Shown here: positions 1 through 64,000 of the stretch, piece by piece | Numbering within the stretch: the first letter of the stretch is position 1 | Layout: every line of letters begins with the position of its first letter | From: an uncultured delta proteobacterium | GTDB taxonomy: Bacteria; Desulfobacterota; RBG-13-43-22 | Direction: 5' to 3' | NCBI GenBank assembly: GCA_963790475.1 | Contig: CAWBOS010000012.1 | Location: 800,001 to 864,000 of the forward strand | Length of the DNA stretch: 64,000 bases | Made by a program: the position numbers and the translations under genes | The notes under the pieces: generated by a model | What the model was told of the DNA's origin: nothing | What the model saw: the letters and a program-made list of their open reading frames with translations, nothing else | Databases searched by the model: none

Positions 1-1
1 T

Positions 2-3000
2 TTTGACCTTCTTGATCAGGCCCTCCGGGCCGTTCCCTTCAGCGCCCAATTGACTTTAGCCCTTCTGGATTCCGCCTCCTATTTAATCGACTGCCTGGGT
101 CCAACTGGTCTGGATTCGGTTTGGCAATGTGCGCTGGTCATGGCAGCCGACCATACGGAAAAAGGCAATATCATTCTCCGGGAAAGTCCGGGTATCGTTG
201 ATCGACTTCTGGACTTTGTTACTCCCGGTCAGGTGATCGAGATTTTTGAATTGGGAAGGGAACTGGCCGGGTTGGGTTCAGAAGCGACCCTTGAATTTAT
301 CTTGGGAAGCATCGAGCTTGCCCGGCAATTTGATTTTTCAATCTTGAAGGTCGTTTCCGATGCAGCCGAAGAAATTGCAGCCAGCAGCCGGAATACGGCT
401 GCGGACTTTTTGAAGGCTGCCCCGGCATTGCTGAGCCGGGTGGATCGGCAAGGACTATGGAAAATTGTCGATCGTATAGTCCCCATAGCCCGTGACAACT
501 GGGAAACGGCCTCGCGGCTTCTTCTTAAAGCCCCCGATGTGATTGATCGTTTGGGACCTGAGGGTTTGGAAAAGATCACGGATTTTTCAGCATTTCTGGC
601 CCGGGAAAGCTGGTCGACCGCAGTTCAATTCCTTGAAAAATGTCCTCTTCTTATTGATGAACTTTTGAAACAAGGCGATGCCTCTTTGGTATTTGAGGTC
701 TGCCGGCTTGGCCGCCGGATTGCTCAAACCAATGCCCGGCTGGCCGTGAGCCTGATGAGCCGCAGTTCCGAAATTATTGAATTGATCGGCTTTGAGGGTC
801 TGGAAAAGGTGGAGGAACTGGCCCTTCGGATAGGCCCCGAGAATTGGACTACGGCGGTAAGCCTGGCGGAGGCGAGTCCCCTCCTTTTGGAAAGGGTGGG
901 TTATGAGGGCTTGGAACGAATCTCGGGCGTGGCCCGAAATCTGGCCCGGGAGAATAGCTTTGCGGCCGTGAGTCTCCTGGAAAAAGCCCCGGACTTGATC
1001 GATCACCTCTTGGAAACCGGAATTAAAAATCAAATCCTCCCTGTCTATGAACTGGTAGGGGAGGCCGCCGCCGCAAACTGGAGATTGGCCACGGCTCTTT
1101 TGGAAAAAAGCCCGGAACTGTTGTCTAAACTGGGTGCTGAGGGATTAGAGAAGCTGGCGGCCTTGCTCATTCAAACAGCCAGAGTTAACGGACAAATTGC
1201 TGTCCGACTGTTGGATCTGAGCCCGGTTCTGCTGGACCAACTCGGTTTTGAAGGAATGGAAATCGCAGCCGGCTTGATTTCTTTTCTGGCCGGGTCCGAT
1301 TGGATGGCCGCCCTGGCCTTGTTGGAGAAAAGCCCTTTAATAATCGACCGGCTGGGTCAATCCCGAGAAAGGGCCATGGCCCCGGCCGTTTTTGACCTGG
1401 CCGCCAAGGTGGCCCGCACCAGTCCGGCAGCGGCTGCAAAACTTCTGGAAAAAAGTCCGGAATTGATTGATTGGGTGGGATGGGAAGGTTTCGGAAAAAT
1501 AGCCGCATTTATTGAAAACACGGCCGGAGAGGATGAACAAAAGGCCCTTTCTTTTTTGGCCAGCGAATCCCCCACCTGGACCGATTTTCTGGAAAATATT
1601 CCCAAAGGTTTGGAGTTGAAGACCATCCAGTCGATCCTTTCCCATTACCTTAAGGCCCTTTTGGGTCGAAGGGTGGAAATCGCCGAGGCCGGGAAGGCCT
1701 ATACGGACGGAAAAAAAATCTACCTCCCCGGACGGATCCGAGATTTTCAGAATCAGGACGATAACTTTATGGCCTATAAAGTCGCGGCCACCCATCTGGA
1801 AGGCCACCTGGAGTACGGGAGTTTTGAATTCGATCTTAGCCGGATCGAAGACTACCTTAACAGAAAGGGTTTTCTTTCGGCAATCGAGAGCCGGGATGAT
1901 GAAAGCGATATGGACCGGTTTGCCGCATTTTTTCCGGAACCGGATCTGGCCCGGGATCTTTTCAATCTTATGGAAGACTGGAGGATAGAAAAAATATTGC
2001 AGGGAGAGTATCCCGCTTTGGGAGAGGAAATTTTTCGGATAAATATCCACCGGGTCTCCAAACGCAGTTCTCCCCGAAAAATGACCAATCCTAAACAACG
2101 GATCGTGGAAATGATCGGGCAATCCTTGCTGGCCGGAAAGGATTTCAGAGATGGGGATCCTCGAAGTCTGGACATTCTGCAGAAGGCTTTGGAAAAGGCA
2201 AGTTTACTGGAGCGGCCGGAGGCTGATGTGCATACGGCGGCTGGAATAGCCATTGATCTGTATCTCCTGATCAATGAACAATTCCAGGAAGCCTACCGTC
2301 CGGCAAAGCCCCTAGCGAACCCCCTGGATCAGAATAAAGTCGCCCAAAATATCGGAAGCTTTGGAAAGACCTCCCAGCAAATACAGGACCGGATCCGAGG
2401 CAGACGGGGTGCCGGGGGGAATCGGCCCCAAACGCAACCGGAAGCTGAAAGCGGGTCTGAGGGAGAAACCCAACCGACCAGCAGCCGACCGGGTCAGGAA
2501 AATATTCAACAGCGGCAACAGGCTGCCGGCAAAGAGCAACGCACCTTTCAAGGACCGGCCGGGGGAGGAAAACAGGAATCCGGCGATGCGGACCCGGCCG
2601 GGGAAGAAACGGGCCGGGTGGGTGAGGACATGAAGTTCGATTCCCGGGAAAAGATAGAGCGGCTGCTCAAGGCCCTTTACCATGAGCGGGGGATTACCCC
2701 CAAGGAAATCGAACGGCGGTTTGAATCCCTCAATCAAAATGAAATTTATCTCTTCCTTAATAACCTGGAGGCCTCGCTGGCCAAAAAGACGGAACTCCAA
2801 AGCGAAAGGGGGAGCTCTTTGTATCCGGAGTGGGGAGAGGATATCCATGACTACCGCGCCAACTGGGCCAGAATACGCGAGCAGACCCTTCCGGGGAGAT
2901 CGCTGGGCTTTTACCGGGAATCCTTGGATAAACACTCCGGACTCCTGAAAAAAATCAGAAGAGAGTTTCAGATGCTGAAACCGGAAGGGTTTACCCGTCG

Positions 3001-3679
3001 TAAGCGGCAATATGACGGGGATGATATCGACCTGGAAGCCGTGGTCGAGTATTGGGTGGACCGGAAAGTCGGACTGTCCCCTTCGGAAAAAAACTATACC
3101 CTTCATCAGAAAAAAAAGCGCGACATCGCCGTGGCTTTTCTAATCGATATGAGCCGGAGCACCAAAGGGGCCACCATCGAATTGGAGAAGGAGGCGCTGA
3201 TCATCATGTCCGAGGCCCTGAACGAAGTCGGAGATGCCTTTGCCGTCTTCGGATTTTCAGGCGATAACCGCGATAACGTGGACTATTTCCGGATCAAGGC
3301 TTTTGACGACCCTTATGACAATCCGGTGAAAAAAAGGATCTCGGCCATTACCGACCGCTTCGAAAACCGGGATGGAACGGCGATCCGGCACACCATCCAT
3401 AAACTGAGAAGGAGATCGGAACGGACCAAATTGCTTATTCTATTAAGCGACGGCAAACCGGTGGACAAAGAATATGCCGGCGCCTACGCCATTGAAGACA
3501 CGCGCTTGGCTTTAAAAGAAGCTCGTCATTACGGGATCAGGACATTCTGTATTACCGTAGATCGCACGGCCGCCGAATACCTGCCCCGGATGTACAGCCA
3601 CAGCAGTTGGACCGTCATTGACGAAGTGAACAAACTTCCTGAAAAAATTACCCGTATTTACCGCATACTGACGGCTTGA
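2..3679 (+). CDS. NorD/CbbO-like von Willebrand factor A domain protein with N-terminal alpha-helical tandem repeats (5'-partial)
   Basis: Frame is open from position 2 (FDLLDQALRAVPFSAQLTLALL...). C-terminal VWA MIDAS motif (FLIDMSRST...NRDGTAIRH...LLSDGKP), NorD-like YTDGKKIYLP and YPEW motifs; about 13 repeats of 37/41 aa at the N-terminus. Confidence 0.8.
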   Translation, partial: FDLLDQALRAVPFSAQLTLALLDSASYLIDCLGPTGLDSVWQCALVMAADHTEKGNIILRESPGIVDRLLDFVTPGQVIEIFELGRELAGLGSEATLEFILGSIELARQFDFSILKVVSDAAEEIAASSRNTAADFLKAAPALLSRVDRQGLWKIVDRIVPIARDNWETASRLLLKAPDVIDRLGPEGLEKITDFSAFLARESWSTAVQFLEKCPLLIDELLKQGDASLVFEVCRLGRRIAQTNARLAVSLMSRSSEIIELIGFEGLEKVEELALRIGPENWTTAVSLAEASPLLLERVGYEGLERISGVARNLARENSFAAVSLLEKAPDLIDHLLETGIKNQILPVYELVGEAAAANWRLATALLEKSPELLSKLGAEGLEKLAALLIQTARVNGQIAVRLLDLSPVLLDQLGFEGMEIAAGLISFLAGSDWMAALALLEKSPLIIDRLGQSRERAMAPAVFDLAAKVARTSPAAAAKLLEKSPELIDWVGWEGFGKIAAFIENTAGEDEQKALSFLASESPTWTDFLENIPKGLELKTIQSILSHYLKALLGRRVEIAEAGKAYTDGKKIYLPGRIRDFQNQDDNFMAYKVAATHLEGHLEYGSFEFDLSRIEDYLNRKGFLSAIESRDDESDMDRFAAFFPEPDLARDLFNLMEDWRIEKILQGEYPALGEEIFRINIHRVSKRSSPRKMTNPKQRIVEMIGQSLLAGKDFRDGDPRSLDILQKALEKASLLERPEADVHTAAGIAIDLYLLINEQFQEAYRPAKPLANPLDQNKVAQNIGSFGKTSQQIQDRIRGRRGAGGNRPQTQPEAESGSEGETQPTSSRPGQENIQQRQQAAGKEQRTFQGPAGGGKQESGDADPAGEETGRVGEDMKFDSREKIERLLKALYHERGITPKEIERRFESLNQNEIYLFLNNLEASLAKKTELQSERGSSLYPEWGEDIHDYRANWARIREQTLPGRSLGFYRESLDKHSGLLKKIRREFQMLKPEGFTRRKRQYDGDDIDLEAVVEYWVDRKVGLSPSEKNYTLHQKKKRDIAVAFLIDMSRSTKGATIELEKEALIIMSEALNEVGDAFAVFGFSGDNRDNVDYFRIKAFDDPYDNPVKKRISAITDRFENRDGTAIRHTIHKLRRRSERTKLLILLSDGKPVDKEYAGAYAIEDTRLALKEARHYGIRTFCITVDRTAAEYLPRMYSHSSWTVIDEVNKLPEKITRIYRILTA

Positions 3680-3761
3680 GAGGGTATCATGACCTTTTGG
3701 TTAAAAGAATATATCAGGTGTAAATATATCGTACCAACATAGGTATATGAAAAAGGGCTTT

Positions 3762-3940
3762 TTTCACCAGACGCTGAGGACGCAGAGAAGATAATTTATT
3801 GATTGCCGGTGAGAGGCCGGCAATCAATAAACTTCGCAACCCTCTGGGTATCTTTTTGGCCAAAAGGCCTGAGCAGTGTTGAACAATCCCGCCTCTCACG
3901 GGATTGTTCAACAATAATTCTCTCTGCGTCCTTTGCGTCT
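3762..3940. repeat. Palindromic REP/MITE-like element; its right arm is split by the IS110 and continues at 5541-5551
   Basis: Left arm tttcacc-agacgctgaggacgcagaga is inverse to tctctgcgtcctttgcgtct|ctgcggtgaaa. Two internal perfect 15-bp hairpins (3795-3831, 3877-3913). Confidence 0.8.
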
Positions 3941-4003
3941 GGTTTATTGTTGTCAAGAGTTTTTTAAATATTATTAAACAAACTGGTAACTATCTTAGAG
4001 TGA

Positions 4004-4155
4004 CACCTTGCCCAACTCTGGTAATTTGAGAGTCTCAACAGAGCTCTAACCTTGCTTTATTGGGGTTAAGGTGCAAGCGGAGAGTTATTTAAGCTCTGCG
4101 AGAAGGTCGACTTAGTCGCCTTAGATGCCGCAAACGATAATCTCTCCGCTTACAC
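4004..4155 (-). ncRNA. Candidate IS110 bridge RNA (target-binding loop 4071-4155, donor-binding loop 4004-4073)
   Basis: Two stem/internal-loop/stem hairpins whose loop strands match the target (TTTGCGTCT, CTCTGCG) and donor junction (ATAGCAAGCT, CTGGT). A U-G wobble in the outer stem favours the minus strand. Confidence 0.75.
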
Positions 4156-4166
4156 GCTAAGAAGGT

Positions 4167-5426
4167 CTAAGCAGCCAGTTTTAACGTTGCTCCTTTTGAA
4201 TAATTTTCCATATATTCGTTATGATCACGCACCAAGGCAAAAATAACACCGAGAAGCTTCCGGGCAATGGCTACCAGGGCCTTGATCTTGGGCATTCCTT
4301 GATCCAGATGCCTTTGATAGGCCGTATGCATCACTCCCCCTTTTCGAACCGTATTGATAGCGGCAAAAAAGAGGATTTTCCTAAGAAGCGACCGGCCTCT
4401 TTTGGATATATGACGATTCCCTTGGTGCCTTCCAGAACTGATTTCAAAGAGGTTCAGTCCGGCCAACTTCAGGACTTCAGCCAGCGTATGAAATTTACGA
4501 AAATCCCCGACTTCTCCAATCAGTCCGGCGGCGGTAACCTCTCCTATCCCTTTCAAGGACAGAATCGAATGACTATAGGGGATCTCGGGAAGAAGGGCCG
4601 CCATCTCCTGTTCCGCCTTCTCAATAAACTGGTCAGAAGATTCAATCTCAGAAAGAAGTTCTCGTATCTCAAAAAGAATCGCCTTGCGGCCTTCTTGAAG
4701 ACCTACGGAATGGCCAGCGGCCGCATAAAGGGCCGGGGCTCGCTCTTTATCCAGCTTCCCTCGGCTAACCCGTCTCAGCGTGGCCCTCAAGGTCCCAAGA
4801 CCACATTGGATAATATCTTCCGGGCACGGATAATGCCGCAACAGATATTGGGCACTGCGGGTTTTAATATTCTTCATCACTTGCAGAAACTCGGGGAAGA
4901 CAATAAAGACCAAATCCTGAATCTGGTTCAAAAGGCCCGTTCGTCTTCGTATGGCTCTCTCCCTGGCATGGGTCAGTCGGCGAAGTTCAGCTGCCGCGCC
5001 TTCGGGAATGACCACGGTAAGGGCATGACCCAGCTCAATAATATCCGCAATGACTTTGGGATCTTTCCTATCCGTCTTATTGGGCGAGTTACCCTGGACT
5101 TCCTTCAACTTCTTCGTATGCATAGGATTAACCTGAACCAGTGTCACCGGCCGTTTCATCAGAAAATGTTGCAAGGGTTCTCCATAAGACCCGGTGGATT
5201 CAAAACCAACCACGATTTCTTCCAAGTGATTGGCCTCTTTGGCCTCAACCATCCGATTCCAAAATTTCGTAAATCCTTGATCATTATTGAAAAACTCAAA
5301 AGGTTTGATTTCCGTCCGGTCTGGACAGCGGCCATATCCCATATTGGTCGTTTTGCCTATGTCCACGGTACCGATAAGGGTTTTTTCATTGACCTTCTTA
5401 AGTTTTTTTGTTTCAATCTTATTCAT
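4167..5426 (-). CDS. IS110-family DEDD recombinase/transposase
   Basis: RuvC-like DEDD motifs (VDIGK, FESTG, KTDRKD) and Transposase_20 motifs (GIGEVTAAGLIGE, SSGR, ISKRG, VAIARKL). Confidence 0.95.
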   Translation of the reverse strand: MNKIETKKLKKVNEKTLIGTVDIGKTTNMGYGRCPDRTEIKPFEFFNNDQGFTKFWNRMVEAKEANHLEEIVVGFESTGSYGEPLQHFLMKRPVTLVQVNPMHTKKLKEVQGNSPNKTDRKDPKVIADIIELGHALTVVIPEGAAAELRRLTHARERAIRRRTGLLNQIQDLVFIVFPEFLQVMKNIKTRSAQYLLRHYPCPEDIIQCGLGTLRATLRRVSRGKLDKERAPALYAAAGHSVGLQEGRKAILFEIRELLSEIESSDQFIEKAEQEMAALLPEIPYSHSILSLKGIGEVTAAGLIGEVGDFRKFHTLAEVLKLAGLNLFEISSGRHQGNRHISKRGRSLLRKILFFAAINTVRKGGVMHTAYQRHLDQGMPKIKALVAIARKLLGVIFALVRDHNEYMENYSKGATLKLAA

Positions 5427-5499
5427 GGCTATACTCCTTTCCTTGGTTTGGGTTTAACCAACTTGCAAATTGGACCTCAAATCAAGAAAGAGTATAGCC
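5427..5499 (-). promoter_or_regulatory. 5'-UTR hairpin that sequesters the transposase Shine-Dalgarno sequence
   Basis: ggctatactc(c)tttc(c)ttg at 5427-5445 is inverse-complementary to caagaaagagtatagcc at 5483-5499. One arm is the AAGGAGTATAGCC directly before the ATG. Confidence 0.7.
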
Positions 5500-5605
5500 T
5501 TTTTTGTACGGCTTAACTACTTTCTAAAATATAGCAAGCTCTGCGGTGAAATTTCGTGTTTAAAAAAGCGAAATAGATACAAAAAATAAAACTTGGAGGT
5601 GACTT

Positions 5606-6175
5606 ATGGCTAAGGATTCTAAGGAAAAGAAGAAGGAGGCAATTGTCGGAGTGATGAACCAGGCGCGCTCCATGGAGTTGCTGGCAATTAACCAATACAT
5701 GAATCAGCATTACAATCTGGACAATATGGATTACGGAGATCTGGCCGCCAAGGTCAAGCTGATCGCCATCGACGAGATGCGTCATGCCGAGATGTTCGCC
5801 GATCGTATTAAAGAATTAGGCGGGGAGCCGACCGCTGACCCGGCGGGAAAGGTGGAAAAGGGGCAGAAGGTGGAAGCCGTTTTCCCCTTTGATGCTGATC
5901 TGGAAGACCATACCATCGAGCAGTATAACCAGTTTCTTGCCCTCTGCCGAGAAAACGGCGACAGCATCAGTAAGAAGCTTTTTGAAACCATTATCGATGA
6001 AGAACAGATTCATTTTACTTATTTTGACAATATCAAGGACCACATTAAGAATCTGGACGGGACTTATTTAGCCCAGATTGCCGGGACGCCGTCCACTACC
6101 GGTCTGCAGACGCAGGGTTTTGTCGCCAGACGAGGAACGACTGGAACACCGGGAAAGCCCCCGGCAGGGGCCTGA
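5606..6175 (+). CDS. bfr: Bacterioferritin / ferritin-like di-iron protein
   Basis: ELLAINQY, DEMRHAE and DEEQIH ferroxidase motifs; GGAGG RBS. Confidence 0.8.
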   Translation: MAKDSKEKKKEAIVGVMNQARSMELLAINQYMNQHYNLDNMDYGDLAAKVKLIAIDEMRHAEMFADRIKELGGEPTADPAGKVEKGQKVEAVFPFDADLEDHTIEQYNQFLALCRENGDSISKKLFETIIDEEQIHFTYFDNIKDHIKNLDGTYLAQIAGTPSTTGLQTQGFVARRGTTGTPGKPPAGA

Positions 6176-6289
6176 TTTGAGAAGGCAATGGATCTGGTTC
6201 TCATTTTTCTCCTTGCCTCTTATGCAGCTCTCCCATATACTTCTAATCTCTTTTCCTGAAAAAGGAAGAAAGACTATTAAAAAGAAAGG

Positions 6290-6865
6290 ATGAACAGAAT
6301 GGATTTTACAGAACTTCTTGAAAAACGGCGTGCCGTCAGGGATTTTGAGGACAAGGCAGTCCCTTTGGAGGTGATTAAGGCCATCATCGCCGACAGCATC
6401 AAGGCCCCCAACGCCAGCAACCGGCAACCCTGGAAATTTATCGTGGTCAATAATAAGGCCATGCTGAAGAGGATTTCCGATGCCAGTAAAAAGGTCATTA
6501 TTGCCGGGATTGAAAAAGACCCCAACTCACCTATGAAGGGATACCTGGATACTCTGAAAAAGGAAGATTATAACGTCTTCTACAACGGCTCCTGCGCGGT
6601 GATCATCGTTGCCCCGGTCAAAGGGGCTACCATCGCTCAAGACTGCGGTTTATTGGCGGCTTATTTTATGCTCTCAGCCGCTTCCAGGGGTTTGGGCACC
6701 TGCTGGATCGCTCAGGGTGCGGAAGCCCGTGATCCGGAACTGCTCAAGGAACTTGGTCTGCCTGATGGCTACCGGATGTGGGCCCCTCTCGTCCTGGGTT
6801 ATCCCAAAGCGATTCCGCCTATGCCGGACCGTAAGGAACCCGATATCCTGAAAATCATCAGTTAA
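6290..6865 (+). CDS. Nitroreductase family protein
   Basis: RRAVRDF, APNASNRQPWKF, GLGTCWI and LGYP motifs. Confidence 0.9.
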   Translation: MNRMDFTELLEKRRAVRDFEDKAVPLEVIKAIIADSIKAPNASNRQPWKFIVVNNKAMLKRISDASKKVIIAGIEKDPNSPMKGYLDTLKKEDYNVFYNGSCAVIIVAPVKGATIAQDCGLLAAYFMLSAASRGLGTCWIAQGAEARDPELLKELGLPDGYRMWAPLVLGYPKAIPPMPDRKEPDILKIIS

Positions 6866-7642
6866 AAAGCCATTGTTCCTTCTGGCGAAAACAGGAATCC
6901 GTAAATATCTATTTCCGCTTGACCCCGAAGAACCCCGGACCTGATCCGAGGCTCTTCGGGGAGATTTTTGGGATTGCAGTTTTTCCCCTGGTTTTATTGC
7001 TGACCGTTCAACGCCGAACGTCTTTCATCCAAACTCCTTTGAGTTTTCGGCTTTGAGCTGGTTTTTCCCTCCCGCCTCCCGCCTCGCACCTTTTTTCCCT
7101 TGACTTCCCCCCTTTTTCCCTTTATTTTCTTGCTATTATTGGGCTTAAGCTCTGAGCCTTCCACCTTAAACTTTTAGTTTTAAGATTTAGGCCTCAAACA
7201 TTGAACATTGAACCTTGAACTTCTTCTTTTAGCCTTTCTTTTTTTTGTGAAGTTAACATTTCCTTGCTTTTGAATTAAGTTCCCCGGTCAAACGGTTTGT
7301 TGAAGTGATAACTGAGCAAACGATTCTTTTTTTAACAAAAGCGATTCAAATTTTATTTAAATAGGGAAGTGTCCCTATTTTTTTTAGAATCTATTTTATA
7401 TGGGAAGTGGCCGTTATTTTTAATCTTCCCTGTTGATTTTACCTATGGGGTGTCTATGGGGTGGGGTCAGGTATTTTCTTGACATTTTTTCCGAAGACAT
7501 CTTACAGATTTCTTGAAACAGTGGGCAGACATGCCCTTTCCATGATCCAGAAAAAAGAGATGGGGAACAAGGCCCACCTTCCGGTATTTCTCCGATAACT
7601 TTATGAAATTGCTTTAAATTATTAATTCCTAAACTCCTAACT

Positions 7643-7999
7643 ATGGTTGACGCCATGTTTCTAAAGATAAAAAAATTGATCATCCTCCTGGCTGTATTTT
7701 GTTTTTGGGCGGGCTGTGCTCAGGTTAAACAAGTCGTCACCGATGTACAAGAGGGGGTTAAAGGGGTTTTCAAGGGGGAAAAGGAAGATACTCAAAAGGC
7801 CCCGGCCGAGAAAAAAGAATCGGAACCGGCAAAGGAACCGGAGACTACCGGTAAGGATACAACAAAAGGAGGTAAAGAGGAGCCTCCCTCTCCGGCAAAA
7901 GCCAAGAAAAAAGAGACCAAAACAACAACCCCCGTAGGCAAAAAAGGGACCACAAGAACGACCCCTATTCCATCCGGAGAAGTCTTCGGACCTAAATAA
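7643..7999 (+). CDS. Hypothetical lipoprotein with Lys/Glu/Thr-rich low-complexity tail
   Basis: Signal peptide with lipobox (WAGC); disordered C-terminus. Confidence 0.6.
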   Translation: MVDAMFLKIKKLIILLAVFCFWAGCAQVKQVVTDVQEGVKGVFKGEKEDTQKAPAEKKESEPAKEPETTGKDTTKGGKEEPPSPAKAKKKETKTTTPVGKKGTTRTTPIPSGEVFGPK

Positions 8000-8200
8000 A
8001 CCCTAAGAGGTAGTTTAATATCAAGAAGAGATGCGAGGATTCCCGGATTCTCAAAAGGGGTCACCCATTAAAAGGCCCCTCTCAAATCTCTGTTTGACCT
8101 ATTGAAAGGAATTAGATCCCTATTATATTTCATCCCAGCCTAAGCCAGCGTAATAAGGAGGACGTATTACCGATGATCATCTGCCTGGACATAGTTTAAA

Positions 8201-8566
8201 TTAAGAAATATCTAAGACCGCTTTAAGAGCTTGTTCAACAGCCGCCATTTTTTTAGAGGGCATGGTTCCGGCCATATTTGTCTTTCCGGTACGGGGATCG
8301 ATAAACCGCGACGGGTCCAGGGAACGGATCTGGAAACATAGAAAAACCGTATCTTCGGGCAAACCGGTTTCCTTGGTGCTTACTCTGACATTGGTAGGGT
8401 AGTCATGCGTAACATTAGAAGCCTTGGTTCCAACCACCACCGTAATGACCAGAGGTTGACGATTAATTGCATCAGCCGATACAACCAAAACCGGGCGATA
8501 ACCTGCCTGTTCGCGCCCTTTAATTGGCATTAACTCCACAAAATAAATTTCTCCACGCCTAATCAT
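8201..8566 (-). CDS. Type II toxin, PemK/MazF family endoribonuclease
   Basis: RGEIYFV...GREQAGYRPVLVVS...QIRSLD motifs. Confidence 0.92.
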   Translation of the reverse strand: MIRRGEIYFVELMPIKGREQAGYRPVLVVSADAINRQPLVITVVVGTKASNVTHDYPTNVRVSTKETGLPEDTVFLCFQIRSLDPSRFIDPRTGKTNMAGTMPSKKMAAVEQALKAVLDIS

Positions 8567-8837
8567 CAACCTTTAATCCGTCCTTTTCCGTTTTGAGAAA
8601 CTTCTTGTTTATGATATGGCATTCGGCAAGAATTTCAGGATCTGAGCCCATTTGATTCATAGTTTCTTCAAAGGTCCGTTTTTTGCGCCGAGCCGTAAAG
8701 TTCTCAAGAGCAATGATAACCAGCCGGTTGAAATTATCCCCTATTTCGCTGGGAGCTACTGATTTTGCTTCATCTACCAATTCTCTCGGCAGGGCGATGC
8801 TCCTACGAACAAGTGCAGACCTTGGTTGTGATTTCAT
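8559..8837 (-). CDS. Putative antitoxin (ribbon-helix-helix-like)
   Basis: Overlaps the toxin start; RRSIALPRELV RHH-like N-terminus. Confidence 0.75.
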   Translation of the reverse strand: MKSQPRSALVRRSIALPRELVDEAKSVAPSEIGDNFNRLVIIALENFTARRKKRTFEETMNQMGSDPEILAECHIINKKFLKTEKDGLKVDD

Positions 8838-9034
8838 TTAACACCTTCCTTAACACTAAAATACACCTTATATTGGTGAAAATCAATAGCAAAGTTAGAA
8901 GTGAGACGGGCGCTGGTTTTAAAACAACTTAATGTTTCCCATTGGGCAGATTGTTTTTGTTTTAACCCAATTATTCTATTCTCTTTTATCATCCACCCCA
9001 ATACAAAAGGTGAGGATTAAGTAATAAAAAGTAA

Positions 9035-10040
9035 TCTGGGGTATTCACTTGACTAAGGTTACCCCAACATATAGTAATGGGGCGTGGAATCGTACCCCAA
9101 AAGTTTGACTGAATTTGAGTCTTGGTTTTCTTCGGAACAAGATTGTCGAGACTACCTTTATCGTTTGAGATGGCCGGAAGGCTTTATCTGTCCACGATGT
9201 GGGAACCCGGAAGCCTGGCCAATTGGTACTATGTTGTTCGAGTGTTCCGGTTGCCACTATCAGTTGTCGGTTGTAGCGGGAACAATTTTTCAAGATACCC
9301 ACAAGCCGTTGATGGTGTGGTTTAGGGCGATATGGTGGGTAACTGGACAAAAAAATGGAGCCAGCGCTCTGGGCCTTAAACGCATCCTTGGTCTGGGAAG
9401 CTATCGCACGGCCTGGACCTGGTTGCACAAACTGCGTCGGGCCATGGTCCGTCCTGACCGGGACTGCTTGTCTGGTATTATTGAAGTAGATGAAACCGTT
9501 ATTGGCGGAGAGAAACCTGGTAAACGAGGTCGTGGGGCGGCCGGTAAGGTACTCGTAGGTATCGCAGTCGAAGACAAGGGAGATGACGGCGTTGGGCGAA
9601 TTCGTCTTGGTATTCTTCCGGATGCCTCTGCAAACAGTCTCAACGCCTTTATTAAGGAAAGAGTCACGGGAGGAAGTACCATTCGAACCGACGATTGGCT
9701 TGGCTACAGCAAATTGGATTCTGTTGGTTATCGGCACGTCACTATTAAAAATACTGAATTGAAGCTTGCTCACTTGGTAGTATCTCTTCTGAAACGTTGG
9801 CTTCTGGGTACCCATCAAGGTGCAGTCAGTCATGAGCATTTAGCCTACTATTTGGATGAGTATGTTTTTAGATTCAATCGCCGAACTTCGACTCACCGCG
9901 GCAAATTATTTATGCGCCTCCTGGAAAATGCTGTACAAATCGGACCGGTCACCCAATGTCAGATCATTCAGCATGTTAGAGGACGCAAACCCAAAGAACA
10001 CAACATATAGGGAATACCTTAGTCAAGTGAATACCCCAGA
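9035..10040 (+). mobile_element. IS1595-family insertion sequence with 25-bp perfect TIRs and 8-bp TSD
   Basis: TIR tctggggtattcacttgactaaggt (9035-9059, inverse at 10016-10040); flanking direct repeat AAAAGTAA (9027-9034, 10041-10048). Confidence 0.93.
9084..10010 (+). CDS. IS1595-family DDE transposase
   Basis: Zinc ribbon CPRCG...CSGC; EVDET, TDD and YLDEYVFRFNRR motifs. Confidence 0.95.
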   Translation: MESYPKSLTEFESWFSSEQDCRDYLYRLRWPEGFICPRCGNPEAWPIGTMLFECSGCHYQLSVVAGTIFQDTHKPLMVWFRAIWWVTGQKNGASALGLKRILGLGSYRTAWTWLHKLRRAMVRPDRDCLSGIIEVDETVIGGEKPGKRGRGAAGKVLVGIAVEDKGDDGVGRIRLGILPDASANSLNAFIKERVTGGSTIRTDDWLGYSKLDSVGYRHVTIKNTELKLAHLVVSLLKRWLLGTHQGAVSHEHLAYYLDEYVFRFNRRTSTHRGKLFMRLLENAVQIGPVTQCQIIQHVRGRKPKEHNI

Positions 10041-10108
10041 AAAAGTAATATGCTAAGAAAATAGACCTGGCCCCGGACCCGGATAACTTTTATATTTATT
10101 GGATTCAT

Positions 10109-10879
10109 TTACGGCCGCGACAGTAAAATGCCGCCATCCACCAAGATGGTCTCTCCGGTGATATAGGTTGAAGCATCTGAGGCCAGAAAGAGAGCGACAG
10201 TGGCTATGTCTTCGGGTTGGCCTATCCTCCCCAGAGGGATGTTGCTTATGAGTTGCTCCTTCCCATCGGGTGTTCTCCATTGTGAGGTTCCGGGGGTATC
10301 GATGTGACCGGGAGCTATGCTGTTTACCCGTATGTTGTATGGGGCCAGCTCCAGTGCCAACGTTTTGGTAAGGCTGATAACCCCGGCCTTTGAAGCCCCA
10401 TACGGTACCGCGCTTGCAGAAGCACGGAAGGCATCCATAGAAGAAATATTTATGATATTTCCCGATTTTTGCCCGACCATTATTTTAGCCGCGGCGCTGC
10501 TGCACAGGAAAACGCTTTTCAGGGTGGCCCGAATCACCGCGTCCCAACCATTTTCGCTAAGATCCAGAAAGGATTTCTTGAAGTTCCCGGCGGCATTGTT
10601 CACCAGAATATCGATCCTGCCGAACTTATCCATGGTCGTTTTCATCATCTCGGCCACCTGTCCCGAGTCCCGGACATCCGTGACTGTCGCCAGAACATTT
10701 CCCCCTTGCTCGGACAGCGCTTGAGCCGTGGCCTGAACCGTCTCGGCAATCATATCCGAAATGACGACATAGGCCCCGGCTTCGGCGAAAATCGAGGCAA
10801 TTCCCTTGCCGATTCCCTGGCCGCCGCCGGTGATGAGGGCCACACGATCTGTAATTTTAAATTTATCTAACATCGTCAT
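10109..10879 (-). CDS. Short-chain dehydrogenase/reductase (FabG-like)
   Basis: TGGGQGIG, NNA, YGASK and RVNSIAPG motifs; GGAGG RBS before ATG 10879. Confidence 0.92.
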   Translation of the reverse strand: MTMLDKFKITDRVALITGGGQGIGKGIASIFAEAGAYVVISDMIAETVQATAQALSEQGGNVLATVTDVRDSGQVAEMMKTTMDKFGRIDILVNNAAGNFKKSFLDLSENGWDAVIRATLKSVFLCSSAAAKIMVGQKSGNIINISSMDAFRASASAVPYGASKAGVISLTKTLALELAPYNIRVNSIAPGHIDTPGTSQWRTPDGKEQLISNIPLGRIGQPEDIATVALFLASDASTYITGETILVDGGILLSRP

Positions 10880-11218
10880 GGTCTGTTTTCCTCCTGTGCC
10901 CCGTTCAGCCCGGGCTAACTCGAAGCCGCACAAATCGTAAAAACCAGAATAATTTGGATTTTTAAAAGTGTAAAGTCAATAAAATAAATATTTATAATTC
11001 CAACGTCTCAGGAAAGAGGGAGCCTGATGATGCCCTGCAGCTGCGATCATCCTTTTTCCTTTAATATAACCTATTATTTCTACTATGAAAATTTTGGAGG
11101 TATCTTTATGATGTTATATTAAATTGACTTCGCTTTTTTAGTGTGCCAATTATTATAAATAGGTTTGAAGGTGGCTTTGAATTTAATAATCTTAAATTAA
11201 AAGAGGGAGATCAAAGTC

Positions 11219-12025
11219 ATGGCCGATTACAGTCGTTATGAATTTATTAAGGTTGAAAAAGAGGGCAAACTTGCTACCTTAACCTTAAACCGTCCGGATT
11301 CTCTAAACGCCATACACTCGCAACTTCACGGTGAGCTCGAGAATATCTGGATGGAGGTGGCCCGGGATGAAGAGGTCAATGCCATCATTCTTACCGGCGC
11401 GGGAAGAGCGTTTAGTGCGGGTGGAGACGTGAAAGGTATGGATTCGAGAAGCGACCCCGACCAAGAGAGACGCTATTCACTTATGACCGTGGCTAATGCC
11501 CGCAGGCTGATTCAAAATATGTTGATGGTCGAACAGCCGATCATCGGCGCTATCAATGGGGATGCCGTGGGGCTGGGGGCCACTATCGCCCTCTTCTGCG
11601 ATGTGGTGATAGCAGCGGAGAAAGCTCGCTTTGGAGATCCTCACGTAAAGGTCGGCATCGTTGCCGGGGATGGAGGAGCGATTATCTGGCCGGCACTCAT
11701 TGGCGTCTCCCGGGCCAAGGAATTTCTAATGACCGGAAAGCTGATCAATGCGGTTGAGGCAGAGCGGATGGGCCTTGTCAACCATGCCGTCCCGCAGAAC
11801 GAGGTCCTGCCGAAGGCCAGGGAGTTGGCCCAGGAACTTGCCGAAGGTCCCACCTGGGCCATTCGCTACACCAAGGTAGCTGTCAACAAATGGCTAAGCC
11901 ATCAAGTCAATTTGATCCTCGATGCTTCCCTCGGAATGGAAATGCTCACCTTTAACACGGCCGATCATAAAGAGGCCACCCGCGCCTGGATGGAGAAAAG
12001 AAAACCCCAATTTAAGGGATTCTAA
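11219..12025 (+). CDS. Enoyl-CoA hydratase/isomerase (crotonase) family protein
   Basis: TLNRP, AFSAGGD, AINGDAVGLG and EKRKPQFKG motifs. Confidence 0.9.
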   Translation: MADYSRYEFIKVEKEGKLATLTLNRPDSLNAIHSQLHGELENIWMEVARDEEVNAIILTGAGRAFSAGGDVKGMDSRSDPDQERRYSLMTVANARRLIQNMLMVEQPIIGAINGDAVGLGATIALFCDVVIAAEKARFGDPHVKVGIVAGDGGAIIWPALIGVSRAKEFLMTGKLINAVEAERMGLVNHAVPQNEVLPKARELAQELAEGPTWAIRYTKVAVNKWLSHQVNLILDASLGMEMLTFNTADHKEATRAWMEKRKPQFKGF

Positions 12026-12069
12026 AGATTTTCAAAAGGGAGAATTGGGAGGGCAATCGTCAGGTGATC

Positions 12070-14427
12070 TTATCCGGTATTCTCCCTTTTTTCTTTTAAG
12101 GCCCGCCAGAGGCGCTCGGAGGAGACAGGGAGTTCGGTGATGCGCACCCCGGTGGCATCATAAACCGCATTCAGGATGGCCGGGATAGTGGGCATGATGG
12201 CCCCTTCACCGACTTCCTTGGCCCCGAAAGGGCCGTTGGGTTCATTACTTTCAATAATAAGCGATTGGACCTGCGGCACATCGAGGGCCGTAGGAACCTT
12301 GTATTCCCCCAGGGAGGCATTGATAATCTGTCCCCGGTCGTTGAATTTCACTTCTTCAAACAAGGCCTCACCCAGGCCCATGGCCACCGAGCCTTCCATC
12401 TGCCCTTCCACAGAGGTCCGATTGATGGCCAGGCCGCAGTCATGGGCATCGGTCACTTTATCCACAGTTACCTCTCCGGTTTCCAGATCCACGCTGACCT
12501 CGGCAATCATAGCCGAACAGCCATAGGCCGGTGATGTTCCGACCGTCGCCCCTTTAAAGGAGCCCCCCAGCTTGGGAGGTTTGTATTTACCGGTGCCGAC
12601 AATCGTCCCTCTTTTTAGATAGGCCAGACGGGCCGCTTCCCTAAAAGTCAGTTGATCTTCACTTGGGGGATCGGTCCAGCCCCGGTGTTCTTTGATATAC
12701 TCGATGCGGATCGGTTCAAAATCGGGAGCGGGGCCTTCAAAAAAGACCAGGCCGTTGCGGATCGACATCTTTTCCAGCGGAACGTTCAGCGCTTCGGACA
12801 ACACCTCCAGGACCTGACGCCGGGCATCTTCGGCCGCTTCCTTGGCAGCGAATCCGGTCATCAGGGTCTGACGACTGGAATAGGCCCCCAGATCAACTGA
12901 AAGATCGGTATCCCCGGAAACAACCTGCACATCTTCGTAGCGAACCCCCAGGGCCTCGGCGGCGATCATGGCCAAGGCCGTGTCCGATCCCTGGCCGATT
13001 TCCGCACTGCCGGTCCGGACCTGGACGGTCCCGCCGTCCTCGGAAATTTTAATGACTACCGTGGCATGATAGGTATCGGAACGATAAATAGGATAGCCCG
13101 CACCGGAGACAAAAAAGCCGCAGGCCAGTCCTATCCCTTTGCCTTTAGGCAGGCGGCCTTTTTTCAGCTTCCAATCGGAATGATCCCGAATGGCCTCGAT
13201 GCATTCTTTCATCCCCAGACTGCTCATGTTCAGCTCGTTGCAGGTCGTGTCGCCGGTTTCCATAATATTTTTCAAGCGCATTTCCACGGGATCGATCCCC
13301 AATTTTTCGGCAATAATGTCCAACTGCTGTTCGAAACCGGCCCGGGCAGCCACGCCGCCGTGTCCCCTTTGGGCCCCGCAGGCCGGGCGGTTGGTGTAAA
13401 CCCGAAAGCCGTCATATTTCATATTGGGGAGTTTGTAAGGGCCTCCTAAAAGGGAACCGGCGTAATAGACGGTGGCGATCCCGAAACTGGAGTAGGCCCC
13501 GCCTTCCAGGACACAGGTATTATGGAGGGCCATCAAGGTACCGTCTTTTTTGACTCCGGTTTTAAAGGTATGGAAAAATTGATGCCGGGCCCGGCTGTGG
13601 AGAAAGACCTGTTCCCGGGAGAAATGCATCTTCACCGGTCGATGGGTTCTCATGGAAAGAAGGCAAGCCGTCAATTCCAGGGTGGAAGCTGAAGCCTTGG
13701 GGCCGAACCCGCCGCCGACATAAGATTTGATGACGCGGACCTTCCCGATGGGCATTTTTAAGACCATGGCCGCGGTCCGCTGGACATAATGGGGGACCTG
13801 GGTGGAACTGTAGAGGGTCAAATAGCCTTGTTGATCAAAAACAGCCACGGCGTTATTGGGTTCCAGAAAGGCGGCATCCTGACGTTTATTGACAAATTTA
13901 TGCTCATGGATCAGGTCGCACCCGGCAAAGGCCGCTTCCACATCGCCGAACTCCTGATGGACCTCGGCGCAGATATTACGCACAAAGGCCTCATGGATCA
14001 GGGGGGCCCCTTCGGTCATGGCCTGGAAAGGATCAAAGACGGCCGGAAGTTCTTCATAATCCACCCGGATCAACTCCAGGGCTTCCTGGGCGGTTTCCTG
14101 GTCCACAGCGGCTACGGCGGCCACCTCATCCCCGACATAGCGCACCTTATCCACGGCCAGGATGGTCTCATCATAGCGGGCCGGGGAAACCCCAAAAGGA
14201 ATGATCTGCAAGTCCTGGGCGGTTACCACGGATTTGACTCCCGGAAGGGCTCTGGCCTTCGAGGTGTCAATATTTAGAATGCGGGCATGGGCCAAGGGAC
14301 TTTGTAGTATGGCCCCGGAGAGCATATTCGGAAAATGCAGATCATCGGTATAAATGGCCTGACCGGTGGCTTTGTCCGGTGCGTCCAGTCTCGGGGCCCG
14401 GCTGTTGATGACGCTGTAGGTGCTCAT
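12070..14427 (-). CDS. Xanthine dehydrogenase family molybdopterin-binding large subunit (HcrA-like)
   Basis: STQVPH, VGGGFG, GAQRGHG, EIGQG and GAKEVGE motifs. Confidence 0.88.
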   Translation of the reverse strand: MSTYSVINSRAPRLDAPDKATGQAIYTDDLHFPNMLSGAILQSPLAHARILNIDTSKARALPGVKSVVTAQDLQIIPFGVSPARYDETILAVDKVRYVGDEVAAVAAVDQETAQEALELIRVDYEELPAVFDPFQAMTEGAPLIHEAFVRNICAEVHQEFGDVEAAFAGCDLIHEHKFVNKRQDAAFLEPNNAVAVFDQQGYLTLYSSTQVPHYVQRTAAMVLKMPIGKVRVIKSYVGGGFGPKASASTLELTACLLSMRTHRPVKMHFSREQVFLHSRARHQFFHTFKTGVKKDGTLMALHNTCVLEGGAYSSFGIATVYYAGSLLGGPYKLPNMKYDGFRVYTNRPACGAQRGHGGVAARAGFEQQLDIIAEKLGIDPVEMRLKNIMETGDTTCNELNMSSLGMKECIEAIRDHSDWKLKKGRLPKGKGIGLACGFFVSGAGYPIYRSDTYHATVVIKISEDGGTVQVRTGSAEIGQGSDTALAMIAAEALGVRYEDVQVVSGDTDLSVDLGAYSSRQTLMTGFAAKEAAEDARRQVLEVLSEALNVPLEKMSIRNGLVFFEGPAPDFEPIRIEYIKEHRGWTDPPSEDQLTFREAARLAYLKRGTIVGTGKYKPPKLGGSFKGATVGTSPAYGCSAMIAEVSVDLETGEVTVDKVTDAHDCGLAINRTSVEGQMEGSVAMGLGEALFEEVKFNDRGQIINASLGEYKVPTALDVPQVQSLIIESNEPNGPFGAKEVGEGAIMPTIPAILNAVYDATGVRITELPVSSERLWRALKEKRENTG

Positions 14428-14581
14428 GGGAGTTACCTTTCTATCCGTTTCCTGGTTATAGAGGGATCATTTTGTTAGTGATTGTTAGTGAAAAGTGAAA
14501 GGTGACGAGTTACAAGAAAAAGCTTAACCCCTTCCTTTAAAACCTCTTACTTGTTTCTTCTTTCCTGCCACTTGACACTTG

Positions 14582-15043
14582 TCACTTTTGGGCTACTGAT
14601 TCAATGGCATCCACTATTTTTTGATAGCCCGTGCAGCGGCAGAGATTGCCGCTGATGGCTTCCCTTATTTCCGATTGGCTGGGAGAAGGGTTTTTGTCCA
14701 GCAAGGCCTTGGCGCTTAGGATCATGCCTGGACTGCAAAAGCCGCATTGGATGCTGCCATGTTCCACAAAGGCCTGTTGAAGGGGATGGAGTTTCCCTTC
14801 AGCGGATAGTCCTTCGATGGTCATTATCTCGTGCCCTTCGGCCTCCACGGCCAGGACCAGACAGGAGTTGACCGGTTTTCCGTCCATCAGGACGGTGCAA
14901 GACCCGCAGTCTCCCATTTCGCAGCCTTGTTTGGTACCGGTGAGTCTTAGATTTTCCCGGAGCACTTGGGTCAAGGTCCGGTTTACGGGAATGACCAGAT
15001 CGTATTCCCGGTCATTGACTTTGAGGGTAATCATTTTTTTCAT
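14582..15043 (-). CDS. XDH/CoxS-type (2Fe-2S)-binding small subunit
   Basis: GCEMGDCGSC, QCGFC and NLCRCTGY motifs. Confidence 0.93.
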   Translation of the reverse strand: MKKMITLKVNDREYDLVIPVNRTLTQVLRENLRLTGTKQGCEMGDCGSCTVLMDGKPVNSCLVLAVEAEGHEIMTIEGLSAEGKLHPLQQAFVEHGSIQCGFCSPGMILSAKALLDKNPSPSQSEIREAISGNLCRCTGYQKIVDAIESVAQK

Positions 15044-15052
15044 AGGGATCTC

Positions 15053-15943
15053 CTAACCATTTTTCAGAAGCTGGTTATAGGCGGCTTTCAGGGTGCGCAA
15101 GGTCAGAATCTCGATCATGTCCCGCCGATATTCGGCTGAGCCACGATGATCGGTAATGGGTTTGGAATCCTGGACCGCCGCCCGGGCGGCTTCTTTGAAA
15201 ACCGGATCGTTCTTATTTTTCGGTTTGACTCCCTCCAGGACCTGGGCCGCTGAGGAGGCCAGGAAAGGGATCGGGGCCACCGCTCCCAGGGCCACCCGGG
15301 CCGTTTTTATTGAACCATCGGAGGCCAGTTCGAGGAAAGAAGCGGCATTGACCAGGGCAATCTCCAGGGCCTTCCGGGTTCCCAATTTGATATAGGCCCC
15401 GGCGTCCGGTCCCTGGGTTTTAGGAATAAGGATCCCGGCCAGGATCTCGTCCGCCTGGATGACCGTTTGCCCGGGGCCGAGAAAAAATTGCTTAAGAGAT
15501 AAGCTGCGCTCCGCTTGCGGTCCTTTGAGAATCAAGATTGCCCCCAAGACCAGTAGAGGCGGGGCCAGATCGGAGGCCGGACGGGCAGTGATCAGGTTTC
15601 CCCCCACGGTCGCCCGGTTGCGGACCAAAGGCGATCCCAGTCTTCCGGCCCCCTGGGCCAATACGGAAATCCGGTCTTGAGTCAGCTTAGAGGTGGCCAG
15701 ATAGGCAGCCGTGGATAAGGGACCGATGAAAAGACCGTCGCCGTTTTGGGTTGTGGCCTCACCCAGTCCTTCAATTTTATTCAGACTGATAATATGATCC
15801 GGAGAGAGGAGCTTTTTTTTCATGTTGACCAGAAGATCGGTCCCTCCGGCCAGGACTTTGGCTTTTGTCCCATAGTGACTCAGCAGGGAACAGGCCTCAT
15901 CAATCGTTGTTGGGGCATAATAATCGAATTTCGGTAAAAGCAT
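15053..15943 (-). CDS. XDH/CoxM-type FAD-binding medium subunit
   Basis: AGGTDL, RNRATVGGN and DHRGSAEYR motifs; no Cys-rich 4Fe-4S insert. Confidence 0.9.
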   Translation of the reverse strand: MLLPKFDYYAPTTIDEACSLLSHYGTKAKVLAGGTDLLVNMKKKLLSPDHIISLNKIEGLGEATTQNGDGLFIGPLSTAAYLATSKLTQDRISVLAQGAGRLGSPLVRNRATVGGNLITARPASDLAPPLLVLGAILILKGPQAERSLSLKQFFLGPGQTVIQADEILAGILIPKTQGPDAGAYIKLGTRKALEIALVNAASFLELASDGSIKTARVALGAVAPIPFLASSAAQVLEGVKPKNKNDPVFKEAARAAVQDSKPITDHRGSAEYRRDMIEILTLRTLKAAYNQLLKNG

Positions 15944-16114
15944 CTAATCCTCCTAAAAAAGTGACGATTGACGACTCCGGAATCAAAGTTATATTGTAGT
16001 TACAATATAGTTATTTGGAAGTATAAAGGGAACGGAAGAAAATTGTCAAGAGGAAAATGGGCGAAGAAGGATGGCCCTGGATTCGTTTGGCCGGACCGAT
16101 AATTGGGTTGTGGC

Positions 16115-16474
16115 CTATCCGGTTATTGATGCCTTTATTTGCACCCCAATCTGCATCCCGGCCGCCCAGGCTTTAAGGTGTTGGGCATTGGTTTCGGATT
16201 GTTTCATTCGCACCTTTTGGATCTCGGCTCCATAACAGCCGGCCGGCTGTTTATATCCCGGACAGCGGAAATAGCGCCAACCTTTATAGCCTCCAAAAGG
16301 GGTCCCGTCCTGGGGGCGATTGCCGGCCTTTATCCCCCGGGCGATCTGCCGGTCCACGGGCACTACTACGTGATAGCGGCCGCCATCCGGGGCAATTCCG
16401 ATATAACCTTCATTACCGCAGTCTTCATCCAGAGTGGCCCGGAAAATATCGTTGAAATCGATTATTAAAGACAT
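16115..16474 (-). CDS. Hypothetical protein
   Basis: ORF from ATG 16474 with protein-like composition (DGTPFGGYKGWRYFRC). Confidence 0.6.
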   Translation of the reverse strand: MSLIIDFNDIFRATLDEDCGNEGYIGIAPDGGRYHVVVPVDRQIARGIKAGNRPQDGTPFGGYKGWRYFRCPGYKQPAGCYGAEIQKVRMKQSETNAQHLKAWAAGMQIGVQIKASITG

Positions 16475-16562
16475 AGTTATGAGTGACGTGTGACGAGTGA
16501 CAAGTGACGAGAAAATAATAATCAATAATTTTCTACCAGTGACCGGTAACTCGTAGAAGTGG

Positions 16563-16763
16563 TCAGCCCCCAAAGGCCGGATGAATTAATTCCAAAACAT
16601 CTCCTTCGGTTAACTGAGTGGTCTCATAATCTTTTGGATGAATAAATCGATGATTTAATTCGACGATCATATGAATCTCAAATTCCCGGCTGGAATGGAT
16701 CACTGCGGCTATCGACGCCTTTTCCGGAATGGATTCTTTATAACCATTGATAATAATCCACAT
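16563..16763 (-). CDS. thiS: Sulfur carrier protein, ThiS/MoaD family
   Basis: 66 aa, ubiquitin-like pattern, C-terminal GG. Confidence 0.8.
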   Translation of the reverse strand: MWIIINGYKESIPEKASIAAVIHSSREFEIHMIVELNHRFIHPKDYETTQLTEGDVLELIHPAFGG

Positions 16764-16787
16764 AGAATTGTTTTTGTTGGGGATCGC

Positions 16788-17147
16788 TTACTCTTTTAAG
16801 TGTCTTTTCACGGCCTCTTTGAGTTCCGTCAGATCGGAAGATTTGACCACATAATCATCCGAGGCCCAAACGGAAAAATCCTGCTTAAATTCACTGTAGG
16901 CCGAGCAGAGGATGACCGGTATCCGGGGATATTTTTCTTTGATGGCCCTCAGGGTGTCAATGCCGTTCATCTCCGGCATACGGATATCCATAATAATAAT
17001 ATCCGGCACATGATCCGGATCCTCCAACCGGGAGAGCACCTCTTTGCCGTTTCCGGCCAAAACCACCTCGTAACCATCTTCTTCGAACTCTTCCTTGTAG
17101 AGCCTTTGGAGGGCCTCTTCGTCGTCAGCGATTAATATCCGTTTCAT
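16788..17147 (-). CDS. Single-domain response regulator
   Basis: ILIADDE, MDIRMPEMNG and YVVKS receiver motifs. Confidence 0.92.
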   Translation of the reverse strand: MKRILIADDEEALQRLYKEEFEEDGYEVVLAGNGKEVLSRLEDPDHVPDIIIMDIRMPEMNGIDTLRAIKEKYPRIPVILCSAYSEFKQDFSVWASDDYVVKSSDLTELKEAVKRHLKE

Positions 17148-19587
17148 GGTTTTCCTCCCCAAAACTTTTTATTTTTCGTAAATATTGCCGGGCCTCTTTG
17201 GCCGAGGGGAACTTGATAAGAAAAGAGACCCCTTCTCCCGGCCGGTTGTCAATATCCACCTCCCCATTATGACGGGTAACAATTTTATGGACAATAGGGA
17301 GACCCAACCCCGAGCCATGATCTTTGGTTGTAAAAAAAGGATTGAAGATATTATGCAAGACATCGGGTTGAATTCCTCCACCGGTATCCGTTATCTGACA
17401 GGTAACCCATTCCCGGTCCAGGCCTTTGTCTAAATAGGTCCGGATCGTCAATCGGCCTCCTTGGGGCATGGCCTGACAGGAGTTCAAAAACAGGTTGTAA
17501 AAAACATGCCCCAACTGGCGGTTGTCTCCAAATATTTTGGGGACTTTCCCCCATTGCTTTTCAACCTTGATGTTTCCCTCATCCAATTCCCTTTGGATAA
17601 GGCCCAAGGCGTCCTCCACAATTCGATTAAGTTCCCATTCCCTGTAATTACCGCGAGGGTCCTGGGAAAAATCCATGATTTCGTTGAGGGTTTTTTCCAG
17701 CCGCTCCACTTCGTTAATGATGACCTGGAAATAAGACTGGACCTGTTCATCGCCTGGAAATTTTTTATAAAGGCGGCGGACAAAACCGCCAATGGAAACC
17801 AGAGGATTTCGGATCTCATGGGCCAACCCAGAGGCCATTTCCCCGATAGCCACCATTTTTTCCGAATCAATCAAGCGTTCCCGGGCCACTTTAAGTTCTT
17901 CGTTGGTTTTTTCAATAAAGGCATAGAGGCGGGCATTCTCCAGGGCCAGGCCGGCCTGATGAGACAACATGGATAATAAATAGAGGTCTTCTTCGGTGAG
18001 GGGACGTTTATCTATAAAATTATCCACTTCGATAACTCCGACTACCTTATCCTTGGCATATATGGGGATGGAAGCAAAGGAGTCCAAATGCAACCGTTTG
18101 GCCAGTTCTTTGTTGATCCGCGGGTCTTCCGAAATATGATCAATCAAAAAGGTCCGGCCTTCCAGAAAAGTACGGGCCAGGATCCCGGAATCCTTGGTAA
18201 GGGGGACTTTGATATTGTGGACCACTTGATCGGCTTCCTGGCGGGTTTTCCTGGTTTGAGCAGCTTGGCTGACCAATAAACCGCTTAATTCATTTCCGGT
18301 CAAACCTTCTTGTTTTTGAAGGGGAACGTCCTGGTCGGCCTCTTTTTGTATCGACCAGGCCATGGGGGTAAGGATCTTTTTGTCTTCATCGGCCAGGAAC
18401 AGGATGGCCCGGTTAAACCCCAATCCTTCCTTCAGGGTAATGGCCTCCAAAATAATCTGGGGAAGGTCTTTTAAAGAAGCCGAAGTCATCATGGCACTGT
18501 CAATCTGGTACAGGGTGGACAGATTTCTGACCATCCATTCATTCTTCCGGGCCAGGCTCTCGATTTTTTGAAAGGTCAAGGCGTTTTCCAAAGAATTGGC
18601 AATGATGTTTCCGATGGTGGAAAGAACCGACAGGTCATCCTCATTAAATTGGGAGGCCGTATTGCCCCCCAAAGGAATTTTTTCATAGACACACAGGCGA
18701 CCCTGATAAGGGCCTTTAAAATTCAAAACGATACACATAAAGGAGGAAATGGGAGGTTTCTTGGCCGATCCTGGTTGGTTTTCCTCTTCCGGGGTAAGGA
18801 TGATCCGGTCTCCGGCAGGAGAATTCCCGTTTTGATTATAAATATGATTTCCTTTGTGATTCAGAATGTCCTTAAGGATTTTCTTTTTAACGGAAGAAGG
18901 TACCAGTCCGAATTCTGATTCGACAATGATGTTTTCAGACCCTTTTTCCAGTATCATCAAGGCTGAACCGGTGGCGTTGATCACTTGAGCGGTAATGGCT
19001 ACGGTGCGTTCGATCAGATCATTCAGTTCCAGGGTTGAGCCGATCACCTTGCCGACCTGATACAAGACACTGAGTTCAGCTATTCTTTTCTTGGATTCGG
19101 TATAGACCCATGAATTTCTAATAATTCCGGCCAGTTCCCGGGCAACCATATCAAGCAGTTCCCATTGGTCCGGGTCCGGGTTTAAGTCTTTTCGGGAAAG
19201 CAGGCATAAAACGCCGTATAATAAATTATCATCTTCAACCGGCTGGGCGATCAGGGAATTAAACCCTTTAAATAGAGGGTTCTTGATCAGGGCCTTGTGT
19301 TCTTTACGATTTAAACGGGGGATTAAAATGGGTTTTCGATTTTGAAGGGTTTCTCCGATCGGGGTCCTGGCCATAGGAAAGGAACGGCCGTCCCAGGAGA
19401 CCTCCCGGGGACTCACTTTTTTTAATTCCAGGACTTCATGTTCCGGTGTTATGGAAAGAAGGACCGCCCTTTCCACCCTTTCTTTGCGGACCAGTAAATC
19501 CAGGATACCCTGAAGGCGATCTTCAAATCCAATACTGGAATTGGCTACCTGGATAACTTTTTTTATTAGTTCAAGCCCGCGGTCCAT
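17125..19587 (-). CDS. Multi-GAF sensor histidine kinase
   Basis: GAF segments, H-box LAHEIRNPL, DTGGG and FFTTK..GSGLGL. Confidence 0.92.
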   Translation of the reverse strand: MDRGLELIKKVIQVANSSIGFEDRLQGILDLLVRKERVERAVLLSITPEHEVLELKKVSPREVSWDGRSFPMARTPIGETLQNRKPILIPRLNRKEHKALIKNPLFKGFNSLIAQPVEDDNLLYGVLCLLSRKDLNPDPDQWELLDMVARELAGIIRNSWVYTESKKRIAELSVLYQVGKVIGSTLELNDLIERTVAITAQVINATGSALMILEKGSENIIVESEFGLVPSSVKKKILKDILNHKGNHIYNQNGNSPAGDRIILTPEEENQPGSAKKPPISSFMCIVLNFKGPYQGRLCVYEKIPLGGNTASQFNEDDLSVLSTIGNIIANSLENALTFQKIESLARKNEWMVRNLSTLYQIDSAMMTSASLKDLPQIILEAITLKEGLGFNRAILFLADEDKKILTPMAWSIQKEADQDVPLQKQEGLTGNELSGLLVSQAAQTRKTRQEADQVVHNIKVPLTKDSGILARTFLEGRTFLIDHISEDPRINKELAKRLHLDSFASIPIYAKDKVVGVIEVDNFIDKRPLTEEDLYLLSMLSHQAGLALENARLYAFIEKTNEELKVARERLIDSEKMVAIGEMASGLAHEIRNPLVSIGGFVRRLYKKFPGDEQVQSYFQVIINEVERLEKTLNEIMDFSQDPRGNYREWELNRIVEDALGLIQRELDEGNIKVEKQWGKVPKIFGDNRQLGHVFYNLFLNSCQAMPQGGRLTIRTYLDKGLDREWVTCQITDTGGGIQPDVLHNIFNPFFTTKDHGSGLGLPIVHKIVTRHNGEVDIDNRPGEGVSFLIKFPSAKEARQYLRKIKSFGEENHETDINR

Positions 19588-19591
19588 AGTC

Positions 19592-21053
19592 TTACCTGTT
19601 GCCTTTTTTCTCCAGGGCCTTTTGATAAAGCGATTGATATTGAGAGGCCGATTTCTCCCAGGAAAAATCCTGGCTCATCGCCCGTTGCATCAATCGCTTC
19701 CAGCGAGGTTTGTCGCGATAAACCAATAAGGCCCGCTGGAGGGTCTGAAATAGTTTCTCTTCTTCATATTCCTTGAATTTAAAACCCGTCCCCTGATCTT
19801 TTTGAGGGTTGTAGTCTTCCACCGTATCTTCCAAACCCCCCACGGCCCGGACAATGGGGATTGTTCCGTATTTCAAGGCATACAGCTGATCGAGTCCGCA
19901 GGGTTCATAACGGGAGGGCATCATCAAAATGTCGGCCCCGGCTTGAATCTGATGGGCCAGGGGCCCGTTATATCCCATTTCCAGACCGATGAGGCCCGGA
20001 TATTTCTCGACTGTCTCCTGTGCCCAGGCTTGATATTGTTCGAGACCTTGTCCCATTAAGATGATTTCTATTTCCAATTCCATCAATCGGGGGAATATCC
20101 GGCTGACCAGGTCCAGGCCTTTCCGGTCCAGAAGACGGGAAATAATGGCTATTACCGGGGTTTCTCCTTTTTTCTTGAGATGAAATAATTCCTGGAGATT
20201 GGATTTACAGACTTTTTTATTCTCCAGGTCGTCGGTGGTATAGGCAGCCGGTAAAAAGGGGTCCTTGGCCGGGTCCCAAATCTGGTAATCCACCCCATTC
20301 AATATGGCATATAAATCTGTTTCACGGGTATTGAGCACCCCTTCCAGACCAAATCCGTTGGCCGGGGTCATGATTTCTTTCCGGTAATTGGGACTGACCG
20401 TAGTCAAGATATCGGCAAAGACGATCCCGCCTTTCATCAGGTTAAGCTTCCCGAAAAATTCCAGGCCCTTGGGCGTGAAAAGTTCCCAACCCAATCCGGT
20501 TAAATGGAGGTCATAGTGCCAGAAAATTCCCTGATATCCCAAATTGTGGATGGTGAAAAGACTGGCGGTTGATTGGAAAGAAGGGTTTTGGGCATAGAGG
20601 GTTTTCAAATAAACCGGTATCAATCCGGTTTGCCAGTCGTTACAATGAATGATATCCGGGCGAAGATCCAAGGCCAGACATAATTCCAGAACAGCCCGGG
20701 AAAAGAAAATAAAACGTTCGGCGTTGTCCTGGTAGTCCCCGTATTCATTTCCATATAGCCCTTCCCGGTCATAAAGGTCATCCCGGCCGATAAAATAAAC
20801 CGTCACCTGATCGTTAATATTGGCCTGAAAAATTTGGGCTGTTTTTTTCATCCAGGAGATAGGGACCTCCAGATGGGTATTCAGGAGTTTCAAGGGGGGA
20901 CTTGACATTCCGGCTTTGACGGTACTTAGGAGTGACAATAAATACTTCATGTCCCATTCGGGCCAGGGCCAGGGACAACTCACAGGAAACATCAGCCAAT
21001 CCCCCGGCCCGGGAAAACGGACTGACTTCGGAAGAGGCGAACAGGATCTTCAT
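19592..21053 (-). pseudogene. glgA: Glycogen synthase with a +1 frameshift in a G6 run (20894-20899); may be an assembly error
   Basis: N-terminus MKILFASSEVSPFSRAGGLADV is in one frame; the rest (HCNDWQT, TIHNLGYQG, PSRYEPCGL) is in another. Removing one G joins them. Confidence 0.85.
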
Positions 21054-22060
21054 TTTTCCTCCTCAAGAAGGACCTCCCTAAGATATTTGGCGGCTTCCTC
21101 GGGAGGAGAGGGGTTGATATAAAATCCGGAGCCCCATTCAAACCCGGCGATCCGGGTCAGTTTCGGGACGATTTCGAAGTGCCAATGATAGTAATCCTTA
21201 TGGGATTCCTTGATAGGAGAGGTATGAAGCATAAAGTTATAGGGCCGCTTGTTCAAGGCCTTGTCCAAACGTTTCAGGGTTTCGGAAAAAATTTGGGCCA
21301 GTGAATAATATTTGTACTCTTCCAATTCAGTATAAACGGCGTTATGGGATTTGGGGATGATCCAGACTTCGAATGGGGAACGAGGGGCGAATGGGCTGGA
21401 AACCAGGAAATCCTGGTTTTCAATAATCACCCGCACCTTGGCTTCCTGTTCCTGCCGGACGATATCGCAATAGACACAGCGGTCCTTATAGTCGTAATAT
21501 TTTTTGGAACCGTTCAATTCCTCGTGGGCGATTTCAGGAATTACCGGCAGGGCTATCAATTGGGAGTGACTATGTTCCAGAGAAGCCCCTGCTGCCCGGC
21601 CCTGGTTTTTGAAGACCAGGATGTATTGAAAACGGGGATCCTTGGATAAATCGACGATACGGTCCCGGTAGGCCCGTAGGACATCGGCAAAACGGTTGAT
21701 CGGCATGGTGGAGAGGGTTTCCTCGTGGTCGGGGGTCTCGATGATGACCTCATGAGCCCCGATCCCGTTCATTTTGTCATATAAACCCTCTCCGATTTTA
21801 TTCAGGCTTCCTTCAATAATGAGGGCCGGAAATTTATTGGCCACAACGCGTAGGGTCCAGCCGGAGCTATTGGGCTGTGTTCCCGGGTTGCGATAGGCGG
21901 AAATCTCCGGCGGGGTGGTTTTCTCATTTCCCGGATCAAAGGGACAAAACCCGCCTTTGGGGGTCTCGTCTTCCGGGGCAAAGTCAAAAGGTCTTTTGGC
22001 CCTTTCTGTGGAAATAATCACCCATCGGCCGACAATGGGATCCTTTCGCAATTCCGGCAT
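21050..22060 (-). CDS. galT: Galactose-1-phosphate uridylyltransferase-like (GalT/HIT superfamily)
   Basis: MPELRKDP, CPFDPGNE, GAHEVIIE and GASLEHSHSQ motifs. Confidence 0.9.
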   Translation of the reverse strand: MPELRKDPIVGRWVIISTERAKRPFDFAPEDETPKGGFCPFDPGNEKTTPPEISAYRNPGTQPNSSGWTLRVVANKFPALIIEGSLNKIGEGLYDKMNGIGAHEVIIETPDHEETLSTMPINRFADVLRAYRDRIVDLSKDPRFQYILVFKNQGRAAGASLEHSHSQLIALPVIPEIAHEELNGSKKYYDYKDRCVYCDIVRQEQEAKVRVIIENQDFLVSSPFAPRSPFEVWIIPKSHNAVYTELEEYKYYSLAQIFSETLKRLDKALNKRPYNFMLHTSPIKESHKDYYHWHFEIVPKLTRIAGFEWGSGFYINPSPPEEAAKYLREVLLEEEK

Positions 22061-22307
22061 CGAACCCTCCTGTTTTCTTCAAGCTCCTATGATAGGAACC
22101 ATAAGATTGAATAATATATTATCATTTTCTCTCTTTAATGTATAGGCTAAAAGGGAAGCCCTTTTTCTTGACCATGATTAATTTCTTTTAAAGAAATTAA
22201 AAAGTCAACCGGACTAAGGAGGTACGGCAATGACGAACCCTTGACAAAAGGGTATTTTGATTATTATCTTAATAATTATTTTCTGCGGCAAGCGAAGGAG
22301 GGTACTT

Positions 22308-22526
22308 ATGCCTATTTACGAATATCAGTGTTCGGATTGTTCCCGCACTTTTGAAAAAATAATCTGGACTTCAAAAGGTGAAAAGGTTCAATGTCCCTAT
22401 TGCAAAGGAAAGAAGGTCGTTCGACTGTTGTCGGCATTTTCCAAGGCCAGGGGTCAATCGGGGGACGGGGCTTCTTTGCCGTCTTCCTGCGGGCCGTCTT
22501 CGTCAGGATTCTCCTGAGCTTCTTAA
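22308..22526 (+). CDS. FmdB-family zinc-ribbon protein, probably a selenoprotein ending SCGPSSSGFS-U-AS
   Basis: MPIYEYQC..C...CPYC with AGGAGG RBS. TGA at 22515-22517, then GCT TCT TAA and a SECIS-like hairpin. Without read-through it ends at 22517. Confidence 0.8.
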
Positions 22527-22532
22527 TGAGAA

Positions 22533-22551
22533 TAAGAACCGTGAGTTCTTA
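22533..22551 (+). promoter_or_regulatory. Candidate bacterial SECIS element (FmdB gene)
   Basis: taagaac-CGTGA-gttctta, perfect 7-bp stem; loop starts 22 nt after the UGA; G at loop position 2. Confidence 0.6.
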
Positions 22552-22713
22552 ACCGGCGTATTAAACCCGGAACCGCCCCGAAGGGGGGACGCATGACCTG
22601 GGGCCAATAGAAGTCTTCACATGAACTTCATTTCTTGTCATTCCGCCTGGAGTCTGGACGTTATTGATCAGTCTCTACCAAAAGTTGTTATTTATAAGGA
22701 AAAGGAAAAGTTA

Positions 22714-22866
22714 ATGAAAACCGTTATCTGGTTGTTGATCATTATCGCCTGCTGGTATACCCTTAATCGGTGGGTCTTTCCAAAACTCGGTATCCAGGGG
22801 TGAATGCCTTCCTCTTCCTGCCAGGTTGAAGGGCAGGACCCCAAGAAAAATCCCAAGGATGTCTGA
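22714..22866 (+). CDS. Small membrane-anchored candidate selenoprotein, 50 aa (MKTVIWLLIIIACWYTLNRWVFPKLGIQG-U-MPSSSCQVEGQDPKKNPKDV)
   Basis: AGGA RBS, N-terminal hydrophobic helix, in-frame TGA at 22801-22803, SECIS-like hairpin at 22816-22838, and a Cys 6 residues after the U. Confidence 0.62.
22816..22838 (+). promoter_or_regulatory. Candidate bacterial SECIS element
   Basis: tcctgcc-AGGTTGAAG-ggcagga; loop starts 19 nt after the UGA with AGGU, as in the E. coli fdhF SECIS loop. Confidence 0.6.
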
Positions 22867-23274
22867 CCCGGTGCCTCATAAATGGTAAGGGCCGTTCCTT
22901 TCTCTTTTCGCCACAGACGATGATACGGCGAGGATTATCAGGAGAGCCATAGATCTGGGCTACCCCCTACCCCCGGGCCATTTCCCATGACTTGGCCATG
23001 GCAATGGATAGAGACCTTCGTGCTATTACAGAATAGGGATGATTCCCACTTCGGAGATGACGAAGATTTGACGGCAAACTGCGCTCTTTTTGCTTAAGAT
23101 CAAATGTCCTGATTCTTTTCAGCACCCCGCCAACCATCTTTGTTATCGTAGTTAGGGGGATCATCTTTGATAAGTTAAGGAAAAAATAGGAAAATAACAG
23201 GAGGCCAGGAGAAAAATAGGTCTGACGGAAAGGAATCGGCTTGCATTTTTTTTCCTTTTTGATACTATGCAACA

Positions 23275-23871
23275 ATGAAGCGAATTTTATTGAAAAATCA
23301 ACCTGATTTCCTTAAGATCCTCGGTGTTTCCGTTCTGCTGCTTCTCCTCTTTTTTCCCGGTCCCAGACCGGCGTGGAGCAAACAGGCCCAAATCAGCGAT
23401 ATTATTGTTACCAACAATCAGGAATATCTTTTGGTTTATTTTTATACCAAGGGGTGTTTCACCCCCGATATGAACAAGGCTATTCAAAACGGGATACCTA
23501 CCACTTTTACCTTTTTGATTGAACTGTATAAACCCCGTTCTATTTGGCCCAATAAGCAGCTTGCTTCCCTAAGATTGCATCACACCATTAAATATGATTC
23601 TCTAAGGGAAGAATTTTCAATCCTTTTAAGCGAACGTGGAAATCAGGTTTTTACCGTCAAAGAATTCAGTAAAGCCCAGGAGATGATGGCCGATGTCAGT
23701 AATGTTCGACTGATCCCCCTCCAGAGCCTGGAAAGGAACAACCAGTATCAGGTACGGATAAAGGCTGAACTCAATAAAGTCAGACTCCCTTTGTATCTTC
23801 ATTATCTATTGTTTTTTGTTTCCTTGTGGGATTTCGAAACGGAATGGTATGTAGTGGATTTTATTTATTAA
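23275..23871 (+). CDS. DUF4390-like exported protein
   Basis: Signal peptide; AIQNGIPTTFTF and WDFETEW; typical position upstream of an NtrY-like kinase. Confidence 0.75.
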   Translation: MKRILLKNQPDFLKILGVSVLLLLLFFPGPRPAWSKQAQISDIIVTNNQEYLLVYFYTKGCFTPDMNKAIQNGIPTTFTFLIELYKPRSIWPNKQLASLRLHHTIKYDSLREEFSILLSERGNQVFTVKEFSKAQEMMADVSNVRLIPLQSLERNNQYQVRIKAELNKVRLPLYLHYLLFFVSLWDFETEWYVVDFIY

Positions 23872-23899
23872 CCCAGGAACTTCCCACCTCGACAGGTCC

Positions 23900-26131
23900 A
23901 TGACCCCCCTTTTATCAGAAGAACAAAAAGAACAGCGGCGAAAAAAAAGAGATCGTCTGATCATCGTTATCACCGTATTGGTGGTCCTCGGGCTGACGAT
24001 TTGGGAAACCAATATCCTCCGGCCGGATTTCCCCTTTACCCTTTCTCAGCGGGTCATCCTCTTCGCTTTAATCAACATCAATATTATTCTGCTCCTTTTG
24101 TTGATCTTTCTGGTAGTGCAAAATCTCCTTAAATTAGTCACCGAGAGAAGGCGAAAGATCCTGGGATCAAAGATCCGAACCCGTTTGGTTATGGGATTTA
24201 TTACCTTGTCTCTGGTGCCGACTATCGTTTTGTTTCTTATCGCCTATGAATTCTTTGCCATGGGGATGGATTATTGGTTCAATATGCATATCGAGAAATC
24301 ATTACAGGATTCCCTTGATGTGGGCCGGGCCTATTATCAGGCCTCCAAAAGGGGAACCCGGACTTATGCCCAGCAGATCAGCCTTGATCTGAGCCAATCC
24401 AGCCTGATAGCTAAAAACGATCAGGAGGGGATCATACAGAGTATCATGGATAAACGACAGGAATACGGTCTGGCCTGGGTCGGTCTTTTTTTACCCAATC
24501 TGGAACAAAAAGTTCGTGTCGTCACTTCAGAGAGCTATCTGAAATCTTTTAAAGATCCTCCCTTAAGTCTGATACAGAAAGGTTTTCAGCCTAAGGGAAT
24601 TTCCGAGGTTCAATCCACTCCGGAGGGGGATTTTTTCATTGCCGGGGTTCCGGTCTGGGATAATTCACCCCAGCGGAAAGGGCTGGCAACCGTGGTGGTT
24701 GCCTCCTATTTCCCTCGATCTTTGCTCAAGAAGATGGAAACTATTTCCACCGGCCTGGAAGGGTACCGGCAGATGCAGATGTTGAAAAATCCAATTAAAT
24801 ATTTTTACTTGATCATCCTTTCGATTGTTTCTTTATTGATTCTTTTTTCCGCCACCTGGTTTGGATTTTATCTGGCTAAAGGGATGACCGTTCCTATTCA
24901 AAGGCTTGCTGAAGGGACCTTACGGATCGCCCAGGGAGACTATAATTTTTCCGTCGACCTGGAGGCCAAGGATGAATTTGGGTTGTTGGTTAATTCTTTC
25001 AATAAAATGACCTCCGATTTGTTAAAAGGAAAGGAAGAGATCGAACTGACCTATCAAAAATTATGGAAGAGCAACGAGGAAATCAATCAGCGAAAACAAT
25101 ATATGGAGACAGTTCTGGCCAATATCGGAACCGGGGTCATTTCCATAGACGCCGAAGGATATATCAGTACCATCAACCACTCGGCCCGGGAAATGCTTCG
25201 ATTAAAGACCGAACAGGTCCTTGGTCGGCGGTATGAGGAGGTGCTGCGCCCAGAACAAAAGGTCCTGCTTCATGACCTGCTGGCCAATCTGGAACTGATA
25301 AAAAGGGGGACATTAGAACGCACCATTCAAGTCCCTCTTCCGGATAACACTTTGACCCTGTTAGTGAAAGTCAGCTTGTTACAAGACGAAGAAAAGCGAA
25401 ATTTAGGGATGGTCCTGGTTTTTGATGATTTGACTGAGATCGAAAAAATTCAGAAGGTAGCGGCCTGGAGAGAAGTGGCCAGGCGTCTGGCCCATGAAAT
25501 CAAAAACCCCTTGACCCCCATCAAATTATCGGCTCAACGTTTGCAGAAAAAATATTCCTACCTTTTATCGGAAGGAAAAGAAAAGGAAATTTTTGATGAT
25601 TGCACTCAGACGATCATTAATCAAGTAGATGAATTGATCGGCCTGGTCAATGAATTTTTTACCTTTGCCCGATTACCGGCGGTTAACCTTTCCCGGAATG
25701 ATCTTAATGCCCTTATCCAGGAAGTCTTGGTTTTGTACAGTGAAAGTCAAAAGAGGATCGATTTCTCTTTTCAGGCCGATTCCAGGATACCCAAATTCCT
25801 CTTGGACCGGGAACAGATGAAAAGGGTTATGATCAATTTGTTGGATAATGCGGTGGCCGCTATTGAAGCCAGCGGTTCTATCAAGGTCCGGACCGATTAC
25901 GATCCATTATTGGAGATGGCCCGCATTGAAGTTATGGATACCGGAATCGGGATTGCCCCCAGAGACAAAGATCGGCTTTTCGAGCCCTATTTTTCCACTA
26001 AAAAGGGGGGAACCGGCCTCGGATTGACGATTGTCAGTTCCATTGTCTCCGATCATCACGGGCACATTCGGGTTAGGGATAATAAACCCCAAGGGACTAT
26101 TTTTTCCATAGAATTGCCGTTAGGGGCATAA
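23900..26131 (+). CDS. NtrY-like membrane sensor histidine kinase (HAMP-PAS-HisKA-HATPase)
   Basis: AWREVARRLAHEIKNPLTPI H-box, TM helices, DEFGLLVNSFNKM HAMP, GTGLGL. Confidence 0.92.
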   Translation: MTPLLSEEQKEQRRKKRDRLIIVITVLVVLGLTIWETNILRPDFPFTLSQRVILFALININIILLLLLIFLVVQNLLKLVTERRRKILGSKIRTRLVMGFITLSLVPTIVLFLIAYEFFAMGMDYWFNMHIEKSLQDSLDVGRAYYQASKRGTRTYAQQISLDLSQSSLIAKNDQEGIIQSIMDKRQEYGLAWVGLFLPNLEQKVRVVTSESYLKSFKDPPLSLIQKGFQPKGISEVQSTPEGDFFIAGVPVWDNSPQRKGLATVVVASYFPRSLLKKMETISTGLEGYRQMQMLKNPIKYFYLIILSIVSLLILFSATWFGFYLAKGMTVPIQRLAEGTLRIAQGDYNFSVDLEAKDEFGLLVNSFNKMTSDLLKGKEEIELTYQKLWKSNEEINQRKQYMETVLANIGTGVISIDAEGYISTINHSAREMLRLKTEQVLGRRYEEVLRPEQKVLLHDLLANLELIKRGTLERTIQVPLPDNTLTLLVKVSLLQDEEKRNLGMVLVFDDLTEIEKIQKVAAWREVARRLAHEIKNPLTPIKLSAQRLQKKYSYLLSEGKEKEIFDDCTQTIINQVDELIGLVNEFFTFARLPAVNLSRNDLNALIQEVLVLYSESQKRIDFSFQADSRIPKFLLDREQMKRVMINLLDNAVAAIEASGSIKVRTDYDPLLEMARIEVMDTGIGIAPRDKDRLFEPYFSTKKGGTGLGLTIVSSIVSDHHGHIRVRDNKPQGTIFSIELPLGA

Positions 26132-26186
26132 AAAGATCAAGTCTAATTTGAAAACCTGACCAAAATATGAAATCAAGGGAGCAAAC

Positions 26187-26263
26187 GAATATTGGAATAA
26201 TGGAATATTGGAGTAGTGGAGTGTTGGGTTTTAGACCACTTCTCCACTACTCCATCACTCCAA
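26187..26263. repeat. Degenerate 8-mer tandem repeat followed by its inverted copy
   Basis: gaatattg gaataatg gaatattg gagtagtg gagtgttg ... ccacttct ccactact ccatcact. Confidence 0.7.
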
Positions 26264-26346
26264 TGGGAAAGGTTAGTTTTAAATTCTCAACTGACTAATC
26301 ATAGAATTTATATTGAAATAGAGCTTTCAGGTTAACGGAGAATAGG

Positions 26347-27180
26347 GTGAAACAGATTCGACTGGTAGTCAAAAATATTCCCTTTGCCTATGAAGAAGCC
26401 TTGAAGATCAAGGCCTGGCTGGAAAAGGAAAAGGGGGTTTTGGTTCATTGGGACGAGGATGAAGAGTCTTCAAAATATGAAGTGCGACCGTCGCCTGAGC
26501 CTGTGGATCTGGTGGTAGTTTTGGGAGGGGATGGGACCTTGCTCAAAGCAGCCCGTCTTTTTGGTCATCTGGGGGCACCCATCCTGGGGGTGAACCTGGG
26601 CGGGCTGGGGTTCTTGACTGAAATTTCCCTGGAAGAACTCCGTCAACTTTTTGAGGGAATCCTCCAAGGAGAATATCAGACCGAAAACCGAATGGTATTG
26701 ACGGCCCGGATTGTTCGGGAAGGGGAAGTTCATCCGGTCATTCCTTTTTTAAATGATGTAGTCATCAATAAGGGGGCTTTGGCCAGGATTATCGACCTGG
26801 AAACCAGTATAGGCGGTCAATTCCTGACCTCCTATCGGGGAGATGGTCTGATCGTCGCGACCCCGACAGGGTCAACGGCCTATAACCTGTCGGCCGGCGG
26901 ACCGATTCTGCACCCGGCTCTGAAGACTATTCTCCTCACCCCGATCTGCCCTTTCACTCTGACTAATCGCCCGATTATCCTCCAGGACGATGCGGTCATT
27001 GATATTCTGTTGGGGACCAAGGCCAGTGAGGTCTGGCTGACTTTTGACGGGCAGGTGGGATACCCTTTAAAGGCCGGAGATGTGGTACAGGTTCAAAAGT
27101 CGGTCAAATCCGTACAGTTGATTAAGACGCCTTTTAAAAATTATTTTGAAATCCTTCGTACAAAATTAAAATGGGGATGA
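26347..27180 (+). CDS. nadK: NAD(+) kinase
   Basis: LGGDGTLL, NDVVI and DGLIVATPTGSTAYNLSAGG motifs. Confidence 0.95.
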   Translation: MKQIRLVVKNIPFAYEEALKIKAWLEKEKGVLVHWDEDEESSKYEVRPSPEPVDLVVVLGGDGTLLKAARLFGHLGAPILGVNLGGLGFLTEISLEELRQLFEGILQGEYQTENRMVLTARIVREGEVHPVIPFLNDVVINKGALARIIDLETSIGGQFLTSYRGDGLIVATPTGSTAYNLSAGGPILHPALKTILLTPICPFTLTNRPIILQDDAVIDILLGTKASEVWLTFDGQVGYPLKAGDVVQVQKSVKSVQLIKTPFKNYFEILRTKLKWG

Positions 27181-27198
27181 AAGGGAAAGGAAAAGATT

Positions 27199-27645
27199 AT
27201 GAAGTTTCGATTCTGCATGGTCCTTATTTTCGTCGCCGCTCTTTTTTTGATGGGTATGGGCAAAATGGACCAACCGGAGAAATCCGGGGAGATACCGGTT
27301 CCTGATAAAGAGGTGTCGGCTGTTATCAATGACACTGAAGGTTTGACCCTGAACCTGACCCAATTCAGCATTAACGGGAAGACTTTTTTGCAGGGTAAGT
27401 TAGGGGCCGGCCTTGTGGCCGTTCCTTTCAGCCAAATCCGGGTGATGACCCTGGCTTCGGACCCCAAAGGAATTGCCGTCAAGGTGGAGTTGAACGATCG
27501 CAGTCAACTAAATCTCCTTCTGGAGAAAGGATTAACGGCCTATGGAAAGATCAAGGCCGGGACTTATCAAATTCTTCTGGATCAAATCAAGAAAATAGAG
27601 ATTCAGGGAATAACCGAGAGGAAAAGGGAAAAGGGCCGGTCTTAG
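27199..27645 (+). CDS. Hypothetical exported protein
   Basis: Signal-peptide-like N-terminus; co-oriented after nadK. Confidence 0.65.
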   Translation: MKFRFCMVLIFVAALFLMGMGKMDQPEKSGEIPVPDKEVSAVINDTEGLTLNLTQFSINGKTFLQGKLGAGLVAVPFSQIRVMTLASDPKGIAVKVELNDRSQLNLLLEKGLTAYGKIKAGTYQILLDQIKKIEIQGITERKREKGRS

Positions 27646-28316
27646 GTTCTGCGGATCGACATCGACTTGAAGGTCAGGATTAAAGCGACCCCGGTTAGAA
27701 ATCCTCCTACATGAGCATACCAGGCCACGGACCCCCCTACGGTCCCGGCGTTTAATAACTGAACCAGGAACCACAACCCGAGAATCAGAACCGCCGGAAC
27801 TTTGATGACCTTAAAAAAAATTATGAAAATAAACAGGGTGGACACGTTGGCCCTGGGGAAAAGGATAAAGTAAGCCCCGAGGACGCCGGCGATGGCCCCG
27901 CTGGCTCCGATCATGGGAATTGGAGAGTTGAGGTCCGACAGGGTATGGATGAAAGCGGCAAAAAAACCGGCAATCAGATAGAAAAAAATAAATTTGACAT
28001 GTCCCAGGTAGTCTTCCACGTTTTTCCCAAAGATCCAGAGATAAAGCATATTTCCGAGTAAATGGACCAGTCCCCCGTGAAGAAACATGGAACTGAAGAT
28101 GGTCAAGGCGTAAGGAATGGTTTGAGGGGAATATTGGTCTCCCTCGAAGCGATGAATTAAGCGGCCGGGAATGGCCCCATAGCGAAAGAGAAAGGTCTCC
28201 AATCCCTCAGAAGATAAAGTGAGTTGATAAACATAAACCAGAATATTGATGGAAATAATGACAATGGTAATCAGAGGAAAGGTATTGTTCGGGGTATCGT
28301 TCTTGAGAGGAATCAT
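27642..28316 (-). CDS. Rhomboid family intramembrane serine protease
   Basis: MFLHGG..HLLGNM, GASGAIAG and AHVGGF motifs. Confidence 0.93.
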   Translation of the reverse strand: MIPLKNDTPNNTFPLITIVIISINILVYVYQLTLSSEGLETFLFRYGAIPGRLIHRFEGDQYSPQTIPYALTIFSSMFLHGGLVHLLGNMLYLWIFGKNVEDYLGHVKFIFFYLIAGFFAAFIHTLSDLNSPIPMIGASGAIAGVLGAYFILFPRANVSTLFIFIIFFKVIKVPAVLILGLWFLVQLLNAGTVGGSVAWYAHVGGFLTGVALILTFKSMSIRRT

Positions 28317-28499
28317 CTCATGGCCAGCTGTCGAATTTTCTTCCCCTTGTATCCTTTTCGCCAAATAAGTCAAGGAAATTTTGTCGGCCTTTTCTTCCTT
28401 GATCTTTAATGAGAATTTGGTTACTATATATTAAAAAAAAATGCCCTTCGTCTTCAAACGTCGGGCGTTCGGTGAAACCCTTTTCAATCGGATTTTTTT

Positions 28500-29819
28500 A
28501 TGAAGCAGGTCCATATCGCCACCTTCGGCTGTCAGATGAACGAAAGAGATTCCCAAACCATTGTCCGGATTATGGCCGCTTGTGATTATCAGGTCACCGA
28601 GAGCATGGACCAGGCCGACCTGATTCTGGTTAATACCTGCAGCATCCGCCGAAAGGCGGAAGAGAAGACCTACAGCTTCCTGGGGCGTCTTAAAGAGTTA
28701 AAGAACAGAAATCCCGGTCTGGTCATTGGGGTGGGTGGATGTGTGGCCCAGCAGGAAGGGAAACGTTTATTGGAAAGGGTGCCCCACCTGGATTTAGTCT
28801 TCGGGACCCGGATGATCCATCAGCTTCCCGGCTTGATCGAAGAGGTCAAACAAGGTAAAACCCGGGTATCCCGCATTGAGATGACCGGGGGGGATTTATA
28901 TTCCGACCCCTGGCTGACGACGCCGGGCCTTTCACCGGGGCTCAAGGCCTCAATAACCATTATGCAGGGCTGCAACAATTATTGTGCTTATTGCGTGGTT
29001 CCTTATGTCCGTGGACCCGAGGAAAGCCGGCCGAGCCAGGAAATCCTTCCCGAGGTACAAGCCCTGGCGGCCAAAGGGGTTAAAGAGATTCTCCTCTTAG
29101 GCCAAAACGTAAACTCTTTTGGTCTGAACCGGGTGGGAGAAATTACCTTCGCTCATTTGTTGCTTCGCCTGGAAAAGGTTCCGGGACTGGAACGTGTCCG
29201 TTTCACTACGTCTCACCCTAAAGACCTGTCTCCGGAACTGATTAATTGTTTCGGGCGAATTGCCAATTTGTGTGAACATATTCATCTGCCGGTCCAGGCC
29301 GGCTCAAACCATATACTTAAGAAGATGAACCGCTGCTATACCCGGGAAGACTACCTGAAAAAGGTTGAGCAACTTAGAGAACGATGCCCCGGCATAGCCA
29401 TAACCAGCGATTTTATTGTCGGATTTCCCGGGGAGACCGAAGCCGATTTCGAGGAGACTATGGACCTGGTACGCACAGCCCAATTCGACGATATTTTTTC
29501 CTTTAAATACTCGAACCGTCCCCAAACACCAGCCTCCGGTTTTTCCGGCCAGGTGAATGAGGAAGAAAAAAGCAGCCGTTTAATGAAGATTCAGACCTAT
29601 CAGAAGAAAGTCACTCTTTCAAAGCAGCAGACTATGGAAGGGACCATTCAGCAGGTATTGGTGGAAGGGGCCAGTAAAAAATCCCCTCTGGACCTGATGG
29701 GGAGGACGCGTACCAATAAAATCGTCAATTTCCCCGGCCCCCCGGATCTGTTGGGGAAAACCGTACCGGTCCGCATTGAAAAGGCGTATATCAATTCATT
29801 AAAAGGAAGTTTGGTGTAA
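28500..29819 (+). CDS. miaB: tRNA-2-methylthio-N6-dimethylallyladenosine synthase
   Basis: TFGCQMN, NTCSIR, GCVAQ, CNNYCAYC radical-SAM motif and TRAM domain. Confidence 0.95.
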   Translation: MKQVHIATFGCQMNERDSQTIVRIMAACDYQVTESMDQADLILVNTCSIRRKAEEKTYSFLGRLKELKNRNPGLVIGVGGCVAQQEGKRLLERVPHLDLVFGTRMIHQLPGLIEEVKQGKTRVSRIEMTGGDLYSDPWLTTPGLSPGLKASITIMQGCNNYCAYCVVPYVRGPEESRPSQEILPEVQALAAKGVKEILLLGQNVNSFGLNRVGEITFAHLLLRLEKVPGLERVRFTTSHPKDLSPELINCFGRIANLCEHIHLPVQAGSNHILKKMNRCYTREDYLKKVEQLRERCPGIAITSDFIVGFPGETEADFEETMDLVRTAQFDDIFSFKYSNRPQTPASGFSGQVNEEEKSSRLMKIQTYQKKVTLSKQQTMEGTIQQVLVEGASKKSPLDLMGRTRTNKIVNFPGPPDLLGKTVPVRIEKAYINSLKGSLV

Positions 29820-29914
29820 AAGATGCAGGATGCCGGAGAATACCATAATATAATTTTTCCCCCGCATCGTTTATCGTGCTTCCCGCATCTGGCATCTTTT
29901 CCTGTGGAGGTGTT

Positions 29915-30412
29915 ATGTCCATTCGAATGAAGGTTTTCGGGTTGACCATCGACCCATTAACCAACAGTCCGATTATGATCCTGAAAAGTCTCGAAGGTGA
30001 CAAGACGGTACCGATCTGGATAGGCCTTTTGGAAGCCACGGCCATCGCCGGTGAATTGGAAAACATTAAATTTCCCAGGCCCATGACCCATGACTTGATG
30101 AAGAATATGATGGATCAATTGGGAGTGCGGCTGGTTAAGGTTGAAATTTGTGACCTTAGGGATAATACCTTTTTTGCGCTGCTATATATGATCCTCAAAG
30201 ACAAGGAATTTTCAATGGATGCCCGTCCCAGCGACGCCATCGCTTTGGCCTTACGGGCCGACGCCCCCATCTACGTGGATGAACAGGTTATTTTGAAATC
30301 CAAAGACGTGGATCTGAGTCCCAAGGAAGAAGTTCAATCCGCAGAGGGCAAAAAATGGACGGAAATCCTGGAATCCTTATCTCCCGACGAATTCGGGAAA
30401 TATAAAATGTGA
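29915..30412 (+). CDS. Bifunctional nuclease family protein (DUF151)
   Basis: PIWIG..EA.AI, RPMTHDL and DARPSDAIALA motifs; GGAGG RBS. Confidence 0.92.
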   Translation: MSIRMKVFGLTIDPLTNSPIMILKSLEGDKTVPIWIGLLEATAIAGELENIKFPRPMTHDLMKNMMDQLGVRLVKVEICDLRDNTFFALLYMILKDKEFSMDARPSDAIALALRADAPIYVDEQVILKSKDVDLSPKEEVQSAEGKKWTEILESLSPDEFGKYKM

Positions 30413-30545
30413 CCCTCGGGAGAAAAAACGTTTGGTGTTAATCATTGGGCGAGGCCCTTATCATGATTCGTTATTGGCCCCAAGGGACAACGAGTTCAAT
30501 AGGTGAGGCCGACCATCCCAAGTCTTCTCTCCCCCCGCAGAAATT

Positions 30546-30692
30546 TTTTATCTTCTCAGTGATGAATTTCATCAATGGTTTATTCCCGGACGTTCTGCCA
30601 CCTTCGGGGATTTTCTGGCTGACACCCTGGGAGGAGGATTCGGGGGTCTGCTCCTATTTAAATTTAAGAGAAAGGGTTTACGGATAAATTAA
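30546..30692 (+). pseudogene. VanZ-family C-terminal remnant
   Basis: Frame reads FYLLSDEFHQWFIPGRSATFGDFLADTLGGGFGGLL...*, the VanZ signature. Upstream in-frame stop at 30504-30506 and no start codon. Confidence 0.7.
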
Positions 30693-30697
30693 CGACC

Positions 30698-31354
30698 ATG
30701 ATCGATCTTCATTCGCATTCTCTATTCAGTGATGGGGACCTCCTGCCTTCAGAACTGGTCCGAAGGGCCGAGGTCAAGGGCTATCGGTATTGGGCCATTA
30801 CCGATCACGCCGATGTCTCCAACCTAGATCATATGGTTCCCCGAATCGTCTCAGCAGCCAGGGAATTAAACGCCCATTGGAGTATCAAGGTGATCCCCGG
30901 TGTTGAGTTGACCCATGTCCCGCCGGAAACGATTGCTGTTTTGGTTCAGAGGGCCAAGGAGCTGGGTGCCCGTCTCATTGTCGTTCACGGGGAAACTATT
31001 TCCGAGCCGGTAGCACCGGGAACCAATCAGGCGGCCATCGAGGCCGGGGTCCATATCCTGGCTCATCCGGGCCTGATTACTTCCCGGGAAGCGGATTTGG
31101 CGGCCCGGAATAAGGTTCTCTTGGAGATCACATCCCGAAAAGGGCACAGCCTGACCAACGGCCATGTGACGCGGATGGCCCAGTCGGCCGGGGCCGGCCT
31201 GGTTTTAAATTCCGATAGCCATTCACCGGAGGACATTGTTGCTTTGGACCGGCGTGAAAAAATTGTGAAAGGGGCCGGTTTGAATCAAGAAGCCCTGCAA
31301 CAGATGGATGAATCAGCCATCCACCTTTTTACTCGTTTGCTGGTTGACCTGTAA
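30698..31354 (+). CDS. PHP-domain protein (histidinol phosphate phosphatase-like)
   Basis: DLHSHS..SDG, AITDH, GVELTH, LAHPG and NSDSH motifs. Confidence 0.9.
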   Translation: MIDLHSHSLFSDGDLLPSELVRRAEVKGYRYWAITDHADVSNLDHMVPRIVSAARELNAHWSIKVIPGVELTHVPPETIAVLVQRAKELGARLIVVHGETISEPVAPGTNQAAIEAGVHILAHPGLITSREADLAARNKVLLEITSRKGHSLTNGHVTRMAQSAGAGLVLNSDSHSPEDIVALDRREKIVKGAGLNQEALQQMDESAIHLFTRLLVDL

Positions 31355-31637
31355 GCTTTTTCTGGCAGTGAAGGCCATTGGTGCCTTAACATACTTGATT
31401 TCTTGAATGACTTCTTTAGACTCCCCTGGAAAAAAGGTGAGGCCCTAAAGTGGGTCTGGAACTCACAAGCGGATTCCGTTATGCCCTAAGAACAGAGAGG
31501 ACTTTACCTATCATCCTGATCTTCAGGATCCATCGCCATCTCTTTTCCTATTCTTTTGTTGCCTATCGGCTCGAAGAGCAGAACAATATCCAAAAAATCA
31601 ATAGCTTTTTCATCCATTTTTAGAAAGGAGGGTCATC

Positions 31638-32375
31638 ATGTTTTGTCCAGCCTGTGGAACAAAAACCCAGAACAATGAAGAACGGTGTGCAAACTGCGGG
31701 GCGTCATTATTTCTGGAAAAACCGGCCGGCACCGGAACCCTTCCGCCCGATGACAACGATAAAGTCGTTGGCGGAAGAAGGATCGCCCGGCTGGGAGACC
31801 GTTTGCTGGCGATCATTATCGACGGTCTATTGGTTATGGCTGTTTTTGCCGTCGTGGGTACATGGATTGCATCCAGATGGGGAGGGATGGTAGAAAGCGG
31901 ATTTTCAATGACGGGAACCCCGGCGTTGATAGCCATGGGGTTAACAACGGTCTTTGCTTTTCTCTACTTCTGGTTTATGGAGGGCCTTTGGGGGGCCACC
32001 TTGGGCAAGTTGATGTTAGGGATAAAAGTAAGGGATATTTCCGGTGCACCCTGCAGCCTCTCCCAGTCCATTATTCGAAATATTCTCCGAATTGTTGACG
32101 GAATTGCTCTCTATTTTGTTGGATTCCTCATTGCCCTTTTTTCCAAACTCCGTCAACGCCTCGGCGATCATATTGCCAAGACGGTTGTTGTCGAGAAGGC
32201 GACCGGAAAAGTTTTGCGAGTCCTGTTCGTACTGATCTGGCTTGCCTCCATTATGGGCTGCGGTTGGGGCGCCTATATGATTTACATAGGTGCCCCGTCG
32301 CAGACCAAGGCGGCTATCGTAGAGACTGATGTAGGAAAGACGGGTAATCACGTCTCCATGACGCTGAATAAGTAG
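31638..32375 (+). CDS. RDD family membrane protein with N-terminal zinc ribbon
   Basis: MFCPACG...CANCG; RLLAIIID, TLGK and QRLGDHIAKTVVV motifs. Confidence 0.88.
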   Translation: MFCPACGTKTQNNEERCANCGASLFLEKPAGTGTLPPDDNDKVVGGRRIARLGDRLLAIIIDGLLVMAVFAVVGTWIASRWGGMVESGFSMTGTPALIAMGLTTVFAFLYFWFMEGLWGATLGKLMLGIKVRDISGAPCSLSQSIIRNILRIVDGIALYFVGFLIALFSKLRQRLGDHIAKTVVVEKATGKVLRVLFVLIWLASIMGCGWGAYMIYIGAPSQTKAAIVETDVGKTGNHVSMTLNK

Positions 32376-32460
32376 AGGAATTCCCTTCGGGTATAGAAGG
32401 AGTCGGATCGATGAAAGGAATTTGACTTTTTCGCCCTCTCTGGTTATGCTTCCCAAGATC

Positions 32461-33621
32461 ATGACGGGCAGATCTTTAAAAATAGGGATCATTTACGGGG
32501 GGATCAGCGAACAGAAGGCGGGAATGGATCATTACCTCCACCAGGTCCTTCTGGCCATAAAAAGGCTGGCCCCTGAGCATCGCTATGTTCTCATCGATCA
32601 CCGCCGAAAGCAAACGTCCTTTAAAGAGCAGTTCGAGCAAGTCATTCTGGAACTTCCCCGATCTCCTATCCGGGTCAGCCGATGGAATCTTCAAATTGTC
32701 CCTCGAGTCTTGTCGCAATTTGATCTTGTGTTTTCTCCCGGGCTTTACGGCCCGCTGCGAATTCCCAAAGGGGTGGCCTCGGTCATGGTTGTTCATGACC
32801 TGACCAAATACCTTTTCCCGAATTTTTTTCCTTTCAATCCTGTGCAAAAAGTGCTGGACCTTCTGGTTTACCCGGCCATGTTACGGCGTTACGGTCATCT
32901 CATCACCGTTTCGAAGACTACCCGGCAAGACTTGATAACCCTCTTTAAGGTCCCTAAGGAAAAGATTACCGTCGCCTATCATGGGGCCGAGGATGCCTTT
33001 CAACCTGCGAGCCCCCAGGATACCGAGGAGCTCCTTTGGCAATCCCATAAAGTTAAGAAACCATTTATACTCTCCCTCGGCACTTTGGAGCCGCGAAAGA
33101 ATATTCCCACTTTGCTTAAGGCCTTTGCCGGAATATTGGATCAAATTCCTCACGACCTGGTCCTGGTGGGCCAAAAGGGCTGGAAATGGGAGCCGGTCTT
33201 TAGAGAAATGGAAAGACCGAACCTGAAAGGACGAGTTCACTGGGTGGGCTATGTTTCGGATCCGGAAAGGGTCCTTTTTTACAATGCCGCGGACTTTTTG
33301 GCCTATCCGAGCTGGTATGAAGGATTCGGCATGCCTTTGCTGGAAGCCATGCAGTGCGGATGTCCGGTGATCACCTCCCGGGTAAGTTCCATGCCCGAAG
33401 TTGTTGGTGACGCCGGATTGCTGATCGATCCCCACCAGGTGGAGGATTTGCAGGGAGCAATCCATCGTCTGGTGAATGAGCCCGGGTTGAGGGAAAAAAT
33501 GAGGATGGTCGGATTTGAGCAGGCCAAGAAATTTTCCTGGGAGACTTCGGCCAAGATCACCTTAGAGGTATTTGAGAAAGTAATGGAAATGAAAGACCGA
33601 AGACCGAAGACCGAAGGCTGA
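32461..33621 (+). CDS. Glycosyltransferase family 4
   Basis: GTLEPRKN and PSWYEGFGMPLLEAMQCG motifs. Confidence 0.92.
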   Translation: MTGRSLKIGIIYGGISEQKAGMDHYLHQVLLAIKRLAPEHRYVLIDHRRKQTSFKEQFEQVILELPRSPIRVSRWNLQIVPRVLSQFDLVFSPGLYGPLRIPKGVASVMVVHDLTKYLFPNFFPFNPVQKVLDLLVYPAMLRRYGHLITVSKTTRQDLITLFKVPKEKITVAYHGAEDAFQPASPQDTEELLWQSHKVKKPFILSLGTLEPRKNIPTLLKAFAGILDQIPHDLVLVGQKGWKWEPVFREMERPNLKGRVHWVGYVSDPERVLFYNAADFLAYPSWYEGFGMPLLEAMQCGCPVITSRVSSMPEVVGDAGLLIDPHQVEDLQGAIHRLVNEPGLREKMRMVGFEQAKKFSWETSAKITLEVFEKVMEMKDRRPKTEG

Positions 33622-33697
33622 AGGCTGAAGGAAGGGAAAGTTTTATATTCTTCTTGAATCTTGAATCTTGAACCTTAAACCTTGAACCTCAAACCTT
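33593..33697. repeat. Heptamer tandem repeats (aagaccg/aaggctg, then tcttgaa/ccttgaa)
   Basis: aagaccg x3, aaggctg x2; tcttgaa x3, ccttaaa, ccttgaa, cctcaaa. Confidence 0.7.
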
Positions 33698-33711
33698 GGA
33701 CCTTTTTCATT

Positions 33712-34896
33712 ATGAAAATCGCTTTTCTTGGAGATCGGTTGGGCCTGGCCACCGGCGGCAATTTGTATGTCGCCAGGGTGGCCGAAGAATTGGCTGCCCT
33801 GGGAGTGGAGGTGACCTTGATCACCCTGATCCCCCCCCGGGACATCCCTTGGCCTTCCAGTTTGTCTGTTATTTCCAGAACGGTTGATTTTTCCTTTGGT
33901 CAAAGGCCCGATCAGGGCCGAATTAAATCCCTTTTAAATTCCAGGCTGGCAGCGGTCACTGAATTAAAAAAATTAATTCGGGAGCCTTATGACATTCTTT
34001 ATTCCGTTGGCGGGCCTTCCAATATTGTCAACCATCTATGTCAAAAGGGCCCCTTTAAGCCTAAGGTTTCCATAGCAGTCCTTTTCCACTTGTTTCGGCA
34101 GGCCTCCTGCCCTCAATTTCTGATAAACCCCGATACCTATCGGAAACCGTTCCAGACTATCTATCATTCTCTAGGGGACCATCTGGCCAAAGGCTTCTAT
34201 GTGATCACCGTTTCTGAATTCTGGCGGCAAAAGCTGATCCGCAGAGGATTTGACGAAGAGAAAATCACTCTTATCCCGGTAGGGGCCGATTGGGAAGATT
34301 GGCCTAAGATCGCTCCGGAGGAGGCAAAAAGAGAATTGGGGCTCAGTGGCCAGTGGGTCGTTTATACCAATCCCTTGCGGTTGAATAAAGGGATCATGAA
34401 TGTCCTTAAGGCCGCTAACCAAATAAAAGAAAAATTTCCATCCCTGCTGGTCTTGGTTACTGGTGTTACCGACCGCCGGACCCAGCGGCAAGTCCAGCAA
34501 TTTGTCCTGGAACATCATCTGGAAAATCATTTTCGTTATGCCGGAGTGATTCCCAGAGAACAACTTCCCCTTCATTATGCCGCTTCCGATGTGGTGGTTT
34601 TGCCCTCTTTGGAAGAAGAAGGCTGGGGAGTTACTCTTCTGGAAGGGATGATGGCCGGAAGGCCGGTGATTTGCAGTCCCTTAGGGGCTATGCCGGAATT
34701 AGTCAGAGATAAGGGGATTGTCCTGAAAAAGAATACCCCTCAACACTTGGCCAAGGCCCTGGAAAGATTGATTGAAGACCGGGGACTCAGGGACCTCCTG
34801 GGAAGGGCCGGACCTCCCCAGGCCAGGCAGTTTTCTTATCAGGCCGCCGCCCAGGCCCATCTCTCTTTATTTAATAAGTTGCTTGCCAAGTCTTAG
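33712..34896 (+). CDS. Glycosyltransferase family 4
   Basis: LPSLEEEGWGVTLLEGMMAGRPVI motif. Confidence 0.88.
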   Translation: MKIAFLGDRLGLATGGNLYVARVAEELAALGVEVTLITLIPPRDIPWPSSLSVISRTVDFSFGQRPDQGRIKSLLNSRLAAVTELKKLIREPYDILYSVGGPSNIVNHLCQKGPFKPKVSIAVLFHLFRQASCPQFLINPDTYRKPFQTIYHSLGDHLAKGFYVITVSEFWRQKLIRRGFDEEKITLIPVGADWEDWPKIAPEEAKRELGLSGQWVVYTNPLRLNKGIMNVLKAANQIKEKFPSLLVLVTGVTDRRTQRQVQQFVLEHHLENHFRYAGVIPREQLPLHYAASDVVVLPSLEEEGWGVTLLEGMMAGRPVICSPLGAMPELVRDKGIVLKKNTPQHLAKALERLIEDRGLRDLLGRAGPPQARQFSYQAAAQAHLSLFNKLLAKS

Positions 34897-34904
34897 AGGT
34901 CCCC

Positions 34905-36338
34905 TCATCCATCGAGGTTTTCTTCTTCTAATTCATTTTTAAGGTGATCAGATGATAAGTGGTGCTTTCTAATAAGAAGACAAAAATTGGATCGTTGCAT
35001 ACCTACCCTCGCCGCCGCCTGGGTAATATTGCCTTTTGTGTTCCTGAGGGCTTTCAGAAGAAAAGCCTTTTCCAGGGGATCGAAGACCTGTGTCAGAAGA
35101 TGGTTCTTGGCGGTTTTTAACTCTTGCAGGGTTTCGGGGACGGGGTTCTTCTCCCAAGGCCGCTTTAACTGCATATGATCCAAAAGATAGGGTAACCCGA
35201 GTGTTTTGTCATCGGCCATAATGACCAGGCGCTCAACGATGTTTTTCAGTTGCCGGACGTTCCCCGGCCATTCGTAGTTGATTAAAACCTCCAGGGCATC
35301 ATCTGAGAATCCCTCGATTACTTTCCCTGTCTTTCGAGAAAACAGTTTCAGGAAATAGTAGGCGAGCTTGGGGATATCTTCTTTTCTTTCCCGAAGGGGG
35401 GGGATGTCAATGGGAAAAACATTCAAACGGTAGAATAGGTCCTCCCTGAACTTTCCCTCTTCCACCATTTTCTTGAGGTCTCGGTTGGTGGCGGCAATAA
35501 TTCGGATATCGGTTTTTTTTTGATGGGTTGTCCCTACCGGTTTAAATTCACCGCTCTCCAGAACCCGCAACAGTTTGGCTTGAATTTCAAGATCCATATT
35601 GGTCACATCGTCCATAAACAGAGTCCCGCCGTTGGCCACCTCAAAGAGGCCTTCCTTGTCGCGAAGGGCTCCGGTAAAAGCCCCTTTAACATGGCCGAAA
35701 AGTTCGCTCTCCAGCAGGTTGGGAGATAGGGCGCTGCAGTCCACAGGTATGATTTGCCGGAAGGCCCTTCGGCTATGGGTATGAATAGCTCCGGCAAACA
35801 GTTCTTTGCCTGTCCCGCTCTCTCCGTAAAGAAGCACGGTGCTCTCCGTAGGGGCCACCTTTTCAATTTGCTTGAAGACCTGAATGATTTTCGGATCTTC
35901 CCCGACAATGTTTTCAAAACTGAATCGATTGAAAAGTTCTTTCCGAAGGGAAAGATTTTCCTCCACCAGGCGTTTTTTCTCCAAGGCATTCTTGGCCGCC
36001 ATGATCAGTTGGTCGTCGGTAAAGGGCTTGGTCAGATAGTCAAAGGCCCCTAATTTCATGGCTTCAACCGCGTTTTGAATAGTTGAATGGCCTGTCATGA
36101 CTACTACTTGAAGAGTCGGTTTGGTTTCATGGATGATTTTAAGAATCTCCATGCCGTCCAGGTCCGGCAGCTTCATATCCAAGAGAATCAAGTCGTAGCT
36201 ATGCCGCCGGATTTCATCCTCCCCGGCTTTACCCGTCGTGCAATAATTTACCAGATGGTCTTCGTCGGAGAGTATGAGACTGCATGCTTTGCAGATCACA
36301 ATCTCATCATCGATAACTAAAATATTAGCAGGGGCCAT
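34905..36338 (-). CDS. Sigma54-dependent response regulator (NtrC family)
   Basis: Receiver domain; [23 protein letters not shown] and WPGNVRQL; C-terminal HTH. Confidence 0.95.
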
Positions 36339-36407
36339 CTTTATCCATTAAATGTTGTTTAGGGGACAATCTGAAAACCATCGACCGGAATTGAAGGTTT
36401 CTTTCTC

Positions 36408-37640
36408 TTAAAATTTCTTAAGAGAAAGCGTACCGAAAATAGGAAACTCGGCTACGAACTGGGCCCCTTGCCCAGGTTCACTGGTGACATAAAGTTCTCC
36501 CCCGTGTTTTTGTATGAGGGCATAGGTAACCCACAGTCCCAAACCGGTTCCCTTGGGCTTGGTTGAGAAAAAGGGCTCAAAGATTTTAGACTTATCTTCC
36601 AGAGGGATTCCGCATCCGGTGTCGGATACCTCTACCTTGATACACTTTCGGTCAGCGCTCAGGTGGCTTACGACGGTAATGGTTCCTTTCTCTTCTATGG
36701 CCTGAATGGCGTTAAGCAATAGATTAATGAAAACCTGATGAATCTGGTTCTCGTCCAGGAAGATGTTAGGCACTTGTCTGGAAAGATGTTTGTCTATTTG
36801 TATATGCCGGAGTTTGAACTCGTTATCCAGGATGTGGAGGGCCTTTTCAACAACGTTGTTCACATTGGCTAAGACCATTTTGGGTTCACTTTCACGAGAA
36901 AATTCCAAAAGGTCCTGGATAATCGTTTTACATCTTAAAGCTTCCTGTATGATAATCTCCAATACTTCTTTAGTGGGTCCATCCTTGGAGGATTTTTTGA
37001 GGAGATTCGTACTATACAGCAGGATACCAGCCAGAGGGTTATTGATTTCATGGGCAACGCCGGCGGCCATTCGGCCTAAAGCCGATAATTTTTCAGTTTG
37101 CAGGACCAGTTGATCGTATCGGGATTGCTGCTTTTCCAAAAGTTGCGCTTTTTGGATGACGGCGGCGCCCCGTTCGGCGATAAGGATGATATAGTTGAGC
37201 TCTTCTTTTGAAAATTCCCTCGGTTCATCAAAAAAGACACGCAGCAAACCTACAATATCGTTCCCGAGAAAAATCGGTAAGTCAAGGATCATCCGAATGC
37301 CTTCATCCCAGGCCTCTTTCGGGTATTGAACCCGGGGATCATTTAAGATATCCCTGATGATAATGGCTTTATTCTGCCGGAACAAATCGGTAATAACCAC
37401 TTGGCTTGAGACCGGTCCTTTGGAAAGATAATGATCCCCTAAACCGTAGGCGGCTCCTAATTCCATTTCCTGAGTTTCGAGGTTAAAAATCCGAATCAGT
37501 GCCCCTTTTGATTTAAGCAATTCGCTGACCTTCATGACCACAGTATGCAATACATGCTTTACCTGGGTATTGGAATTCAAAGAGGCGCTGATATATCGAA
37601 GAACGTTATAGCAGCTTTCAAAGTCTATGCCTTGGCCCAC
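36408..37640 (-). CDS. GAF-domain sensor histidine kinase
   Basis: VAHEINNPL H-box, DTGCG and GTGLGL; no TM segments. Confidence 0.92.
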   Translation of the reverse strand: MGQGIDFESCYNVLRYISASLNSNTQVKHVLHTVVMKVSELLKSKGALIRIFNLETQEMELGAAYGLGDHYLSKGPVSSQVVITDLFRQNKAIIIRDILNDPRVQYPKEAWDEGIRMILDLPIFLGNDIVGLLRVFFDEPREFSKEELNYIILIAERGAAVIQKAQLLEKQQSRYDQLVLQTEKLSALGRMAAGVAHEINNPLAGILLYSTNLLKKSSKDGPTKEVLEIIIQEALRCKTIIQDLLEFSRESEPKMVLANVNNVVEKALHILDNEFKLRHIQIDKHLSRQVPNIFLDENQIHQVFINLLLNAIQAIEEKGTITVVSHLSADRKCIKVEVSDTGCGIPLEDKSKIFEPFFSTKPKGTGLGLWVTYALIQKHGGELYVTSEPGQGAQFVAEFPIFGTLSLKKF

Positions 37641-37908
37641 CGAACTGCCTGCCTTTACTGTCTGGGTTTATAATAAGTATAATATATTATACACCCATAA
37701 CTAAATAAAAAAATTATAAAAATAATCCTTAATGATTAAAATCCCCTATAAATTTTTATACGATTTTGCAGGCTGAGATTTCTGAAGGGTCGGCCACCAG
37801 TATCATAATCTATTGAAAAAAGGGGTAAAATAATAGAAAGGGTCCATGGGCAGGATTTGGTCTTCCTTTTGCATCCCCCCTTTTTTAAAAAAGCTTAATC
37901 CCCTTGAC

Positions 37909-37980
37909 CGTCTCCCCGGCGAAAGCCGGGGTCCAGGAGAAAATTAAATTCCTGGATTCCGGGTCAAGCTCGGAATGACG
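37909..37980. repeat. REP-like palindromic element (related units at 41709-41736 and 6923-6961)
   Basis: ccccggc-gaaa-gccgggg tccag ... ctgga ttccggg-tcaag-ctcggaa tgacg; 41709-41736 is ctgga ccccggc-cttc-gccgggg tgacg. Confidence 0.7.
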
Positions 37981-38139
37981 AAAATGGGTTTTGGCGAATT
38001 TTTGGAAGGCATACTGCCCCGTTAGGGGGCCACCCCTTCCAAGGGACTCCCGGATGGGGCCTAGAATCTAAACCTAAAAAGAATAACGTATAGGCTGGAG
38101 ACATCAATCAGGAATAAAACCGACGAAAGGATCGTTTCC

Positions 38140-38637
38140 ATGGACCGGTACTCTATTCGAGATACTCAGAAAAAAGAAAATAACATAGCGGAAATACTTG
38201 AAGGATTTGATATCAAATCGGATGGACTGATTCCTATGCTTCAGGCTGTCCAGGGGGTTTGGGGTTTTCTGCCGAAACCGGCTTTTCCGGAAATAGCCCG
38301 TTTGATGAAATTATCGGTCGCCGAGGTTTTCGAGACGGCCTCATTTTATTCTCAATTCCGATTTGAACCGACCGGGAAATATCTCGTCCGAGTCTGTTGT
38401 GGAACGAACTGCCATATTCAAGGGTCAGAGCGGATTTTAGAAGATATTCAAAATCATTTATTAGTGTCTCCGGGAGGGACTACGAAAGACAGATTATTTA
38501 CCCTGGAGACCGGTTACTGTTTTGGTTCCTGTGCTCAGGCCCCCGTTATGGTCGTCGAGGATTCCGTTTACCCACGTATGAATCGCTTCAAAGTTCAAAA
38601 AATTTTAAATGCAATAGGGATAAGGGAGAAAGGATAA
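38140..38637 (+). CDS. NuoE/HydC-like (2Fe-2S) thioredoxin-fold subunit
   Basis: ASFYSQF; CCGTNC...CFGSC..AP. Confidence 0.9.
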   Translation: MDRYSIRDTQKKENNIAEILEGFDIKSDGLIPMLQAVQGVWGFLPKPAFPEIARLMKLSVAEVFETASFYSQFRFEPTGKYLVRVCCGTNCHIQGSERILEDIQNHLLVSPGGTTKDRLFTLETGYCFGSCAQAPVMVVEDSVYPRMNRFKVQKILNAIGIREKG

Positions 38638-38753
38638 ATGATCTAAAACCAACAAGGACATAATCCGGATCCGGTAGGGGCTTTTTAACTTACCCAAAAG
38701 GTGTTTTGAAGCTCTTCGGGAGAGGCTCTTTATTCAATAAGGATATTAATAAA

Positions 38754-40511
38754 ATGATCAATAATATTCCCACGGTTTGTAGCTTCTGTAATACAGGGTG
38801 CGGGATGTTTGTTCGCAAGGGGGGGGAGGAAGCGGTCGGGATTCTTCCCATCATCCGTCATCCGGTCAATGAAGGACGTCTCTGTCAGCGGGGATGGAAC
38901 CGCTACCAAAATCTGAGAAGTATGAATCGCCTGACCCATCCCCTGACCCGAAGGGGCTCCCGATTAGGAAAAACAGGGTGGGATGAAGCCCTCCAGATCA
39001 GCAAAGAAAAGATTTCCTCTATTCTAAACCTGTATGGCCCTCAAGCCATAGGCGTTATCGGATCCCCCTGGTTGACGAACGAAGATAATTTTCGCGTCTC
39101 TCTTTTTTGCCGTCAGGCGCTTAAAAGCAATAACCTGGACGGAAGTTACCGATTCGGCGGCGCAGCGGCCCTGACCGCCTTAAATGATACCTGGTCCGGG
39201 GCTCTGGGATCTTTGGCTTCTATACAATCCCTAAAAGAAAGTCCGGCTATTTTGGTAATTGGAAGGGAGAGCCTGCGTGATTTCTCTCCGGTTGGGGCCC
39301 AAATGATTCAAGCCTATCAGCAGGGGTCCAAACTCATTTTGGCAGATCCCACCTGTCTCCAGGCCGAAGGCTTTTTTAATGCTTTTCTACCTTATCCGGC
39401 GGACAAACTTGCTCACATGTTTAAAGGAAAAAAAGAAATAGCGGAGGACCTGGTCCGGCTCCTGGCCCAACCGGAATCAGCTATCGTGTTTATTGCCGAT
39501 CAAATAAAAACGGCCTCCAGTCTGTTGAGTCTCCTCAGTGTTATTTCGCAGGATCGCCCCGACTCCCAGACGATTCCCATGATGATCCCTCTGAGCCGCT
39601 CTCCGAATCTCCGGGGGGCCTGGGACATGGACATAAAACCTAAAAACGGGGGATTAACCCTCCAGGAGATGCTGGATCTTCCCAACGTGATAAAGGGTCT
39701 TCTCGTTTTTGGTGATGATCTGCTCAACCACCTCCCCTCATTCGCCTTTATGGAAAAACTGAAAAACCTTGAATTTCTGCTGGTCGCGGATCGTTTCCTC
39801 ACTGATACGGTACAGATTGCTGATTGTGCCTTTCCAATTCCTGTTCTGGCCGAAGGGACAGGGACTCTGACCAATTGCGAAGGAAGGGTCCAACAACTTC
39901 GTCCGGTTTTAAGTCCAAAGGAAGAGATTCGCCCCCTCTCCTATCTGCTCAGTTCTTTATCCCGAAAGTTGGGGATTAACCTCCCCGCGCAGTCGGATAG
40001 AGATGTGAGAAAAGAAATCAGCCGGGCCATTCCTCATTATCAAACTATCAGTGACGAATCAGAACTGGATTCATCCCAGGGTATCGTCCTGTCCTCTGTT
40101 AATCACCCGGCCATACCATCGGTCCCCTCTGAAACGCGGGAAGGTCCACAAGAACCGGGGAAATATCGCCTTTTCATTCCCAACACCTTATACGCCTGGA
40201 ATCGGAATCAAATGATTTTGGACTCTCCCCTTCTAAAGATCGAGTATCCGGAAGACCGGAAGGCCCTAAGAATGAACCGCCAGGATGTCCGGGATCTCAG
40301 ACTTCGTCCCGGTGAAAAAATTAAGGTGCGCTCAGAGCATGGCGATGCACAAATAGGCGTGGAAATAGACGATACGCTTCCTCCCCGGACCCTGGTGTTG
40401 CCCATGCATTTTTCAACCGTTATAGAAAATTTAGCCGGAAAAAGGGAATTTGATCATATAACCAATTATTCGTACTGTCCGGATCTATCGGTAACCCTGG
40501 AGAGAGTCTGA
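38754..40511 (+). CDS. FdhF/NuoG-like molybdopterin-oxidoreductase-fold protein with a 4Fe-4S motif but no Mo-ligand motif
   Basis: CSFCNTGC...GRLC, TNED and GTLTNCEGRVQ. The FDH active-site segment reads NNLDGSYRFGG instead of NNxDxxxRx(C/U)H. Confidence 0.82.
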   Translation: MINNIPTVCSFCNTGCGMFVRKGGEEAVGILPIIRHPVNEGRLCQRGWNRYQNLRSMNRLTHPLTRRGSRLGKTGWDEALQISKEKISSILNLYGPQAIGVIGSPWLTNEDNFRVSLFCRQALKSNNLDGSYRFGGAAALTALNDTWSGALGSLASIQSLKESPAILVIGRESLRDFSPVGAQMIQAYQQGSKLILADPTCLQAEGFFNAFLPYPADKLAHMFKGKKEIAEDLVRLLAQPESAIVFIADQIKTASSLLSLLSVISQDRPDSQTIPMMIPLSRSPNLRGAWDMDIKPKNGGLTLQEMLDLPNVIKGLLVFGDDLLNHLPSFAFMEKLKNLEFLLVADRFLTDTVQIADCAFPIPVLAEGTGTLTNCEGRVQQLRPVLSPKEEIRPLSYLLSSLSRKLGINLPAQSDRDVRKEISRAIPHYQTISDESELDSSQGIVLSSVNHPAIPSVPSETREGPQEPGKYRLFIPNTLYAWNRNQMILDSPLLKIEYPEDRKALRMNRQDVRDLRLRPGEKIKVRSEHGDAQIGVEIDDTLPPRTLVLPMHFSTVIENLAGKREFDHITNYSYCPDLSVTLERV

Positions 40512-40512
40512 G

Positions 40513-41583
40513 ATGGAAAGATACAGTCTTCGGAAAGACGCTCTGAATGCCTGGATTGAAGCGATGCTGGACCACCGTCAAGTTCTGGCCCCCTCCCGCA
40601 TTGAGCAGGAAATTTTTTTCAAGCCCGTAGAAATCGCTCCGGATCAGGAGTTGCTGGAGGGGACGGCCGTTCTTCCTTACCTGCCGCCCAAAGATATTGT
40701 TTTTCCCCAGTCCGAAATCATGTTCTCTTTCTCCGGCGAGGGGGAAGAGTTGAGTCTGGAAGTTCCGGGGGGATCAGAGACAAATTCTGTCATCTTAGGC
40801 ATAAGACCCTGCGATACCCGGGGTATTTCTTGGCTGGACCATTTTTTTTCGGAAAATTTCGACGATTTCTATTATTCCCGCAGGAGGGACAAGGTCGCTC
40901 TGGTTACCATTGCCTGTAACCAACCGGGAAAGAACTGTTTTTGCATCTGTTGTCAGGGGGGGCCTTTCCTGGAACCCGAAAGTGAGGAATGTGACATCCA
41001 ACTTATATCTTTCCAAGACCGATATCTGGTGGGATGTCAAAGCGCCCGGGGGAAAGAACTGATCAATATGCGGCCTGAGCTCTTTTCCAGCCCTGAGGCC
41101 GGCAGTGAAGAAATTTGGTCCAATCTGGAAGAAGAGTCCCGAAAGATGTTTTTCCCGGACCCTACCTCCTATATGAGCACGGCCATCCGCCGGATCACTT
41201 CAAACGAAGTCCCTTCGGAGGTCTGGACGGAATTGGGAGAGCGATGTTTTGATGACGGGGGTTGTTCCTTTGTCTGTCCCTGCTGCAGTTGTTTCGGAGT
41301 CGGTTACCTGGCCAACGGCGAAAAGGGATGTCATTACCGATACTGGGATTCTTGCGATTATTCAGGTTTTACCCGGGAGGTTTCCGGACATAATCCCAGG
41401 ATGGATAAAGGCGAGCGGTTCAAAAGGAGATTTTTCCATAAACTCAGTTATCAATATCTGAAAAAGGATGGAAGGATCGGTTGTGTGGGCTGTGGAAGGT
41501 GCATCACCGTCTGTCCTGGGGACATAGGTATGCCCCAGGTGGTCGAGAGAATTCGAAAGGCCCAGGCCGGACGGGAACTTTAA
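40513..41583 (+). CDS. AsrA/HydB-like 4Fe-4S dicluster protein
   Basis: GIRPCD, C...CFC, CFDDGGCSFVCPCCSC, WDSC and CVGCGRCITVCP motifs. Confidence 0.88.
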   Translation: MERYSLRKDALNAWIEAMLDHRQVLAPSRIEQEIFFKPVEIAPDQELLEGTAVLPYLPPKDIVFPQSEIMFSFSGEGEELSLEVPGGSETNSVILGIRPCDTRGISWLDHFFSENFDDFYYSRRRDKVALVTIACNQPGKNCFCICCQGGPFLEPESEECDIQLISFQDRYLVGCQSARGKELINMRPELFSSPEAGSEEIWSNLEEESRKMFFPDPTSYMSTAIRRITSNEVPSEVWTELGERCFDDGGCSFVCPCCSCFGVGYLANGEKGCHYRYWDSCDYSGFTREVSGHNPRMDKGERFKRRFFHKLSYQYLKKDGRIGCVGCGRCITVCPGDIGMPQVVERIRKAQAGREL

Positions 41584-41825
41584 ATAGAAATTAAACCCTA
41601 CCCTCATGTGGGAGTATATCAGGGAAGAAAGTGCCATAGCAGGGCAACTGACTTGAAAACACGGAATATCACTCTCCTGTCTAGGAATCTAATTCCGCAT
41701 CAGCGGGACTGGACCCCGGCCTTCGCCGGGGTGACGAGCAATCCGATTTTCGGAAGTGACCGGAAGCTCGCAAAAATTTTTTCGATGTTGATTGGCTAAT
41801 CAATAAGAGGGGTAAAAATTAAATT

Positions 41826-42656
41826 ATGGATAATGGCTACATTCCCCAGTTGGCTCGGATTGTCGAAATCCAAACGGAGACCTACGATACCAAGAGTTTT
41901 GAGTTAGAATTTGTCGAGTCCCAGGGGAAAGACGAATTCCGATTCAAACCCGGCCAATTTGTTGAAGCCTCGGTTTTGGGTGTGGGGGAAGCCCCTTTTG
42001 GCCTGTCCTCTAATCCGAATCACCCTTCAACTTTCCGGATCACGGTTCGGGCAGTCGGTTCCGTAACCCAGGCCCTTCACCAGCTTAAAGCCGGAGATCG
42101 GATAGGGATTCGGGGCCCCTTCGGAAACGGGTTTCCTTATGATGGAGTCAAAGGGAAAAATATTCTCTTCGTTGGGGGCGGTATCGGACTCCCCCCCCTC
42201 CGATCCCTTATCGAGCCCATGCTTGAAGCCCGATCGGATTTCAAGGACATTCAGATCCTTTACGGTGCCCGCACCCCGGCCGACCTTGTCTATAAGGACC
42301 GTTTGGTGGAGTGGGCTAAAATGAAGGACCTGAGATTCATGATGACCGTGGATGTGGGTGACCCCACCTGGACCGGCGATGTCGGGGTGGTGACTACCCT
42401 CTTTCCTAAAGCGGACCTTAAGGTGGATGATTCCGTGGCCTTCGTCTGCGGTCCTCCTATTATGATTCAATTTGTCATTAAAGGACTGATCCAGCTGGGT
42501 GTCCATCCGAAAAATATCATCTCCACCCTGGAGCGCTATATGAAATGCGGGATCGGAAAATGCGGACATTGTGCCATTGGCCATAAATATATTTGTCTGG
42601 ACGGACCGGTTTTTTCCTATCAGGAGATGCTGAAGCTACCGGAAAAAGTAGTTTAG
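41826..42656 (+). CDS. AsrB/HydG-like FAD/NAD(P)-binding (2Fe-2S) subunit
   Basis: FKPGQF, RGPFGNGF, GGGIGLPPLR, CGPPIM and MKCGIGKCGHC...C.DGPVF motifs. Confidence 0.92.
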   Translation: MDNGYIPQLARIVEIQTETYDTKSFELEFVESQGKDEFRFKPGQFVEASVLGVGEAPFGLSSNPNHPSTFRITVRAVGSVTQALHQLKAGDRIGIRGPFGNGFPYDGVKGKNILFVGGGIGLPPLRSLIEPMLEARSDFKDIQILYGARTPADLVYKDRLVEWAKMKDLRFMMTVDVGDPTWTGDVGVVTTLFPKADLKVDDSVAFVCGPPIMIQFVIKGLIQLGVHPKNIISTLERYMKCGIGKCGHCAIGHKYICLDGPVFSYQEMLKLPEKVV

Positions 42657-42662
42657 AAGGGG

Positions 42663-44693
42663 GTGAATACCGTGTGGACCCTGAATGCTTTGATTGTCAC
42701 CGTTTTAGCGGGGATACTTCTCATTGCCATTTTCGCCCGATCCCGTCGAATCTGCGGGCTGATCGGGGTGGTCACCGTAGGGGTCATCACCGGGATCATT
42801 AGTTATATATCCTATCAAGTCTTTACGGTCGGGCCTCTGACCCTTGAGCCCATTTTCTCCATCCTTGCTCTGGGGGCTGATTTCTCAATCGGTGTGGACT
42901 ATTTGAGCGCCGTCTTTTTACTGCTGATCGGGGGCCTGTCCTTTTTAGGCACCCTCTATTCCTATCGTTATATGGACCACTACGCCACCCAGTCCCTGTC
43001 CCGCTTCTACCATTGTTTGATTCTCTTTATCGTCGGCATGATCGGGGTGGTCTGTCTGACTGATTTGTTTTTCTTTTTTGTCAGTTGGGAATTCATGACC
43101 CTTTCCTCCTACTTTTTGGTGACTTATGAAAAAGAGGATCCCGTTAACCTCAGGGCCGGTTTCAAATACTTTCTTATGACCCATATCGGTACCGCCGCCA
43201 TGTTCATCGGGGCCTTGATCCTGCAAACCGAGGTAGGGTCTTTTGCCTTTTCCCGTCTGGGAGAATCCATGGCCGGCATGATGGGGACCAGTCCGGTCAA
43301 ACTCTCTATTATTCTGGGCCTCTTTCTCTTAGGATTTGGGACCAAGGCGGGAATGTTCCCGGTTGGAACCTGGTTGCCTGACGCCCATCCCGCCGCCCCC
43401 TCCGGGGTTTCGGCCATGCTCTCCGGGGTGATGATTAAAATGGGCATCTACGGTATTTTTCGTTTCTTCTTTTTCCTCCTTCCCCCGTCGCCCTATTCCG
43501 TGGCCTTCGGCATAGCCATCGGGGCTCTCGGTGCCATCTCCATTTTCATGGGAACTATCTCCGCCCTCCTTCAGCATGACTCCAAGCGATTACTGGCTTT
43601 TCATTCCATCGGCCAAATCGGGTACATTCTTTTAGGCCTGGGGACCGGACTGGTATTCCTTAGGGGCTACCCCGCCCTGGCTATAACGGCTACCTTGGGG
43701 GGAATGCTTCATGTGTTCAACCATGCCCTTTTTAAAGGGCTCCTCTTTTTAAACGCCGGCTCCATACTTTATAAAACCGGAACGAGGGATCTAAACAAAC
43801 TCGGCGGGCTTTATTTTGCAATGCCCATTACGGCCTGGACCACCCTCATAGCCTCCTTTTCCATTGCCGGCCTGCCTCCTTTCAACGGCTTTATAAGTAA
43901 ATGGCTCATTTATGAGACGACGATCTTAGGGGGAGTTCAAAACCCTCTATTTATCCTTTTCGGTCTGATAGCCATTTTCATCAGTACGGTTACCTTGGCC
44001 TCCTTTATAAAATTTTTCACCACTGCCTTTAGCGGAGAAATGGATAAAACTCTGGCCAACAATCTTCTGCCTGGGGTTGATGTCCCTTTTTCCATGCAGC
44101 TTCCCCAGGTCATCCTGGCCTTTTCCTGTCTCTTTTTCGGTATTTTCCCCTGGATACCGCTCAAGATGATGTATTGGTCTTTAACGGGTTCCGCTTTTGG
44201 TTCCCATTTGCCGGCTCTGAACGATATCTTCGGCAGCTCCATCCTCGGTCTGACCTTGAGTCCGGGGTGGCCCCTGGTCGGTTCCTGGCTCCCCATCCCC
44301 GGGGTAATCCTCATGTCCGGCTGCTTCTTGCTGGCCTTCTGGATATCCAGGATGGCCAGACCGGTCAAGCGAACCGTTCCCCTTTGGACCTGCGGAGAGG
44401 TCTTTGAACCCAAGGAGATCAGATTTCCTGCGGAAAATTATTATGTTCCTCTGGTTTCCCGGTTCGAAGGATTAATCTATCCCGAATCGCCTTTGGACAG
44501 GATAAAATCTCCTCAAAAAATTTACAGAGGGCTGGATTTAGATGAGGTTCTTTATTATCCCCTAGCGGACCTGGTGGTTCGTATCTTTCAGAAATTCCGG
44601 AAGAGCCATGTGGGGACTCCGCAGGTTTATTTGCTTTATCAAGTGATAGGGATTTTAATTTTAGTGGCGGCCATGCTTATCTGGCTTTATTAA
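42663..44693 (+). CDS. hyfB: Hydrogenase-4 component B-like antiporter (Mrp/NuoL-type) membrane subunit
   Basis: WEFMTLSSY, KAGMFP..WLPDAHPAAPS, NHALFKGLLF and GLPPFNGFISKW motifs. Confidence 0.85.
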   Translation: MNTVWTLNALIVTVLAGILLIAIFARSRRICGLIGVVTVGVITGIISYISYQVFTVGPLTLEPIFSILALGADFSIGVDYLSAVFLLLIGGLSFLGTLYSYRYMDHYATQSLSRFYHCLILFIVGMIGVVCLTDLFFFFVSWEFMTLSSYFLVTYEKEDPVNLRAGFKYFLMTHIGTAAMFIGALILQTEVGSFAFSRLGESMAGMMGTSPVKLSIILGLFLLGFGTKAGMFPVGTWLPDAHPAAPSGVSAMLSGVMIKMGIYGIFRFFFFLLPPSPYSVAFGIAIGALGAISIFMGTISALLQHDSKRLLAFHSIGQIGYILLGLGTGLVFLRGYPALAITATLGGMLHVFNHALFKGLLFLNAGSILYKTGTRDLNKLGGLYFAMPITAWTTLIASFSIAGLPPFNGFISKWLIYETTILGGVQNPLFILFGLIAIFISTVTLASFIKFFTTAFSGEMDKTLANNLLPGVDVPFSMQLPQVILAFSCLFFGIFPWIPLKMMYWSLTGSAFGSHLPALNDIFGSSILGLTLSPGWPLVGSWLPIPGVILMSGCFLLAFWISRMARPVKRTVPLWTCGEVFEPKEIRFPAENYYVPLVSRFEGLIYPESPLDRIKSPQKIYRGLDLDEVLYYPLADLVVRIFQKFRKSHVGTPQVYLLYQVIGILILVAAMLIWLY

Positions 44694-44775
44694 GGGATGG
44701 GAAATTCCTTTAAAAGGGATTTTTCTTAATCAAAATTTTTAAGCTTAATTAATTAATGAGTATAAGGAGAAAGAA

Positions 44776-46461
44776 ATGGCCTTTGAAAACGGCGAAAAAT
44801 TAATGGTCCATTTAAGGGAAAAATTTCCAACAGAGATAATCTCCGCCAGGGAATGGGTCCCAATGAAAGTTTTCATAACCATCCGCCGGGTATCCATTCG
44901 ACCCCTGGCCGAATATATCTTCCGCGGTTTGGGGGCCCGGTTTAATACCATCGTCGGGATGGATCGGCGGCCCACCCATGGGGATTTTCAAACCACTCAT
45001 ATTTTTTCCCTCGATTCGGACAAACTTTTTGTCCTGCTCCAGTCTTCCATACCTCAGGACCAGCCGATGATCGACTCCGTCACCCCCTTGATCCCGGGGG
45101 CCAATTGGGCCGAAAGGGAAATCCGAGATCTGGTGGGGATCAACTTTGCCGGTCATGGGGACCCCCGCCGTCTGGCCCTTCCGGATGACTGGCCGGAAAA
45201 CCTTCACCCGCTGCGCAGGGATTTTGTCTATAATTTTCGCCCTGAACCAGTCGAGGGGCAGGCTCCCAAACCGGTTGAAGCACCCGGAAAGGCCACGGTA
45301 TTTCCTATCGGCCCCTTCTTTCCGGTATTGGAGGAGCCGGCGGCCTTCCGGGTCTTCCTGGAAGGGGAAACCGTGGTAGGCTGTGATTATCGTGGTTTTT
45401 ATAACCACCGGGGAATTGAGAAAATTGCCGACTCGGTTCTGACCTATAATCAGATTCCCTTCATCGCCGAGCGTATATGAGGCATCTGAGGGTATATTCA
45501 CAGTACGTGTTACTGTGAGGCCGTTGAAGAAGCTGCTGGGATTGAGGTTCCTCCCCGGGCCCGGTATATCCGGAGCATTTTACTGGAGCTGGAGCGCCTT
45601 CACTCCCATCCCCTCTGGCTGGGGATCGGGGGTCATGTTTTGGGATTTGACACGATTCTCATGCAGACCTGGCGCATACGGGAACCGGTGATGTGGCTTT
45701 GTGAGCAGATCACCGGGAACCGGAAGACCTATGGTATGAATCTGATCGGGGGTGTCCGCCGGGACATTACCCCGGAGATGAAACCCAAAATTTTAGAGGT
45801 CATCGATCATCTGGAAAAGGAATGGTTGAAGGTGATCGAAGCCATCAGTGGGGATACGCCCCTGATGATGCGTCTCAAAGGCGTTGGGGTGCTCAGGCAT
45901 GAGGACGCCGTCGACTTTTGCGTCACCGGGCCTACGGCCCGGGGGTCCGGTGTGGCCATCGATTCCCGGGTTGATCATCCCTACGCCGCCTATGGGGATC
46001 TGGTTCCGGAAAAAAAGGTCCATGAAGAGGGGGACATCCTGGCCCGCACCCTGGTTCGCCTGGAGGAGACCCTGGAGTCCGTCCGTCTGGTCCGCCAGGG
46101 GATCCAGGAAATTCCCGAGGGCCCGATTATGGCTGACATCCCTGAGGAAATCCCCGCCGGACGGGAAGGAGTCCGGGTGGTTGAAGCGCCTCGGGGGGAA
46201 TCGATGCATTATGTGCTGACCGGGGAGAACAACCGTCCCTACCGCTGGAAAGTGAGGGCCCCGACCTATATGAATCTGGAGTCAGTGGCGGTAATGATTC
46301 AGGGGCTTGAACTGGCCGATGTTCCTATCGCCATAGCCAGCTATGACCCCTGCTTTTCCTGTACCGAACGGTTAGAGGTGGTGGATCGTCAAAGCGGAAA
46401 AATTCGTATCTATACTCATGGCCAACTGGTCCAACTGAGCCGGGACAAAAGGAATAGGTGA
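44776..46461 (+). CDS. Group 4 [NiFe]-hydrogenase large subunit (HycE/HyfG-type NuoC-D fusion), 561 aa with two in-frame TGA (candidate Sec235 and Sec238) in motif L1
   Basis: ORFs 44776-45480 and 45640-46461 share a frame. The gap reads HRGIEK...AERI-U-GI-U-GYIHSTCYCEAVE...ELERLHSH with no other stop. C-terminal DPCFSCTER plus an extension. Confidence 0.9.
45497..45519 (+). promoter_or_regulatory. Candidate bacterial SECIS element for the hydrogenase UGA codons
   Basis: tcacagta-CGTGT-tactgtga, perfect 8-bp stem plus a U-G pair. Loop is 16 nt after the second UGA and 25 nt after the first; G at loop position 2. Confidence 0.72.
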
Positions 46462-47369
46462 AAATGAACAACATCATCACTTCAGCCTTGATAAATTTGC
46501 TTCTGGTAATCCTGGCCGCCCCTTTTTATGAAGGTATTCTGCGAAAGCTCAAGGCCTTCGTTCAATCCCGTCAGGGACCTCCGCTTCGGCAGCCTTTTTG
46601 GGATCTCTTAAAGTTGTTGGGGAAAGAAAACCTTCAGGTCACCCGAAACCCCATTTTTTCACTGGCCCCCATTATCACCTTCGGAAGCGTCCTGATGGCG
46701 GCTTTATTTGTCCCCATGGGCTCGGCCCCTCCTTTCGGATTTGCCGGTGACCTGATTGTCCTGATTTATCTTCTCACCCTGGCCTCAGTAGGGGTCATGC
46801 TGGGAGGGTCTGTTTCAGGAAGTCCTTACGGGGTAATCGGGATGGGCCGGGAGATGATGTTGGCCATGATGGTCGAGATCATTGTTCTGGGAAGCCTGAT
46901 CGTCGGGGCGATGCAGACCAAGTCCTTTGACTTAGGACAAATCTCATCCTGGTATCGAAAAGCCGGCCCCAATCTTTCTATGATCGTGGCGGCCATCCCC
47001 TTCCTGCTCTGTCTTCAGGTTCTAGTCGGCAAAATCCCCTTTGACCTTCCTGAGGCCGATCAGGAAATCATGGGAGGCCCTTTTGTGGAGACCCCAGGGG
47101 CCCGGCTGGCCCTTTACAAGTGGAGCTATTTCGCCAAACAGATTATCTGGGCCTCAATCTTTTGGGAAATTTTTATCCCCTGGCCCAAAACCGGATATTA
47201 TCCTCTTGATCTGATCATTCATCTGATAAAGATTTTAATAGTCCTCCTTCTGGTCGGATTGGTTGATGCGGTAAATCCTCGTCTCCGGGTAGATCAGGGC
47301 ATACGGTATTTTTCCGGTATTTGGATAATCCTAATTCTGGCTGTGGCTTTTGCCGTGATCGGAGTTTAA
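46458..47369 (+). CDS. hyfC: Hydrogenase membrane subunit HyfC/HycD (NuoH-like)
   Basis: RKLKAFVQSRQGPP..QPFWDLLKL, PFDLPEADQEI and PRLR motifs. Confidence 0.88.
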   Translation: MKMNNIITSALINLLLVILAAPFYEGILRKLKAFVQSRQGPPLRQPFWDLLKLLGKENLQVTRNPIFSLAPIITFGSVLMAALFVPMGSAPPFGFAGDLIVLIYLLTLASVGVMLGGSVSGSPYGVIGMGREMMLAMMVEIIVLGSLIVGAMQTKSFDLGQISSWYRKAGPNLSMIVAAIPFLLCLQVLVGKIPFDLPEADQEIMGGPFVETPGARLALYKWSYFAKQIIWASIFWEIFIPWPKTGYYPLDLIIHLIKILIVLLLVGLVDAVNPRLRVDQGIRYFSGIWIILILAVAFAVIGV

Positions 47370-47395
47370 TAGGATGCGTAATAACCTTTTTATTA

Positions 47396-47520
47396 CAGGT
47401 TGCTCAAAAAGGCCCAGATACAAGGCGCCTGAAACTCCGAGGAACGAGTCGTACATAGACGTACGGCGCAGTGAGGAGGGGTGAGGGCAACGCAGTAGAT
47501 GGACCTTTTTCAGCAACCTG
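47396..47520. mobile_element. MITE-like element with caggttgct(c/g)aaaaagg TIRs, flanked by TTA/TTA
   Basis: Near-perfect 17-bp TIRs; related copies at 48728-48852 and 52471-52588. Confidence 0.7.
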
Positions 47521-47536
47521 TTAGGAAGGTGATCCA

Positions 47537-47983
47537 ATGTTCAAAAGCAAAATGAAGGAAGCCATCATCTGCTTTAAAGCCGGGCGGGTGACCGCCCCCT
47601 TTCCTTTGGGGCCTGAGCCGAATCCTCCCCAGGAGGGCTATCGGGGTAAGATCGCCGTGGATGTAGAAAAATGTATCGGCTGCGGAGGTTGTGCCAATGT
47701 TTGTCCGCCCCGCCTGATTAAAATCACCGATACCGACCAAACCCGCGTCCTCGAATATTTCCTGAGCCGTTGCACCTATTGCGGTCGATGTGCCGAGGTC
47801 TGCCCGGAGGAGGCCATTACCATGACCCGGGAATACCAGTTGGCGACCAATGATGTGAACGACCTTTATATCCGGTCCGAGCTTTATATGGGGACCTGCG
47901 GACGGTGTGGACGATGCTTTAAGCCCAAAACCATTCTCGACAAAATGATGGTGACCGGATTTCAACCAGGGGATTTATCCTAA
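47537..47983 (+). CDS. Hydrogenase 2x[4Fe-4S] subunit HyfH/HycF (NuoI-like)
   Basis: YRGK; CIGCGGCANVCP; CTYCGRCAEVCP; extra CGRC. Confidence 0.9.
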   Translation: MFKSKMKEAIICFKAGRVTAPFPLGPEPNPPQEGYRGKIAVDVEKCIGCGGCANVCPPRLIKITDTDQTRVLEYFLSRCTYCGRCAEVCPEEAITMTREYQLATNDVNDLYIRSELYMGTCGRCGRCFKPKTILDKMMVTGFQPGDLS

Positions 47984-48025
47984 ATCAGGCTATAACCTTC
48001 AAAAGGTAGAAACGGACAGGAAAAG

Positions 48026-48691
48026 ATGGAACCTTGGACTAAACTTATCTCCGCTTTGAGTCTTTCGCTGATTCTCACGGCCTACCTCATCATCGAGATA
48101 AAAAACCTGCGCTATGCGACCTATGTTTATATCCTCCAGGCCCTTTTGATGTGCAGTCTCTTTTTGGCTTACGCCGGCCAAAACCCCAGGCTCTATTACT
48201 GGGCCTTGACCGCCTTGGTTACCAAGGTGTTTATTATCCCCTTTATGCTTTTGCGAACCATCCGCCGGACCAAGGTCCTGGAAGTTCCTCCCGTGATCGG
48301 GTACTTAGGATCCATCATCTTCCTTACCGTGGTCATCGTTATTTTTTACCGCCTTACGCATAAATATGTTGATTTCATCGCCCCCACTCCCCTGGCCACC
48401 CAGGAGCCTTTTCGGACCAATCTGGCGGTAAGCCTGGCCCTGTTTGTCATGGGGTTATATTGCATCCTGGTCCGGAGAGATGCCATCAAAGCTGTTCTGG
48501 GGCTTACCATTTTACAAAACGGGGTTCACCTCTCACTGGTCACCCTGGTCCCCCTGCTTGAAGAAACCGGCGTTATCGGGATCGTCACCGATCTGGTCAT
48601 CGCCGTCGTTCTCTTGCTCTATATTACCCAGGGGGTTTACGAGAAATTCGGATCAACGGATACCTTCAACCTTAAGGAACTTCGATGGTGA
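48026..48691 (+). CDS. hyfE: Hydrogenase-4 component E-like membrane protein
   Basis: Multi-TM 221 aa with TKVFIIP and QNGVHL motifs; operon position. Confidence 0.8.
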   Translation: MEPWTKLISALSLSLILTAYLIIEIKNLRYATYVYILQALLMCSLFLAYAGQNPRLYYWALTALVTKVFIIPFMLLRTIRRTKVLEVPPVIGYLGSIIFLTVVIVIFYRLTHKYVDFIAPTPLATQEPFRTNLAVSLALFVMGLYCILVRRDAIKAVLGLTILQNGVHLSLVTLVPLLEETGVIGIVTDLVIAVVLLLYITQGVYEKFGSTDTFNLKELRW

Positions 48692-48727
48692 AAAATGGAG
48701 ATTAACAGGTTGTGGAAACCCTTTTTG

Positions 48728-48852
48728 CAGGTGGCTCAAAAAGGTTCAGATGCAAGGCGCCCGAAGTTCCTTGGCATGAGGCGTAGTTTAATCTACGTCG
48801 GAATGACAAGGGATGAGGGCAACGCCGCAGATGGGCCTTTTTCAGACACCTG
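48728..48852. mobile_element. MITE-like element (second copy of the 47396-47520 family)
   Basis: caggtggctcaaaaaggttcagatgcaaggcgcc...gagggcaacgccgcagatgggcctttttcagacacctg. Confidence 0.7.
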
Positions 48853-48859
48853 TTAAGGA

Positions 48860-50359
48860 ATGTATAATATGGACTGGGAAATCCTCTATCTTTTGCTGGC
48901 CCCCACCTTGACCGGATTTTTTATTTTTATTTTTGGGAAAAAGTCCTTTTATTGGAGTGAAGGACCGGCTCTCTTAGGGTCGGCTATCACCTTGGGCTTC
49001 TCGGGCTGGATTTTTCTTCAGACCACACGAGGTGAAGTTCTATCATTCTATCGTGATGAATTCAGGGTTGACGCCTTGAGCGGGTTGATGGTTGGGCTGG
49101 TGGCCTTCCTCGGTTTTATAGCCATTATTTATTCCTTTTCTTACATCCGGAAAGAAGTGGTCGAGGAAGTCATCCCACCTGAGAAATTACATTCGTATTA
49201 CGGTTGGCTGATGCTTTTTCTGGCCTCCATGCTCTGGGCCGTGACCACCAACAATGTTTACCTTCTCTGGGTAGTTATCGAAGGTACCACCTTGGCTTCG
49301 ATTATCCTGGTATCCTTCAACTGGTCCCGGGAGGCCCTGGAGGCAGGTTATAAATACGCCCTGCTTTTGACCGTAGGGATTACCTTTGCCCTTTTTGGCT
49401 GCATTCTCCTCTATGCCGGATCTTCCCCCCATATTCCCCCGGGACTGGATCCACTCAAAATCAGCGAGATTGCCAAGGTGGCCGGGAAGATACCTCGGAG
49501 CATTGCCCTGGTGTCGGTCATTCTTCTCTTGGCCGGTTTTGGAACCAAGGCGGGTGTTGTCCCTTTTCACACCTGGCTTCCGGATGCCCATGCCGAAGCC
49601 CCTACCCCGGTCAGCGCCCTGCTTTCCGGGATCATGATCAAGGTGGGGATTTATGCGGTCATTAGAACCGTTCTGATCTTCTATTCTTTTTATTCCGTCA
49701 TCAGCCTTCTGGTCCTCATTCTCGGGGTAATAACCATGATTGTGGGCCTGGTGATGATGTTCCTCCAGGACGATGCCAAACGATTTTTAGCCTTTTGCTC
49801 CGTGGTCAGTGTGGGATATATATTCATGGGCCTGGGCCTGGGCAGTTATTTGGGGATCTATGGGGCCATATTTCATCTGATCAATCATTCCCTGATGAAG
49901 GCCCTGGCCTTTTTGTCTCTCGGTGGAGTGATTTATGCCACCCGCTGTCGGAAGATATCCGAACTGGGGGGGGTGGGAAAATTGATGCCGGTAACCGCTT
50001 TAACCTTTTACGTTTCGGCCCTGGCCCTAAGCGGCATCCCCCTGTTTAATGGATTTGTCAGCGAGTTTACCATCTTTCTGGCCGGAGTGAAGGCCGGTTA
50101 TTTGTGGGCGACGATCATCGCCATCGTGGTGTCTGTTCTGACTCTGGCGGCCTTTATCCGGGTCAGCGCTCGGATATTCATGGGGACCCTGCCTCAGAAT
50201 CTGATGAATTTGCCGATCCGAGAAGTTCCACCAACCATGTGGGGAGGGGAAATTCTCCTGGCTGCCCTCTGTATATTGATCGGGGTCTATCCTCAGTTGA
50301 TTTATCAAGTCCTTCATGAGGCGACCAAGGCGATTTTTGCGATGATGCCCATGCCTTAA
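48860..50359 (+). CDS. Hydrogenase-4 component F/D-like antiporter membrane subunit
   Basis: WVVIEGTTLAS, ALEAGYKY, GTKAG..PFHTWLPDAHAEAPTPVSALLSG and NHSLMK motifs. Confidence 0.85.
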   Translation: MYNMDWEILYLLLAPTLTGFFIFIFGKKSFYWSEGPALLGSAITLGFSGWIFLQTTRGEVLSFYRDEFRVDALSGLMVGLVAFLGFIAIIYSFSYIRKEVVEEVIPPEKLHSYYGWLMLFLASMLWAVTTNNVYLLWVVIEGTTLASIILVSFNWSREALEAGYKYALLLTVGITFALFGCILLYAGSSPHIPPGLDPLKISEIAKVAGKIPRSIALVSVILLLAGFGTKAGVVPFHTWLPDAHAEAPTPVSALLSGIMIKVGIYAVIRTVLIFYSFYSVISLLVLILGVITMIVGLVMMFLQDDAKRFLAFCSVVSVGYIFMGLGLGSYLGIYGAIFHLINHSLMKALAFLSLGGVIYATRCRKISELGGVGKLMPVTALTFYVSALALSGIPLFNGFVSEFTIFLAGVKAGYLWATIIAIVVSVLTLAAFIRVSARIFMGTLPQNLMNLPIREVPPTMWGGEILLAALCILIGVYPQLIYQVLHEATKAIFAMMPMP

Positions 50360-50369
50360 AGGGGGGAAC

Positions 50370-50882
50370 ATGTTAAAAAAATTAATCGATAAGGCCCAGT
50401 TCAAATCACTCTGGGTCTACCATGCCAATACGGGTGCCTGCAATGGCTGTGATATCGAGGTGATTAATGTCTTGACCCCCTATTATGATGCGGAACGTTT
50501 TGGAATCAAGCTGGTTGGCTCACCCCGTCATGCCGATGTTTTGCTGGTTTCGGGCCCGGTGACCCGACAGGTGGCCCCGGCCTTGCTTAGGCTTTATGAG
50601 GCCGTCCCCAGTCCAAAATTGGTGTTTGCCATCGGGGGCTGCCCTTCAGGAGGAGGAATGTTTTTTGACAGTTATGCCACCTTGGGGGGGTTGAACAAAG
50701 TCATCCCGGTTGACTTTTATATTCCCGGATGCCCGCCCAGGCCAGAGGCGATCCTCTATGGCGTAGCCGTGGCCTTAGGTCTGGCCCCTAAAAAAACGGC
50801 CCCCATCATGTCTTCCCAGGTCTTTCCGGAGGAGATTCTTCAAAAAATCGAACAAGGGGAATTAATCCATGAACAAAAATAG
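50370..50882 (+). CDS. Group 4 hydrogenase small subunit HyfI/HycG (NuoB-like)
   Basis: GACNGCDIE, SPRHADVLLVSG, GGC and PGCPPRP motifs. Confidence 0.92.
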   Translation: MLKKLIDKAQFKSLWVYHANTGACNGCDIEVINVLTPYYDAERFGIKLVGSPRHADVLLVSGPVTRQVAPALLRLYEAVPSPKLVFAIGGCPSGGGMFFDSYATLGGLNKVIPVDFYIPGCPPRPEAILYGVAVALGLAPKKTAPIMSSQVFPEEILQKIEQGELIHEQK

Positions 50883-51810
50883 AATCCTCTCTTATTGGGC
50901 AACCGCCGTTTTTATTGTGGCCTTTTTGGGATTGGGGGTCGGCTGTAAAATGGCTAAACCCTATAAAGGAGAGGCAAAGATTCTGGTTGCTCCTGCTCCT
51001 TTTTCCCTTTCCATGGTAGAGGCCCGATTTTTATTTTTAACCGATTACTTGACGGAACAAACGGGTTGGAAGATAGAAACTGTCGTCGCCCCCTCCAGCC
51101 TGGATGAGTTTCTTAAAATACTTAGCGCTCAAAAGATAGCCTTTTCCTTTCAAAACCCTTATTTCTATCTCTATCTGGCCGAAAAACACGGGGCAGTCCC
51201 CTTAGTCAAGACCGTCTCTCTGGACGGCTTAACGGAATTCCGGGGGATGATTATCGCCCAAGAAAAAAGTCCCATCAAATCGCCGGGTGATTTGATCGGC
51301 AAAAAAATCCTGGTTTCCGATCGTAACTCTGTGGGTGGATTTTTAGCCCAATATATGCTTCTCAAGGATTTTGGATTGGATCCGGAAAAAGAATTGATTT
51401 TTTCATTCGGAGACACACAGGAAAAAATAATGGAAAAGGTGGCCTTGGGGCAGGCGGAAGTAGGATTTATCCGGGAAGATGTGCTTCAGTCCATGATCCG
51501 GGCCAAGGGGAGCATGACCGGAGTGAAGGTCATCGCCTTAACCCCTTTCCATCCTACCCATTGTCTGGTGAGCTACCCCAAGACGGATCCGGTTCTGAGC
51601 GAAAAGGTAAAAACAGCCCTACTAAATTTAACTCCCGAGAATCCTTCCCATCGATTTATCCTGGAACGTTTGAGGATTTCCAGATTTACCCAGGCTTCCG
51701 CTGAAGAATACCAGACCTTCAAGAAGGTCCTTATGCTCCACGGGCTTTTCGTTCCTGGTCCGCTCTCTAAGTTGAAAGAGCAGGAGACAAAAGGTGATCC
51801 CGGTCTTTAA
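50869..51810 (+). CDS. PhnD-type (phosphate/phosphite/phosphonate family) substrate-binding lipoprotein
   Basis: Lipobox (LGVGC); FRGMIIA..SPIKS..DL.GK and D.NSVGGFLA motifs; overlaps the small-subunit gene. Confidence 0.75.
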   Translation: MNKNRILSYWATAVFIVAFLGLGVGCKMAKPYKGEAKILVAPAPFSLSMVEARFLFLTDYLTEQTGWKIETVVAPSSLDEFLKILSAQKIAFSFQNPYFYLYLAEKHGAVPLVKTVSLDGLTEFRGMIIAQEKSPIKSPGDLIGKKILVSDRNSVGGFLAQYMLLKDFGLDPEKELIFSFGDTQEKIMEKVALGQAEVGFIREDVLQSMIRAKGSMTGVKVIALTPFHPTHCLVSYPKTDPVLSEKVKTALLNLTPENPSHRFILERLRISRFTQASAEEYQTFKKVLMLHGLFVPGPLSKLKEQETKGDPGL

Positions 51811-51822
51811 AAAGAGAAAAAA

Positions 51823-52347
51823 ATGCCGGACCATTACCCCCCGGACCTGAAAACCCTGGAGTCCTTTATTCATCCTTCCTATCCGGGTCGTGTCGTCACT
51901 CTGGGAGTAGGGAATCGGCTTCTGGGGGATGATGGAACCGGGCCTGAACTGGTGACCAGACTCAAAGAAAACTGGGAAGGGAGTGAAATACAGGACGATT
52001 TAAGGGGCAACCGATTTTTTATCGATGCAGAAGAAAATCCGGAGGATTGGTTTATCAGGGTCCTCGAACTTCAGCCGGCGGTCATCATAGTAATCGATGC
52101 CGTGGCCATGCAGGCCGAACCAGGGAGTGTGGCCGTGCTTGAGGCCCAGGCCTTGCCGGAAAGTCTCCTCTATTCCACTCATCGTTTGTCCCTCAGAAGT
52201 CTTCTTCAACTCTGGGAGGAAAACGGCTGCCGGGCCCTGGTCCTGGCCATCCAGCCGGAAACCCTGAACATCGGCCAAGGATTGTCTCTACGGGTAAAAG
52301 AGAGTATTAATCAACTTATCCATTTTCTTTCCCCCTGGTCACCTTAA
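51823..52347 (+). CDS. hycI: Hydrogenase maturation endopeptidase (HycI-like)
   Basis: LGVGNRLLGDDG.G, PE, IDA, STH.L.L and IQP motifs. Confidence 0.85.
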   Translation: MPDHYPPDLKTLESFIHPSYPGRVVTLGVGNRLLGDDGTGPELVTRLKENWEGSEIQDDLRGNRFFIDAEENPEDWFIRVLELQPAVIIVIDAVAMQAEPGSVAVLEAQALPESLLYSTHRLSLRSLLQLWEENGCRALVLAIQPETLNIGQGLSLRVKESINQLIHFLSPWSP

Positions 52348-52470
52348 TTATCTACTAAACCTTTGGAGTCTCAGCCCAGTCCCATCTGAAACAATTTAAA
52401 GCCCGCCCAACCATTCCTGATTGACTTTCTTTCGTTCGTTGATAATATATGAATCAAGAAATATCATGAA

Positions 52471-52588
52471 CAGGTTGCTGAAACCGGGAACCCACCCCGA
52501 AGAGGGGGGAGTGAGCCGCGACGTGGGGCGAACAATAAGGCTCATCTATCCCGCGGCGGGATTGCCCTAAACCTTTTTGAGCAACCCG
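52471..52588. repeat. Divergent third MITE-like copy
   Basis: Ends caggttgctgaaa ... tttttgagcaacccg; interior partly related in reverse orientation. Confidence 0.55.
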
Positions 52589-52644
52589 TGAAATAGAGTT
52601 TTACCACATTCTGTTAAGGTGTGTTAGGGAAAAGGGATCATACC

Positions 52645-53070
52645 ATGGACGAGGAAACGAAAAAAAATCCATCGGACCGCGTTCAAAACCGCCGGGTCCA
52701 CATGGCCAACGAACGGACCTTTCTGGCCTGGATCAGGACCAGCATCGGCATCATGGCCTTTGGGTTTGTGGTGGAAAAGTTCGCCCTCTTTGTCAGGCAG
52801 ATGAGCCAGTATCTATCCCTTACCGCCGGGAGAGAATCGGTTCCCTTTTCTTCTCTTCCGAAGAGCCCGGGGTATTCTTCCATTATTGGGGTGATTCTTA
52901 TCGGTCTCGGGGCCCTGATGGGGTTTTTGGCTTTCATTCGCTATAAAAAAGTTGAAAGGCAGATTGATGAGGATACCTTTCGCCCTTCTCTGATCCTGGA
53001 TATACTGCTGACGATTTCCATCGTTTCCGTAGGATTTTTCCTGATTATTTATTTGAGTCATATTTTTTGA
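52645..53070 (+). CDS. DUF202/YidH family inner-membrane protein
   Basis: HMANERTFLAWIRTS motif. Confidence 0.92.
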   Translation: MDEETKKNPSDRVQNRRVHMANERTFLAWIRTSIGIMAFGFVVEKFALFVRQMSQYLSLTAGRESVPFSSLPKSPGYSSIIGVILIGLGALMGFLAFIRYKKVERQIDEDTFRPSLILDILLTISIVSVGFFLIIYLSHIF

Positions 53071-53130
53071 TGACCAGATCTCCATATCATTGGACCTTGG
53101 ACTCATTGAAGAAGATGGGGGAAACCGATT

Positions 53131-53412
53131 ATGTTGGAATCCAAGAAAAAGATGGCCCAAAGTTTTTCCGATTTGAAGGTGGCCATGGAAAAGGGGAAAG
53201 GAAATCCCAAAGATTTTTTTTCCGTTTTTGAGCAAGGCTGCCGGGAATTTGCTCAGGAAACCCAGAAAGTCTCCCAGGAGGATCCGGGAACTTTCCTTGA
53301 TCTGGTCAGGCGGATGGCGCAGAAAATTGAAGGTGGAGACACCCCGGCTGTATTTGAATTGATGGACAAAATGAAAGGGCTGAAAAAATCCTGCCATGAA
53401 AAATATAAATAG
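53131..53412 (+). CDS. Small helical protein ending KKSCHEKYK (XXXCH-domain-like)
   Basis: Four-helix pattern; N-terminal KKKMAQSF; C-terminal single-Cys xxxCH motif. Confidence 0.6.
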   Translation: MLESKKKMAQSFSDLKVAMEKGKGNPKDFFSVFEQGCREFAQETQKVSQEDPGTFLDLVRRMAQKIEGGDTPAVFELMDKMKGLKKSCHEKYK

Positions 53413-54097
53413 AAAAGTCGGGGCTCTATTTTTTTTCTTGATGGTGTTTGTGTTATGGGCCAAAGTTCCGGACCTTTTGGCCATGGGGGCCAACAACGGA
53501 GGGTCCCCCCCCCAAAGCCAATCGCTAAAGCCCTCTGCTCCCGGTTTGGAAAACATTCAGGTCGTCGTGCCGGCCGGGACACTGATGAAGGTCCAATTGA
53601 ATCAATCCATACGCACTTCGACCCATCGGAGCGGGCAGTCTTTTTTCGTCACTCTAAAGGAGCCGGTTGTGATTGGGGGAAAAGAAATGGTTCAGGCCGG
53701 GGTTCCCTTCTTCGGTGTTATTTCCCAATCCCGGGAATCCGGACATCTTAGCGGCAGTGCCTTGATTGAACTCCAATTGACGCGGATTATTATGCCCGAC
53801 GGAACAATTTTGCCCATAAGTACCGAAACCTTCAAAAAAGTAGGCCAGGCCCATTTTCTGCGGAACATCGGTTTGATCGGGATAGGGACCATCCTGGGGG
53901 CCGGTTTGGGGAATCTTTTGGGACAGATTCCCGGGGCCCTGATAGGGATCGGTACCGGGGGAGGGACCGGGGCTGTTCTGGCCTATGTGACCGGGAAAGA
54001 GGATTTATTTATTAAGGCCGGAACCGAACTGGGATTCAAAATAGCTCGCCCCTTTACAATCTCAATTCAGCCCACTTTCGCTATTCCATCGAAGTAA
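53396..54097 (+). CDS. Hypothetical exported protein (TrbI/VirB10-like beta domain with glycine zipper)
   Basis: Signal peptide; VPAGT...L.Q.I.T; GxxxG repeats; GTEL.F. Confidence 0.6.
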   Translation: MKNINRKVGALFFFLMVFVLWAKVPDLLAMGANNGGSPPQSQSLKPSAPGLENIQVVVPAGTLMKVQLNQSIRTSTHRSGQSFFVTLKEPVVIGGKEMVQAGVPFFGVISQSRESGHLSGSALIELQLTRIIMPDGTILPISTETFKKVGQAHFLRNIGLIGIGTILGAGLGNLLGQIPGALIGIGTGGGTGAVLAYVTGKEDLFIKAGTELGFKIARPFTISIQPTFAIPSK

Positions 54098-54197
54098 TTC
54101 GGTAAAATTGATGGACTCGTAAAAAGTCCATCAACAGGCCGAGGCCAATTAAGGACTTGACATAAAGCCTTCATCAATTTATTTTGACACCAGGGGG

Positions 54198-54665
54198 ATG
54201 GAGGAAAACAGTCTGAATGAATTCATGACCATGGCCCTAAGGGAGGCCGAAAAGGCCGGCCTTGAAGACGAGGTTCCCGTGGGAGCGGTTTTGATCTGCT
54301 CTGGCGGGGAGGTCCTGGCTGCTGATCATAACCGGACCAGACAGTTGAACGATCCAACGGCCCATGCCGAAATTTTAGTTTTAAGAAGAGCCGCCCATGT
54401 TCTAAATAATTTTCGGCTGCCGGAAACGACATTGTTCGTTACCATCGAACCCTGCTTGATGTGTGCCGGAGCAATGGTCCAGGCCCGTGTGGATCGGGTT
54501 GTTTTTGGAACGGCTGATCCCAAGGCCGGTGCTTTAGGGTCCCTTTGTGATGTTTCCAAGGATAAGCGATTGAATCATCGCTTTGAGGTGGTTTCAGGGG
54601 TCCTGGAAACGGAATGCCGGGACCTGATTCAAAAATTTTTTAATAACAAGCGCGGCAAGTTATAA
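54198..54665 (+). CDS. tadA: tRNA adenosine(34) deaminase
   Basis: EVPVGAV, DPTAHAE and TIEPCLMCAGA motifs. Confidence 0.93.
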   Translation: MEENSLNEFMTMALREAEKAGLEDEVPVGAVLICSGGEVLAADHNRTRQLNDPTAHAEILVLRRAAHVLNNFRLPETTLFVTIEPCLMCAGAMVQARVDRVVFGTADPKAGALGSLCDVSKDKRLNHRFEVVSGVLETECRDLIQKFFNNKRGKL

Positions 54666-54737
54666 ATATACTTAAAATCCTCTGTGAGATGGGAAAAAAG
54701 TTTTCGCTGAACGCCGAACGTTATTTCTAAAATTTAC

Positions 54738-54831
<94 letters not shown>

Positions 54832-54989
54832 ATAACTTATTGATTTTATTAAGTCCGACTCCCTAAAAATAGTTTAGATAATGTTTAGATAAAGGTTAAA
54901 CAAAAGACTTTATCCGACGTCATAAATCATCCTCCATCCCTCCAAATAAAATGACTAATACCGATCAGGGCAACAAGAAAAAGAACACA

Positions 54990-55037
54990 TGACTCTTAAT
55001 CAGTAGGTCGACGGTTCGATCCCGCCACGGCCCACCA
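54990..55037 (+). other. 3'-half tRNA-Lys(CTT)-like fragment (att-site remnant)
   Basis: tga-CT CTT AA-tca gtaggtc gacgGTTCGATCccgc cacggccc ACCA; no 5' half. Confidence 0.65.
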
Positions 55038-55283
55038 CATTTCAATAAGTTACAAAGATTATATTTTTAGTTTGGTGGAAATGGTGGCTATTTGGTGGCA
55101 ATAAATTAAATCCATCGATAGTCATCATTTTAACCAAATAATCCAGTCATTTTTATTTCTTTTTCCTCTTTCTGTACTTCCACCATTTTTTATGATAGAG
55201 AAAATATCTATTAAGGTTGGGGCCAAGTTAATCTTCTATCTCCGGCAAATAAATTTTGAATAGGCTAAAAAGATGCATACACA

Positions 55284-55328
55284 TTCCTAATCTGTAGGCC
55301 GTGAGTTCAAGTCCCGCCGGGGGCACCA
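55284..55328 (+). other. 3'-half tRNA-Arg(CCT)-like fragment (att-site remnant)
   Basis: TT CCT AA tctgt aggcc gtgaGTTCAAGTcccgc cgggggc ACCA; no 5' half. Confidence 0.6.
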
Positions 55329-55778
55329 TAAAAATCAACAAACTACAAAGTAATCTAATAAATTAATAAAATTTGAGTGGCAATGGGTGGCGAAAATTAT
55401 GGTTTTGCAACCCTGAATAAACGATTTAGGCCGCATAGCCCCCAGCCATTCGTACACTTTGGGCGCGCACCGGTAACCGCAAAAGCAAAATACACAGATC
55501 CCCCCCACCAAACCTTTTCCGGCCTGACCAGCCGGTTAAATCCCAATTATAGGTTCGAACCTTATTAGTTTAACCAAGTAACTAATTGAAAATACAATAA
55601 TTTAATTTATTAATAACTTTCCCAACATTGCTAAGTGACAAGTCCAACCAGCTCCTAAAGAATCAAATCATTTTTCTCCTTTTTATCCGCTATGGAATTC
55701 AATAGGCAGGCGGTTTAATCCTCTTGCGCCTCCATCATTTTCTATGATAAATAGTTAATTATTTATTAAAGTAGGACA

Positions 55779-55824
55779 GTAGGTTCGATCATACCCACTC
55801 GGCCAATAACTTATTGATTTTATT
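55779..55824 (+). repeat. Degenerate direct repeat of the tRNA-Ser 3' end and its downstream flank (att-like)
   Basis: gtaggttcgatcatacccactcg-gccaataacttattgattttatt versus gtgggttcgaatcccaccctctcc-gccaataacttattgattttatt at 54804-54850. Confidence 0.7.
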
Positions 55825-55925
55825 TAAGCTGAACAGGTCAAATCGGGTAATAGTTTGGATAGGTTAATCATTTTCAGTGCAAATCTCATAAACGTATTGT
55901 TTTTATATGACATATTGAGGGGAAA

Positions 55926-56963
55926 ATGCGGACGGCATCAGTAATAGATTTATTTTGTGGCGTTGGTGGAATGACGTACGGATTCGTACAAGAAGGCTTC
56001 AACGTCATAGCCGGGATTGATATTGATCCGACTTGCGCATACGCCTACGAAAAAAACAATGGCGCAAAATTCATCCTCAAGGATATTGAAAACCTGACCG
56101 GTGATGACATTGTCGAACTATTTCCTGAAAATGATATTAAAATCCTTATCGGTTGTGCACCATGCCAACCCTTTTCCAAATATACCAATAAAAAAACTGA
56201 AGGCAACGAATGGAAATTGGTACGGAGTTTTGGAGAATTGATTAAGTGCGTGAAACCCGATATCGTCTCAATGGAAAACGTTCCTCAATTGGAGAATCAC
56301 AGGGTCTTTAATGAATTTTTGAATGTTCTTGAGGAGATGGACTTCTATTTCTCCTGGAGTACTGTCGACTGTGTCAGATATGGTGTCCCGCAAACTCGCA
56401 AAAGGTTGGTACTTTTCGCTTCCAAATTCGGAAAGATTAAAATAATCAACAAAACCCACTCTCTCCAAAGACAAAAGACAGTTGCTCATGTAATCCGAAA
56501 ATTGAAACCTGTCGTTGCGGGGGAGGTGAATTCTGCAGATCCTCTCCATAGAGCAAGCAGGTTGACTGATTTGAATTTGAGGAGGATCATGAACACACCC
56601 TCTGGTGGAGGATGGAAGGACTGGCCGGATGAATTGGTCCTGCAATGTCATAAAAAAGAAACCGGGAGACACTATTCGGGTGTCTATGGGAGAATGTCAT
56701 GGGAGCAGCCAGCTCCAACTATGACTACTCAATGCTATGGGTTGGGAAACGGGAGGTTCGGTCATCCAGAACAGAACAGGGCCATATCACTGAGAGAAGC
56801 GGCTTTGTTTCAAACTTTTCCAAAAAAATATGAATTCTTTCCACCAGGAGCCGAAGTCCATTTTAAAATTATTGGGAAACAGATAGGTAATGCGGTCCCG
56901 GTTCGCTTGGGCAGGATTGTCGCGAGGAGCATAAAGAAACATTTAGAGGTGTGTCATGTCTAA
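55926..56963 (+). CDS. DNA (cytosine-5)-methyltransferase
   Basis: DLFCGVGG, APCQPFS, MENV, QTRKR and QIGNAVP motifs. Confidence 0.95.
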   Translation: MRTASVIDLFCGVGGMTYGFVQEGFNVIAGIDIDPTCAYAYEKNNGAKFILKDIENLTGDDIVELFPENDIKILIGCAPCQPFSKYTNKKTEGNEWKLVRSFGELIKCVKPDIVSMENVPQLENHRVFNEFLNVLEEMDFYFSWSTVDCVRYGVPQTRKRLVLFASKFGKIKIINKTHSLQRQKTVAHVIRKLKPVVAGEVNSADPLHRASRLTDLNLRRIMNTPSGGGWKDWPDELVLQCHKKETGRHYSGVYGRMSWEQPAPTMTTQCYGLGNGRFGHPEQNRAISLREAALFQTFPKKYEFFPPGAEVHFKIIGKQIGNAVPVRLGRIVARSIKKHLEVCHV

Positions 56964-58909
56964 CAATCCCGAATATTTGTTGACAATAGATCTAAATACA
57001 TTGAATCATTTGGGTATTGGGCTTTATAGCAATATACCCGCTGTGCTCTCGGAAGTAGTCGCAAATTCATGGGATGCCGATGCTTCTAAGGTCGAAATCA
57101 ATATCGATAAAAGAAAAAAAATTATAACGATATCAGATGATGGCTGGGGCATGGCCAAAGAAGACATAAACAAAAAATATTTGAAAGTTGGATATGCCAA
57201 AAGAGAAAATGAACCGCCAATAACTCCGAAAGGAAGGCATGTTTTTGGACGTAAAGGGATAGGGAAATTATCCCTTTTTTCAATAGCGGATACTATTGAG
57301 GTCCATAGCATAAAAACAGATAAAAAGAAAACAATTGAAAAAAATGGGTTCATTATGAATGCCCAGAAAATAGCAGAGGAGATAAAAAGGGTCGATGGTG
57401 TATATGCCCCCATACCCGTAGAGAAGAAAAAAATCACTATTGAAAAAGGAACTAAAATCGTTCTCAGTGACCTCAAAAAAAGTTTGGGACTGGTGGAAAG
57501 TTTTTTAAGAAGGCGTATAGCGAGACGATTCGCTATAATCGGAGAAGAACATGATTTTTCTGTAATCATTAACAATAACCCGATAACGGTCGAAGATAGA
57601 GATTATTTTAAAAATTTAGAATATTTGTGGTGTATCGGAGAGGGGAGCGAAAAATATCTTAATTCCTGCCCGAAATGCAAAAAACATACAAAATTGGATG
57701 GCATAATAGACCCAACAAAAGATTTTAAAATTACAGGTTGGGTGGGAACTTTCGACGAACAAAAGAGCATTGAAGAAGGAAACAATACTATCGCAGTCAT
57801 GGCTTGGGGAAAACTCATCCATGAGGATATTCTAAAGGACTTGAAAGAAGGCGGGATTTTCACGAAATACATAATAGGTGAAATACGAGCCGATTTTCTT
57901 GATTTTGATGAAGAGGAGGATATATCTACAAGCAATCGCCAAAGTGTCAAAGAAGATGATCCGAGATTTCAAGTTTTAAAAAAGTACGTCCAAGAAAACA
58001 TCCTAAAAGAAATTCAAAACAAATGGCGAGATTGGAGAAACGAAGATGCCGAAAGAAAGGCTCTGGAGAATCCAAAAATTAAAGAATGGTTCGAACAGTT
58101 AACCAGGGACAACAAAAAGTATGCTCGATTACTTTTTGGAAAAATCGAAGCATTTCCGATTCAGGACCAAGCCTATAAAAAAGAACTTTATAAACATAGT
58201 ATTCTTGCCTTTGAAACTTTAGCTCTTAAAGACAATTTGAGCGCATTGAAGAAAGTGGACACAGAAGAAAATTTGGAACTGCTTACCTCGATTTTCAATG
58301 ATATGGATGAACTTGAAGCGGTCCACTATTGGCAGATCACAAAAGGAAGGGTCGAAGTTTTGAAAAAATTTCAAGACATCGCGCCTACCGCGCAAGAAAA
58401 AATTATTCAAAAGTATATATATGATCATCTATGGCTCTTAGAATCCTTCTTGGGAAAGGGCCAGTACAGATGAAAAGATGGAAGAATCTGTCAACAAGGA
58501 ATGGAAAAAAATCGGTGCGAAACTATCCGAAGAAGAAAAAAAAGGCAGAATTGATATAAGGTATAAAACAGCAGCCGGTAAGCATATAATAATTGAACTT
58601 AAGAAGTATGATAGGGCCGTAACCGCGACCGAACTCGTGGACCAGATAGTGAAATACAAGGATGCTTTAGAAAAATGTTTGGAAAAGGCGTACCCTGGGG
58701 ATCGACAAATTATAGAGGTTATTTGTATCCTGGGACAACCTCCGAAACCCCCTGGAAAAGAAAAAATGAACACTGAAATATTGATGGCAGCCGATGCGAG
58801 ATATATCACATATGACCTGCTTATACGGCAAACGCGAGAGAGTTACCAGGACTATCTTAATAAAGAAAAAGAAATTTCTCGAATTCAAAGCTTGATCGAA
58901 AGCCTCTGA
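56956..58909 (+). pseudogene. GHKL (HSP90/MORC-like) ATPase-endonuclease, HgiDII-like restriction enzyme, with a +1 frameshift at about 58442
   Basis: EVVANSWDA, DDGWGM and GRKGIGK GHKL motifs. Deleting one A in gaat (58441-58444) restores HLWLLDPSWERAST and joins the PD-(D/E)xK-like RIDI...IIELK domain. Confidence 0.8.
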
Positions 58910-58962
58910 ATATTCTACGCCTTGATTTCTGGCTTCCTATCTCAAGTTTTGTTTTATAAAAT

Positions 58963-59385
58963 ATGGTCGATCATCTTACTCCAGAACAACGTTCCCGCGC
59001 CATGTCGAATGTTAAAACAAAAGATGGTCGTCTGGAACGAATAGTCCGATCAGCACTTCATAAACGTGGCTTCAGATTTAGAAAACATATAAAAAATCTT
59101 CCGGGCACCCCTGATATTGTATTTCCTAAAGCGAAAATAGCCGTATTCATTGATGGGGATTTTTGGCATGGATTCCGTTTTCCCGAGTGGGAATACAAGC
59201 TTACGGAATTTTGGAGAAATAAAATCATAACAAACAGAAAACGAGATCAAAAAAATTTTAGAAAATTAAGAAGAATGGGATGGCGAGTGTTAAGGATTTG
59301 GCAACACGAAATTGAAAAAAATACGGAATCTTGTGTCATGAAGATTATATCAGAAATCATTAATGTCAGAACAAGTTCCGTTTAA
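58963..59385 (+). CDS. vsr: Very short patch repair endonuclease
   Basis: RSRAMS, LPGTPDI, FIDGDFWHG and GWRVLRIWQHE motifs. Confidence 0.95.
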   Translation: MVDHLTPEQRSRAMSNVKTKDGRLERIVRSALHKRGFRFRKHIKNLPGTPDIVFPKAKIAVFIDGDFWHGFRFPEWEYKLTEFWRNKIITNRKRDQKNFRKLRRMGWRVLRIWQHEIEKNTESCVMKIISEIINVRTSSV

Positions 59386-59471
59386 GAATATTCGGCGGGA
59401 ACGGTCCCAATTGTTATCCCGCAAGAGACGGAGCAAAAAACGAAAATGACTGCGTAGAGAATAGGCACTTT

Positions 59472-60926
59472 ATGTTCGAACAAACCTTCAAAAACATCGA
59501 TGACGTCCTCTGGAAAGAGGCGGGATGCACCACCGAATTGGACTACACCGAGCAGACTTCCTGGCTGCTGTTTCTGAAATACATAGACGATCTGGAACAG
59601 GACAGGGCCATGGAGGCCGAATTGGAGGGGAAGAAATACTCTTATATTCTCGACAAGCCTTACAGGTGGCAAAGTTGGGCCGCGCCTAAGGGAAAAGATG
59701 GCAAGCTCGACCACAACAAGGCCCTTATCGGCGACGACCTCCTCGACTTCGTTAACCAGAAACTTTTCCGCTACCTGCAAGGCTTCAAGCAGAAGGCCAG
59801 CGGGCCGAACACCATCGAATATAAGATCGGCGAAATCTTCGGCGAGATCAAAAACAAGATCAGCAGTGGCTACAACCTGCGTGAGATCATTGATTACATT
59901 GATGAGCTGCATTTCCGCTCGCAGACCGAGAAATTCGAACTCTCGCACCTCTACGAAGCCAAGATCAAGAACATGGGTAACGCCGGGCGCAACGGCGGGG
60001 AATATTATACCCCGCGCCCGCTCATCCGCGCAATCGTGCAGGTTGTGAAACCGAGGATCGGCGAGAAGATTTATGATGGGGCCTGCGGCTCGGCGGGGTT
60101 CTTGTGCGAGTCGTTCGATTACCTCCGGTCAGGAAAGAAAATCACGACAAAGGATCTCGACACCCTCCAAAACCGAACTTTTTACGGTAAAGAAAAGAAG
60201 TCTCTCGCCTATGTCATCGCGATCATGAACATGATCCTGCACGGTATCGAGGCGCCGAACATCATTCACACCAATACCCTCTCCGAGAACCTCGCCGATA
60301 TTCAGGACAAGGACCGCTTCGACGTGGTGCTGGCCAATCCTCCCTTCGGCGGCAAGGAACGCAAGGAAGTTCAACAGAACTTCCCTATCCGTACCGGCGA
60401 GACCGCCTTTCTCTTCCTCCAGCACTTTATCAAGATCCTAAAGGCCGGTGGGCGCGGCGGCGTGGTTATCAAGAATACCTTCCTTTCCAATACCGACAAT
60501 GCCTCCGTCAGCCTTCGCAAGCTACTTCTGGAAAGCTGCAACCTCCACACCGTGCTCGACTGCCCCGGCGGTACTTTCCTGGGCGCGGGCGTGAAGACCG
60601 TGGTGCTCTTCTTCGAAAAAGGCTCGCCTACCCGCAAAATCTGGTTTTACCAGCTCGATCCGGGTCGCAATCTGGGCAAGACCAACCCTCTTAACGACGA
60701 CGACCTCGCCGAGTTCGTAAGTCTGCAAAAGATTTTCGTGGACTCTCCCAAGAGTTGGAGCGTTGAAGCCAAGACTATTGACCCTTTGACTTTTGATCTC
60801 TCAGTAAAGAACCCCAACGGCGGTGAAGAAGTGATACACCGCAGCCCTCTGACGATCATGGACGAGATTGCAATGCTGGATGCAGAGAGTGCGGTGGTAC
60901 TCGCAAATATAAGGGAGCTTCTGTGA
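59472..60926 (+). CDS. hsdM: Type I restriction-modification methyltransferase subunit M
   Basis: GEYYTPR, DGACGSAGF and LANPPF motifs. Confidence 0.95.
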   Translation: MFEQTFKNIDDVLWKEAGCTTELDYTEQTSWLLFLKYIDDLEQDRAMEAELEGKKYSYILDKPYRWQSWAAPKGKDGKLDHNKALIGDDLLDFVNQKLFRYLQGFKQKASGPNTIEYKIGEIFGEIKNKISSGYNLREIIDYIDELHFRSQTEKFELSHLYEAKIKNMGNAGRNGGEYYTPRPLIRAIVQVVKPRIGEKIYDGACGSAGFLCESFDYLRSGKKITTKDLDTLQNRTFYGKEKKSLAYVIAIMNMILHGIEAPNIIHTNTLSENLADIQDKDRFDVVLANPPFGGKERKEVQQNFPIRTGETAFLFLQHFIKILKAGGRGGVVIKNTFLSNTDNASVSLRKLLLESCNLHTVLDCPGGTFLGAGVKTVVLFFEKGSPTRKIWFYQLDPGRNLGKTNPLNDDDLAEFVSLQKIFVDSPKSWSVEAKTIDPLTFDLSVKNPNGGEEVIHRSPLTIMDEIAMLDAESAVVLANIRELL

Positions 60927-62140
60927 AGAGTGGGTGGCTATCAAAGACGCTGGGCGAAGTGTGTCAGATAAAACCGCCGAAAAACGAAGCCCGGGTTAGG
61001 CTCCCCATCGATGGATTTGTTTCCTTCCTCCCGATGGAAGACTTGGGTATCGACGAAAAGTTTGTACGGGCAACTCAAACTAAGCAACTTTCGGCTGTTG
61101 TGGGGAGTTATACCTACTTCGCTGATGGCGATGTTCTCCTCGCAAAAATAACGCCCTGTTTCGAAAACGGAAAACTCGGTATAGCCGAAAGACTTACCAA
61201 TGGCATCGGTTTTGGCTCCAGTGAATATTTCGTATTCCGTCCAAATGGAACTCTGAACAAGGAATGGCTCTACTACTACCTATCCCGGGAGATATTCCGG
61301 GAAGAGGGTGCAGCACGGATGTTGGGAGCCGTTGGACACAAACGTGTCGCGAAGGAGTTTATCGAAGCATATCCGATTCCCATTCCTCCACTCCCTGAAC
61401 AACAGCGGATAGTCGGCATCCTCAACGAAGCATTTGACGGCATCGCCGCCGTCAAAACCAACGCCGAAAAGAACCTCCGAAACGCCCGCGTCCTCTTTGA
61501 AAGCCACCTACAGGCTATCTTCACCCAACAAGGCGATGGATGGGTAGAGAGGCGCAAACCTCTGTCTGACTTATGCGAGTTAATTGTTGATTGTGAACAC
61601 AAAACCGCTCCAACCCAAGCAGAAGGTATTCCTTCAATCCGTACGCCAAACATTGGTAAAGGTAAGCTTTTACTTGATGACGTTTACCTCGTTTCTGAGG
61701 AAACATACAGTAAGTGGACACGCCGAGCCAAGCCTCGTGCGGGTGATCTGATCCTCGCGCGTGAGGCTCCTGCTGGGAACGTGGCAGTGATCCCTGAAAA
61801 TGTGCGGCTCTGTTTAGGACAGAGAACCGTCTTGATAAGACCGAAAGCTGTCGTTTTTGAGTCGGAATTTCTTTCTTTTCTTCTCCTGCAACAGGACATG
61901 CAACGCTGGTTGCTGGCTCAATCACGTGGTGCAACGGTACAGCATGTGAACATGAAGGACATTCGAGCATTAAATATCGGGGCGATTCCACCACTTGATG
62001 TGCAACGATCTATTTTGCTGAAAATTAAAGGCCTGGAGAAGGAAATCGAGCGCCTCGAATCCATCTACCAGGGCAAGCTTAACGCGCTCGAAGAGCTAAA
62101 AAAATCTTTACTGCACCAAGCATTCACCGAAGGACTGTGA
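60923..62140 (+). CDS. hsdS: Type I restriction-modification specificity subunit S
   Basis: Two TRDs with PPLPEQQRIV and PPLDVQ...KKSLLHQAF conserved regions. Confidence 0.93.
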   Translation: MKSGWLSKTLGEVCQIKPPKNEARVRLPIDGFVSFLPMEDLGIDEKFVRATQTKQLSAVVGSYTYFADGDVLLAKITPCFENGKLGIAERLTNGIGFGSSEYFVFRPNGTLNKEWLYYYLSREIFREEGAARMLGAVGHKRVAKEFIEAYPIPIPPLPEQQRIVGILNEAFDGIAAVKTNAEKNLRNARVLFESHLQAIFTQQGDGWVERRKPLSDLCELIVDCEHKTAPTQAEGIPSIRTPNIGKGKLLLDDVYLVSEETYSKWTRRAKPRAGDLILAREAPAGNVAVIPENVRLCLGQRTVLIRPKAVVFESEFLSFLLLQQDMQRWLLAQSRGATVQHVNMKDIRALNIGAIPPLDVQRSILLKIKGLEKEIERLESIYQGKLNALEELKKSLLHQAFTEGL

Positions 62141-62147
62141 AATAGTA

Positions 62148-62375
62148 ATGGCAACAATAACCAAAAATCCGAGTGCGTTCCACGCGCAATTAAAACCGAA
62201 TGATACCTCAGATCAAACTGTCGGTTGTCGGCACACTCAACCTGATATCTGCTCCAAGAACAGCATGCCAAAAATCTGTGCGTTGGTTCGAGAAGATGGG
62301 ATGTGCCTCACCCCGCCTCGATCTTGGAAGAAGCAGTTTCTTAAACTGAAGGAAGGCATTGTGAAGAAGAAATGA
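62148..62375 (+). CDS. Small four-Cys hypothetical protein between hsdS and hsdR
   Basis: 75-aa ORF; its stop overlaps the hsdR start (ATGA). Confidence 0.65.
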   Translation: MATITKNPSAFHAQLKPNDTSDQTVGCRHTQPDICSKNSMPKICALVREDGMCLTPPRSWKKQFLKLKEGIVKKK

Positions 62376-64000
62376 ACGAAGCCGAAACCAGAGCCGAACA
62401 TATTGATCCCGCCCTCAAGGCGGCGGGCTGGGGTGTGGTTGAGGGCAGTCGTATCCGACGTGAGTATCCCATCACGCTGGGCCGCATCGAAGGTCACGGG
62501 CGGAGAGGCAAGCCGCTCATTGCCGATTATTTATTGATTTATCGAAATACCAGGCTGGCTGTCGTCGAGGCTAAAGCCTGGGATGAACCACTGACTCAAG
62601 GCGTAGCTCAGGCCAAGGAGTACGCGGGCAAGCTCGCGATCCGTTTCACCTACGCCACCAATGGCCAGGGTCTCTATCGCATCGACATGCAGGAGGGAAC
62701 CGAAGGGGAGTTGCCCTGTTATCCGACTCCCGACGAACTCTGGAACCTGACCTTTGCCCAGGAGAACAGCTGGCGGGATCGCTTCGCCACCATCCCCTTC
62801 GAGGATAGAGGCGGATATTTCCAAGGCAGGTACTTCCAGGACATCGCCATCGAGCGGGTGATGGAAGCCATTGCCGCTAACAAGTCTCGCATTCTGCTCA
62901 CGCTCGCCACGGGCACGGGCAAGACGTTCATCGCCTTCCAGATCGCCTGGAAGCTTTTTCACTCCCGCTGGAATTTGAGCCACGAACCCTCCCGCCGCCC
63001 GCGGATCTTGTTCCTGGCAGATCGCAACATCCTGGCGGATCAGGCGTTTAACTCCTTTTCCTCCTTTCCTGAAGACGCGATGGTGCGGATCAACCCTGAG
63101 TCCATCCGGCAAAAAGGTCGGGTGCCAAAGAACGCCAGCATCTTCTTCACTATTTTTCAGACCTTCATGAGCGGGCCGCCCAAGGATGGAAAGCCCTCGC
63201 CTTACTTCGGGGAGTATCCACCGGACTTCTTCGACTTCATCATTATTGACGAATGCCATCGAGGCGGCGCGAACGACGAGAGCAACTGGCGCGGCATTAT
63301 GGAGTACTTCTCCCCGGCCGTACAGGTCGGCCTCACCGCCACGCCCAAACGCAAGGAAAACGCGGACACTTATGCCTATTTCGGTGATCCGGTCTATATC
63401 TACTCTCTAAAGGAAGGAATCAACGACGGGTTTCTGACACCGTTCAAGGTTAAGCAGATCTCCACCACACTCGACGAGTATGTATATACGTCCGACGACA
63501 CAGTGATCGAGGGCGAGATTGAAACCGGGAAGCGTTACACGGAACCCGACTTCAACAAGATCATCGAAATCATGGAGAGGGAGCGATATCGGGTAAAGCT
63601 TTTTATGGATGAGATCAACCAGAAGGAGAAGACGCTGGTCTTTTGCTCTTCCCAGGACCACGCCCTGGCCGTTCGCGACCTCATCAACCAGATGAAGACA
63701 AGCAAAGACCCGAATTATTGCCACCGGGTAACGGCTAAAGACGGCAAGTTGGGCGATCAATACTTGCGAGACTTTCAAGACAATGAAAAGACTATCCCTA
63801 CGATCCTGACCACCTCTCAAAAGCTCTCTACCGGCGTGGATGCTCGCAACATCCGCAATATCGTCTTGATGCGTCCGATCAACTCTATAATCGAGTTTAA
63901 GCAGATCATTGGGCGCGGTACGCGACTCTACGACGGGAAGGATTACTTCACCATCTACGATTTCGTAAAGGCGCACCACCATTTCAGCGATCCCGAGTGG
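62372..64000 (+). CDS. hsdR: Type I restriction endonuclease subunit R (3'-partial)
   Basis: MNEAETRAEHIDPAL, VVEAK nuclease motif, ATGTGKT, DECHRGG and GLTATP; runs off the window. Confidence 0.95.
   Translation, partial: MNEAETRAEHIDPALKAAGWGVVEGSRIRREYPITLGRIEGHGRRGKPLIADYLLIYRNTRLAVVEAKAWDEPLTQGVAQAKEYAGKLAIRFTYATNGQGLYRIDMQEGTEGELPCYPTPDELWNLTFAQENSWRDRFATIPFEDRGGYFQGRYFQDIAIERVMEAIAANKSRILLTLATGTGKTFIAFQIAWKLFHSRWNLSHEPSRRPRILFLADRNILADQAFNSFSSFPEDAMVRINPESIRQKGRVPKNASIFFTIFQTFMSGPPKDGKPSPYFGEYPPDFFDFIIIDECHRGGANDESNWRGIMEYFSPAVQVGLTATPKRKENADTYAYFGDPVYIYSLKEGINDGFLTPFKVKQISTTLDEYVYTSDDTVIEGEIETGKRYTEPDFNKIIEIMERERYRVKLFMDEINQKEKTLVFCSSQDHALAVRDLINQMKTSKDPNYCHRVTAKDGKLGDQYLRDFQDNEKTIPTILTTSQKLSTGVDARNIRNIVLMRPINSIIEFKQIIGRGTRLYDGKDYFTIYDFVKAHHHFSDPEW

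Follow-up and report, generated by a model that had tools for sequence, protein, structure and literature searches.

Near the beginning of a 64,000-nucleotide stretch of DNA, called the window in the following, a preliminary description had placed an IS110-family element with a bridge recombinase and, downstream of the recombinase gene on the minus strand, a bridge RNA whose guides, core and target can be read from the letters. This raises the question of whether the insertion sites of the element are chosen by such an RNA, which of its bases would make the choice, and where the element belongs among the known systems. The positions and sequence matches given in that description were all present in the sequence.

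Ends, target and transposase of the element

Comparison of the 10 copies found in the genome delimited an element of 1,600 bp, which comprises window positions 3941-5538 and one CT dinucleotide, or 1,602 bp with both CT copies. The sole difference among the copies is at position 4532. The element and its surroundings consist of the following features.

3764-3938, plus strand: left part of a MITE-like repeat (186 bp) that has 27 near-full copies in the genome and holds the target
3932-3938, plus strand: left target half-site TTTGCGT, within the MITE-like repeat
3939-3940, no strand: left copy of the core dinucleotide CT, reading AG in the orientation of the transposase
3941-4166, minus strand: right end in gene orientation, a 3' non-coding region of 226 nt, placed by the copy ends and the conserved end motif of the relatives
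4167-5426, minus strand: DEDD transposase (bridge recombinase) of 419 aa, from Pfam, NCBIfam and structure matches
5427-5538, minus strand: left end in gene orientation, a 5' untranslated region of 112 nt, from a promoter box, a hairpin and conservation
5539-5540, no strand: right copy of the core dinucleotide CT, from the comparison of the 10 copies
5541-5549, plus strand: CTGCGG, the right target half-site, with the final bases of the MITE-like repeat, from the copies and the uninterrupted targets

The flanks of the 10 copies, all from the same genome, part exactly beyond GCGTCT/GGTTT at one junction and GCAAGCT/ at the other, and CT alone is common to both junctions in every copy. The copies and the uninterrupted targets show site-specific insertion without target duplication, with a core dinucleotide shared by both junctions. 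The preliminary description had made its reading depend on other copies having the same ends; all 10 do, and the uninterrupted targets agree with them. Among the relatives, the motif TTGAC(A/T)-N6-AACC-AG was kept in every one whose end was found, and AG-CTTGCTAT (gene orientation) at the opposite end was kept in all. The element was also seen in the DNA runs X1 and X2, with no empty-site or circle joint among their contigs. A single joint was listed for these runs, linking 4157 with 4270 (one contig, side 21), and has the appearance of a diverged relative.

As its natural target the element uses the terminal inverted repeat of the MITE-like repeat, which begins at 3764 and has its mirror in 3905-3940 plus 5541-5549. 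Forty-five repeat ends were listed, 8 with the IS and 37 without it, and the genome contains 99 uninterrupted target-like sites. One copy (C6:14550) lies outside the MITE-like repeat, and its site still reads TTTGCGTCT followed by CTGTGT.

The protein matched PF01548 (E 2.5e-24) and PF02371 (E 1.6e-20), corresponding to an N-terminal DEDD RuvC-like domain and a C-terminal Transposase_20 domain, and scored 218 bits with NCBIfam NF033542 'IS110 family RNA-guided transposase' (cut-off 140). Structure-sequence matching pointed to IS621 (PDB 8wt6, E 4.4e-8) and ISCro4 (E 1e-5). In an alignment of 19 clade members, D22, E76, D119, D122 and S331 (S331-G332) were conserved in 18-19 of them, the identity of the catalytic residues of IS621 being taken from PMC11208158. 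The transposase measures 416-421 aa in 18 of the 19 aligned members, the L055 translation being 391 aa. The recombinase had been called long, which is true, and 419 aa falls inside the 395-455 aa range known for a subgroup of IS110, as given in PMC11187229. The clade comprises hundreds of 90%-identity clusters from sediment and soil metagenomes, most of them with Desulfobacterota- or Nitrospirota-like labels. Judged from the 10 near-identical copies and the intact catalytic residues, this is evidently an active bridge-recombinase system.

Structure of the 3' RNA and its target guides

The 3' non-coding region contains a two-loop RNA with the following parts.

3996-4159, minus strand: bridge (seek) RNA of 164 nt with two stem/internal-loop/stem hairpins, from covariance model R1 (170.8 bits)
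4076-4150, minus strand: hairpin 1 with the target-binding loop, from the fold and the covariation of helices 1 and 2
4126-4134, minus strand: 5' strand of loop 1, RNA UUUGCGGCA, reading TTTGCGT-CT (3932-3940) and predicted to pair with the minus strand
4091-4101, minus strand: 3' strand of loop 1, RNA UCGCAG-AG-CUU, predicted to pair with plus-strand CT-CTGCG (5539-5545)
4004-4074, minus strand: hairpin 2 with the donor-binding loop, from the fold and the covariation of helices 3 and 4
4049-4058, minus strand: 5' strand of loop 2, RNA AAAGCAAGGU, matching the element end ATAGCAAG-CT at 5531-5540
4017-4022, minus strand: 3' strand of loop 2, RNA ACC-AG-A, predicted to pair with plus-strand T-CT-GGT (3938-3943)

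The preliminary description had drawn the two hairpins at 4071-4155 and 4004-4073; the hairpins themselves stood, and their limits moved to about those listed. They fold with a minimum free energy of -67.9 kcal/mol (z = -4.06), and compensatory changes were present in 26 of 39 pairs in a 23-sequence alignment. As had been proposed at the outset, a covariance model of the 3' non-coding end was built from orthologues. When 84 distinct orthologues were aligned by fitting to the model, 98.6% of the helix cells were paired and 29 of the 39 pairs had changed on both sides, a result reached in 0/500 shuffles, so that the structure is supported. In this genome, R1 matched exactly the 10 element copies, and in 96 of 100 sources its match lay on the gene strand directly downstream of the matched transposase segment. 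A search of Rfam 15 over 3600-5800 (E <= 1) gave no family match. R1 had no match in the distant homologues of Lachnospira (36% identity), E. faecium, the Klebsiella plasmid loci and L063 (26%), and the model thus describes this clade only.

The strands of loop 1 read the flanks of the element. RNA UUUGCGGCA matches TTTGCGTCT (3932-3940) at 7 of 9 positions. On the other side of the loop, the 64-kb window has exactly two occurrences of the 10-mer AAGCTCTGCG, in loop 1 (4091-4100) and at the right junction (5536-5545), whereas 0.06 are expected by chance and two or more matches appeared in 0/100 shuffles. The conserved 3' structure might instead serve mRNA 3'-end stability or termination, or be an unrelated regulatory RNA, the protein alone picking the target and the matches arising from the repetitive target. 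The target repeat indeed holds three similar CT(C/T)TGCG units, which inflate single-sequence matches, and expression support is limited to a weak metatranscriptome hint: one soil metatranscriptome contained 5 contigs of close relatives over 3921-4157, from which neither ends nor strand can be told, which include a compensatory change from A-U to G-C at 4116/4110 and which, as assemblies of relatives, could stem from contaminating DNA. In the RNA-library runs X19 and X20, the contigs do not cover most of the transposase gene, which was not counted as absence.

Covariation between guides and flanks argues strongly against this alternative. Including metagenomes, 124 loci were examined, of which 105 had the RNA anchors, 97 the left flank and 94 the right flank. 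Among 43 distinct guides, the 3' strand of loop 1 paired with its own flank at 214 of 258 positions (shuffles, 114.5±7.5). The 5' strand, for which the better of two registers was scored position by position because the register of this guide shifts by 1 or 2 nt between sub-clades, paired at 354 of 406 positions in 58 distinct guides (shuffles, 228.7±7.5). Neither value was reached in 5000 shuffles. In the genome set alone, 99 of 114 positions paired against 54.6±5.8 after shuffling, and 101 of 112 against 69.9±4.0 (both 0/20000). Guides of other lineages target unrelated sequences, for example GGGAGGGG, GATTCAAGG and TCTGTGAG, and the loop-1 strands differ between these lineages while the stems are held constant through compensatory changes. 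Choice of the target by the protein alone, and with it any unrelated role of the 3' structure as the whole explanation, is strongly disfavoured and in our view highly improbable. The central claim of the preliminary description, an IS110-family element with a 3'-encoded two-loop RNA whose guides for target and donor flank a CT core, is borne out by the protein, the ends, the RNA structure and, decisively, the guide-flank covariation across dozens of lineages, which it had proposed to examine. The element is very probably an autonomous insertion sequence of the IS110 family, recently active and mobile through RNA-guided (bridge or seek RNA) recombination.

Donor guides, handshake bases and the junction of the ends

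Loop 2 is conserved and matches the conserved ends of the element; its strands AAGCAAG and ACCAG were invariant in the 23-sequence alignment. RNA AAAGCAAGGU matches ATAGCAAGCT (5531-5540) at 8 of 10 positions, and this 5' strand leaves the first core base unpaired throughout. The plus strand reads TCTGGT at both 3938-3943 and 4017-4022, and the minus-strand RNA at the latter position is therefore ACCAGA.

A 3-nt handshake had been proposed for loop 1, whose CUU pairs with AAG at the element end (5536-5538). Its conservation was confirmed, the triplet after the core being CTT in 25 and C-N-T in 40 of 43 distinct guides, with the middle base often unpaired. Covariation was not found and is precluded by the element end, which is CTT without exception. 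A handshake with true covariation is present in loop 2 and consists of the one base that follows ACCAG. This base equalled the first target (flank) base in 58 of 68 distinct combinations of guide and flank, against 32.4 expected.

The insertions in this genome separate the two loops. The base 5' of CT is T in all 10 occupied sites, whereas the uninterrupted target-like sites have G in 36, C in 28, T in 21 and A in 14 cases. The final A of loop 2 fits this base in 10/10 insertions. At the same 10 sites the 5' strand of loop 1 has two mismatches, one beside the core (RNA G opposite A) and one at a core base. Agreement of all 10 insertions with the handshake base, and of none with the guide base of loop 1, suggests that handshake pairing limits target choice in vivo. 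Which copies of the repeated target are used in this genome seems to be decided by the handshake base of the donor loop rather than by the guide base of the target loop. It is possible, though we rather doubt it, that the T is set by something else, such as a contact of the protein, a more accessible sub-family of the repeat or the loss of insertions at G sites. The pattern comes from one genome only, and T-type and G-type sites may differ in further ways. Across the clade, guide base and handshake base agree in 51 of 57 clear cases, so that conflicts are rare, and the six that exist are split (3 fit the handshake only, 1 the guide only and 2 neither). Yet the loop-1 guide would pair best with the G-type sites, and all 36 of these are empty, including 18 perfect guide matches (TTTGCGGCT followed by TTGCGG), while the loop-2 A pairs only with T. 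In IS621, as described in PMC11208158 and PMC13626964, handshake pairing with the partner DNA after strand exchange raises recombination, whereas pairing before exchange blocks it.

The mechanism would be as follows. The 5' strand of loop 1, as the sense of the plus-strand half-site TTTGCGT-CT, would pair with the opposite strand, and UCGCAG-AG of the 3' strand would pair with plus-strand CT-CTGCG across the core. For the CUU that follows, the only possible partner would be AAG at the element's own end, once the strands have been exchanged. Loop 2 would read the abutted element ends likewise, AGCAAG..U reading ..AGCAAG-CT and ACC-AG reading CT-GGT, and its next base, A, would have the target base 5' of CT as its only possible partner, again after exchange. 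The loop strands are thus predicted to base-pair with both strands of target and donor, and recombination would take place at the CT core without target duplication. The circle, RNA processing, RNA-protein binding and order of strand exchange are inferred by analogy with IS621, ISEc11 and ISEc21 (PMC11208160, PMC11208158, PMC11187229).

The ends contain the two halves of a potential promoter. TGTCAA at 3951-3956 is a -35 box TTGACA on the minus strand, and AATATA at 5528-5533 is a -10 box TATATT. In 26 of 26 distinct elements, joining of the ends would place a -35-like and a -10-like hexamer 17 nt apart; 15 elements have exactly TTGACA and TATATT, and the other 11 have close variants. Excision would give a circle whose junction makes this TTGACA-17-TATATT promoter, which may drive the leader, the transposase and the 3' RNA as one transcript, from which the RNA would then be cut out. 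A consensus scan found no sigma-70-like promoter on the minus strand inside the element, and the only terminator-like site in the scan falls within the flanking repeat. In the leader, a hairpin at 5427-5499 (-33.4 kcal/mol, z = -4.75) buries the ribosome-binding site and reaches the base before the ATG; both of its arms, GGCTATACTC and GGAG(T/C)ATAGCC, are conserved across the relatives.

Placement within IS110 and IS1111 and comparison with known systems

The family features of the element are mixed, RNA position and guide order matching IS1111, and the size of the protein and the absence of a subterminal repeat of 7-17 bp matching IS110. One reading, which we consider unlikely, is that of an ordinary IS1111-group element with a 3' seekRNA, whose subterminal repeats have shortened and whose architecture is not distinct. 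With the IS1111 group (ISEc11, ISKpn4, ISPa11), as described in PMC11187229, the element shares the long non-coding region with the RNA downstream of the gene (226 nt 3' against 112 nt 5'), site-specific insertion without duplication and the junction promoter. It also shares the guide order, in which the guide complementary to the top (gene-sense) strand comes first, on the 5' side, and that for the bottom strand second, opposite to ISEc21 in the same source. The polarity of gene and RNA, inverted relative to the CT core in comparison with IS621, is the IS1111-type arrangement. The preliminary description had seen no obvious subterminal inverted repeats, which holds for the 7-17-bp IS1111 type and fails for a short AATA...TATT pair adjoining the donor site. 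This pair keeps a fixed place in several relatives and reaches 5-8 bp (TATTG.. / ..CAATA) in some of them.

Against the assignment to IS1111, the defining 7-17-bp repeat is absent: comparison of the 50-nt ends gave an exact inverted repeat of at most 5 nt (4-8 nt in the relatives), a length reached in 196 of 200 shuffles. A subterminal repeat of 10 bp is present in another element of this genome (3 copies, 370 aa). The protein has 419 aa against about 330-350 aa for IS1111. In tblastn against plasmids, it aligned over its full length only with IS110-family genes of Firmicutes, and over the C-terminal domain only with Klebsiella and E. coli genes. Both guide pairs are in simple internal loops, as in IS621, whereas many IS1111 RNAs reportedly hold the donor guides in a multi-loop.

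IS110 sensu stricto fits in other respects. The ends and the protein length agree with the absent or 2-3-bp subterminal repeat and the 315-455 aa given for IS110 in PMC11208160 and PMC11187229. The upstream bridge RNA of that group has no counterpart here, the 112-nt left end holding only the ribosome-binding-site hairpin. IS1111 elements, according to PMC11187229, encode the RNA 3' of the gene as a rule, and the same has been recorded for some IS110-type elements. The IS110-type elements with a downstream non-coding region in that source resemble ours, by their description, in the 395-455 aa range, the lack of a long subterminal repeat and the 3' non-coding region. The element is well supported as a further member, at most a sub-variant, of a kind of system known since 2024, and its mechanism is not new. 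We suggest only tentatively that the large, so far uncharacterised clade is a third architecture of the IS110 superfamily, which would combine a long recombinase, IS110-type ends and an IS621-like two-loop RNA at the 3' end, inverted to the core. No description of the clade was found in the literature searched by full text; members may already be listed in PMC11208160 (Supplementary Table 5) and PMC11187229 (Supplementary Fig. 2).

The element is a ready candidate orthologue for programmable recombination, since RNA, guides, core, donor and natural target are all readable from the sequence, and about 60 natural guide variants are available from its relatives. These relatives form a data set on the guide rules of 3'-encoded bridge RNAs, which are far less studied than IS621. 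The genome itself may offer a natural experiment on handshake pairing, in which 10 insertions fit the handshake base and the 36 G-type sites are empty. For annotation, the element explains the 10-copy repeat, and the MITE-like element is identified as its landing pad.

Among characterised systems, IS621 and ISCro4 are alike in having a DEDD and Ser recombinase and one RNA with two simple internal loops. In both, as here, the 5' loop strand is the sense of the left half-site and the core, the 3' strand pairs with the core and the right half-site, the core is CT (in the plus-strand frame of the window), handshake bases lie 3' of the right guides, the target is in a genomic repeat and a promoter, here a potential one, is formed at the circle junction. 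They differ in that the RNA here follows the gene instead of preceding it, gene and RNA have the reverse orientation with respect to the CT core, and the protein, at 419 aa, exceeds theirs by about 90 aa (IS621 chain, 328 aa; ISCro4, 341 aa). Compared with IS621, sequence similarity is weak, the handshake is 3 + 1 nt (C-N-U in the target loop, a single nucleotide in the donor loop) instead of 2 + 2, and the 5' strand of the donor loop never pairs with the first core base. ISPpu9, as described, has its target in REP repeats with an AG dinucleotide at the crossover, and its bridge RNA lies upstream with a strong native promoter; ISPpu9 and ISPpu10 resemble the present element in having the target inside a repeat and differ in target sequence and host, and ISPpu9 also in the position of the RNA. 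IS4321 and IS5075 reportedly insert into terminal inverted repeats that belong to other mobile elements. The present element has its target in the terminal repeat of a MITE-like element, and differs from them in target sequence and host.

Element boundaries, copies and insertion sites

By DNA search, the source genome (6.34 Mb in 20 contigs) contains 10 copies of the IS110-family element, each 1,602 bp long including the CT at both sides. The similarity of the flanks ended exactly at ..GCGTCT|GGTTT.. and ..GCAAGCT|.. in all 10 copies, which assigns the element to 3941-5538 plus one CT. Target duplication was absent at these insertions. The limits proposed in the preliminary description were thus borne out by the junction comparison. 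The element carries the following gene.

4167-5426, minus strand: transposase gene, encoding a 419-aa protein

The 10 copies differ at window position 4532 only. The copy in the window has C there and so encodes Ala299, the consensus residue of the clade (16 of 19 members); the other nine copies, as well as the DNA sequencing runs X1 and X2, have T (Thr299). This suggests that the nine copies descend from one mutated copy. The presence of ten near-identical copies with an intact gene indicates recent activity.

The left flank of the element is part of a genomic repeat, of which 27 near-full copies were found in the genome.

3764-3940 and 5541-5549: MITE-like repeat of 186 bp; terminal inverted repeats ~27 nt long, two hairpins inside

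Among 45 repeat ends examined, 8 contained the IS and 37 were uninterrupted, most of the latter reading ..TTTGCGGCT|TTGCGGTGA.... At the orthologous locus, the repeat lies inverted and uninterrupted by the IS in congener G004, and congener G011 has neither repeat nor IS; thus the repeat itself seems to be mobile. The flanks of two of the 10 element copies were not matched by the repeat query. The flank of the copy at C11:34614 has a different hairpin, which we read as the other arm of the 186-bp repeat. The copy at C6:14550 has no repeat in its flank, yet its site reads TTTGCGTCT|CTGTGT, indicating that a sequence of ~16 bp is recognised rather than the repeat as such.

The bridge RNA, its guides and the handshake bases

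The 226-nt stretch after the stop codon (minus strand) folds into two stem/internal-loop/stem hairpins (-67.9 kcal/mol, z = -4.06), and an Rfam search of the RNA region returned no match. When loci of relatives were collected from reference genomes (43 loci, 46-67% identity) and metagenome contigs (80 loci), the 3' region aligned well; the stems and the entire second hairpin were conserved, and both strands of the first internal loop were hypervariable. RNAalifold recovered the two hairpins from 23 sequences, with compensatory change in 26 of 39 pairs, and the covariance model R1 was built from this alignment. R1 matched exactly the 10 element copies in the source genome. Among 100 sources, 96 gave a match to the RNA, in every case on the gene strand directly downstream of the matched transposase segment. 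In an alignment of 84 distinct sequences, which was fitted to R1 and therefore favours the structure somewhat, pairing is kept in 98.6% of cells, and both partners change in 29 of the 39 pairs (0 of 500 shuffles as high; 34-49% pairing in slid controls).

The sequence matches between the RNA loops and the junctions listed in the preliminary description all proved real on checking. The 10-mer AAGCTCTGCG has two occurrences in the window, one at 4091-4100 and one at the right junction (5536-5545; chance expectation 0.06). We then compared the strands of loop 1, the target-binding loop, with the flanks at 124 loci, among which the RNA anchors were found in 105, the left flank in 97 and the right flank in 94.

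Pairing of the loop-1 strands with the bases beside the core
3' strand, six bases left of the core: 43 distinct guides; 214/258 pair; shuffled flanks 114.5 ± 7.5; 0/5000 as high
5' strand, seven bases right of the core: 58 distinct guides; 354/406 pair; shuffled flanks 228.7 ± 7.5; 0/5000 as high (the duplex end shifts by one nucleotide between sub-clades, so the higher-scoring of two registers was used)

The genome-only set agreed (99/114 for the 3' strand and 101/112 for the 5' strand; 0/20000 shuffles as high). Different lineages have unrelated targets, such as GGGAGGGG, GATTCAAGG and TCTGTGAG, and together with the guide-flank pairing this indicates true reprogramming. The covariation test suggested in the preliminary description shows that the loop-1 strands track the flanks across lineages, and at the sequence level this cross-lineage comparison is the decisive test for the predicted guides. 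Loop 2, the donor-binding loop, is conserved (AAGCAAG, ACCAG), as are the element ends that it reads, which in gene orientation are AG-CTTGCTAT.. on the left and TTGAC(A/T)-N6-AACC-AG on the right.

In two genomes, elements with the same RNA occupy differing sites. The sites of L032 and L038 differ from that of L033 next to the core by the presence or absence of two extra G, and those of L034, L035 and L037 differ from that of L039 by 2 nt inside the guide match. These differences look like tolerated off-target or bulged pairings.

Two reports on IS621 (PMC11208158; PMC13626964) describe two bases beside the 3' guides that promote strand exchange and whose pairing with the partner DNA occurs only once the strands have been exchanged. 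In the present clade, the loop-2 base after ACCAG is identical to the first base of the target in 58 of 68 distinct guide and flank combinations (32.4 expected), and the base that follows gave no signal (23/68). The loop-1 triplet after the core is CTT in 25 of 43 distinct guides and C-N-T in 40 of 43. Since the element end is always CTT, the triplet shows conservation but not covariation. A 3-nt handshake, as proposed earlier, is thus plausible but supported only in part; as far as sequence agreement goes, the 1-nt donor-loop handshake is the demonstrated one.

The loop-1 5' guide reads UUUGCGG-C-A. Its fit to the consensus repeat end (TTTGCGG-CT) is better than its fit to the sites used in this genome (TTTGCGT-CT). 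The base 5' of CT was G in 36, C in 28, T in 21 and A in 14 of 99 uninterrupted target-like sites, and it was T in all 10 insertions. The handshake base A of loop 2 pairs with this T. If the ten occupied sites were a random draw from all 109, of which 31 have T, the chance of ten T would by our own arithmetic be ~3e-6. These data from one genome hint that handshake pairing may limit target use. Across the clade, guide and handshake agree in 51 of 57 clear cases; of the six conflicts, three sites follow the handshake only, one the guide only and two neither.

Predicted junction promoter, leader and expression

If the element ends were joined, a -35 box in the right end and a -10 box in the left end would be 17 nt apart and oriented towards the gene; this is so in all 26 distinct elements. 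The junction hexamers are exactly TTGACA and TATATT in 15 of the 26, and close variants occur in the others. Promoters of this type have been described for IS621, ISEc11 and ISEc21. The 112-nt leader contains a hairpin (5427-5499, minus strand; -33.4 kcal/mol, z = -4.75) that pairs GGCUAUACUC with GGAGUAUAGCC and sequesters the GGAG ribosome-binding site as far as the last base ahead of the transposase ATG. Both of its arms are conserved in relatives, and in the predicted fold it is probably a translational brake on the transposase.

A search for an internal promoter of the RNA found none. The RNA may be excised from the 3' part of the transposase transcript. Five contigs from one soil metatranscriptome (RNA-library run X19), all of close relatives, map to 3921-4157. 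Contigs over 4067-4157 differ at 4110 and 4116, where an A-U pair of the inner stem is replaced by G-C in a compensatory change, and at 4097 inside the 3' guide, so that they would have a different target. Since DNA carry-over is possible, these contigs are a weak hint of RNA expression.

The transposase clade and comparison with known systems

The 419-aa protein contains the DEDD_Tnp_IS110 and Transposase_20 domains and scored 218 bits against the NCBI model 'IS110 family RNA-guided transposase' (cut-off 140). Its alignment with the solved IS621 and ISCro4 recombinases is weak. Of 19 clade members, 18-19 keep D22, E76, D119, D122 and the S331-G332 motif. Among 8,000 candidates scored, 3,937 proteins reached E <= 1e-10, which makes this a large clade; the 120 listed are all at least 69% identical. 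Where the source gives any name, clade proteins are called only 'transposase' or 'IS110 family transposase'. The nearest plasmid-borne relative (L064; Lachnospira eligens plasmid NZ_CP085937.1, locus positions 1201-2490; 429 aa, 36% identity) appears to interrupt a coding sequence. It has a short 5' and a long 3' non-coding end, with at least 430 nt of non-coding DNA after the gene, and its left end resembles AG-CTTCCTGTATAAT. R1 gave no match in this locus, and thus any RNA there has diverged.

The source genome (G000) contains two other IS110-family elements.

C15:361362-362438, C11:181642-182718 and C12:1489040-1490116: second, unrelated element, three copies; 370-aa transposase, 104-nt 5' end and 344-nt 3' non-coding end
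C1:240553-241554 and C13:479339-480340: third element, two copies; 356 aa, 172-nt 5' and 441-nt 3' non-coding ends

The three-copy element has a 10-bp subterminal inverted repeat (ATGGCTGACA / TGTCAGCCAT) and thus looks like a classical IS1111-type element beside a hairpin target. IS110-family gene fragments at C12:171633-172630 and C12:1483202-1484063 look broken.

In the plus-strand frame, the element studied here agrees with IS621 feature by feature: both have a CT core, and in each loop the 5' strand has the same sense as the left half-site, while the 3' strand pairs with core and right half-site and is followed on its 3' side by the handshake bases. It differs in that the strand carrying its gene and RNA is the opposite one. 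Seen in gene orientation, this puts the RNA at the 3' end, makes the core AG and reverses the order of the guides. A 3' RNA, an AG core and a reversed guide order are also reported for IS1111 elements (PMC11208160; PMC11187229). However, the subterminal inverted repeat (7-17 bp) that defines IS1111 is absent from the element's ends, and its protein has 419 aa against 330-350. Siddiquee et al. describe some IS110-type elements with a downstream non-coding region, and an IS110 subgroup of 395-455 aa (PMC11187229); judged by this text, the clade agrees with both features. The bridge-recombinase element with its guides, core and target, as read in the preliminary description, is confirmed, and its interpretation is supported. 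Its usefulness lies in being an active orthologue for which many natural guide variants exist and whose handshake effect can be tested. It is a well-documented newcomer to the known IS110 bridge-RNA systems, with no new mechanism, and possibly represents a sub-architecture that has been named but not characterised.

Follow-up and report, generated by a model that had tools for sequence, protein, structure and literature searches.

The gene cluster and its large subunit

The window (the whole stretch of 64,000 nucleotides analysed here) carries a hydrogenase gene cluster on its forward strand, in which all 13 ORFs are open (Table 1). The frame of the large subunit starts with an ATG at 44776 and ends with a TGA at 46459-46461, and within it are two further TGA codons, UGA-1 and UGA-2, in the context GAG CGT ATA TGA GGC ATC TGA GGG TAT ATT CAC. 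Translation under table 11 cuts this frame into two apparent ORFs, 44776..45480 (234 aa) and 45640..46461 (273 aa); translation with TGA read as U yields a single protein, 561 residues long, whose segment R-I-U-G-I-U-G-Y-I-H holds U235 and U238. The single protein matches the Pfam families Complex1_49kDa (211 bits), Complex1_30kDa (87.6 bits) and NiFeSe_Hases (56.8 bits), and a phmmer search aligns its residues 6-560 with E. coli HycE (7z0s_E, E 6.5e-129), placing U235 and U238 on both cysteines of the HycE segment RVCGICGFAHS. This alignment bears out the preliminary description of the locus, in which the two ORF halves were taken to be one frame with its TGAs on the Cys codons of RxCGxC. By homology to HycE and the general chemistry of [NiFe] enzymes, the UGA-1 position would correspond to a terminal Ni ligand and the UGA-2 position to a ligand bridging Ni and Fe.

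The C-terminal motif DPCFSC retains its Cys, as had also been claimed, and is followed by R532 and then a 29-residue tail. Provided that UGA is decoded as Sec or Cys, the protein thus has both of the motifs looked for in group 4, RxCGxCxxxH and DPCxxC, and on motifs and alignment it is a group 4 [NiFe] hydrogenase large subunit of the HycE/HyfG-like family. The narrower label 4b is borrowed, on the basis of a shared motif, SECIS detail and gene cluster, from the UXXU-type group 4b [NiFeSe] class put forward by Takano et al. (Front Microbiol, September 2026; PMC13582414) in a purely in silico study of 47 sequences, and should be read as provisional.

Table 1. Genes of the cluster and features of the large-subunit gene (positions in the window).
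Feature	Position	Strand	Basis
NuoE/HoxE-like thioredoxin-like [2Fe-2S] ferredoxin (first cluster gene)	38140..38637	+	Pfam 2Fe-2S_thioredx, 148 bits; NCBIfam NuoE-like match under curated cut-off
Formate-dehydrogenase-like molybdopterin subunit without catalytic Cys/Sec-His	38706..40511	+	Pfam
Sulfhydrogenase beta-like / AsrA-like Fe-S subunit	40513..41583	+	Pfam Fer4_22; NCBIfam HydB/ShyB/AsrA-like, under cut-offs
Sulfhydrogenase gamma-like FAD/NAD(P)-binding subunit with [2Fe-2S] domain	41826..42656	+	Pfam NAD_binding_1, DHODB_Fe-S_bind, FAD_binding_6; NCBIfam ShyC/HydG/AsrB-like
HyfB-like antiporter-type membrane subunit	42663..44693	+	Pfam Proton_antipo_M/N; best NCBIfam match hydrogenase 4 subunit B, 439 bits, under cut-off
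Large (catalytic) subunit, group 4 [NiFe] hydrogenase, NuoC-like + NuoD/HycE-like fusion	44776..46461	+	Pfam, HycE match, open frame with TGA=U
UGA-1, codon of first L1 cysteine	45478..45480	+	HycE alignment
UGA-2, codon of second L1 cysteine	45487..45489	+	HycE alignment
SECIS-like hairpin	45497..45519	+	core stem 45499-45505/45511-45517, loop CGUGU 45506-45510
C-terminal Ni motif DPCFSC (C526, C529)	46345..46362	+	ordinary Cys codons TGC 46351-46353 and TGT 46360-46362
NuoH/HyfC-like membrane subunit	46458..47369	+	Pfam NADHdh, 184 bits
2x[4Fe-4S] ferredoxin subunit	47537..47983	+	Pfam Fer4 families
HyfE-like membrane subunit	48026..48691	+	Pfam Oxidored_q2; NCBIfam hydrogenase 4 membrane subunit, 129 bits (cut-off 136)
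Second antiporter-type membrane subunit	48860..50359	+	Pfam Proton_antipo_M, 215 bits
NuoB-like hydrogenase small subunit	50370..50882	+	Pfam Oxidored_q6; NCBIfam NuoB subfamily, 150 bits, over cut-off
HycI-type maturation endopeptidase	51823..52347	+	Pfam HycI, 47 bits; NCBIfam hydrogenase maturation protease, 89.8 bits, over cut-off

The partner genes of a group 4 enzyme are present as well: the cluster encodes a small subunit, a maturation protease and membrane subunits resembling those of complex I, and hyp genes are found in the genome. The earlier claim of an operon intact down to HycI thus stands. Inspection of the formate-dehydrogenase-like subunit reveals G-G at the catalytic site, with 'yrfggaa' aligned under 'arlchap' and 'arlxhsa' in the alignment to FdhF (7qv7_S) and to 9t1s_L. 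Because this subunit lacks the catalytic residue and is accompanied by an NAD(P)H module that resembles sulfhydrogenase beta and gamma, the complex is, judging by its gene content, probably not a formate hydrogenlyase, and probably couples H2/H+ to NAD(P)(H) and to ion translocation.

Conservation of the in-frame TGA codons

A frame interrupted twice under table 11 might simply be a pseudogene, or the product of assembly errors, in which case only a truncated protein of 234 residues, or none, would be made. At least one gene in this assembly, a second selA copy on contig C13, is indeed broken by frame changes. At the locus itself, however, the letters were recovered by an independent assembler: the Logan contig of run X1 (possibly the source sample) has 0 differences over 45300-45642. 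Logan contigs of runs X2 and X4 also span both TGAs, and among the matches listed there is no change there. The RNA library X17 contributes one 214-nt contig over 45571-45784 with 4 differences, and one distant contig with 23 differences; these two contigs do not prove that the gene is transcribed.

To see how the two codons fare elsewhere, we compared 100 distinct homologous 81-nt regions, of which 29 are of TGA type and 71 have Cys codons at both positions (CxxC). UGA-1 is TGA in 23 of the 100 (22 UxxU, 1 UxxC) and UGA-2 in 28 (22 UxxU, 6 CxxU), UxxU being the commonest TGA type (22/29). Counted by locus, the 54 genome loci comprise 10 UxxU, 2 UxxC, 2 CxxU and 40 CxxC, and the 80 metagenome loci, with the motif region present in 74, comprise 20 UxxU, 1 UxxC, 4 CxxU and 49 CxxC. 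Both TGAs are kept in orthologues of 62-91% identity. Samples containing the gene come from freshwater sediment, wetland and soil. The accompanying gene tree is a quick tree with SH-aLRT support only; it omits L045, L049 and L050 (duplicates of L017, L018 and L016, respectively), the partial L061 and L078, and L079-L089 (near-identical Photobacterium rows).

Selection was assessed between the gene and eight TGA-type relatives. On the 3' side of the TGAs dN/dS is 0.035-0.112 (estimable in 7 of 8 pairs), and on the 5' side 0.075-0.25 (4 of 8 pairs), synonymous sites being saturated in the pairs that gave no estimate. The UxxC gene of a congener, 88% identical, has UGA-1 alone, and here too downstream dN/dS is low (0.078). 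Going by these ratios, purifying selection operates past both TGAs and the gene is intact. With the identical TGA pair in 22 distinct regions from many assemblies, and with the remainder of the cluster intact, the comparative data already contradict the notion of a pseudogene or misassembly, which we regard as extremely improbable.

A SECIS-like hairpin shared by TGA-type homologues

Shortly after UGA-2 the sequence can fold into the hairpin that had been picked out in the preliminary description, where it was given as 8 bp with a CGUGU loop, at SECIS spacing. The stem is confirmed as 8 bp (45498-45505 with 45511-45518), with an additional G-U pair at 45497/45519; the loop has G at position 2, followed by U, and this G, at 45507, falls on the third position of a Thr codon (ACG). 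In the bSECIS model set out in the Fig. 2 legend of PMC13188914, the apical loop is 3-9 nt with G at either of its first two positions, the upper stem is 4-16 bp, the MFE is -7.5 kcal/mol or lower, and the UGA lies 16-37 nt from the apical loop. The hairpin agrees with all four constraints: the loop is 5 nt, the stem 8-9 bp and the MFE of the 23-mer -9.4 kcal/mol, and the spacing is 25 nt from UGA-1 (45481-45505) and 16 nt from UGA-2 (45490-45505), the latter at the lower limit of the model's range.

The hairpin also follows the TGA codons among homologues. The ACAGUA...UACUGU stem is present in 29/29 distinct TGA-type regions and in 0/71 of CxxC type. The peptide HSTCYC is encoded by 27 TGA-type and 23 CxxC-type regions, and its codons are fixed in the former (CAC AGT ACG TGY TAC TGT) and free in the latter. 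Across nine TGA-type genes, 311 degenerate codon columns are conserved in amino acid, and the codon itself is invariant in only 19; six of these 19 are consecutive and coincide with the hairpin, the sole such run longer than two. The comparison of homologues for TGA versus TGY and for the hairpin, as proposed in the preliminary description, thus finds the TGAs recurring and the hairpin confined to genes that have them.

Other measures of structure were counted against its role as a SECIS. In an alignment of 11 sequences, 10 of them distinct, none of the 20 pairs is altered on both sides, so compensatory stem changes were not found in this set, and the paired fraction of the alignment, 79.5%, equals the shuffled mean of 79.2%. 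The energy of the 91-nt fold is ordinary (z -0.45; 52 of 200 shuffles at least as stable). A predicted lower stem is not conserved (70.9% of cells paired); an extended hairpin with UGA-1 at its base was dropped for this reason, and the 7-9 bp core retained. It is thus invariance among homologues, rather than fold energy or covariation, that argues for the hairpin.

As the loop lies 25 nt past UGA-1 and 16 nt past UGA-2, one hairpin could serve both codons. Would it serve them equally? Under mixed decoding, UGA-2, at 16 nt, would be read efficiently as Sec and UGA-1 poorly or by near-cognate decoding, with translation mostly terminating and the level of product gated by selenium. In E. coli fdhF the distance from the UGA to the stem-loop is critical. 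This fits mixed decoding, as do the CxxU forms with an identical hairpin (6 of the 100 distinct regions) and the status of the class itself, in which two Sec three codons apart from one SECIS is a prediction (PMC13582414). Against this, both spacings are inside the bSECIS range (PMC13188914) and most TGA-type regions are UxxU. Moreover, the UxxC congener retains UGA-1 alone together with the hairpin under purifying selection, and the hairpin therefore appears sufficient for a UGA at 25-nt spacing. We consider mixed decoding very unlikely.

Selenocysteine machinery and UGA-decoding tRNAs

The preliminary description had named selA, selB, selC and selD as genes to be confirmed, and all four are in the genome: selA (629.5 bits), selB (390.6 bits) and selD (394.1 bits) score over their curated cut-offs, as does the tRNA-Sec (selC; 74.3 bits), which has a G discriminator and a long variable arm. 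The selD gene itself has one in-frame TGA. Of the hyp genes, hypD (476 bits), hypF (855 bits) and hypE (478 bits) lie on contig C4. The sel genes sit on contigs other than that of the window, in an assembly rated 9.68% contaminated. TGA still acts as a stop codon in this genome, since 3 of the 13 cluster ORFs end in TGA.

Selenocysteine is not the only residue that such a system might insert. The alternative raised in the preliminary description was SECIS-dependent UGA-to-Cys decoding by a tRNA-Cys(UCA). In such a case a tRNA-ReC (selC*), dependent on SelB and the SECIS, would read one or both UGAs as Cys, and the enzyme would be an all-sulfur [NiFe] hydrogenase. For the class this is a live option, and it is named as a limitation in PMC13582414, where tRNA-ReC-like genes are reported from 2 of 6 Desulfobacterota UXXU genomes and about 56% of all UXXU genomes. 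The alternative is also real in one UXXU relative in our own set (G034), which has a second UCA tRNA, 93 nt long and with a U discriminator, beside its tRNA-Sec. This genome gives a different picture. Applying the definition in the Methods of PMC13582414 (at least 80 nt, UCA or GCA anticodon, U discriminator), we found no tRNA-ReC-like tRNA in a non-exhaustive scan that comprised aragorn at default and relaxed settings, an RF01852 scan, and blastn and nhmmer searches with the G034 tRNA. Aragorn reports 50 tRNAs, among which the sole UCA tRNA has a G discriminator and the sole credible tRNA-Cys is a canonical one of 76 nt. At relaxed settings its output was too noisy (197 calls at -ps90, 4512 at -ps80), and three long 'Cys gca' calls at -ps90 were rejected as poor folds. 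In the Rfam scan, in which 150 of 892 first-look candidates were scored, the ten RF01852 matches are all tRNA-Sec or ordinary Ser, Leu, Trp, Tyr and Gly tRNAs. Neither blastn nor nhmmer finds a significant match to the G034 tRNA in the genome; the best nhmmer hit, at C12:797377-797442 (E 1.8), was dismissed as nothing. In the congeners G009 and G010, likewise, no tRNA-ReC-like tRNA was found. The share of candidates scored leaves Cys decoding some room, and together these results make it unlikely here.

A predicted hydrogenase with two selenocysteine ligands

What, then, does the gene encode? The conserved TGAs, a hairpin found only in TGA-type homologues, the sel genes and purifying selection all support, in silico, the double-Sec interpretation given in the preliminary description. 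We consider it quite probable that the product is a membrane-bound group 4 catalytic subunit in which both L1 cysteines are UGA-encoded and decoded as selenocysteine, with the single hairpin as SECIS. The codons, their conservation, the SECIS features and the Sec machinery are shown by the data, as is the purifying selection; that each UGA becomes Sec rather than another residue, and what the physiological reaction is, we infer. SelB carrying Sec-tRNA(Sec) would bind the hairpin within the coding sequence, and the mature protein would have Se at the terminal Ni ligand (U235) and at the Ni-Fe bridging ligand (U238), the C-terminal ligands C526 and C529 remaining S. The C-terminal tail would be trimmed by the HycI-type protease encoded in the cluster, and the enzyme would be an ion-translocating one of the UXXU-type group 4b [NiFeSe] kind. 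If the lineage is without a UGA-to-Cys tRNA, one SECIS would direct the insertion of two Sec nine nt apart, giving a Ni site with two Se ligands, and it is toward this outcome that we lean.

If both UGAs are Sec, then selenium occupies two Ni ligands at which no characterised hydrogenase carries it, and is missing from the C-terminal position used by every characterised [NiFeSe] enzyme. This would be relevant to the gains that selenium brings to hydrogenases (O2 tolerance, H2 production) and to the way in which a single bacterial SECIS serves two neighbouring codons. Since the class has already been published as a prediction, the window is of value as a clean test case: the assembly is 100% complete, the Sec machinery is full and accompanied by hypD, hypE and hypF, tRNA-ReC is undetected, and there are close relatives that differ at one of the two positions only. 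With UxxU, UxxC (the congener at 88% identity), CxxU and CxxC forms around a common hairpin position, the clade offers a natural allelic series for Se at each N-terminal ligand, one that also suits asking how far a bacterial SECIS reaches.

Comparison with known systems

E. coli HycE, the large subunit of formate hydrogenlyase-1 (group 4a; PDB 7Z0S/7Z0T), has in common with the protein a NuoC-NuoD fusion over the aligned residues, a C-terminal tail, a HycI-type protease and the motifs RxCGxCxxxH and DPCxSC. In HycE all four ligands are Cys, and its complex has its selenium in FdhH. The present gene, by contrast, has UGA for the two N-terminal ligands, its formate-dehydrogenase-like partner lacks the catalytic residue, and an NAD(P)H module is added.

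With the canonical [NiFeSe] hydrogenases (groups 1a and 3; Desulfomicrobium baculatum, Methanococcus voltae) the common element is a Ni-Fe site with a UGA-encoded Sec ligand. In the bacterial enzymes of this kind a SECIS within the coding sequence directs recoding, and the canonical group 1a and 3 enzymes are soluble or periplasmic rather than complex-I-like membrane complexes. Their single Sec occupies the first position of the C-terminal DPUxxC (PMC13582414, PMC8020662); the corresponding codon of the present gene is TGC.

Engineered enzymes offer a second point of reference. According to Evans et al. 2021 (PMC8020662), Sec was substituted in turn for the four Ni ligands of E. coli Hyd-1, the N-terminal pair included; every Cys-to-Sec variant had lowered solution activity, and special O2 tolerance was seen only in the C-terminal C576U variant. 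Because these variants were made, Sec-bearing N-terminal ligand sites can evidently be built. The lowered activity was counted against our main Sec reading. Each of the Hyd-1 variants is an artificial form of a group 1d enzyme with a single substitution, whereas here two predicted Sec occur naturally and together. Two UGAs three codons apart, presumably with one downstream SECIS, are also found in other predicted proteins (thiol-redox or metal-binding), which have no hydrogenase site.

The nearest counterpart is the UXXU class of Takano et al. (PMC13582414). As in that class, both Cys of the N-terminal Ni motif are UGA-encoded and the C-terminal Cys are kept, a Thr ACG codon ends in the loop G, selABCD co-occur, and the cluster encodes a formate-dehydrogenase-like subunit without Cys/Sec, SHI beta and gamma homologues, and antiporter, HyfC-like and HyfE-like subunits. 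The class is reported from Desulfobacterota and JAPLJL01, and a UxxU relative in our own set (L047) comes from a record with the JAPLJL01 prefix. The preliminary description regarded the arrangement as unfamiliar. This holds in that no characterised natural enzyme has it; by the features above, however, the gene belongs to a class already in print (PMC13582414), and the arrangement, though rare, is not new. In essentials the gene does not depart from that class. Two smaller differences are apparent: tRNA-ReC is undetected in this genome, compared with 2 of 6 Desulfobacterota UXXU genomes that have one, and the legend of the group 4b tree in PMC13582414 gives only CXXC, CXXU and UXXU, whereas the congener described here is UxxC. 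To the text of PMC13582414, in so far as it is available, the present analysis makes three small additions: a congener of UxxC type, a test of the SECIS at the level of codons, and a UXXU genome without detected tRNA-ReC.

Two in-frame UGA codons in a hydrogenase large-subunit gene

The large-subunit gene lies in a cluster of 13 ORFs, all open and all on the + strand. Under translation table 11 its frame is interrupted only by the two TGA codons UGA-1 and UGA-2; read with TGA as U, it yields a 561-residue protein in which R-I-U-G-I-U-G-Y-I-H occupies residues 233-242 and DPCFSC residues 524-529. The protein carries the Pfam domains Complex1_30kDa, Complex1_49kDa and NiFeSe_Hases, and phmmer against PDB aligned residues 6-560 to E. 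coli HycE (7z0s_E, E 6.5e-129), placing U235 and U238 on both cysteines of HycE RVCGICGFAHS. Frame translation, Pfam, phmmer and the hairpin bear out the preliminary description of the frame, the TGAs and the hairpin. TGA is also the terminal stop of three of the 13 cluster ORFs, the large subunit among them, so TGA has not been reassigned genome-wide.

Coordinates of features in the window and in the genomes compared
Feature	Location	Strand	Description
Cluster	38140-52347	+	13 ORFs
ORF 1		+	NuoE-like [2Fe-2S] protein
ORF 2	38706-40511	+	formate-dehydrogenase-like molybdopterin subunit
ORF 3		+	sulfhydrogenase beta-like subunit
ORF 4		+	sulfhydrogenase gamma-like subunit
ORF 5		+	HyfB-like antiporter subunit
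ORF 6	44776-46461	+	hydrogenase large subunit
UGA-1	45478-45480		U235, first L1 Cys position
UGA-2	45487-45489		U238, second L1 Cys position (by homology Ni-Fe bridging)
Hairpin	45497-45519		8-9 bp stem, loop CGUGU
ORF 7		+	NuoH/HyfC-like subunit
ORF 8		+	2x[4Fe-4S] ferredoxin
ORF 9		+	HyfE-like subunit
ORF 10		+	second antiporter subunit
ORF 11		+	NuoB-like small subunit
ORF 12	50869-51810	+	phosphonate-type periplasmic-binding-protein-like, 313 residues (Pfam Phosphonate-bd, 156 bits)
ORF 13		+	HycI-type protease
tRNA-Ser(CGA)	54738-54831	+	the window's only tRNA
selD	C10:1969676-1970587		window genome, outside window
selA, intact	C20:490-1848		window genome, outside window
selA, split	C13:443305-444664		window genome, outside window
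UxxC region	L045:3697-3777		congener G010
Second UCA tRNA	L099:1502-1594 = G034:C170:20354-20447		distant relative G034

The periplasmic-binding-protein-like ORF sits between the small-subunit and HycI protease genes, overlapping the former by 14 nt. When the formate-dehydrogenase-like subunit is aligned with FdhF of 7qv7 and with the Sec-type chain 9t1s_L, Gly-Gly takes the place of their catalytic Cys/Sec-His, which makes it unlikely that the cluster encodes a formate hydrogenlyase; Fdh-like subunits without Cys/Sec occur in about half of such clusters (Takano et al., Front Microbiol 2026, PMC13582414).

Conservation on both sides of the UGA codons

Among 41 genomes searched (the window genome, G000, and 40 relatives), full-length orthologs were found in two congeners, G009 (91% identity, two TGAs) and G010 (88%, one TGA), and in the more distant G034 (75%, two TGAs). 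A scan of genome contigs added 50 further loci; writing U for UGA and C for a Cys codon at the two L1 positions, the resulting 54, in which some records are counted twice, divide into 10 UxxU, 2 UxxC, 2 CxxU (together TGA-type) and 40 CxxC (Cys-type). Metagenome contigs gave 80 loci, 74 with the motif region (20 UxxU, 1 UxxC, 4 CxxU and 49 CxxC). Nei-Gojobori dN/dS against eight TGA-type relatives was 0.035-0.112 downstream of the TGAs (estimable in seven pairs) and 0.075-0.25 upstream (four pairs), the other pairs being saturated at synonymous sites; purifying selection behind the stops is therefore at least as strong as before them. A Logan contig of sequencing run X1, which may be the source sample, spans 45300-45642 with no differences. 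We consider it almost certain that the gene is truly recoded.

A hairpin conserved at the codon level

Collapsing all loci left 100 distinct 81-nt regions, 29 TGA-type (22 UxxU, 1 UxxC, 6 CxxU) and 71 CxxC; the stem ACAGUA...UACUGU is present in all 29 of the former and none of the latter. The identical peptide HSTCYC is encoded by 27 TGA-type and 23 CxxC-type regions, so the stem is no by-product of protein sequence. TGA-type codons are invariably CAC AGT ACG TGY TAC TGT; Cys-type codons vary freely (CAC/CAT, AGC/TCN, ACC/ACA/ACG, TGT/TGC, TAT/TAC, TGC/TGT). Synonymous variation in the TGA-type hairpin is confined to the fifth loop base, which is either U or C (window 45510, TGT/TGC; loci named for this column are L118, L120, L125, L168, L169, L173 and L179), with U in 21 and C in 6 of the 27 distinct HSTCYC-encoding TGA-type regions, across which stem and loop G are invariant. 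Nine TGA-type genes share 311 degenerate codon columns with a conserved amino acid; the codon is invariant in 19, among them the six consecutive codons of the hairpin, which form the gene's only such run longer than two.

The 23-nt core has a minimum free energy (MFE) of -6.8 to -9.4 kcal/mol in the genome set's ten distinct TGA-type sequences, against a median of -1.2 kcal/mol in 37 Cys-type sequences, the lowest value among these being -6.1; one metagenomic CxxU region folds at just -4.5. At 25 nt from UGA-1 and 16 nt from UGA-2, the window hairpin fits the bSECIS model given in the Fig. 2 legend of a 2026 review (PMC13188914): loop 3-9 nt with G at its position 1 or 2, stem 4-16 bp, distance to the UGA 16-37 nt and MFE <= -7.5. 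The homolog alignment revealed no compensatory changes in the stem, the lower stem predicted for the window sequence showed no conservation among homologs, and the 91-nt fold is ordinary relative to shuffles. On the comparative evidence, the hairpin is the predicted SECIS.

The spacer between the UGAs is 6 nt, and there is therefore no room for a second hairpin there; a single SECIS for both has been suggested (PMC13582414). The G010 gene is of UxxC form, with TGA at position 1, TGT at position 2, a hairpin identical to that of the window and a downstream dN/dS of 0.078; its UxxC region also appears under L017 (in G010) and L107, the three records probably not being independent. In a quick tree G010 is nested with the window genome and G009 (SH-aLRT 89); all three fall in a TGA-type clade with 100% support, to which a Cys-type sequence is sister. 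These features suggest that the hairpin can serve UGA-1 alone at 25 nt, and that the bridging position went back from Sec to Cys in the G010 lineage. The CxxU forms present the converse case.

Selenocysteine or cysteine at the UGA codons

The window genome, in 20 contigs with completeness rated at 100% and contamination at 9.68%, encodes a tRNA-Sec (74.3 bits, over the Rfam cut-off) with G discriminator and long variable arm, together with selA (629.5 bits), selB (390.6 bits), selD (394.1 bits), hypD, hypE and hypF. Its selD contains one in-frame TGA and is itself a probable selenoprotein, which lends independent support to active UGA-Sec decoding in this organism. There are two selA copies: a 3.2-kb contig holds an intact one, and the second is split into four frame pieces with one TAA. 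Possible explanations are a pseudogene, indel errors in the assembly, or one locus assembled twice. Owing to its long variable arm, the window's tRNA-Ser(CGA) also matches the tRNA-Sec model, but below threshold.

Alternatively, UGA could be read as Cys by a tRNA-ReC, operationally defined by a length of at least 80 nt, a UCA or GCA anticodon and a U discriminator, and present in about 56% of UXXU genomes; the same study allows for Cys decoding in the class (PMC13582414). G034, which has a UXXU gene, carries two UCA tRNAs: a canonical tRNA-Sec (L095) and one of 93 nt that has a U discriminator and a long variable arm and fits this definition. No counterpart of the latter was found in the window genome, and aragorn plus an RF01852 scan (150 of 892 first-look candidates scored) found no tRNA-ReC so defined there. 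Among its 50 aragorn tRNAs the only Cys-related one besides tRNA-Sec is a canonical 76-nt tRNA-Cys(GCA), and all ten RF01852 matches were assigned to tRNA-Sec or to ordinary Ser, Leu, Trp, Tyr and Gly tRNAs. Relaxed aragorn calls were rejected for their poor folds. Sec is likely, in our judgement, to be inserted at both UGA positions in this organism, and within what sequence analysis can show, the initial proposal of a double-Sec hydrogenase finds support. With Sec machinery present and tRNA-ReC not found, this genome is a clean candidate for deciding the Sec question at the protein level.

Comparison with the published UXXU class

Takano et al. (PMC13582414) report UXXU types in group 4b, including six Desulfobacterota genomes and phylum JAPLJL01, with the conserved loop G in the third position of a Thr codon (ACG), clusters combining an Fdh-like subunit lacking Cys/Sec with SHI beta/gamma homologs, and enrichment of selABCD. 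The window matches in every one of these listed features; the class being already in print as a prediction, the gene is another member and no discovery. Further literature searching on UXXU hydrogenases and on tRNA-ReC turned up nothing else concerning group 4; other predicted UxxU selenoproteins are tabulated in the review (PMC13188914). Sec engineered at each Ni ligand of Hyd-1 lowered activity, special O2 tolerance arising from the C-terminal Sec position only (Evans et al. 2021, PMC8020662). What is new is modest: the codon-level control of the SECIS by Cys-type genes encoding the same peptide, a complete genome with Sec machinery and no tRNA-ReC found, and the UxxC form within the 4b UXXU clade, a type absent from the 4b tree legend of PMC13582414, which gives CXXC, CXXU and UXXU types only.
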